Virus record (IMG/VR): IMGVR_UViG_3300010391_000003 | Strand: one strand, 5' to 3' | Origin: an uncultured virus (IMG/VR IMGVR_UViG_3300010391_000003) | Taxonomy: Duplodnaviria; Heunggongvirae; Uroviricota; Caudoviricetes | Length of the DNA stretch: 20,000 bases | In this document: positions 1 through 20,000 of the stretch, piece after piece | Numbering within the stretch: position 1 is the first letter of the stretch | Layout of the letters: each line of letters begins with the position of its first letter | Program-made: the position numbers and the translations under genes | The notes under the pieces: generated by a model | Seen by the model: only the letters and a program-made list of their open reading frames with translations | The model's database searches: none | Told to the model about the DNA's origin: nothing

Positions 1-1
1 A

Positions 2-463
2 TTTATCCCAACTCTATGTATATGTGGTTGTAATGAAATTATTTGGGATTCAAGGACAACTATAAAAAGAGGTCACATCTCAAGAATTAATACACCCACA
101 GAAAATCTTAAACTCGGTTGGGAATTAAATCAGACAGAAGAACATAAGAGTAAATTATCAAGAAATAGAAAGGAATTAATAAAAATTCGTCCTGATGTAA
201 TCAGAAGAGGAGAAAAACACCCAAGATAGAATGGTAGAAAGAAATTAAGAGAAGCAAGAGCAAACTACAAAAGATTAGAAAGAGGATTTATATTGCTTAT
301 AAATAAGAATCCTTATAATGAACCAATAGATTATCATCATCCAGATTTTAACAAACCATATGTTGTACCGTGTCCGACAAGAGTACATGAAATGTTTACT
401 GGAAGAAAAGATCATCATCAATTAGTAAATGCATGGTTAGGAATTATTAGAATAGGAGAATAG
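2..463 (+). pseudogene. HNH-type (homing) endonuclease-like gene, 5'-truncated by the window, with in-frame TAG at 227-229
   Basis: Frame 2 reads ...LCICGCNEIIW...GEKHPR*NGRKK...IDYHHPDFNKPYVVPCPTRVH...IGE*. It has a CxCGC knuckle, a NUMOD-like GEKHPR(W)NG motif with TAG where TGG is expected, and an HH...P...H HNH-like C-terminus. Not in the ORF track. Confidence 0.6.
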
Positions 464-862
464 ATGACAAAATATTATCAGATAAGAGTAGAATATAGAG
501 TAGAGGAAGAGATTCCAGTAATCTATCTTTGGGGAAGACATCTTGAAACAATGGAAAAAGTATTATTCAAGGTGTTGGGTTTCGAGCCATATTTTTATGT
601 TGCTGACTCCGAATCTGTCCCATCTATTCCACAAATAAAGCGAATACAATCGGGTTTCGTTGGAATTTTTGGAGAAAAATACAAAAAGATTGTTGTCGGA
701 GTCCCAGAAGATGTGAGAGATATTAAGCAAAATTTCACCAAAACTGGCGAAGCAGATATTCCATTCACCCGAAGGTTTCTTATAAATCTTGGTATCAGGA
801 GATATTTCACAGTTCCTGATGGAAAAACAGAATTAAATTATACGGAAGTTATTGGTGAATAA
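464..862 (+). CDS. Stand-alone N-terminal domain of archaeal family-B DNA polymerase (uracil-sensing domain)
   Basis: Motifs PVIYLWGR, GFEPYFY, PEDVRDIK and EADIPFTRRFLINLGI match the PolB NTD. The ORF stops before any ExoI DxE motif. AGGAG RBS upstream. Confidence 0.85.
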   Translation: MTKYYQIRVEYRVEEEIPVIYLWGRHLETMEKVLFKVLGFEPYFYVADSESVPSIPQIKRIQSGFVGIFGEKYKKIVVGVPEDVRDIKQNFTKTGEADIPFTRRFLINLGIRRYFTVPDGKTELNYTEVIGE

Positions 863-864
863 AA

Positions 865-1074
865 ATGTCGATGATGGACACAAGCACAAAATTTGAAAGA
901 GAAAAAAGAAAGAAGATTATAATACATAATTGCAAAGAGTGCCCTCATATTTCGATAAAATACAGTGAAAAAGTACATGACAGAAAATATAATGCTTGTA
1001 CAAATTCAGACTATAAGATAATAAGATCATTAAAGACCATCCCAGATTGGTGTAAATTAGATAATGAGGAGTAA
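865..1074 (+). CDS. Small Cys-rich hypothetical protein
   Basis: CKECPH...C...IPDWCKL pattern typical of small viral metal-binding proteins; tight packing. Confidence 0.7.
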   Translation: MSMMDTSTKFEREKRKKIIIHNCKECPHISIKYSEKVHDRKYNACTNSDYKIIRSLKTIPDWCKLDNEE

Positions 1075-1079
1075 ATAAT

Positions 1080-1295
1080 ATGAAAATTACAATAAAAAAT
1101 TATGAGTTAGATATATTTAGAATATTTATTTTAACAATATGTATAATTGTTTGGTTTATTGTGGGAAGTTTTCTTGGACAAATATCACCAGCACTACCAA
1201 TTTTTTATGTTGCTATAACATTTGCATCACTTATGATGTTAGTACAAAATATTAATAAAAAGAGAATAAATATGAATGAATTAGATGAATCGTGA
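1080..1295 (+). CDS. Small membrane protein (2 TM)
   Basis: Two hydrophobic segments; GAGGAG upstream. Confidence 0.65.
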   Translation: MKITIKNYELDIFRIFILTICIIVWFIVGSFLGQISPALPIFYVAITFASLMMLVQNINKKRINMNELDES

Positions 1296-1506
1296 AAACA
1301 TAGATATTTTGGAGAGAGAGAGATCTGATAAATACACAGTTTTAATTGCATGTATTGGGTTTATTATATTTTTTAATGGTATATTTAATCTATTTTCACC
1401 ATTTAATGAACTTGTAAATATAATAATTGATATTATTGTTACTTTTATTGGATTTTTAATATTATTTATATCATACATGTTTTATTTTAGAACAAGAAAT
1501 CTGTGA
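1285..1506 (+). CDS. Small membrane protein (2 TM)
   Basis: Two hydrophobic segments; overlaps both neighbours. Confidence 0.6.
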   Translation: MNRENIDILERERSDKYTVLIACIGFIIFFNGIFNLFSPFNELVNIIIDIIVTFIGFLILFISYMFYFRTRNL

Positions 1507-1868
1507 AGGAAAAAATGGCAATAAAATTATATGAACCAAAATGGTATAAATATTGGTGTCACGGATTAAAAATTTATTTTAATACACATTTTAAATGTGA
1601 AGATGAAAGGCTTAATTCTATAAAAAGAACACACAAAGGATATATTATTCCAGATGATGCAAATCTTGGAGTTGAACCAAGTACATTATGGAACATAATA
1701 CATATTGTTTCAATAATAGTAAGATTAATTTTATTAATTTGGATATTAATTTATTCATTTAGTTTTGGATGTGAAATATTTTCATTAACAATAGTTGCCA
1801 TAATTTTAATAAGATTTTTACCAATGATGAGTTGTAGCAGAAATTTTTTATATGATATAATATTTTAG
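1503..1868 (+). CDS. Hypothetical membrane protein
   Basis: Two C-terminal hydrophobic segments; start could be GTG 1503 or ATG 1515. Confidence 0.6.
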   Translation: MKEKMAIKLYEPKWYKYWCHGLKIYFNTHFKCEDERLNSIKRTHKGYIIPDDANLGVEPSTLWNIIHIVSIIVRLILLIWILIYSFSFGCEIFSLTIVAIILIRFLPMMSCSRNFLYDIIF

Positions 1869-1881
1869 ATAAGGAGAGAAA

Positions 1882-2343
1882 ATGAAAATAAAAATATTTA
1901 CTGATGAAGAGTATATGAGAATAGCAAAGAAAGTTTCTTGGAAATCACGATGTAAAAAAAGACAATTGGGTTGTATTCTTGTAGATATAGATGGTGGAAT
2001 AATTGAAGGAACAAATGGAGCACCAGTTCCATTAAAAGCCTGTGATCCATGTCCAAGAATGGTAATAAATTCAATCTCTGGTGCTGATTTAGATTTATGT
2101 CGAGCAGTTCATGCAGAAAGACAGGCATTATTAATTGCAGCAAGATATGGAATAAAAACATGTGGATCAAAATTATATTCATATATGGGAGTGCCGTGTA
2201 AAGATTGTATGATCGAATTAATTGAAGCTGGAGTTTCAGAAATTATTTGTGCGAAAGAAACATATTATGATGAGTTGTCAAAGGATATTGTAAAAGAATG
2301 GAAAACCTGTGGTAGCACACTTAGATTTATAAATATAGATTAA
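1882..2343 (+). CDS. dCMP deaminase (ComEB/DCTD family)
   Basis: SRCKKRQLGC, GTNGAP, HAERQAL and PCKDC zinc-deaminase motifs; AAGGAG RBS. Confidence 0.9.
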   Translation: MKIKIFTDEEYMRIAKKVSWKSRCKKRQLGCILVDIDGGIIEGTNGAPVPLKACDPCPRMVINSISGADLDLCRAVHAERQALLIAARYGIKTCGSKLYSYMGVPCKDCMIELIEAGVSEIICAKETYYDELSKDIVKEWKTCGSTLRFINID

Positions 2344-2367
2344 GTAAATATTAAATACTATTTACTT
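2342..2367. terminator. Inverted repeat after dCMP deaminase (possible terminator or operator)
   Basis: AAGTAAATA-8 nt-TATTTACTT followed by T's. Confidence 0.35.
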
Positions 2368-2439
2368 TTATGAATAAAAACAAATAGGTTTATAACCATA
2401 GAAGTCTTTTAGTATATTCCTTATATTTTGAGGCATTTT

Positions 2440-2883
2440 ATGATGAATTCTATTATTAAAACTTGTATTTCAGAAGGCAACTTTGTACTTCATTCTGGTC
2501 AAAGATCAAAATATTTATTTGATGTGTTAAAATTAATAGATAAGGAAGAATTCTTAAGTGAATTTTACAGATTTGTTCATTGTGATTTTATTGTTGGAAT
2601 TGAATTCGGGGGAGCAATCTTAGCTTCTATTAATTCTGGAAGAAATTTAAGGTTTGCTATAATAAGAAAAGATGGAACAATATATGGTGATAAAATTCCT
2701 AAAGATTATGTTCTTTTAGATGATGTTGTAACAACAGAAAATAGTGTAAGAAAAGCTATGGAACAACTTGGAGGATTAGGACATTATCCAGACGAGATAA
2801 GATGTATTGTTGACAGAAGAAATAAAGAGAATAAGTCGTTACACATAGAGTCTATGTTAGAATGGAATGAGGAAGAAATATGA
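2440..2883 (+). CDS. pyrE: Orotate phosphoribosyltransferase-like type I PRTase
   Basis: GNFVLHSGQRSKYLFD, GIEFGG, IIRK and PRPP loop LLDDVVTTENS (GGS replaced). Start moved to ATG 2440 after GAGG; TTTATA box at 2389. Confidence 0.7.
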   Translation: MMNSIIKTCISEGNFVLHSGQRSKYLFDVLKLIDKEEFLSEFYRFVHCDFIVGIEFGGAILASINSGRNLRFAIIRKDGTIYGDKIPKDYVLLDDVVTTENSVRKAMEQLGGLGHYPDEIRCIVDRRNKENKSLHIESMLEWNEEEI

Positions 2884-3164
2884 ATAAAATAGAAGACAAA
2901 TCTTTATTACATAATGGTGGACTTCTGATAATTGATGACGAAAAAGTAGGAGAAAGCGAAAGAATGAGACGTCTGAGAGCACAATTACCAGAACCACAAA
3001 GATGTACAAAATGTCCAAATCCATTGTTTGATACAATGAAATCAAGTGATGAAGAACCTTATAGAATTGGTGGAAAACCTGTTTGTAGGGAGTGTTTCTT
3101 TAATGAACTTGGAGAAGAAATAGAAAGACATCCTATTGGTTTTCTACCAAGGATGGTAAAATGA
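2880..3164 (+). CDS. Zinc-finger protein
   Basis: CTKC...CREC followed by ELGEEIERHPIGF. Confidence 0.7.
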   Translation: MNKIEDKSLLHNGGLLIIDDEKVGESERMRRLRAQLPEPQRCTKCPNPLFDTMKSSDEEPYRIGGKPVCRECFFNELGEEIERHPIGFLPRMVK

Positions 3165-3257
3165 GTTCATGTGATGTTTTTAGAGACTTTTTATAAGAAA
3201 TTATATATGAATATATTAATTGAAAGAAACCTTACTTGATTGGGAGACGGAATAAAT

Positions 3258-4982
3258 ATGGAAAAAATTATAAACGATTATATAGGAAAAACAGACTGGA
3301 GAGTACACGAAAATGCAAACACATCATATTCAATATCTGGTTTAAAAAGTTATATTGCTGCAAGTATATTGGCAAAAGACTCTCTTTCGAAATTACCAGA
3401 GCCGATAAGAGAAGCACACAAACGAGGAGCTATACATCTTCACGATTTAGACGGTTCTTTATATGTCCCATATTGTTATGGCGCAGACCTTCAGCAACTT
3501 CTTTTAGAGGGTTTAAAGAATCCTGTCGGAAGTAGTTCAACACCTGCAAAACACTTGGATACAGCAATAGACCACATTGTTAATTATATTTATATTTCTC
3601 AATCAGAATTTAATGGAGCACAAGCATTTTCAAATGTTGATACACTTCTTGCACCATTTGTAATAGGAAAAGATTACAAATATGTAAAACAACAAATACA
3701 GAGATTAATATATAATATTTCATATCCGCTAAGAAGTGCTTTTCAAACACCATTCTTTAATGCTTCATTTGATATTATACCTCCTAAACATATGAAAGAT
3801 GAACCTATTGTTGTCGGTGGAAAAACAGACGAGAAATTATCATATGGTGATATGCAAAAAGAAATGGATATGATAAATTCTTCATTTCTTGAATTAATGA
3901 TAAGTGGAGATTCAAAAGGAAAACCATTTACATTTCCAATACCAACATATGGTGTTACAAAAGAACTGTTGAGAAAGGATGATGATGTTACAAGACTTTT
4001 ATATACATTAACAGCCAAATTTGGTTCGCCAAACTTTCAAAATTATATAAAATCTGGAAATGATCCTTCTGATGTTAGAAGTATGTGTTGTAGAATGTCA
4101 TTGGACATTGCAAAGTTGAAATCTCGTGGTCTTTGGAATATGGGAAATAGAACAGGATCTTTGGGAGTAGTCACAATAAATCTAAATCATGCTTCTAAAG
4201 ATGGAGAAGAAAAATTTATAGAAAATATAGATTCTGTATATGATTTATCTGTAGAAGAACTTTTAATAAAACATAAATATATACAAGAGGCATTTGACAG
4301 AGGATTACTTCCATTCACAAGACAATATTTGCCAAATAAAGATCCATTTAGAACATTTTTTAATACAATCGGAATTCACGCTATGAATGAAGCTTGTATA
4401 AATATGTTTGAATCAAATATAGAATCTAATCAAGATTTTGTTGTTGACATTTTAAAACACATAAGACACAGAACTGATGAAACGACAGAAGAAACGGGAC
4501 TCTTGTTTAACTTAGAAGAAACTCCATGTGAAGGTGCTACACGTCGATTAGCAAAACTTGACAAAAAATTAGGACTTCCAACACAGGGAGAAGAATCACC
4601 ATATCTTACAAATTCTACACATTGTCCAGTTAATACAGGATTAGATTGGATACAAAATGTAAGAATCCAGGAGAAGTTTAAACCATTTTATTCTGGTGGA
4701 ACAATATTACATGGATTTATTGGAGAAGAAATATCACCAGAAAGTGCCAAACATATAGTAAAACAGATGACTTGTGAAACAAAAATACCTTATTATAATG
4801 TAACGCCAACATTTTCTCATTGTAATAATCATAGTCATATATCTGGAAATGTACCAATATGCCCGAAGTGTAATGAAGAAACCTTGGTGTACTCACGTGT
4901 GGTTGGATATCTGCAACCCACAATCAAGTGGAGCGACTCCAAAAAAGAAGAATTTAAAGATAGAAAAATGTATAAGATGTGA
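3258..4982 (+). CDS. nrdD: Anaerobic (class III) ribonucleoside-triphosphate reductase, no ATP-cone
   Basis: ENAN, IHLHDL, PYC, GAQAF, FTFPIPT, RSMCCR finger loop, FNLEETPCE, C-terminal CxxH/CxxC and glycyl-radical loop YSRVVGYL. ATG 3258 preferred as start. Confidence 0.95.
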   Translation: MEKIINDYIGKTDWRVHENANTSYSISGLKSYIAASILAKDSLSKLPEPIREAHKRGAIHLHDLDGSLYVPYCYGADLQQLLLEGLKNPVGSSSTPAKHLDTAIDHIVNYIYISQSEFNGAQAFSNVDTLLAPFVIGKDYKYVKQQIQRLIYNISYPLRSAFQTPFFNASFDIIPPKHMKDEPIVVGGKTDEKLSYGDMQKEMDMINSSFLELMISGDSKGKPFTFPIPTYGVTKELLRKDDDVTRLLYTLTAKFGSPNFQNYIKSGNDPSDVRSMCCRMSLDIAKLKSRGLWNMGNRTGSLGVVTINLNHASKDGEEKFIENIDSVYDLSVEELLIKHKYIQEAFDRGLLPFTRQYLPNKDPFRTFFNTIGIHAMNEACINMFESNIESNQDFVVDILKHIRHRTDETTEETGLLFNLEETPCEGATRRLAKLDKKLGLPTQGEESPYLTNSTHCPVNTGLDWIQNVRIQEKFKPFYSGGTILHGFIGEEISPESAKHIVKQMTCETKIPYYNVTPTFSHCNNHSHISGNVPICPKCNEETLVYSRVVGYLQPTIKWSDSKKEEFKDRKMYKM

Positions 4983-5007
4983 AAAAATTACGGTAGATGA
5001 TATAATA

Positions 5008-5415
5008 ATGTTTCTTTTTTATTTTATTTTATTTATTATTTTTATTTATCTAATAATAAAACTTTTAAGCGGAACAAGAGAACTATATATTGATGAGAAT
5101 GGATATTACAGATATGTATATAATCAAAAACTTGTTCATCGAGATGTTGCATATAAATATATTTATAAAAATAATAAACATAAATATCCCCTAAGATTTA
5201 GAAATTATCAGGTACATCATAAAAATAGAAATAAATTAGATAATGATGTTGAAAATTTACAAATTGTCACAAGAGAAGAACACGAAAAAATACACGGAAT
5301 TACAAAAATTAATAGAGAATGGTCTCGATGTAGTTGTTTGGATAAATATGGACAACAAGTAAATCATTGCACAGATTGTGGAAATCATAAATATTTGCCA
5401 GATATTTATCGATAA
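5008..5415 (+). CDS. HNH endonuclease with N-terminal hydrophobic segment
   Basis: YIDENGYYR, LVHRDVA, VHHKNRNKLDNDVENLQIVTREEHEKIH. Likely start ATG 5008 gives MFLFYFILFIIFIYLIIKLL; C-terminal Cys cluster. Confidence 0.8.
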   Translation: MFLFYFILFIIFIYLIIKLLSGTRELYIDENGYYRYVYNQKLVHRDVAYKYIYKNNKHKYPLRFRNYQVHHKNRNKLDNDVENLQIVTREEHEKIHGITKINREWSRCSCLDKYGQQVNHCTDCGNHKYLPDIYR

Positions 5416-5445
5416 ATTTAAAATAATAAAGGAGAAATTAAATAA

Positions 5446-5487
5446 ATGTCAGAAATAATAGTAAATGTAAGATGGCTGGATAGATAG
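5446..5487 (+). pseudogene. 13-codon ORF with RBS, probable truncated gene remnant
   Basis: AAGGAG then MSEIIVNVRWLDR*; the TAG is in frame with the ATG at 5497. Confidence 0.3.
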
Positions 5488-5496
5488 GAAAAATTT

Positions 5497-5868
5497 ATGG
5501 GCTGGTCAAATTATATAATAATACAAAAATTAAAACTTATAATTGAAACAAGTCGAAATATTAATGAAATCTATGATTTCCAAAAGAAAGCATTAGGCTA
5601 TTTGATTGACGATGAAAGAACAATAGAACTCGAAGAACAAGATATATCAAATATAAATATTAAAAATATATCTATTAAAGATTTGGCAATACTATTTTCT
5701 ACATATGAACAAGCTGAAAAAATCTCTGGAATGGAGGAAGACAAATTTCTTTTATATTGGTTAGGATATAAAAATATAGATTATAAAATCATATCTGAAT
5801 TTGAAATTACTAAAGATATAGATGAATATAAAAAAACATATACAATTATTAGAATGTATGAGGAATAA
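5497..5868 (+). CDS. Hypothetical protein
   Basis: 123-aa ORF on the coding strand, tightly packed. Confidence 0.7.
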   Translation: MGWSNYIIIQKLKLIIETSRNINEIYDFQKKALGYLIDDERTIELEEQDISNINIKNISIKDLAILFSTYEQAEKISGMEEDKFLLYWLGYKNIDYKIISEFEITKDIDEYKKTYTIIRMYEE

Positions 5869-5870
5869 GA

Positions 5871-6014
5871 ATGAAATGTATCAGTCCAGAATGTGAAAAT
5901 GATGCTACTGATTGTTTTTGGTGTGATAAGTGTCTCGATGAATTAGGAAATTATATCGAAGAACATGGTATGGGATTTATTCCATCTTATAAAACAAATA
6001 ACCTTATTAAATAG
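5871..6014 (+). CDS. 47-aa Cys-rich protein related to the C-terminus of 2880..3164
   Basis: MKCISPECENDATDCFWCDKCLDELGNYIEEHGMGFIPSY...; below ORF-track cutoff. Confidence 0.65.
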   Translation: MKCISPECENDATDCFWCDKCLDELGNYIEEHGMGFIPSYKTNNLIK

Positions 6015-6015
6015 T
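6006..6015 (+). promoter_or_regulatory. TATA box, leaderless promoter
   Basis: ATTAAATAGT exactly 21 nt before ATG 6037. Confidence 0.55.
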
Positions 6016-6036
6016 ACAAGTTATTAAAATATATTT

Positions 6037-6222
6037 ATGGGCAGCATTCATCAAGAAGTAAAATTAAAAATAAAATGTCCAAGATGTGGAGAACCATTAT
6101 ATGGTTTTTCAATGTTTGATGATTACAACCAAGAAGATCATACAACTTATTGTAAGAAGTGTAATTTTACAGAATCATTCGACGAAACCTATACAAGAAT
6201 AAATAAGAAGGAAACAACATGA
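6037..6222 (+). CDS. Zinc-ribbon microprotein
   Basis: CPRCG...CKKC. Confidence 0.7.
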   Translation: MGSIHQEVKLKIKCPRCGEPLYGFSMFDDYNQEDHTTYCKKCNFTESFDETYTRINKKETT

Positions 6223-6347
6223 AAACCAAAGAAAATATAATAGAAAGACTTAAAGATGATATAAATGCTCTTTCAACAGCTCCAAATGAGAAGTATGAAT
6301 TAATCTATATAAATGATATTAAAACAATGATCTGGTTTTTGGAATAA
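6219..6347 (+). CDS. 42-aa hypothetical protein
   Basis: ATGA overlap with the previous gene; MKTKENIIERLKDDI...WFLE. Confidence 0.55.
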   Translation: MKTKENIIERLKDDINALSTAPNEKYELIYINDIKTMIWFLE

Positions 6348-6359
6348 GAGTCAATATTT

Positions 6360-6479
6360 ATGGAAAGGTCATGCGAATTTTGTTTTAACAACAAAACATC
6401 AGAATGTAATAGTTGCAGTGAATATATGGAAAAATTTGTAAAAGATGACTTATTAAATGAAAAAAGTCACGGATGTTAG
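6360..6479 (+). CDS. 39-aa four-Cys microprotein
   Basis: CEFCFN...CNSCSE; resembles 8332..8433. Confidence 0.55.
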   Translation: MERSCEFCFNNKTSECNSCSEYMEKFVKDDLLNEKSHGC

Positions 6480-6480
6480 A

Positions 6481-6633
6481 ATGTCAAAAAGAATAGTATC
6501 AGGAACAGAAGAAAATGGTGTCTCTATCCAAATTGAAGGAGATATTGTTGAGATTGTGATGTGGTATGATTATAGTGAAATTCATACTGAAACAATAACA
6601 CTCGAAAGATTTAAGCGAGAACTTGGCTTATAG
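6481..6633 (+). CDS. 50-aa hypothetical protein
   Basis: MSKRIVSGTEENG...FKRELGL; 1 nt after the previous stop. Confidence 0.55.
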   Translation: MSKRIVSGTEENGVSIQIEGDIVEIVMWYDYSEIHTETITLERFKRELGL

Positions 6634-6638
6634 AAAGA

Positions 6639-6648
6639 TTAATATAGT
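6639..6648 (+). promoter_or_regulatory. TATA box, leaderless promoter
   Basis: TTAATATAGT exactly 21 nt before ATG 6670. Confidence 0.55.
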
Positions 6649-6669
6649 AATAGAACTATACTACTCTCT

Positions 6670-6933
6670 ATGAGTGGAGACAAAGAGTCGTTAAGAAGAA
6701 TATTAATATCAGAAATAGAAGATGCAGTCAGTTCTGGGAATCTTGCAAGACGAAGATATTTATTAGACAAAATTCGAGATCTTGACAAAGAACAATCAAG
6801 AGCAAAGTACAAATCAAAACAAATTATAGAAGACGAGAAAGAATATATGAGATTGGCAGATGAAAGAGCAAGATTAAACAATTATATGCCAACAAATTTG
6901 GTTGATAATAAAAAACAATTCTGGAAAATCTAA
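6670..6933 (+). CDS. Hypothetical helical/coiled-coil protein
   Basis: Charged helical 87-aa ORF behind a TATA box. Confidence 0.7.
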   Translation: MSGDKESLRRILISEIEDAVSSGNLARRRYLLDKIRDLDKEQSRAKYKSKQIIEDEKEYMRLADERARLNNYMPTNLVDNKKQFWKI

Positions 6934-6945
6934 AAAATAAAAATT

Positions 6946-7188
6946 ATGACAGAAATTGAGGACTTAAAGAGTATAATTAACGATCTTACACTTGTTGTCG
7001 AAATGTACATTGATAACTATCCTTTCGACGAAGATCATAAAGCCAAACATCGAATTTTGGTAAATGAAGCCTCATTTATGATTGGAAAACCACGAAGTAT
7101 AAAAGAATTAATAAAAATTTTAAATATAGAAGATAAATTAGAACCTGGAATATTAGAAATACTTAAAAAAGATACACATTGGGAATAA
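6946..7188 (+). CDS. Hypothetical protein
   Basis: 80-aa ORF, operon packing. Confidence 0.65.
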   Translation: MTEIEDLKSIINDLTLVVEMYIDNYPFDEDHKAKHRILVNEASFMIGKPRSIKELIKILNIEDKLEPGILEILKKDTHWE

Positions 7189-7191
7189 ATT

Positions 7192-7554
7192 ATGTACAAA
7201 AGAATGTTGAAAAAGGCACAAAAAATTGTCATAAATCCAAAAAGATTGTGTGATAATAGAGAACAATATCCTGTTGAATGGCTTTTAAAAGATGCAAAAA
7301 ATACTGGATACTTTACCAATCTTGACAGAATAAAATGTGCAATATTATACATGGATAAAAATAATCATTCAAATCATCAAGGTCTTTCAGAAGAAGACAA
7401 AGCAAAAGTAGAAAAATTGATACAATATGATGATATTGTTGATATAGTTTTATTGACATTATTTCAGTGGTTCGGAACAAATGTTGGAAAGAATGACATA
7501 GGAAAACTTTTAGACGAAATTCGAAAATTAAAATATGAGGAAGTTAAATTGTGA
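7192..7554 (+). CDS. Hypothetical protein
   Basis: 120-aa ORF with LFQWFGTNVG segment. Confidence 0.7.
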   Translation: MYKRMLKKAQKIVINPKRLCDNREQYPVEWLLKDAKNTGYFTNLDRIKCAILYMDKNNHSNHQGLSEEDKAKVEKLIQYDDIVDIVLLTLFQWFGTNVGKNDIGKLLDEIRKLKYEEVKL

Positions 7555-7838
7555 TTACAATACCAAAATTAATACCACTTGATATTAATAAATTAAAACA
7601 AACTTCTGAAAAACCAAATCGAAGTAGAAGAAGAGCAACACGAAAGCTTAACATTCTGAGAAGAGATAATTATAAGTGTGTCACTTGTGGAATTGGTGAA
7701 AATCTAACAATTGCACATCTAAATCCCATAAGAGCAAGTAATAGAGGAGCATCTCATTTTAAATTGAACGAATGTAAAACACAATGTATTGATTGTCATA
7801 TAACAGAAGAATTTGGACAAATTTATAAATCAGAATAA
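7551..7838 (+). CDS. HNH endonuclease (McrA-like, Zn-binding)
   Basis: ILRRDNYKCVTCG...LTIAH...CKTQCIDCH. Confidence 0.8.
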   Translation: MITIPKLIPLDINKLKQTSEKPNRSRRRATRKLNILRRDNYKCVTCGIGENLTIAHLNPIRASNRGASHFKLNECKTQCIDCHITEEFGQIYKSE

Positions 7839-7852
7839 TAAGGTAGTAAATT

Positions 7853-8106
7853 ATGAGTAAAGAAACCAGAATAAAGAATATCAGGAAAGAATCTATAAAT
7901 TAAAATCTGAAATTGACTTTTGTAATGAACAAATAGATGAACTTAATGGTCTTACAGAAACTTGTCCACATTGCAAAGGAGAAGGTCGATTTATGACAAT
8001 CCACCGAATGTTTGGGCAACATTCTTATACAAATTGTTATGTTTGTCGTGGAAAAGGTAAAATTACTATAGAAGAAGTAATAGAATATAATAAAGAACAT
8101 AAGTAA
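7853..8106 (+). pseudogene. DnaJ-type zinc-finger protein with a 1-nt frameshift near the 5' end
   Basis: ATG 7853 frame stops at 7901. The -1 frame (open 7861-8106) encodes YKLKSEIDFCNEQ...CPHCKGEG...CYVCRGKG with no ATG before the first knuckle. Confidence 0.55.
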
Positions 8107-8118
8107 TGGAATGATAAA

Positions 8119-8292
8119 ATGAACAAATGTTATATGTGTAATAAAGAAGTATCCATAACTGAAAAACCTGGAAATTTCTATATAAAAGTAATGAATCAGA
8201 CAGAAAATAATGAATATTTTGGAAATAAACCCATTTATGTGTGGTTTTGTTCTTGGGAACACTTAGAAGATTTTATAAAACAAGAAAATTAA
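8119..8292 (+). CDS. 57-aa TRASH/YHS-like metal-binding microprotein
   Basis: CYMC...WFCSWEH. Confidence 0.6.
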   Translation: MNKCYMCNKEVSITEKPGNFYIKVMNQTENNEYFGNKPIYVWFCSWEHLEDFIKQEN

Positions 8293-8300
8293 TACAAAGT

Positions 8301-8310
8301 ATTATATACT
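8301..8310 (+). promoter_or_regulatory. TATA box, leaderless promoter
   Basis: ATTATATACT exactly 21 nt before ATG 8332. Confidence 0.6.
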
Positions 8311-8331
8311 TTTAAATCATACTTAGTATCT

Positions 8332-8433
8332 ATGTCTAAAATTCCTTGTCAATGGTGTAAAAACCAAAATAATTGTAAAAATTGTAGTGAAATAAAGACA
8401 AATTTCCAATATTATGGTTGGTGGAGAAATTAA
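8332..8433 (+). CDS. 33-aa four-Cys microprotein
   Basis: MSKIPCQWCKNQNNCKNCSE...; sits at the leaderless promoter spacing. Confidence 0.6.
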   Translation: MSKIPCQWCKNQNNCKNCSEIKTNFQYYGWWRN

Positions 8434-8435
8434 AA

Positions 8436-8627
8436 ATGACAAGATATGATGATGATAAATTTAGTTGTTCAAAATGGAAACCCAAAAAAGACAAAGACGA
8501 AATAAAACATATTTATCCAAATAAAACTCTTTATCAGAGAAGAGTAAATTTATATTCAATTCCTGGAATTCAAGAAGTTATTTTTAGAGAAGATAGAAAG
8601 AATAAGCCTTGGTGGAAGTTTTGGTAA
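8436..8627 (+). CDS. Hypothetical protein
   Basis: ATG 8436 two nt after the previous stop; ends KPWWKFW. Confidence 0.6.
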   Translation: MTRYDDDKFSCSKWKPKKDKDEIKHIYPNKTLYQRRVNLYSIPGIQEVIFREDRKNKPWWKFW

Positions 8628-8727
8628 TAAAAAATGTAAAAACTAAATATTTAATAAGGATGGAAATAAATATGACAGAAAATAATTCTGAATTTAAATA
8701 TCGTGAATTTTGGAGAAGTTGAAAATT

Positions 8728-8868
8728 ATGATGAAATGTAAATTTTGTGAAGAAAATATTATATATAAAAATGGAAGATGGCAACATCTATATTTAAGAT
8801 CACATATTATTTCACATGATGCTATTCCAAATGAATATAAACCAGATCCATTTATGCATTGTAAATAA
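8728..8868 (+). CDS. 46-aa CCHH-type microprotein
   Basis: MMKCKFCEENI...WQH...HDAIP. Confidence 0.55.
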   Translation: MMKCKFCEENIIYKNGRWQHLYLRSHIISHDAIPNEYKPDPFMHCK

Positions 8869-8870
8869 TT

Positions 8871-9293
8871 ATGATTAATGAAAAAGAAGAAAAACGACAA
8901 CAAAAACTTGTTGAAATTCAAAATTGGATAGATAATTTAGAATGGTATCAAACCAACGAAGGTTTCAATTATTCACAAGAAATATTACAATTTAAAGGTT
9001 TTTTAAATTGGTGGAAAAATACTGATATTAAACAAATAGAAAGAATTAAAGGAAAGTATCCAATAAAATACATTGGTAAAACCATGAAATGTAAAATCTG
9101 TGGAGATCCAATAAAACGATGTCATCGCAGAAAAACAAATAATTGGTGTCACACTTGGAAACATAATCATTATCCGAAATATTATAATAAAGGTAACGAA
9201 AAGGTAAGGGAAATAATTCAATATGTTTCTTGCGGAATATTTATAATAGTAATATCACAAATAATTCTTTGGATAATTTCAGGAAGAACATGA
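8871..9293 (+). CDS. Hypothetical protein with internal CxxC/His module and C-terminal TM
   Basis: Internal MKCKICGDPI...WCH...H resembles 8728..8868; hydrophobic C-terminus. Confidence 0.6.
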   Translation: MINEKEEKRQQKLVEIQNWIDNLEWYQTNEGFNYSQEILQFKGFLNWWKNTDIKQIERIKGKYPIKYIGKTMKCKICGDPIKRCHRRKTNNWCHTWKHNHYPKYYNKGNEKVREIIQYVSCGIFIIVISQIILWIISGRT

Positions 9294-9733
9294 TCATTGA
9301 TAAAATGGTAAATATAATACATAGTATTTTTAGCTCATCTCTTAATCACATAACATTTCAAGTAGATGATAGAGAGGGAAGAGAAGATGATGATTATTCA
9401 TTAATATTATGTAAAAACTGTGAAGAATATATAGAAGAATGTGCCTTAGGACAAGTTTATTCAAAATCACATGGAAAATGGAAGTCATTTTCTTCTATTT
9501 ATAAAGAACATATTGGATTTAGCAAACAATTAAGATGGCGTGAAAAATTATATGGAAAACCACTTCCACTTATTCAAAAAATAAAAGCAGCAAGAAAAGT
9601 AAGTCATGACTTATATCCGACACCAAAATTTGGTGGAAAGTATGGCGGAATAAAAGGACATAATATTAGAGAAAAATTTAGAAAAGAAATATTAAAAAGT
9701 ATTAATATTAATTATATACCAAGATATTTATGA
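9290..9733 (+). CDS. Hypothetical protein
   Basis: Start moved to ATG 9290 (ATGA overlap); CKNC...C. Confidence 0.6.
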   Translation: MIIDKMVNIIHSIFSSSLNHITFQVDDREGREDDDYSLILCKNCEEYIEECALGQVYSKSHGKWKSFSSIYKEHIGFSKQLRWREKLYGKPLPLIQKIKAARKVSHDLYPTPKFGGKYGGIKGHNIREKFRKEILKSININYIPRYL

Positions 9734-10335
9734 AAATAAATCTCGGTGGAATAATCCCACTATCTGCAAATGAATGGAAAGATCACGTCTCTGTAGTTGT
9801 GTTCTTCAATGGCTGTCCTTTCCGTTGTTCTTATTGTCATAATCACCAGATGATAGATGCTATAAATTTTGTTGATATAAGAGTTGTCAAAGATGCAATA
9901 GTAAATTCATTACCTTTCATAAATTCTGTGTGCTTTTCTGGTGGCGAACCAACTGCTCAGCCTGAAGCTCTTGAGGAGCTTTTAGCCTTTTCAAAGTCTT
10001 ATGGACTTAAGACAATGATAGAGACGAATGGCTATTTCCCGTCTATCCTTAAGAGATTGTGTGATTATAAGCTTGTTGATATGCTTTATGTTGATATCAA
10101 GACTACAGCGGAAGATTATGACAACTTTACAAAAGCACCAAATTCTTATGAGAATATGATTGAAACACTGCGAATCACAGTTCCTCATACAAAAAGAACA
10201 ACGGTGTTTAAGAATATAAAAATTCCACGATGTTCGCTGATTTATCAGAAAGGTCTGGTAAGATTATCACCAGACAAAACAATGGAAGAATATTCAGAAG
10301 AAGAATTTGAAAATTTAATACATAAAAAGGAATAA
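9730..10335 (+). CDS. nrdG: Radical SAM activase of anaerobic RNR
   Basis: FFNGCPFRCSYCHN (Cx3Cx2C), FSGGEPT, IETNG, YVDIK; NrdD present in the window. Confidence 0.85.
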   Translation: MKINLGGIIPLSANEWKDHVSVVVFFNGCPFRCSYCHNHQMIDAINFVDIRVVKDAIVNSLPFINSVCFSGGEPTAQPEALEELLAFSKSYGLKTMIETNGYFPSILKRLCDYKLVDMLYVDIKTTAEDYDNFTKAPNSYENMIETLRITVPHTKRTTVFKNIKIPRCSLIYQKGLVRLSPDKTMEEYSEEEFENLIHKKE

Positions 10336-10337
10336 TT

Positions 10338-10475
10338 ATGAATAAATGGATATGTTCGAGTTGTCATAAAAGAATGTGCGAAATAGAAGTCAGATTTTTT
10401 GTTTCGGCAACTGAACCAGTCGGATGTTTGTATAAAGAGCCAAATCCTTTCTGGGAATTTATAAAAACACATTAA
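10338..10475 (+). CDS. 45-aa Cys-rich microprotein
   Basis: MNKWICSSCHKRMC...PVGCLY...W. Confidence 0.55.
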   Translation: MNKWICSSCHKRMCEIEVRFFVSATEPVGCLYKEPNPFWEFIKTH

Positions 10476-10537
10476 AAACAAATAACTTTTTATAGATAAA
10501 AATTAATACTGAGATTAAATAGTTAATCGAGGCAAAT

Positions 10538-11032
10538 ATGAGTAAAAAATTTATAATGTTGTTGGTGTTATTATTTCTAATATCACCAGTTTTGGCTTTG
10601 CAACAAACATCAGGAGCAATAAATCTTTCTGTAGAGCCTGGAAATAGTGTAGTAGGAAAATATGGTGTCAGAAACGATGAAAATGTTAGTGTCGACATTA
10701 ATTTCAATGTAACAGGGGATGCTTCAAAATTTATAACTTATGAAAAAGTTGTTACTCTAAATCCGAATGAATTCAGATACATTAATATTACTGCGAATGT
10801 TCCGAAGGATTATGTCGGAAGCAAAAATCTGACAGGAACAATATATGCTCTCAAAGAGGGCAAAAAAGGTGGACAAGTCCAAATTAATATCAGATTAGGA
10901 AAAAACATAAATCTTAATATAGTAGAATCACCTATATCAACACCAAAGGTGAGTGGATTTTCATCATTAATGTTCATAGGCATGATCTTTATGGTCTATG
11001 TCGTGATAAAAATTCGTAAAACGAATAAATAA
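10538..11032 (+). CDS. Exported beta-rich protein with PGF-CTERM-like (SGF) anchor
   Basis: Signal peptide, N-x-S/T sequons, C-terminal VSGF + TM + basic tail. Confidence 0.75.
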   Translation: MSKKFIMLLVLLFLISPVLALQQTSGAINLSVEPGNSVVGKYGVRNDENVSVDINFNVTGDASKFITYEKVVTLNPNEFRYINITANVPKDYVGSKNLTGTIYALKEGKKGGQVQINIRLGKNINLNIVESPISTPKVSGFSSLMFIGMIFMVYVVIKIRKTNK

Positions 11033-11034
11033 AA

Positions 11035-11050
11035 TATGTTTTAAAACATA
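11035..11050. promoter_or_regulatory. Perfect 16-bp palindrome abutting the RBS
   Basis: TATGTTTTAAAACATA immediately before AGGAG. Confidence 0.3.
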
Positions 11051-11061
11051 AGGAGAAATAA

Positions 11062-12032
11062 ATGAATACAAAAATAACAGCAATTTTAATGTCGTTACTC
11101 ATGGTTACAATTTTTGTTCCATCAGCAATGGCATCAGAACAGAGTATTAATCTTTGTGAAAAAGTAATTAATACTGGTGGATCGTGGGGAGTATGTAATC
11201 CTAATGATGCAAATATGGCACAAGGAACATTTACATATAATAATGTAGGTTCAACACTTTCAATTATTGAAGCATCAGCGACAGGATTATCAAGTGATGA
11301 TGGAACAGAATTTTCATTATATATTATAAAGATACAGATTCATCACATGTACTTGCTTCAACAAAATCAGTAAATGTACTTGCAACAGAATTATCTTCTG
11401 GTAATAGTGTAACATTCAATCCAATAGATATAAATACTGGAAATATACCAGCAGGAGACGATATTAATCCAAAAGGAAAGATCTGGATTGTACCATCAGA
11501 AAAGATTAATGTAGATGGAACTCTCGATTGGACAGGATACGCAAATGGAGCAATATTAGAAGATTTCTTATTTGAATCTGATAGTATCGTTCAAACATCG
11601 ACTGATGGATTAACAGTTCAACAGAGAATGGGTGGAATAATTTATACAGCATCTGTGTTGCCTTCTTCAGCATCTTCAGTTGGTAGTGTAACAGTATTAC
11701 AATATGTTCCAACAACAATAGGAATTGCAGCAACTGATGTGAATTTTGGTTCATTATATCAGGGAAGAAGTGGTTCTGGAACATCAACAATTTCAGTAAC
11801 TGAACAATCAGGAACAGATGGATTTAGACCCATAACAGTTGGTTTATCAGTATCTTCAGGAACATGGAATGTTGTTGGAATTACAACTATTATAAATAGT
11901 CTAACTCCAGAAAGTGTAGTTGTCGAGAATACAACACCAGTGACTTCTGTAGCAACTCTAACAGTAAATGTTGGAGCAAATGTTCCAGCAGGAGTATATA
12001 CATCAGAAATAACAGTAAGCGCAACATTTTAA
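11062..12032 (+). pseudogene. Exported surface protein (about 323 aa) split by a 1-nt deletion near 11317-11321
   Basis: The signal-peptide ORF shifts at TTATATATTATAAAGAT. The -1 frame continues (I)YYKDTD...GKIWIVPS...LDW...FLFESD...MGGIIY without a stop to 12032, joining the two ORF-track pieces. Confidence 0.8.
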
Positions 12033-12062
12033 GGATTGAAATATATCCTTAATTTATTTTTT
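12029..12062 (+). terminator. Hairpin plus T-tract
   Basis: TTAAGGAT-8 nt-ATCCTTAA then TTTATTTTTT. Confidence 0.45.
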
Positions 12063-12075
12063 GAGGTATCGAAAT

Positions 12076-12870
12076 ATGAACAAAAATCTTATAATTATTC
12101 TAATCATAATATTATTATTTATTGGTTCAGCTAATGCAATTACAGGGACTGTGACTGTATTACCTAAAAATTCTACACCGACTCCAACTCCTACTCCAAC
12201 TCAGATACTATCATATGGAAGTTCTTCAGGAGGAAGTTCTGGTGGAAGTGGTGTAATAGTTGACGAAAATTTTATCAACATTGAATCACACTACACTATT
12301 GAAAAAGATGTTTCTAGCAGGTATGACACAACCTTCTCATTCAGTGGAACAACAATATACGAAGTTGTTATAAAGAAAACAGAGAATGAAGTATTAGTAT
12401 CTGGTCGTGTTGACGATTTAGTAGCAAGATCGTCAAGAACACCAACTCAGCCTGATGGAGAAGTATATAAATTTGTTAATGCATACATAGGAACAAAGAG
12501 ATTCGGAAGTGCTGAATTGAGATTTAAAGTCCCAGTTTCGTGGACTCTAAATAAGAATATGCAGATGTTGATATGGCAAAATAATGTTTGGATTCCTTTG
12601 GAGACCACAAAATTGAGTGAAGACTCTGAATATGCATATTTTAGTGCAATAACAAATCACTTCACTAATTTTGTAATAGTTGGAAAACAATCTTCAGTAC
12701 CAGAAGTTGTTCCAGTTGTAACAACTCAACCAACTACAGTACCAACAGAAGTAATACAGATAACACCAGTAACAACAGAAGAAACAAAGTCGGGATTTAA
12801 TGCCACTGCAGCAATAGCTTTTGTTTTAATATTAGTGGCAGTTGTATATATATTTATGAGAAAGAAATAA
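12076..12870 (+). CDS. PGF-pre-PGF domain cell-surface protein
   Basis: Signal peptide, (PT)n and G/S linker, VYKFVN...FKVPVSW...W..LET...YAYFSA.T.HF, Thr/Pro linker, KSGF + TM + RKK. Start ATG 12076 after GAGGT. Confidence 0.8.
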   Translation: MNKNLIIILIIILLFIGSANAITGTVTVLPKNSTPTPTPTPTQILSYGSSSGGSSGGSGVIVDENFINIESHYTIEKDVSSRYDTTFSFSGTTIYEVVIKKTENEVLVSGRVDDLVARSSRTPTQPDGEVYKFVNAYIGTKRFGSAELRFKVPVSWTLNKNMQMLIWQNNVWIPLETTKLSEDSEYAYFSAITNHFTNFVIVGKQSSVPEVVPVVTTQPTTVPTEVIQITPVTTEETKSGFNATAAIAFVLILVAVVYIFMRKK

Positions 12871-12906
12871 TACTTCTTTTTCATATTTCTTTTTTTATCA
12901 ATAATC

Positions 12907-12916
12907 TTTATATACT
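12907..12916 (+). promoter_or_regulatory. TATA box, leaderless promoter
   Basis: TTTATATACT exactly 21 nt before ATG 12938; preceded by an oligo-T terminator-like tract. Confidence 0.65.
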
Positions 12917-12937
12917 ATTAGTTTCATATATTTGTCT

Positions 12938-13099
12938 ATGGACTTTAATACAAGACGGAACATAGTGCTGATAGGACTTGTCGTTTTAATATTGTCGACA
13001 CTTGGTATATTTCTTGCTCTTGGAAGAATGGAAGAATCACTATCAATAGAAATGATATTTGGACGAATATATCATATAATTTTCGGGAGATCATTATGA
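12938..13099 (+). CDS. 53-aa single-TM protein
   Basis: MDFNTRRNIVLIGLVVLILSTLGIFLAL...; ATGA overlap with the next gene. Confidence 0.65.
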   Translation: MDFNTRRNIVLIGLVVLILSTLGIFLALGRMEESLSIEMIFGRIYHIIFGRSL

Positions 13100-13686
13100 A
13101 AAAAATATTATTTATATCTCTTTTAATTTTAATTCCCACAGCTTCTTCATATGAGGTAGATTATTCTCACGATATCTGGCATCCTATTAATGCGTCTTCT
13201 TTTATAACTCCAGACAATCCTGTGGTAAATTTAGTTGCTAAAGGTCTCTATTTAGATGATGATGGTAAATTAAGATATAAAAATTTAAAAGTCATTAAGT
13301 GTGAAAATTGTTGGGGAAAAACATGGTGTAAAAATCTTGTCTTCACAAATAATTATGTTTATGATGTTAATATATATGGAGAAGATAAATGGTTAATGCC
13401 AGAACAATATATTTTAGGTGGATTTAATGGTGATTGTGATGATTGGGCAGTAACAGTCGCATCTATTATGTTATCTGGAAATTTAACAGTAGATGACATT
13501 CCACAAGTTGTTCCAGCAAGAGTGATTCTAGGATATTTTGGTGGTCAACGAGATGCTTATGTCGAATATAAACTTCATAATCAGACGTGGATAACATCCA
13601 CAGGATATAATTATGAACAAAAAGTTTCTACTACAATATATACAATTAAAGATGAACAATTTAAGCCACTAATATATTTAAATTAA
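13096..13686 (+). CDS. Exported transglutaminase-like protein
   Basis: Signal peptide, FITPDNPVV, W..P, GDCDDWA, ARVILG...DAYVEY. Confidence 0.75.
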   Translation: MKKILFISLLILIPTASSYEVDYSHDIWHPINASSFITPDNPVVNLVAKGLYLDDDGKLRYKNLKVIKCENCWGKTWCKNLVFTNNYVYDVNIYGEDKWLMPEQYILGGFNGDCDDWAVTVASIMLSGNLTVDDIPQVVPARVILGYFGGQRDAYVEYKLHNQTWITSTGYNYEQKVSTTIYTIKDEQFKPLIYLN

Positions 13687-13696
13687 AGGAGAAATA

Positions 13697-13963
13697 ATGT
13701 CTGATATAATCGAAGCACACAAATATTGTCGAAATAATCGCGAAAATATAACAAAATCAAATAAATGTGGTTGTTTTTGTTGTTTAAAAATATTTAAAAC
13801 ATCAGAAATAACAGAATGGATAGATAGAAGCAATATCGGGAATGATACAGCATTGTGTCCTTATTGTGGTACAGATTCTGTTTTGCCTGAAATTTCAGGA
13901 TATCCAATAACAAAATCATTTCTCAATAAGATGGAAACATATTGGTTCTCAACTATACCATGA
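13697..13963 (+). CDS. Conserved Cys-rich hypothetical protein
   Basis: AHKYC..NR, CGCFCC, EWID, TALCPYCG.DSV; AAGGAG RBS. Confidence 0.8.
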   Translation: MSDIIEAHKYCRNNRENITKSNKCGCFCCLKIFKTSEITEWIDRSNIGNDTALCPYCGTDSVLPEISGYPITKSFLNKMETYWFSTIP

Positions 13964-14214
13964 ACGCAGAATTATTTATGACGATTGCAAATATCGTCTT
14001 TCTTATAGGAACTTTCTTTCTTTTTATGAGAGTTCTTAAAAATCGAGATTCTTTAAAAGATTTTGATAAAATGGGTTCGTTCTTAACATTTTTTGGAATG
14101 CTTTTTTCAACAACATCATTAGTGATACTAAAAATGTGGATATCAATACTTTTCTCAACTCCAACAGTTTTATTTTGGGGATTTGTATTTTTGTTTTCAA
14201 TAAGAAATAAGTAG
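13960..14214 (+). CDS. Small 3-TM membrane protein (PQ-loop/SemiSWEET-like topology)
   Basis: Three hydrophobic segments; ATGA overlap; no literal PQ motif. Confidence 0.6.
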   Translation: MNAELFMTIANIVFLIGTFFLFMRVLKNRDSLKDFDKMGSFLTFFGMLFSTTSLVILKMWISILFSTPTVLFWGFVFLFSIRNK

Positions 14215-14230
14215 CATAAACTTATATAAC
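14207..14230 (+). promoter_or_regulatory. ATAAGTAGCAT element plus TATA box (copy 1)
   Basis: ATAAGTAGCAT-aaa-CTTATATAAC, ending 32 nt before ATG 14263. Confidence 0.55.
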
Positions 14231-14262
14231 ATTGAGACTATTATATTCTAAGGAGTGTAAAT

Positions 14263-14403
14263 ATGTCACATAAATCGTATGTAAAATTAGAAAAGAAAGA
14301 AGAAAAAGCAATCGAAAAAATTTCTGAGGGTTTGAAAGAATTAAAAGATGTGGAAAGAAAAGAAAGAAAATTAGACAAGAAAATGCACAAAATGAGAAAA
14401 TAA
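14263..14403 (+). CDS. 46-aa K/E-rich coiled-coil microprotein
   Basis: AAGGAG RBS; MSHKSYVKLEKKEEKAIEKISEGLKELK... Confidence 0.65.
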   Translation: MSHKSYVKLEKKEEKAIEKISEGLKELKDVERKERKLDKKMHKMRK

Positions 14404-14426
14404 GATTATTTATCATTTTTAACAAT

Positions 14427-14451
14427 ATAAGTAGCATTTAATTTAAATACT
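14427..14451 (+). promoter_or_regulatory. ATAAGTAGCAT element plus TATA box (copy 2), heads the microprotein array
   Basis: ATAAGTAGCAT-ttaa-TTTAAATACT, ending 32 nt before ATG 14484. Confidence 0.55.
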
Positions 14452-14483
14452 ATTACATTCATTATAATACTAGAGTTGATTAT

Positions 14484-14669
14484 ATGGTCAGAGAAGTAAT
14501 GGAAGATGGAAGAAGACATGTTCATATTTTAGCAAGAAGTCTTGAAGCAGCAAAAAATAAAGCCAGACCTGTCAAAAATTTAAAAATAAGTACTGGAAAT
14601 CTTGTCGAAGCCGAAAAACATGAAGAGAATGGAATGAAGACATATTCATTCAGAATAAAGGATGTGTAA
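14484..14669 (+). CDS. Array microprotein
   Basis: 61 aa; ARSLEAAKNKA helix motif. Confidence 0.7.
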   Translation: MVREVMEDGRRHVHILARSLEAAKNKARPVKNLKISTGNLVEAEKHEENGMKTYSFRIKDV

Positions 14670-14671
14670 TT

Positions 14672-14824
14672 ATGGCATATAGAGTAGAAGAACTTGGATT
14701 CCCTCATGTTGAAGTCGGAACATTTACATTTTTGCATAACGCAAGAATCGTTGCAGACGAATATACAAGTAAACATAAGGGTGTAAAAGTGAGAATAGTA
14801 AAATTAATACCAATAAAAAGGTGA
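14672..14824 (+). CDS. Array microprotein (50 aa)
   Basis: MAYRVEELGFPHVEVGTFTFLHNARIVADEY...VRIVK; not in ORF track. Confidence 0.7.
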   Translation: MAYRVEELGFPHVEVGTFTFLHNARIVADEYTSKHKGVKVRIVKLIPIKR

Positions 14825-14828
14825 AATT

Positions 14829-14999
14829 ATGGGAATATATAAAGTAGGAAAAAATTTAAATAGTATAGCAAGATCAGGAACATGGGCAGACACACTTGAA
14901 GAAGCAAAAGATATATTAGCAAAGAAAGAAAAAGGATATCATATATATCACTTAGTTATTGATAAGAAAAAAGATATGATAAAATTTGAGAGATTATAA
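14829..14999 (+). CDS. Array microprotein (56 aa), divergent YKV family member
   Basis: MGIYKVG...ADTLEEAKDIL...GYHIYHL. Confidence 0.7.
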   Translation: MGIYKVGKNLNSIARSGTWADTLEEAKDILAKKEKGYHIYHLVIDKKKDMIKFERL

Positions 15000-15001
15000 A
15001 T

Positions 15002-15223
15002 ATGTCAAATATGTGGGATCTACCAGAACAACATCATCCAATACATGGAAAGAAAAAGAGAAAGCATGTTGAACATCACGAACGTGAAGAACATGAAGAA
15101 AGACCAGAAGAACACTTCGAAAAGGTCGGAAAGGTAATTACAGATGCAGCAATAACAACAGTCGGAATTGGTGTAATTGGTTCGTTGGGAGTAAATTTAA
15201 TAAGTTCATTAAGACCAAAGTAA
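15002..15223 (+). CDS. His/Glu-rich microprotein with C-terminal hydrophobic segment
   Basis: HHPIHGKKKRKHVEHHEREEHEE then a Gly/Ile/Val-rich segment. Confidence 0.7.
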   Translation: MSNMWDLPEQHHPIHGKKKRKHVEHHEREEHEERPEEHFEKVGKVITDAAITTVGIGVIGSLGVNLISSLRPK

Positions 15224-15236
15224 TGAGGATATAAAT

Positions 15237-15458
15237 ATGACAAAATATCAAGTTCTTGGACATGGTGGAATATTCTGGGAAATAACACACATAAAACCTA
15301 AAATATTTGATACATATGAAGAAGCCAAAGAATATGGAGATAGAATTGTTAGTTCATATAAAGACCAACACGGAAAACTTCCTTTTCTAGTATGGTATAA
15401 AATAGTAGAATTAACTAATGTTGGTGCACACTTATTAGAATTAACAAATTTGAGGTAA
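15237..15458 (+). CDS. Array microprotein
   Basis: MTKYQVLGH...FDTYEEAKEYG. Confidence 0.7.
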   Translation: MTKYQVLGHGGIFWEITHIKPKIFDTYEEAKEYGDRIVSSYKDQHGKLPFLVWYKIVELTNVGAHLLELTNLR

Positions 15459-15460
15459 AT

Positions 15461-15676
15461 ATGGGAATAATTGTCGGAAGATGGCTAAAAGATGGAAAAA
15501 ATAAAGTTTTTTCTACTCAATTTAAAACAGCACGTCGTGCAAAAATAATAGCAAATAGACTCGCAAATGAGGCATCAAAAACAGACAAAAATCATGTTTA
15601 TGAAGTTGGTAAACCATTTAGACACGGAGCATTCTGGAGTATTTATATTCATAGAATAAAAGTAGGAAGGTATTAA
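15461..15676 (+). CDS. Array microprotein, basic
   Basis: FKTARRAKIIANRL...WSIYIHR. Confidence 0.7.
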   Translation: MGIIVGRWLKDGKNKVFSTQFKTARRAKIIANRLANEASKTDKNHVYEVGKPFRHGAFWSIYIHRIKVGRY

Positions 15677-15679
15677 AAC

Positions 15680-15844
15680 ATGACAAAATATAAAGTAGCA
15701 CTAGGACACGATCTTCGTGGAATATCATATCATCGAAATATAGAAAGAGCAAGAGAATCGTTAAAGAAAGTCGGAAAACCATACCACATATTTCACTATA
15801 ATGAGCCAACAAAATTCTATGAAGGTGCATGGAGACCAACTTAG
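15680..15844 (+). CDS. YKVAL-family microprotein 1 (54 aa)
   Basis: MTKYKVALGHDLRGISYHRNIERARESLKKVGKPYHIFHYNEPTKFYEGAWRPT. Confidence 0.8.
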   Translation: MTKYKVALGHDLRGISYHRNIERARESLKKVGKPYHIFHYNEPTKFYEGAWRPT

Positions 15845-15853
15845 GGGATAAAT

Positions 15854-16042
15854 ATGACAAAAAGACAACCAGATTATTATAGAGTAAAAGAAGATGGAAG
15901 ATTTTGGGCAACAAAATTTCAAACGAAATTGAGAGCAGAAGAATTTGCAAAAGAAAGACGAAATCTTATTACAGGAACTGGAAAGAAAGGAATATATGTT
16001 TATGCTATAAGAATAAAAAGAAATAAAGATAGATATTGGTAA
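15854..16042 (+). CDS. Array microprotein, basic
   Basis: YYRV...FQTKLRAEEFA...IYVY. Confidence 0.7.
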   Translation: MTKRQPDYYRVKEDGRFWATKFQTKLRAEEFAKERRNLITGTGKKGIYVYAIRIKRNKDRYW

Positions 16043-16058
16043 GAGGAGTGAATAAAAT

Positions 16059-16310
16059 ATGGTAGAATTGTGGTTTAAAGGATTTAAAAGACATTCTGGA
16101 TTTGACAAAACAAAATCTGTAGAACAGAATTTAAAAATAATGTATAAGAATGCGAAACTTAAAAATCCTGCTGATCGATGGAGAAGAGTTGGGAGACAAG
16201 CCACAGCACTTGCAAATTTAACAAAAGATTTTGAAACACAAATCAGAGCAAGAACTGTAGCAAATGAAGCATTCAATAAATTAGAAATACTTCACGAATT
16301 GGGAAAATAA
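16059..16310 (+). CDS. Array microprotein, basic helical
   Basis: GAGGAG RBS; RQATALANLTKD... Confidence 0.7.
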   Translation: MVELWFKGFKRHSGFDKTKSVEQNLKIMYKNAKLKNPADRWRRVGRQATALANLTKDFETQIRARTVANEAFNKLEILHELGK

Positions 16311-16311
16311 T

Positions 16312-16467
16312 ATGACAGTCTATAAAGTAGCTTTAAGATCAGATGTAAGACAATTATCCACACATTACTATCTAAGTACTGCAAGAGCAGCACAAAGACA
16401 AGCAGGTTCAGAATATCACATATATGGTTGGGATTCTGGAAAAAGTGAATGGTATAAGGTGGAATAA
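16312..16467 (+). CDS. YKVAL-family microprotein 2 (51 aa)
   Basis: MTVYKVALRSDVRQLSTHYYLSTARAAQRQAGSEYHIYGWDSGKSEWYKVE. Confidence 0.8.
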   Translation: MTVYKVALRSDVRQLSTHYYLSTARAAQRQAGSEYHIYGWDSGKSEWYKVE

Positions 16468-16469
16468 AT

Positions 16470-16676
16470 ATGACACATTATCCATATGACGAACCAAGTC
16501 CAAGTCACCATTACTTAAAATTTAATGGTAAAAAATATCATTGGATTAGAACAGTTAAAGGAAAATCTGCAGCAGAAAATATAAAAATACAATATAAAAA
16601 GACAGGAAGTCTCATAAGAATAGTACCATCTGGAGTAAGAGGATGGTATAAGGTTTATGTATGGTATTTAAAATGA
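16470..16676 (+). CDS. Array microprotein, basic
   Basis: FNGKKY...KSAAE...G.LIRIV...YKVYV. Confidence 0.7.
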   Translation: MTHYPYDEPSPSHHYLKFNGKKYHWIRTVKGKSAAENIKIQYKKTGSLIRIVPSGVRGWYKVYVWYLK

Positions 16677-16686
16677 AGGAGTAAAT

Positions 16687-16851
16687 ATGGCAAATTTTAA
16701 AGTGGCATTAACACCAAAAGGTAGAGCACATTCTGAACACAAATTACTTAGAAGAGCAATAAAATCGACGCATGAAGTTATATTCAGAAGTGGAAAGATG
16801 TATAAGATTTATCAATGGAGTCCATTAAATAAAAAATGGATAAGAGTATAA
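16687..16851 (+). CDS. YKVAL-family microprotein 3 (54 aa)
   Basis: MANFKVALTPKGRAHSEHKLLRRAIKSTHEVIFRSGKMYKIYQWSPLNKKWIRV; AAGGAG RBS. Confidence 0.8.
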   Translation: MANFKVALTPKGRAHSEHKLLRRAIKSTHEVIFRSGKMYKIYQWSPLNKKWIRV

Positions 16852-16854
16852 ATT

Positions 16855-17043
16855 ATGCCAAAATCAAAAACAAAAGAATCAATTTTGTGGAATGTCTTTG
16901 ACAGACGTGATAGAGAAAAAGATCATATCGGTGTAATTAGAGCTGAAACAAAATCTGATGCAAAAGCAAAAGCTGTCAAGAAATATGGAAAATATTCTGA
17001 TGTTAAGAAAATGCCATGGGGACAAACATGGATATATAAATAA
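16855..17043 (+). CDS. Array microprotein, basic
   Basis: WNVF...IGVIRAETKSDAKAKAVKKYG. Confidence 0.7.
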   Translation: MPKSKTKESILWNVFDRRDREKDHIGVIRAETKSDAKAKAVKKYGKYSDVKKMPWGQTWIYK

Positions 17044-17053
17044 AAAATAAATT

Positions 17054-17218
17054 ATGGCAAACTATAAAGTTGCATTATCAGCAGATGTTCGTGGTGTTTC
17101 TGTCCACAACGATTTAAAACCTGCAAGACAATCACAGAAAAAGCACGGAAACAAATATAAAATATTCAGATGGATAGGTTCATCTGGAGAAAAAGGATAT
17201 TGGTCTGAAATGAGATGA
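17054..17218 (+). CDS. YKVAL-family microprotein 4 (54 aa)
   Basis: MANYKVALSADVRGVSVHNDLKPARQSQKKHGNKYKIFRWIGSSGEKGYWSEMR. Confidence 0.8.
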   Translation: MANYKVALSADVRGVSVHNDLKPARQSQKKHGNKYKIFRWIGSSGEKGYWSEMR

Positions 17219-17221
17219 ATT

Positions 17222-17377
17222 ATGTTATTACTTGGTGCAACACTTAGAATCATCAGAGATGATTTAGATGAAGCAGTACACGGAAGAAATCCTCTCAAGA
17301 AAAAGTGTGAGTGGTGTAAAGACTTATATAATACAAATCTTAATGAAAGACAAAGAAAGTTAATATATGGAAGATAA
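17222..17377 (+). CDS. Last array microprotein (51 aa)
   Basis: MLLLGATLRIIRDDLDEAVHGRNPLKKKCEWCK...; the only array member with Cys. Confidence 0.6.
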   Translation: MLLLGATLRIIRDDLDEAVHGRNPLKKKCEWCKDLYNTNLNERQRKLIYGR

Positions 17378-17419
17378 AATTTCTAATATTTAAGTCTATT
17401 TGTTTTTTATACATTTCTC

Positions 17420-17562
17420 AATTATGTCATAATTAGGGGACAATTATGGTATAATTTTTAAGAGTTCTTAATGATTAATACTGTTAGTAAAACTAAAAAT
17501 TCTTATATTCAACACAAAACTTTATATACTCTTAAAATCAATACCATAATTATACCTAAATT
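17420..17562. promoter_or_regulatory. Cytochrome gene promoter with repeated AATTAT-N3-ATAATT palindromes
   Basis: AATTATGTCATAATT (17420), AATTATGGTATAATT (17442), TATA box TTTATATACT (17521), degenerate copies at 17537 and 17548. Confidence 0.55.
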
Positions 17563-17622
17563 AAACCAAAATCAGAAAAGGTTTAATGAGGGCAGATAAA
17601 AAGAATAAAGGAGAAAAGAATT

Positions 17623-18807
17623 ATGAACAAGAAAATGTTAATAGTCATTGCCCTAGTAGGCATAGGACTATGGGCTCTCCCTCAGACAATGTCATTGTTT
17701 GCAGGACAGCATAGTTTTGTCAATATTGACGCAACTGGAAACCAGATTAATTGTGTAAAATGTCACGGTGATGTTCAGTCAGAACTATCTGGAACAGCAG
17801 TAAATGCAAAAACTGGAACAGTTACACCACATGCAACATTCAAGTGTGAATATTGTCATAGGATCGAAGCAGGAGCAGCATCAGGTGATAATGCTTATGC
17901 AATTGTAACTTATACCAATGTTTCACCAACAGTATCAGGTATAAAGAACATGAGAACCATCGCAATTTCAATGGCAGATTTCGAAGAAGAAAACTTCCCA
18001 ACGACCATCACAAATGATGTTACAACCATAGCACAGGTTGAAGCCGCATGGGGTAAAAAGTTTGCACTCGCATACGGTGGCAAGGCTCAGGCAGCACTGA
18101 GTCCAAAATCAGGAACTTATGTATCATCAGGAGTAACATATACGATTGGTTCAGAAACAGACACTGGAGTCTTAAGTATAGCTAATGAATATGAAAAATC
18201 ACTATACAATACAAGCACCAATCCAGGCACTCCTTATGATACATCAGCAAGAAAGACGGAAGGTATGATTTTGAATAAACAACCAGGAGATATTGGCAAT
18301 TGGGCAGCAAGTTCAAGATATTTCACACCAAACCTTTATGATGTAGGTTCAAAAGCAGTTAATCCAGGTAGCGAATATCACGCAGCAAGTCTCGTCTCTT
18401 GTCTAGAATGTCATGGTGGAGCAGAACCACTTGGTCACTATAGTAGAATATTAGATGGTGAAAAGACACAATCATGCGAACAGTGCCACTATGGTTCGAC
18501 AAATAGATGGGTTGAACTTGGTGCAGGTGGATTTGGTCTTCTTGGCGGATCTGACACTGGTGCAACAGAAGCACACAAAGAGTTCCAACTAACAGATGAT
18601 GGTATGACAAGACAGGTTGCAGTTACTGGTGGAAATGCAAGTAATGGTGCTTGTGTAGCATGTCATACTCACGTAGCAGTAGATATTAAATATCAGAAAC
18701 CATCTGAATATCAATTTGATGTAAACTTCTTTGATGATGGAAGCGAAGGAATAGGAGGATATACAATTGGTGGAACAACATATACATACAGTGGAACACC
18801 AAGATAA
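17623..18807 (+). CDS. Exported pentaheme c-type cytochrome ('FAGQH' N-terminus)
   Basis: Signal/TM segment; CVKCH, CEYCH, CLECH, CEQCH, CVACH; several extra His as potential distal ligands; AAGGAG RBS. Confidence 0.9.
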   Translation: MNKKMLIVIALVGIGLWALPQTMSLFAGQHSFVNIDATGNQINCVKCHGDVQSELSGTAVNAKTGTVTPHATFKCEYCHRIEAGAASGDNAYAIVTYTNVSPTVSGIKNMRTIAISMADFEEENFPTTITNDVTTIAQVEAAWGKKFALAYGGKAQAALSPKSGTYVSSGVTYTIGSETDTGVLSIANEYEKSLYNTSTNPGTPYDTSARKTEGMILNKQPGDIGNWAASSRYFTPNLYDVGSKAVNPGSEYHAASLVSCLECHGGAEPLGHYSRILDGEKTQSCEQCHYGSTNRWVELGAGGFGLLGGSDTGATEAHKEFQLTDDGMTRQVAVTGGNASNGACVACHTHVAVDIKYQKPSEYQFDVNFFDDGSEGIGGYTIGGTTYTYSGTPR

Positions 18808-18809
18808 AT

Positions 18810-18840
18810 AAGAAGGGAATTTCCCTTCTTTTTCTTTTTC
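18810..18840 (+). terminator. Hairpin plus oligo-T terminator
   Basis: AAGAAGGGAA-T-TTCCCTTCTT then TTTCTTTTT. Confidence 0.7.
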
Positions 18841-18853
18841 AATAATAGTTATC

Positions 18854-18863
18854 TTTATATACT
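18854..18863 (+). promoter_or_regulatory. TATA box, leaderless promoter
   Basis: TTTATATACT exactly 21 nt before ATG 18885. Confidence 0.65.
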
Positions 18864-18884
18864 TTAAACCTCATATCTTTAATT

Positions 18885-19496
18885 ATGAAAATGAGGACAA
18901 TAGCACTAATATTTCTTTTAATTTTAATACCTATTTCAAGTGCTATACAACTTGATATAAATCATAAAGAGGTATATTGTTTTAATTGTCATGGTGGTTC
19001 CCAAGGATATTCTGTTGGACAAGATGAATATTGTGGTGATTGTCATTCATTATATTCAGGAAATCAAAATTTTAAAGAACAACACGAAGCAATATCGTGT
19101 AAAGGTTGTCATAAGACATATAGTTTGGAAACCTTTCATCCAGTACATAAAAATATTTCTTGTAATACATGTCATATAGATAATACACTTCCAGATAATA
19201 AATATTATGATTGTCTATCTTGTCATATTTCTGGATTACATTCTACTCATTTAGAAAAATCATGTGAAACCTGTCATCAAAATACAATCTCACCAAAACC
19301 TACTTTAGAAGTTATACAAAAAACTACACAAAATTGTGATGAAGATGGTTGTTGGGAAGAAATTGTATATGAAAATAATATAAACGAAACAAAATCTATA
19401 AATACTTCAAAACCAATTACTAATTACAAAAGGTTCACCATTTTACAGATTTTGGTGAACATATACGAAAAAATAATAGGTGATATATATGGGTAA
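18885..19496 (+). CDS. Exported hexaheme c-type cytochrome
   Basis: Signal peptide; CFNCH, CGDCH, CKGCH, CNTCH, CLSCH, CETCH within about 100 aa. Confidence 0.88.
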   Translation: MKMRTIALIFLLILIPISSAIQLDINHKEVYCFNCHGGSQGYSVGQDEYCGDCHSLYSGNQNFKEQHEAISCKGCHKTYSLETFHPVHKNISCNTCHIDNTLPDNKYYDCLSCHISGLHSTHLEKSCETCHQNTISPKPTLEVIQKTTQNCDEDGCWEEIVYENNINETKSINTSKPITNYKRFTILQILVNIYEKIIGDIYG

Positions 19497-19926
19497 AGTA
19501 ACGATAGCAATATTGTTGTTAATGATAACAGCGGCACTGGTAATAGGGAATAACACAGGAATATTCGGGTCGAAACCTGCTCTTAAATTAGTTGTAAAGA
19601 CAGGACTTGACAATAATGGGACAGTTAAAGTAACAAATATGACATTTGAACAAACAACAGTACCATTCTTCTACAGAAGAGCAGATGTTCCTGCAAAATA
19701 TCCAGATATAAATGCATATGTGAGATATGATACTATAAATTCTGAGCCAAAAAGTTACTGGTCTTCGGTTTATAGAACAGATGATGAAGGTTTATATACC
19801 CTTATACTTACATTCAGAAATGGAAAAGAACCTAAATTAAATGACACGTTGATAATTTCAACTAAAGTCACAAATTTCAATGGAGATATAGAATCAAAGA
19901 GTACTGCATTTTATGGATGGAAATAA
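19489..19926 (+). CDS. Exported or membrane-anchored beta-rich protein
   Basis: AGGTGA RBS, ATG 19489, N-terminal hydrophobic segment, N-x-T sequons. Confidence 0.7.
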   Translation: MGKVTIAILLLMITAALVIGNNTGIFGSKPALKLVVKTGLDNNGTVKVTNMTFEQTTVPFFYRRADVPAKYPDINAYVRYDTINSEPKSYWSSVYRTDDEGLYTLILTFRNGKEPKLNDTLIISTKVTNFNGDIESKSTAFYGWK

Positions 19927-20000
19927 ACTTCTGTTAGTTTTGGTATTACTCGGAATAACAGTATGGAATATCCCTAATACCACATCAATATTTCAAGGTC
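19913..20000 (+). CDS. 5' end of a probable paralogue of the 17623 cytochrome (truncated by window)
   Basis: MDGNKLLLVLVLLGITVWNIPNTTSIFQG(C..) aligns without gaps to MNKKMLIVIALVGIGLWALPQTMSLFAGQ. Confidence 0.7.
   Translation, partial: MDGNKLLLVLVLLGITVWNIPNTTSIFQG

Follow-up and report, generated by a model that had tools for sequence, protein, structure and literature searches.

The 16 small genes at positions 14263 to 17377 of the window, which is the whole 20,000-nucleotide stretch of DNA analysed here from an uncultured virus (IMG/VR record IMGVR_UViG_3300010391_000003), form, on sequence comparison, a mosaic of about ten unrelated microprotein families rather than a single one. The account that best explains the block as a whole, with about an even chance of being right, is that it is a mosaic microprotein operon encoding accessory modulators of a Methanoperedens-type element.

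All 16 + strand open reading frames of 46-83 aa (m01 to m16) that the initial annotation reported in this 3.1-kb region were found at the same coordinates. They are packed as it described: the spacers from m02 to m16 are 2, 4, 2, 13, 2, 3, 9, 16, 1, 2, 10, 3, 10 and 3 nt, and a gap of 80 nt separates m01 from m02 downstream of it. With lengths of at least 46 aa, these ORFs together take up 94.9% of the region, a packing far above chance (500 first-order Markov simulations gave on average 1.9 ORFs and 10% cover, and at most 6 ORFs and 32%). GC content at codon positions 1, 2 and 3 is 0.42/0.35/0.18 in the block, compared with 0.44/0.39/0.19 in the long genes of the window. Shine-Dalgarno-like 4-mers precede 8 of the 16 starts, including GGAG at -11 of m01; of the block's 68 other ATGs, 5 have such a 4-mer, as do 14% of random positions. 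Of the 14 genes covered by homologue searches or by matching to related loci (m02 to m15), 13 have homologues elsewhere, and dN/dS is 0.08-0.67 in all eight orthologue pairs, which points to purifying selection on the array genes. The least supported gene is m16 (17222..17377; 51 aa), the last of the block, for which no Shine-Dalgarno-like 4-mer was found before the start.

The predicted products are basic, as annotated, with a pI of 9.1-11.2 in 14 of 16 (the exceptions being m05, 6.7, and m06, 6.9) and net charges as high as +12. Fifteen contain no cysteine, also as annotated; m16 has two (CEWC), so that cysteine accounts for 2 of 969 residues in the array, whereas the window's remaining + strand genes have 123 among 4823 (binomial P = 4.7e-9). 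Among the other ORFs of at most 100 aa in the window, 9 of 16 carry CxxC, including 6 of the 10 at 5.5-10.5 kb, in agreement with the annotation of most of those as CxxC proteins. The content of aromatic residues (F+W+Y), 2-18%, varies more widely than had been implied.

The genes m02 to m16 most likely form one operon, and m01 (14263..14403; 46 aa, K/E-rich, pI 9.8) is probably a separate monocistronic unit, because it has a promoter-like motif of its own and a T5 run behind it. The exact 9-mer AAGTAGCAT occurs at two sites in the window, before m01 and at 14429. At the first site (14209..14229, + strand) it is followed by a TATA-like box, TTATATAA, at 14222-14229, with the ATG of m01 33 nt further on, an arrangement that suggests promoter function; with one mismatch allowed, the motif occurs 7 times in the window against a chance mean of 5.5, which is not above chance. 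The second promoter-like element (14429..14483, +) consists of AAGTAGCAT, the TATA-like box TTTAAATA at 14442-14449 and 34 nt leading to the ATG of m02 (14484..14669; 61 aa), the gene that opens the 15-gene block. This candidate promoter is conserved in the related locus L004, which has an exact match to the pattern at 7375-7392: the alignment from TAGCAT (14432) up to the m02 start codon has 46 of 53 columns identical, the m02 coding sequence 114 of 186 and the stretch further upstream 12 of 28. This conservation supports the single apparent promoter proposed at first for the 15-gene block. The T5 run between m01 and m02 (14416..14420, +) is a possible archaeal oligo-T terminator. A T6 run at 17403..17408 (+), 26 nt past the m16 stop, may terminate the block, but is weak evidence for a terminator because two T5/T6 runs also occur within the block, at 14729 and 15507; such runs are not depleted there (2 observed versus 2.4 simulated).

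Five of the 16 genes are homologous, and to that extent the paralogous expansion proposed earlier is real: m04 (14829..14999; 56 aa), m08 (15680..15844; 54 aa), m11 (16312..16467; 51 aa), m13 (16687..16851; 54 aa) and m15 (17054..17218; 54 aa), and no others, are joined by BLASTP, HMM and hhalign into an unnamed family of about 53 aa, here YKVA, for which 1.84 billion representatives yielded 32 small-protein clusters. BLASTP connects m15 with m08 (E 1.6e-12; HMM E 1e-24 for m08) and m11 (E 1.6e-11). The divergent member m04 matches m08 (BLASTP E 1.3e-4) and an HMM built without its own clade, which consists of m04 and P0053 (E 5e-7; hhalign probability 91.5%). In the tree, the five paralogues fall into five separate well-supported (starred) clades, each with nearer orthologues on other contigs. 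For instance, P0002, on a contig of 295,108 bp, is 96% identical to m08; the m11 clade includes P0030 and L005:424; m13 is 80% identical to L006 666-830 (dN/dS 0.20); and m15, of the most widespread subfamily, is 85% identical to its counterpart in L003 and 80% to that in L004 (dN/dS 0.08-0.18). Because of this separation into clades, the five copies are judged to be old paralogues and not the product of a recent local burst; their dN/dS is 0.08-0.41. The AlphaFold2 model of m15 is a beta-beta-alpha-beta-beta structure (pLDDT 86.7), a small alpha/beta fold of the kind predicted, for which no significant match was found in the PDB or among known families.

The remaining genes resemble one another little. 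A homologue of m02 lies at 7431-7607 of L004 (56% identity, tblastn E 5e-17; dN/dS 0.36), and a second ORF there, 7837-7992, which has a C-terminal GMKTY motif in common with m02, was aligned to the family by inspection. Also in L004, at 7612-7827, is a homologue (34% identity, tblastn E 4e-10; dN/dS 0.67) of m05 (15002..15223; 73 aa), whose His-rich, charged N-terminal part and Gly-rich, hydrophobic C-terminal segment (Kyte-Doolittle 19-residue mean of 1.82 at residues 49-67) suggest that it is probably a tail-anchored membrane microprotein. One homologue each was found for m03 (14672..14824; 50 aa), namely P0071 (49 aa), and for m06 (15237..15458; 73 aa), namely P0070; family-against-family hhalign related m03 to no other family of the block. 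The near-identical starts noted for m06 (MTKYQVLGH) and m08 (MTKYKVALGH) are real, but the likeness ends after six residues: hhalign of m06 against the YKVA profile covers residues 1-6 alone, with a probability of 2-4%. The homologues of m07 (15461..15676; 71 aa, pI 10.9) are P0063 (83% identity) and P0069 (56%), and those of m12 (16470..16676; 68 aa) are P0065, P0067 and P0068; m12 has no profile relation to the YKVA family.

A second family is represented by m09 (15854..16042; 62 aa, pI 10.4), which has three homologues at 74-80% identity; m07 (hhalign probability 32.7%, the sole link in the family-against-family comparison; Smith-Waterman z 4.8) and m02 (z 4.5) are weakly linked to it and perhaps belong with it. 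The best AlphaFold2 model of m09 has a beta-beta-alpha-beta order similar to that of m15 (pLDDT 75.8; strands 8-13 and 16-22, helix 25-38, strand 47-52) and is of moderate confidence, the five models spanning pLDDT 48 to 76. The largest protein, m10 (16059..16310; 83 aa, basic), is 65% identical to L003 704-949 and 59% identical to L004 8235-8480 (dN/dS 0.30-0.36); among the array genes comparable with the fetched loci, it is conserved in more of them than any other except the m15 type, and it has no match in Pfam, PHROGs, NCBIfam or the PDB. For m14 (16855..17043; 62 aa), the sole searched gene without a homologue, the search returned the window's own copy (P0062) alone, and its best PHROG match (E 0.0019) is to a PHROG with no assigned function. 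A tblastn search with m01 against the fetched related loci gave no match.

Judged by its surroundings, the block looks like part of a viral or other extrachromosomal element whose host is an anaerobic archaeon of the Methanoperedens type. The window, part of a contig of 74,890 bp, has a low GC content (about 30%) and mostly hypothetical genes, all on one strand, together with genes for NrdD, NrdG, a dCMP deaminase, an HNH protein and two multihaem, extracellular cytochromes with five and six CxxCH sites; the cytochrome at 17623 matches chain A of PDB 8E5G (E 5.4e-18). The same haem-site counts, five and six, are described for the two extracellular cytochromes of a Methanoperedens virus (bioRxiv 10.1101/2023.08.02.551345), and the low GC content of about 30%, the predominance of hypothetical genes and the relation of one cytochrome to an Archaeoglobus veneficus nanowire cytochrome are further points of likeness to Methanoperedens elements. 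No perfect tandem repeats of the kind found in Borg elements were detected in the window. A text search of preprints on Methanoperedens viruses and elements turned up no mention of multicopy small-protein arrays, and in two pattern scans of species-representative genomes neither the YKVA family nor the cytochrome had a relative. In related metagenome contigs, arrays of other content lie between nrdG and genes for nanowire-type multihaem cytochromes. The variable content expected of such arrays was indeed found: there are five YKVA copies in the window, two in L003, one in L004, four in L005 (one truncated) and two in L006, and their neighbours differ among these relatives, including CxxC proteins in L003.

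From composition and context, our best guess is that the block is an accessory operon whose small products act as modulators by binding nucleic acid or protein. The genes m02 to m16 would be transcribed together from the conserved TATA-type element at 14429-14483, m01 being a unit of its own; the Shine-Dalgarno-like motifs and junctions of the TAA-AT-ATG type would support translation of the inner genes. Made together, these small basic proteins would bind nucleic acid, or proteins of the host, and so act as modulators; they would constitute an accessory module through which the element interacts with its host, and members of the module would be gained, lost and duplicated over time. Sequence and profile searches, and fold searches with the m15 and m09 models, matched no DNA- or RNA-binding family or fold.

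An anti-defence island, in which the microproteins bind and inhibit CRISPR-Cas or other defence proteins of the host in the manner of anti-CRISPRs, is unlikely, although more credible than the other alternatives. The small size of the proteins, their lack of known families, the variability of the cluster, its place on a virus-like element and the multi-copy paralogous family within it would fit such an island. Archaeal rudiviruses of Sulfolobus carry multi-copy families of small proteins, including the anti-CRISPR AcrID1, and the block resembles such small-gene clusters of phages and archaeal viruses in its many genes for 45-85 aa on one strand, its lack of known domains, its variable content and its one family in diverged copies. 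It differs from them in that neither sequence nor fold connects it with a named member. No significant likeness to solved anti-CRISPRs was found (AcrIIA14, sequence E 0.56; AcrIF9, fold match Z 2.6; anti-CRISPR chains 8hjj and 8f3k, Z 3.2-3.3), and comparison with anti-CRISPR, SPOR and AP2 proteins by sequence and fold searches, as suggested initially, revealed no relation. Furthermore, the block shows no Aca-like HTH regulator, the strongly basic character of the array proteins contrasts with the acidic one of many anti-CRISPRs, and the paralogues are old and individually conserved rather than fast-evolving.

That all or nearly all 16 genes are diverged copies of one beta-beta-alpha-beta microdomain expanded in place, the central claim of the initial annotation, is improbable. 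The models of m15 and m09, which are unrelated in sequence, do have the same order of elements through the third strand, and 10 rows are common to the two among the 50 VIA-align matches listed. By inspection alone, a strand-strand-helix-strand pattern is also discernible in m02, m03, m06, m07, m12 and m14, and there are local DNA likenesses, calculated without a null model, between m04 and m06 ('D-T-x-E-E-A-K', 83% over 23 nt), m03 and m09 (86% over 21 nt) and m11 and m12 (85% over 26 nt, at the C-terminal 'SG..GWYKV' of m12). Against a common ancestor, 11 of the 16 could not be related to the YKVA family by sequence or by profile (HMM E of at least 0.05, hhalign probability of at most 4%); the mean Smith-Waterman z is 8.2 inside that family versus 0.06 to the other alpha/beta candidates; m05 carries a hydrophobic tail; m01 and m10 look helical on inspection; and the YKVA paralogues are old lineages. 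Foldseek gave no match at E of 0.001 or below in the PDB (m15) or in BFVD (m15 and m09 models). ClpS, the RuBisCO small subunit, the SPOR domain (1x60), PsaD and a topoisomerase III subdomain (6k8n) are weak structural neighbours with a beta-hairpin, one helix and one or two more strands in a two-layer sandwich; their VIA-align Z of 2.5-5.0 over 36-53 residues (identity 4-19%) is far below that program's own meaningful level and indicates likeness of arrangement, not membership.

Slightly less probable again is that the proteins condense the genome or are associated with particles and packaged with the DNA of the element. The high pI and net positive charge of 14 of the 16, and the position of the block after genes for secreted or membrane, putatively structural, proteins (10538-13686), would be consistent with this; however, ten or so families that vary among relatives are unlike a conserved packaging protein, and no archaeal chromatin protein was matched in Pfam or among the listed rows of the fold search.

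We consider it very doubtful that the microproteins are accessory factors in the regulation, export or assembly of the downstream nanowire-type cytochromes. The array ends just upstream of the 8E5G-like cytochrome gene in four of the five contigs with YKVA genes (the window, L003, L004 and L005), but this adjacency may be inherited, because the four loci are syntenic relatives. The IMG/VR contig behind L009 encodes an 84%-identical cytochrome and has no YKVA gene in 74,458 bases; the 8.2 kb of L006 include YKVA genes but no cytochrome; except for m05, the array proteins lack signal peptides and long hydrophobic segments.

Chance open frames or non-coding sequence have a negligible probability: the small size of the ORFs and the lack of homologue support for m14 and m16 would accord with such an origin, but for 13 or more of the 16 it is already refuted by ORF cover far in excess of simulation, purifying selection in orthologue pairs, homologues on other contigs, Shine-Dalgarno-like motifs and a confident fold model.

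Between positions 14263 and 17377, the window (about 30% GC, with credible genes exclusively on the + strand) contains sixteen + strand open reading frames of 46-83 amino acids, m01 to m16, which start at 14263, 14484, 14672, 14829, 15002, 15237, 15461, 15680, 15854, 16059, 16312, 16470, 16687, 16855, 17054 and 17222. The ORFs cover 94.9% of the interval, with spacers of 1-16 nt within m02-m16 and a gap of 80 nt between m01 and m02; 500 Markov simulations gave a mean of 1.9 ORFs and 10% cover (maxima 6 ORFs and 32%). GC at codon positions 1, 2 and 3 is 0.42, 0.35 and 0.18 in the block versus 0.44, 0.39 and 0.19 in the long genes of the window. The initial annotation described small, packed, basic and nearly Cys-free proteins, and this description is borne out by the ORF cover, the spacers, the pI (9.1-11.2 for 14 of the 16) and the Cys count (2 of 969 residues versus 123 of 4823 in the remaining genes of the window, P = 4.7e-9; CxxC occurs in 9 of 16 other small ORFs). 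The block is a genuine, orderly set of microprotein genes. Just upstream, an 88-aa Cys-rich protein (13697-13963; 7 Cys, including CxxC) matches phrog_30788, a viral family of unknown function, with E 1.3e-22.

At least 13 of the 16 ORFs are genes, on four lines of evidence. Homologues on other contigs were found for 13 of the 14 genes covered (m02 to m15, with m14 the exception), by tblastn on fetched loci for m02, m05, m10, m13 and m15 and by protein searches for m03, m04, m06, m07, m08, m09, m11 and m12; for m14, the search of representative proteins returned its own record alone. All eight orthologue pairs have dN/dS between 0.08 and 0.67, with dS close to saturation. Shine-Dalgarno-like 4-mers, from the consensus in general use, lie at -8 to -16 before 8 of the 16 starts, before 5 of the block's 68 other ATGs and at 14% of random positions, and TAA-AT-ATG or a similar sequence stands at many gene junctions. 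Tandem Repeats Finder reported nothing in the window beyond short, low-scoring AT-rich repeats, Rfam gave zero matches at the gathering threshold, the tRNA search found none, and a nucleotide search of the array against GenBank phages gave no match.

Two + strand copies of the motif AAGTAGCAT, each followed after 4-5 nt by a TATA-like box, lie 33 nt upstream of the m01 start codon and 34 nt upstream of the m02 start codon. From the second copy to the m02 ATG, 46 of 53 positions are identical in L004, a syntenic metagenome locus; the same comparison gives 114 of 186 for m02 coding DNA and 12 of 28 for the sequence farther upstream. A T5 run stands behind m01 and a T6 run behind m16; the block itself holds two more T-runs and is not depleted in them. 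On these sequence signals we infer that m02 to m16 are probably transcribed from one promoter, with m01 as a separate unit. A sigma-70 promoter scan, a model not relevant to an archaeal element, found 25 sites versus 25.9 expected.

Five of the proteins form a family of their own. In all-against-all BLASTP, m08, m11, m13 and m15 are linked with E 1e-5 to 1e-12, and m04 joins m08 with E 1.3e-4. The family, named YKVA after its N-terminal strand, is defined as stand-alone proteins of about 50-60 aa that match the family HMM and have an N-terminal M-x-x-[YF]-K-[VI]-[AS] strand, a conserved His near residue 18, an Ala near residue 24 in a helix, and G-x-x-Y-[HKN]-[IV]-[YF] followed by a C-terminal Trp strand. 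All five proteins fit this definition, matching an HMM built without the m04 clade (E 5e-7 to 3e-28); m04 itself is recovered by that HMM with E 5e-7 and an hhalign probability of 91.5%, and the other eleven block proteins do not match the YKVA HMM (E >= 0.05). A profile search of 1.84 billion representative proteins returned 34 clusters at E <= 0.001; two long repeat proteins, P0043 (fibronectin-III repeats) and P0051, were dropped as spurious, leaving 32 clusters, all of them stand-alone proteins between 49 and 80 aa long. In a maximum-likelihood tree of 53 members, resting on 53 columns that do not resolve the deep forks, each of the five window copies belongs to a well-supported clade of its own, beside orthologues from other contigs, so that the YKVA expansion is old and each of its lineages has been kept. 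For example, m08 is 96% identical to its homologue P0002. YKVA is a narrow family of paralogues with no hit in Pfam, PHROGs, NCBIfam or PADLOC. Two members, P0002 and P0012, are on public contigs of 295,108 and 236,479 bp, far longer than the 74,890-bp contig of the window, which indicates that the family is common to much larger elements or chromosomes.

A confident AlphaFold2 model of m15 (25-row alignment; pLDDT 86.7, pTM 0.67) has strands at residues 4-7 and 16-18, a helix at 21-31 and strands at 36-41 and 49-53. The model of m09 (4-row alignment; best pLDDT 75.8, five models ranging from 48 to 76) is of moderate confidence and has strands at 8-13 and 16-22, a helix at 25-38 and a strand at 47-52. 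The beta-beta-alpha-beta arrangement guessed initially is therefore seen in both models; a single shared fold would apply to at most a subset of the sixteen proteins. Besides YKVA, at least one further family is predicted to have a similar arrangement. This is the family of m09, perhaps with m07 and m02: shuffle-based Smith-Waterman z is 4.8 for m07-m09, 4.5 for m02-m09 and 2.9 for m02-m07, and averages 0.06 between YKVA and the other alpha/beta candidates. Family-against-family hhalign among the non-YKVA families gave m07-m09 as the sole link, at 32.7% probability. The protein m05 is not of this type of fold, because a His-rich charged part precedes a 19-residue hydrophobic stretch (residues 49-67, Kyte-Doolittle mean 1.82); m10 and the K/E-rich m01 are read by inspection as helical. 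The 3' ends of m11 and m12 (16435-16460 and 16629-16654), whose products are otherwise unrelated, are 85% identical over 26 nt encoding 'SG..(E/G)WYKV', which may be left over from recombination between genes of the array.

Searches for structural relatives gave nothing at E <= 0.001 with Foldseek for m15 against the PDB or for m15 and m09 against BFVD, where the neighbours are uncharacterised phage proteins (E >= 0.04, TM 0.4-0.68). VIA-align against 48,161 chains found no meaningful relative (best Z 4.2 for m15 and 5.0 for m09). The ten chains common to both best-50 VIA-align lists (6k8n, 4ev1, 9ayn, 6has, 2ybv, 6ozd, 7d34, 1x60, 8jzf and 8jw0) fit a similar general arrangement in the two models, without proving common descent. 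A PDB sequence search with the YKVA and m10 profiles found nothing below E 0.5, and in the ESM Atlas m15 scored no higher than 0.87, without an informative named cluster or a stored model. The predicted complex of m10 with m15 (score 0.00, mark 0.32) is evidence neither for nor against an association.

Family libraries were equally uninformative for the 16 proteins: none reached the cut-off in Pfam-A (best E 0.03, 15 bits versus a cut-off of 25) or NCBIfam 20 (best 14 bits versus cut-offs of 200-320), the best PHROGs v4 matches (E 0.0019-0.04) were all to families of unknown function, and PADLOC-DB 2 gave no match at E <= 0.1. The AP2 or integrase 'Arm'-type domain has a sheet of three antiparallel strands and then a helix (beta-beta-beta-alpha); there is no AP2 or Arm-DNA-bind Pfam match at E <= 1, and the m15 and moderately confident m09 models have two strands before the helix versus three in AP2. 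The SPOR domain, an RNP-like beta-alpha-beta-beta repeat fold, gave no Pfam match and weak structural scores (1x60, Z 2.5 for m15 and 3.2 for m09). In HNH or beta-beta-alpha-metal nucleases, a catalytic His ends a strand and a metal-binding Asn or His lies in the next helix. Such a reading of YKVA was rejected because the candidate ligands are not conserved: H18 is near-invariant, but m08, m11, m13 and m04 do not retain the N19/D20 and H31 that the m15 subfamily has. There is also no HNH Pfam match.

A metagenome scan yielded six loci, of which four (L003-L006) are true relatives; the other two are false, with the match inside a 373-aa ORF on a contig of 36.8% GC without array context. L004 is the one long syntenic relative. 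Behind its nrdG come counterparts of m02 and m05, another gene resembling m02, an unrelated gene of 75 aa, counterparts of m10 and m15, a gene of 49 aa and finally two multihaem cytochromes, so that genes of m02, m05, m10 and m15 type are common to it and the window. L003, which shares genes of m10 and m15 type with the window, carries two YKVA genes, a homologue of m10 and three microproteins with CxxC, then a cytochrome; in L005, four YKVA copies (one truncated or frameshifted) lie within 1.9 kb ahead of a cytochrome; and L006 has two YKVA genes and no cytochrome within 8.2 kb. Because these gene sets are unlike one another, arrays differ in content among relatives, as anticipated initially. 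A division into two-gene cassettes of a YKVA gene and a partner was dropped because L005 and L006 do not keep the alternation. A copy of the m15-type gene at L005 789-951 is hit by tblastn in two frames, one piece covering residues 1-30 and the other residues 28-54; this reflects a frameshifted pseudogene or else an error of assembly. A protein of about 70 aa, 'KAGDDVWS.HYGQGYIIELLDKKGYKGDAMVSF...', lies between array and cytochrome in L003 (1676-1900) and L005 (985-1188) and not in the window. Scanning IMG/VR with m15 as a single protein gave just two spurious short matches (L001 and L002), and pattern scans found no relative in IMG/VR (m15 subfamily, m10 and m11-type subfamily) or in species-representative genomes (m15 subfamily and cytochrome); absence from the pattern scans weighs little, as each used one to six short peptide patterns.

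Downstream of the array, on the + strand, are two multihaem cytochromes with five and six CxxCH sites (17623-18807 and 18885-19496), the first of which matches PDB 8E5G chain A (E 5.4e-18). Further genes of the window code for a dCMP deaminase, NrdD, NrdG, HNH endonucleases and several secreted or membrane proteins. A preprint on Methanoperedens elements describes low-GC elements and a virus whose two extracellular cytochromes have five and six haem sites (10.1101/2023.08.02.551345). The window has a similarly low GC and likewise two cytochromes of five and six sites, and because of this resemblance the 74,890-bp contig is read as a putative virus or extrachromosomal element of the Methanoperedens general kind. 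An 84%-identical cytochrome lies at 10001-11125 of locus L009, which comes from a 74,458-bp IMG/VR contig, with entirely different upstream genes, and the cytochrome gene therefore seems mobile between otherwise different elements.

Viral genomes commonly contain clusters of small genes that belong to no known family. The block is familiar in kind, a variable cluster of this sort, and its families are themselves new. The anatomical part of the best explanation is very probable. Its functional part, in which the products would be small modulators that bind nucleic acid or protein and are produced jointly as an accessory module, is tentative and somewhat short of an even chance; the reasons for it are the basic charge, domains that are small and independent, the arrangement as an operon, the conservation of the promoter, and genes individually conserved yet variably present. 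No tie to a known activity was found for any of the 16 proteins, and other roles compete. Anti-CRISPR is a functional class, comprising proteins that inhibit a CRISPR-Cas system or are homologous to one that does; for an anti-defence role, the comparisons gave scores of which none is significant (AcrIIA14, E 0.56; AcrIF9, Z 2.6; AcrIC9, Z 3.3; AcrIIC5, Z 3.2). A second alternative assigns these basic proteins to DNA packaging. Service as helpers of the neighbouring cytochromes would suit their position in the window and in three of the related loci; no YKVA genes were found in the 74,458-bp contig that holds the L009 cytochrome. A further alternative is the single-fold expansion of the initial annotation; five of the genes are YKVA paralogues, and the sixteen are not all copies of a single domain.

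Viruses and extrachromosomal elements of methane-oxidising archaea consist mostly of genes of no known function, and are thought to change the metabolism of hosts relevant to methane emissions. Next to nanowire-type cytochrome genes, the block offers a bounded candidate set: YKVA with its confident model, a second family of similar arrangement, the conserved basic partner gene m10 and a conserved promoter element. Should any of these proteins bind DNA, RNA or host defence proteins, it would be among the first functional handles on the small genes of such elements; should none do so, the block would be an ordinary viral small-gene cluster. A far bolder reading, which we consider unlikely, would make YKVA, and perhaps m09, m07 and m02, a new class of microproteins that bind nucleic acid or protein, confined to mobile elements of archaea and with a fold outside the PDB; at least five old lineages would be co-inherited in one operon through joint action, and might form mixed oligomers that reprogramme the host or control production of the neighbouring cytochrome nanowires in methane-oxidising archaea. 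Elsewhere in the window, an HNH endonuclease ORF (4849-5415; Pfam HNH_3, E 4e-9), read in a different frame, shares 134 nt with the 3' end of nrdD (3240-4982), and may represent an insertion of the homing-endonuclease type where the reductase gene ends.

Follow-up and report, generated by a model that had tools for sequence, protein, structure and literature searches.

A family of small basic proteins, putatively nucleic-acid-binding, encoded in a variable gene cassette of mobile-element-like DNA

Described systems closest to the cassette

Archaeal chromatin proteins of the Sso7d, Cren7 and MC1 type are strongly basic, beta-rich proteins of ∼50–90 aa with conserved aromatic and basic residues, and the topology of the Sso7d/Cren7 type is that of an SH3-like barrel. 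The family analysed here is encoded several times in a 20,000-nt stretch of DNA from an uncultured virus, referred to as the window. It resembles these proteins in being small, strongly basic and beta-rich and in conserving aromatic and basic residues, but it is predicted to have a beta-beta-alpha-beta-beta order, and none of those proteins appeared in the structure searches. The Pfam model of MC1 (PF05854) matched one of 42 family members, with an E-value of 0.046 that did not reach the Pfam cut-off. Small anti-CRISPR and other anti-defence proteins have in common with the family a small alpha/beta build, clustering of tiny genes and a narrow distribution; unlike the small anti-CRISPRs, the family is basic, and purifying selection acts on its anciently diverged paralogues.

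Multicopy families of Borg and related extrachromosomal elements of archaea are the subject of passages in PMC12660748 that account for the copies by duplication and later divergence; these families include deubiquitinase-like metalloproteases, glycoconjugate enzymes, capsid-like proteins and TnpB. The window is like the elements of those passages (PMC12660748) in having several diverged copies close together, a low GC content (0.23–0.38), coding on one strand, and metabolic genes such as those for its two multihaem cytochromes; NrdD and NrdG are encoded as well. Unlike the multicopy families described in those passages, that of the window is made of proteins of only 50–60 aa and has no annotation, and the terms ‘small protein’ and ‘microprotein’ do not occur in the main text of PMC12660748. 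No close relative of the window cytochrome was found in the species genomes, while a pattern-limited scan for NrdD returned identities of 41–42% in Bathyarchaeota genomes and of 39–43% in Caldisericales-type genomes. The window is mobile-element-like DNA, for which a Borg type or a Methanoperedens host is a candidate only.

A likeness to the N-terminal part of ribosomal protein L10 (PF00466) was seen in five of the 42 members, all of the 17054 type and closely related to one another, which matched at E ≤ 1; residues 2–39 correspond to profile positions 18–54, a stretch in which a hydrophobic strand is followed by an Arg-Gly loop, a basic helix and another strand. The best score among the 42 members was 16.8 bits (E = 0.0071), the gathering cut-off being 22.8, and hhalign against a four-row alignment of L10 N-terminal domains (G001, G002, G004 and G005) gave probabilities of 0.27% (A5) and 0.87% (A3). 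In view of these values, kinship with L10 was dropped and the likeness attributed to chance resemblance of a common supersecondary unit.

Homology, predicted fold and distribution of the family

The original prediction described four ORFs sharing a motif. All four are present on the + strand at 15680, 16312, 16687 and 17054, from which the copies are named here (Table 1), and the motif is evident in their alignment. The six pairwise Smith–Waterman scores among them are significant against shuffled controls (z = 7.1–18.3), the observed score never being attained in 200 shuffles. The count of four, however, was one too low, since the ORF at 14829 had been overlooked: it scores z = 7.8 against the 15680 copy (0/200 shuffles) and has an orthologue elsewhere, P0039, that is its sister in the tree (support 100/94). 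Its E-values with the family HMM (2.8e-20 and 1.8e-13) are not independent, the copy being among the sequences from which the profiles were built. When 546 ORFs were searched, the family HMM split 14 member ORFs (E ≤ 1.8e-13) from the rest, the next best value being 0.03.

Table 1. Positions of the gene cassette, of the family copies and of their neighbours in the window
Feature	Coordinates	Strand	Product (aa)	Remarks
Cassette of 15 small genes	14484–17377	+	50–83	Gaps of 1–16 nt; 13/15 products basic
Fifth family copy, divergent, 14829-type	14829–14999	+	56	Without the conserved His
Family copy, 15680-type	15680–15844	+	54	Sequence used for the AF2 model
Gene after 15680 copy	15854–16042	+	62	Net charge +11
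Conserved basic protein gene	16059–16310	+	83	Sole recurring neighbour of family members
Family copy, 16312-type	16312–16467	+	51	
Gene after 16312 copy	16470–16676	+	68	Net charge +10; unmatched by family HMM
Family copy, 16687-type	16687–16851	+	54	4-residue insert after helix
Gene after 16687 copy	16855–17043	+	62	Net charge +9; family HMM E = 11
Family copy, 17054-type	17054–17218	+	54	Best conserved and most widespread subfamily
Last cassette gene, after 17054 copy	17222–17377	+	51	

The DNA of the copies had been said to have diverged apart from the first codons, with the pattern kept at the protein level, and both statements were borne out: repeat-like similarity between copies extends over only ∼43 nt around the start codon (67–74% identity), dS between paralogues is saturated (∼0.9–1.4), and what is left is a real paralogous family in which R/K, S/T and H are conserved. 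Family members were also found in four related loci (L001–L004) of six that were fetched (L001–L006). The dN/dS ratios for orthologue pairs were 0.07 (17054 copy versus L001), 0.17 (17054 copy versus L002), 0.20 (16687 copy versus its L004 orthologue) and 0.39 (16312 copy versus L003 79–234), with dS values of 0.5–1.3, which indicates purifying selection. That the ORFs are short and AT-rich might suggest that they are not genes and that their similarity is left over from DNA repeats. This reading is scarcely credible given those ratios, the confinement of DNA similarity to the region of the start codon, the confident predicted fold and the existence of ∼24 clusters of proteins of the same length elsewhere. 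Judged from their sequences, the family ORFs are real genes whose subfamilies are under purifying selection.

In the tree, the protein nearest to each window copy comes from another contig. The five copies require five label changes, and other contigs supply a well-supported sister or clade for four of them; the 17054 copy lies inside a 12-row clade (support 99/99). The 15680 copy is 94% identical to P0002, from a contig of 295,108 bp, and the 16687 copy is 80% identical to the gene at 666–830 of L004, while the nearest relatives of the 16312 copy are P0034 (60% identity) and L003 79–234 (57%). The tree thus indicates that the five window copies are ancient paralogues of an uncharacterised family of 50–60-aa proteins.

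The R13, S16 and H18 reported as invariant are indeed so among the four copies originally described; across the 42 members position 13 is R in 33 and K in seven (R/K in 40), position 16 is S in 33 and T in five (S/T in 38), and H18 occurs in 39. Conservation is also high for K5 (42), A24 (41), Y35 (40), V6 (39), G32 (39) and W50 (38), and position 38 is aromatic in all 42. The family is strongly basic (pI 9.1–11.2), the net charge of the five window copies ranging from +2 to +11, with the 16312 copy at only +2. An AF2 model of the 15680 copy has a pLDDT of 89.4 and a beta-beta-alpha-beta-beta order, with strands at residues 4–7, 16–18, 36–41 and 50–53 and a helix at 21–31, which allows a four-stranded sheet with one helix to be confidently predicted as the fold of the family.

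The statement that the family was not recognised held for Pfam, PHROGs, PADLOC, NCBIfam, PDB sequences and three structure libraries, none of which gave anything significant. None of the 15 cassette proteins exceeded the cut-off in the first four of these; their best PHROGs rows, with E-values of 0.0019 and 0.0024, are families of unknown function. Among PDB sequences, the lowest E-value reached with the profile was 0.83. With the family model, Foldseek returned no match at E ≤ 0.001 either in the PDB or in BFVD (best E-value in the latter, 0.25), a wide VIA-align search reached a best Z of 3.9, with generic alpha/beta domains, and ESM Atlas provided no named lead (best score 0.87). A topoisomerase III domain, ClpS and 2mhe turned up as VIA-align targets for the family model and for that of the 15854 protein alike.

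An exhaustive profile search of 1.84 billion representative proteins yielded only ∼24 short family clusters and no fused or long forms; the only other matches were four long proteins (545–972 aa, with 4–7 matched stretches each), judged from their sequences to be spurious hits to repeat proteins. Two of the fetched loci, L005 and L006, which came from a metagenome scan, were not counted as family loci, as the match lies inside a 373-aa ORF and reaches a family HMM E-value of just 0.03. In scans with 17054-type patterns, none of 30 pattern matches in the species genomes and none of 270 in IMG/VR was confirmed, and tblastn against phage and plasmid records gave no match. The family was not mentioned in the full-text literature searches or in the paper passages covered, although it could carry a number in supplementary tables of subfamilies. 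Within the databases covered, the family is limited to a small group of related contigs from metagenomes. It is an orphan family, real and of modest interest.

Gene order in the window and in related loci

Most neighbours of the family copies are also basic, with net charges of +4 to +12. The 15854 protein has only three relatives, and its AF2 model is of the beta-beta-alpha-beta type (pLDDT 75.8), for which the best Z in a wide VIA-align search was 5.0, again with generic alpha/beta domains. The similar order of elements does not show common descent with the family, and the 15854 family was rejected as a relative, its hhalign probability against the family profile being 0.07%. The idea that the partners might be hidden family members was discarded as well, the unfiltered family HMM giving an E-value of at least 8.3 for every partner ORF. 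The 16059 family is represented by 20 clusters from outside the window at 61–73% identity. It had no match in IMG/VR; seven matches in unrelated bacterial genomes cover just 11–21 residues and were judged spurious. A gene of the 16059 type immediately precedes a family gene in the window and in L002, and stands one gene upstream of one in L001. Pfam found no family in the four longest antisense ORFs, and neither Rfam families nor tRNA genes were detected in the window. A scan for sigma-70-type promoters, which does not cover archaeal ones, gave about as many matches as shuffled sequence did (21 versus 19.4).

Two anchors of the region are shared by the window and L002, an NrdG-type activase gene and a multihaem cytochrome gene. 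The order in L002, namely NrdG (65.5% identity), homologues of 14484, 15002 and 16059, one family gene and the cytochrome, is the same as in the window, while the span from NrdG to the cytochrome is 1.8 kb in L002 and 7.3 kb in the window, a difference of 5.5 kb. In all four loci concerned (4/4), a 17054-type copy is followed, 1–3 genes further downstream, by a homologous gene for a multihaem cytochrome; in the window, a 245-nt stretch (17378–17622) lies upstream of that cytochrome gene.

The number of family copies varies between elements from one to five. L002 has a single copy, L001 has two that are three genes apart, L004 has two adjacent copies (666–830 and 843–998), and L003 has three consecutive copies (79–234, 235–417 and 424–612) followed by one other gene and a fourth copy. 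In the window, the starts of the 15680, 16312, 16687 and 17054 copies are 632, 375 and 367 bp apart, so the recurrence at 375 and 367 bp reported for the last three was correct. The copies were also said never to be adjacent. This is true in the window but lies within chance, the probability of no adjacency being 462/3003 = 0.154 for five of 15 genes and 0.119 for four of nine.

The original prediction went further and proposed a modular array of a constant unit and a variable partner. On this model each family member would be a constant adaptor working with the variable gene downstream of it, in two-gene modules of an adaptor/effector or toxin/antitoxin-like kind. Each of the five window copies is in fact followed by a non-family small gene after a gap of 2–9 nt, and the downstream gene is different at every copy and at every related locus; the gene in the 17222 position, for instance, differs in each of L001, L002 and L003. 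Clusters of the 15680-type, 15854 and 16059 families are moreover found on contigs with the same sizes (913, 1428 and 4740) and sources, so this three-gene block may recur elsewhere. Against pairing, none of the four immediately downstream genes (15854, 16470, 16855 and 17222) has a homologue in the six fetched loci, family genes adjoin without an intervening gene in L003 and L004, L002 has only a single copy, and the non-adjacency in the window is no rarer than chance would make it. The alternation is therefore not conserved in the relatives. A toxin or antitoxin domain was found in none of the 15 cassette proteins: PADLOC returned 0/15 at E ≤ 0.1, and all Pfam and NCBIfam rows stayed below their curated cut-offs. 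A type II toxin–antitoxin pair was rejected, as the same two genes are not kept together in L001–L006 and family genes are adjacent in L003 and L004. A complex prediction for the 15854 protein with the 15680 copy scored 0.00, a value obtained without controls that is evidence neither way. Pairing of an adaptor with a variable partner is accordingly very improbable; no evidence for a modular system was found in these loci, and the alternation and the 367–375-bp period are local accidents of gene order that reflect no rule.

Possible functions of the family

We infer, with a probability of about 0.4, that the family consists of small basic nucleic-acid-binding proteins encoded in a fast-changing accessory gene cassette. 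They would be putative nucleic-acid binders of the element, acting as regulators or as proteins of a nucleoid or packaging type. K5, the basic residue at position 13, S/T16 and H18, together with the aromatics of strands 1 and 3, may form a binding surface on the sheet face opposite the helix, a placement on one face that was deduced from how residues alternate along the strands and not from model coordinates. Each of the five old paralogues would have a target of its own. On this reading the alternation with other small genes results from the turnover of genes in a variable accessory cassette and does not express a rule of functional pairing. Binders of nucleic acid with varied specificity had been offered as one example of what the proteins might be, and that example coincides with this best guess, to which the pI values and the conserved basic and aromatic residues point indirectly; the family nevertheless matched no known nucleic-acid-binding family or fold. 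Basic charge is weak evidence in this respect, because AT-rich, lysine-rich proteomes commonly have it too. A small phosphorylated ligand or another protein would be just as plausible a target of the conserved K/R/S/H cluster.

Many small proteins of mobile elements that are encoded in clusters block host proteins, and the family could be made of anti-defence or host-takeover factors, each paralogue binding and blocking a different host protein with a role in defence or regulation. The proteins are small and their genes are clustered with other small, unannotated genes on a contig that resembles a mobile element, they are limited to a narrow set of related contigs, and their copy number changes from element to element; weak, non-significant rows for AcrIF9 (VIA-align Z 2.5) and AcrIIA14 (the best E-value of the PDB profile search) serve as leads only. 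The age of the paralogues and their dN/dS ratios of 0.07–0.39 are, however, at odds with the fast turnover that counter-defence genes usually show. Many DNA-mimic inhibitors are acidic, while these proteins are strongly basic, and none of the anti-CRISPRs or PADLOC models resembled them significantly. An anti-defence role is unlikely. It is also conceivable that the proteins are oligomeric binders of, or minimal enzymes acting on, a nucleotide, a signalling nucleotide or another small phosphorylated ligand, with K5, R/K13, S/T16, H18 and the aromatics lining an inter-subunit pocket. Four conserved polar or charged residues plus Tyr and Trp in 54 aa exceed the needs of a simple fold, and the copies vary in number, but no nucleotide-binding fold or family was matched and the 14829-type subfamily has no His, and we regard such a pocket as highly doubtful.

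A more specific form of the nucleic-acid-binding proposal may be put forward as a long shot. The family would be a new minimal beta-beta-alpha-beta-beta module for nucleic-acid or nucleotide recognition, peculiar to one lineage of extrachromosomal elements of archaea, whose five anciently diverged paralogues read different targets and which, with the tightly conserved 16059-type protein encoded just upstream, would constitute a control layer of the element, for example for multihaem cytochrome genes; a gene of the latter kind closely follows the 17054-type copy in all four loci.

Elements of this kind are made up mostly of unannotated genes, and genes so short often fall below length cut-offs. 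The tempting over-reading of a regular alternation is removed, and the family is now defined: it has a signature and five subfamilies, its fold is predicted with confidence, it is under purifying selection, and it occupies a fixed place upstream of a gene for a cytochrome. The 16059 type constitutes a second, more conserved companion family, and the result is two tractable targets of 50–80 aa.

Membership, fold and distribution of the family

The four ORFs of the original prediction (15680, 16312, 16687 and 17054, named by their starts) are present with the positions, lengths and start spacings (632, 375 and 367 bp) reported, and align with the shared motif proposed for them. Their mutual similarity is significant: the six pairwise local alignments scored z 7.1–18.3 against 200 shuffles, none of which equalled the observed score. 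Their DNA has indeed diverged, being repeat-like only over ∼43 nt around the start codon (67–74% identity), a stretch that simply encodes the conserved N-terminus. The count of four holds for those ORFs but overlooked a fifth member, 14829 (56 aa), which aligns with 15680 (z 7.8) and has its own orthologue, P0039, on another contig. When all ORFs of at least 30 aa from the window and six related metagenomic loci (L001–L006; n = 546) were scanned unfiltered with a family HMM, 14 members were recovered at E ≤ 1.8e-13, the next best ORF scoring 0.03; the first HMM had recovered three members outside its building set (1e-8, 8.9e-8 and 8e-7).

AlphaFold2, run with a 19-row alignment, predicted strands at residues 4–7, 16–18, 36–41 and 50–53 and a helix at 21–31 (pLDDT 89.4). 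No significant match was found in structure libraries, the best VIA Z being 3.9, and the tool itself notes that Z < 8 is common among unrelated folds. Across 42 members, conservation is seen at K5 (42), A24 (41), Y35 (40), V6, H18 and G32 (39 each) and W50 (38), together with an aromatic residue at 4 (41) and 38 (42), a basic residue at 13 (40) and S/T at 16 (38). From residue alternation along the strands, we infer that K5, S16 and H18 point away from the helix, beside conserved aromatics.

Of 23 candidates from a word-indexed search, 20 proteins reached E ≤ 0.01, including four from the window itself. When 1.84 billion representatives were searched exhaustively with a profile, 28 matches were obtained at E ≤ 0.001, 24 of them 49–64 aa long; the other four (545–972 aa, each with 4–7 matched stretches) proved on sequence inspection to be repeat proteins and were dropped as artefacts, so that no fused or longer form of the family was seen. 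Searches of species-representative genomes, IMG/VR, phage records and plasmid records found no member, and none of the libraries searched recognised the family. The sole library lead was ribosomal protein L10, which five closely related members resembled below threshold; the resemblance fell short of the Pfam cut-off and did not withstand direct profile–profile comparison. In a maximum-likelihood tree of the 42 members the five window copies require five label changes: for 15680, 16687, 14829 and 17054 a sister or clade from other contigs is recovered with good support, while 16312 is placed without resolution (nearest relative P0034, 60% identity). The window copies thus represent old subfamilies rather than recent local duplication.

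The element and its small-gene cassette

The window, whose own proteins are listed on a 74,890-bp contig, has low GC (0.23–0.38 in 1-kb windows), a steadily climbing cumulative GC skew and every credible gene on the + strand; the long antisense ORFs, for which no family match was found, are a product of the purine-rich coding strand. As far as the published accounts go, it resembles extrachromosomal elements and viruses of methane-oxidising archaea (10.1101/2023.08.02.551345; PMC12660748), host and element type here being putative. A pattern-limited genome scan found NrdD relatives in Bathyarchaeota (41–42% identity) and Caldisericales-type bacterial genomes (39–43%) and none in methane-oxidising archaea; the host originally assumed is therefore not established. 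No close relative of the cytochrome was found among species genomes. The ORF carrying the HNH domain shares ∼130 nt with the 3′-end of nrdD, in a different frame; it may encode a homing-type endonuclease beside the reductase gene, and translation may actually begin further downstream. Paired, zinc-ribbon-like Cys-x-x-Cys motifs occur in many tiny ORFs dispersed among the small genes.

Features of the window and related loci
Feature	Locus	Position	Strand	Remark
dCMP-deaminase-like protein	window	1882-2343	+	
NrdD	window	3240-4982	+	Pfam E 6e-151
HNH endonuclease domain	window	within 4849-5415	+	Pfam HNH_3, E 4e-9
Radical-SAM NrdG-type activase	window	9730-10335	+	
Multihaem cytochrome	window	17623-18807	+	
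Multihaem cytochrome	window	18885-19496	+	
Cys-x-x-Cys tiny ORFs	window	5871-6014, 6037-6222, 10338-10475, 13697-13963		
Cys-x-x-Cys tiny ORFs	L001	488-694, 952-1086, 1264-1455		between family members
Fifth family copy	window	14829-14999		
15002 gene	window	15002-15223		
15002 counterpart	L002	4123-4338		
16059 family	window	16059-16310		
16059 family	L001	704-949		
16059 family	L002	4746-4991		
Family copies	L003	79-234, 235-417, 424-612		consecutive
Fourth family copy	L003	789-951		17054-type
Family copies	L004	666-830, 843-998		adjoining

The cassette comprises 15 genes (14484-17377) separated by only 1–16 nt. L002 shares this backbone and its gene order (NrdG, homologues of 14484, 15002 and 16059, a 17054-type gene, a small gene and a cytochrome). 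The interval between the NrdG end and the start of the cytochrome measures 1.8 kb there and 7.3 kb in the window, pointing to a cassette that varies while its anchors are conserved. Compared over the anchored region (window 9730-17623; L002 3051-5423), the window has 5.5 kb more, which includes secreted or membrane-looking proteins (10538-13686) and 11 additional small genes. In 4/4 loci, a homologous cytochrome gene follows one to three genes downstream of the 17054-type gene.

Among non-family genes, 15002 encodes a 71–73-aa protein (34% identity between loci) whose N-terminal half is charged and rich in His, Glu and Lys, and whose C-terminal segment, probably a membrane anchor, is hydrophobic and rich in glycine. 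The 16059 family comprises basic proteins of 80–86 aa, with 20 non-window clusters that are 61–73% identical to the window copy and 28 columns invariant among 20 sequences; it matched neither Pfam nor anything else. Its conservation exceeds that of the five-copy family, and no other neighbour of five-copy genes recurs: it adjoins one of them in the window and L002 and lies one gene away in L001. The 15854 gene has only three relatives; its model (pLDDT 75.8, order beta-beta-alpha-beta) resembles the family fold and shares some weak structure-search rows, but a profile–profile probability of 0.07% indicates no relationship. Clusters of the 15680 type and of the 15854 and 16059 families list contigs of matching length and source, 913 (JGI), 1428 (ENA) and 4740 (Logan), which hints that the 15680-15854-16059 block recurs elsewhere. 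Identical lengths and sources of the longest contigs (913, 1428, 4740 and 18036) for the pairs P0046/P0069, P0051/P0063, P0053/P0065 and P0018/P0071 suggest that paired clusters of the three families are neighbours on them.

Alternation, selection and possible roles

The original prediction had read the locus as paired modules, a constant unit alternating with variable partners. The family copies are never adjacent in the window, as claimed, although for five copies among 15 genes this is within chance (p = 0.154; p = 0.119 for four among nine). L002 has a single copy and L001 two, three genes apart; L004 has two adjoining copies, and L003 three in a row, then one other gene and a fourth copy. 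In this last copy a +1 shift in a seven-A run interrupts the frame, with the rest of the protein intact in the next frame; an assembly error or a pseudogene could account for it. Homologues of three of the ten non-family cassette genes (14484, 15002 and 16059) occur in the fetched loci, and none of the four immediately downstream partners has one there. With adjoining copies and partners lacking homologues, the related loci do not support the array, and paired modules appear improbable.

That the ORFs might not be genes is barely conceivable. Between orthologues (Nei–Gojobori), dN/dS was 0.07 and 0.17 for 17054 (against L001 and L002), 0.20 for 16687 (L004) and 0.39 for 16312 (L003), with dS of 0.5–1.3; comparisons among window paralogues are uninformative since dS, at ∼1, is saturated. 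The ORFs are genes, under purifying selection. The proteins are basic (pI 9.1–11.2; net charge +2 to +11), and nucleic acid binding is the tentative reading we prefer, at a probability of roughly 0.4. Inhibition of host proteins is unlikely, and a role in binding small ligands remote.

The original observation was largely right. The family is a real, old orphan of five subfamilies of small basic proteins, with a confident, simple predicted fold, residing in a variable cassette of small genes. It belongs to an already familiar kind, orphan families of small proteins encoded in several copies within a mobile element's accessory region.
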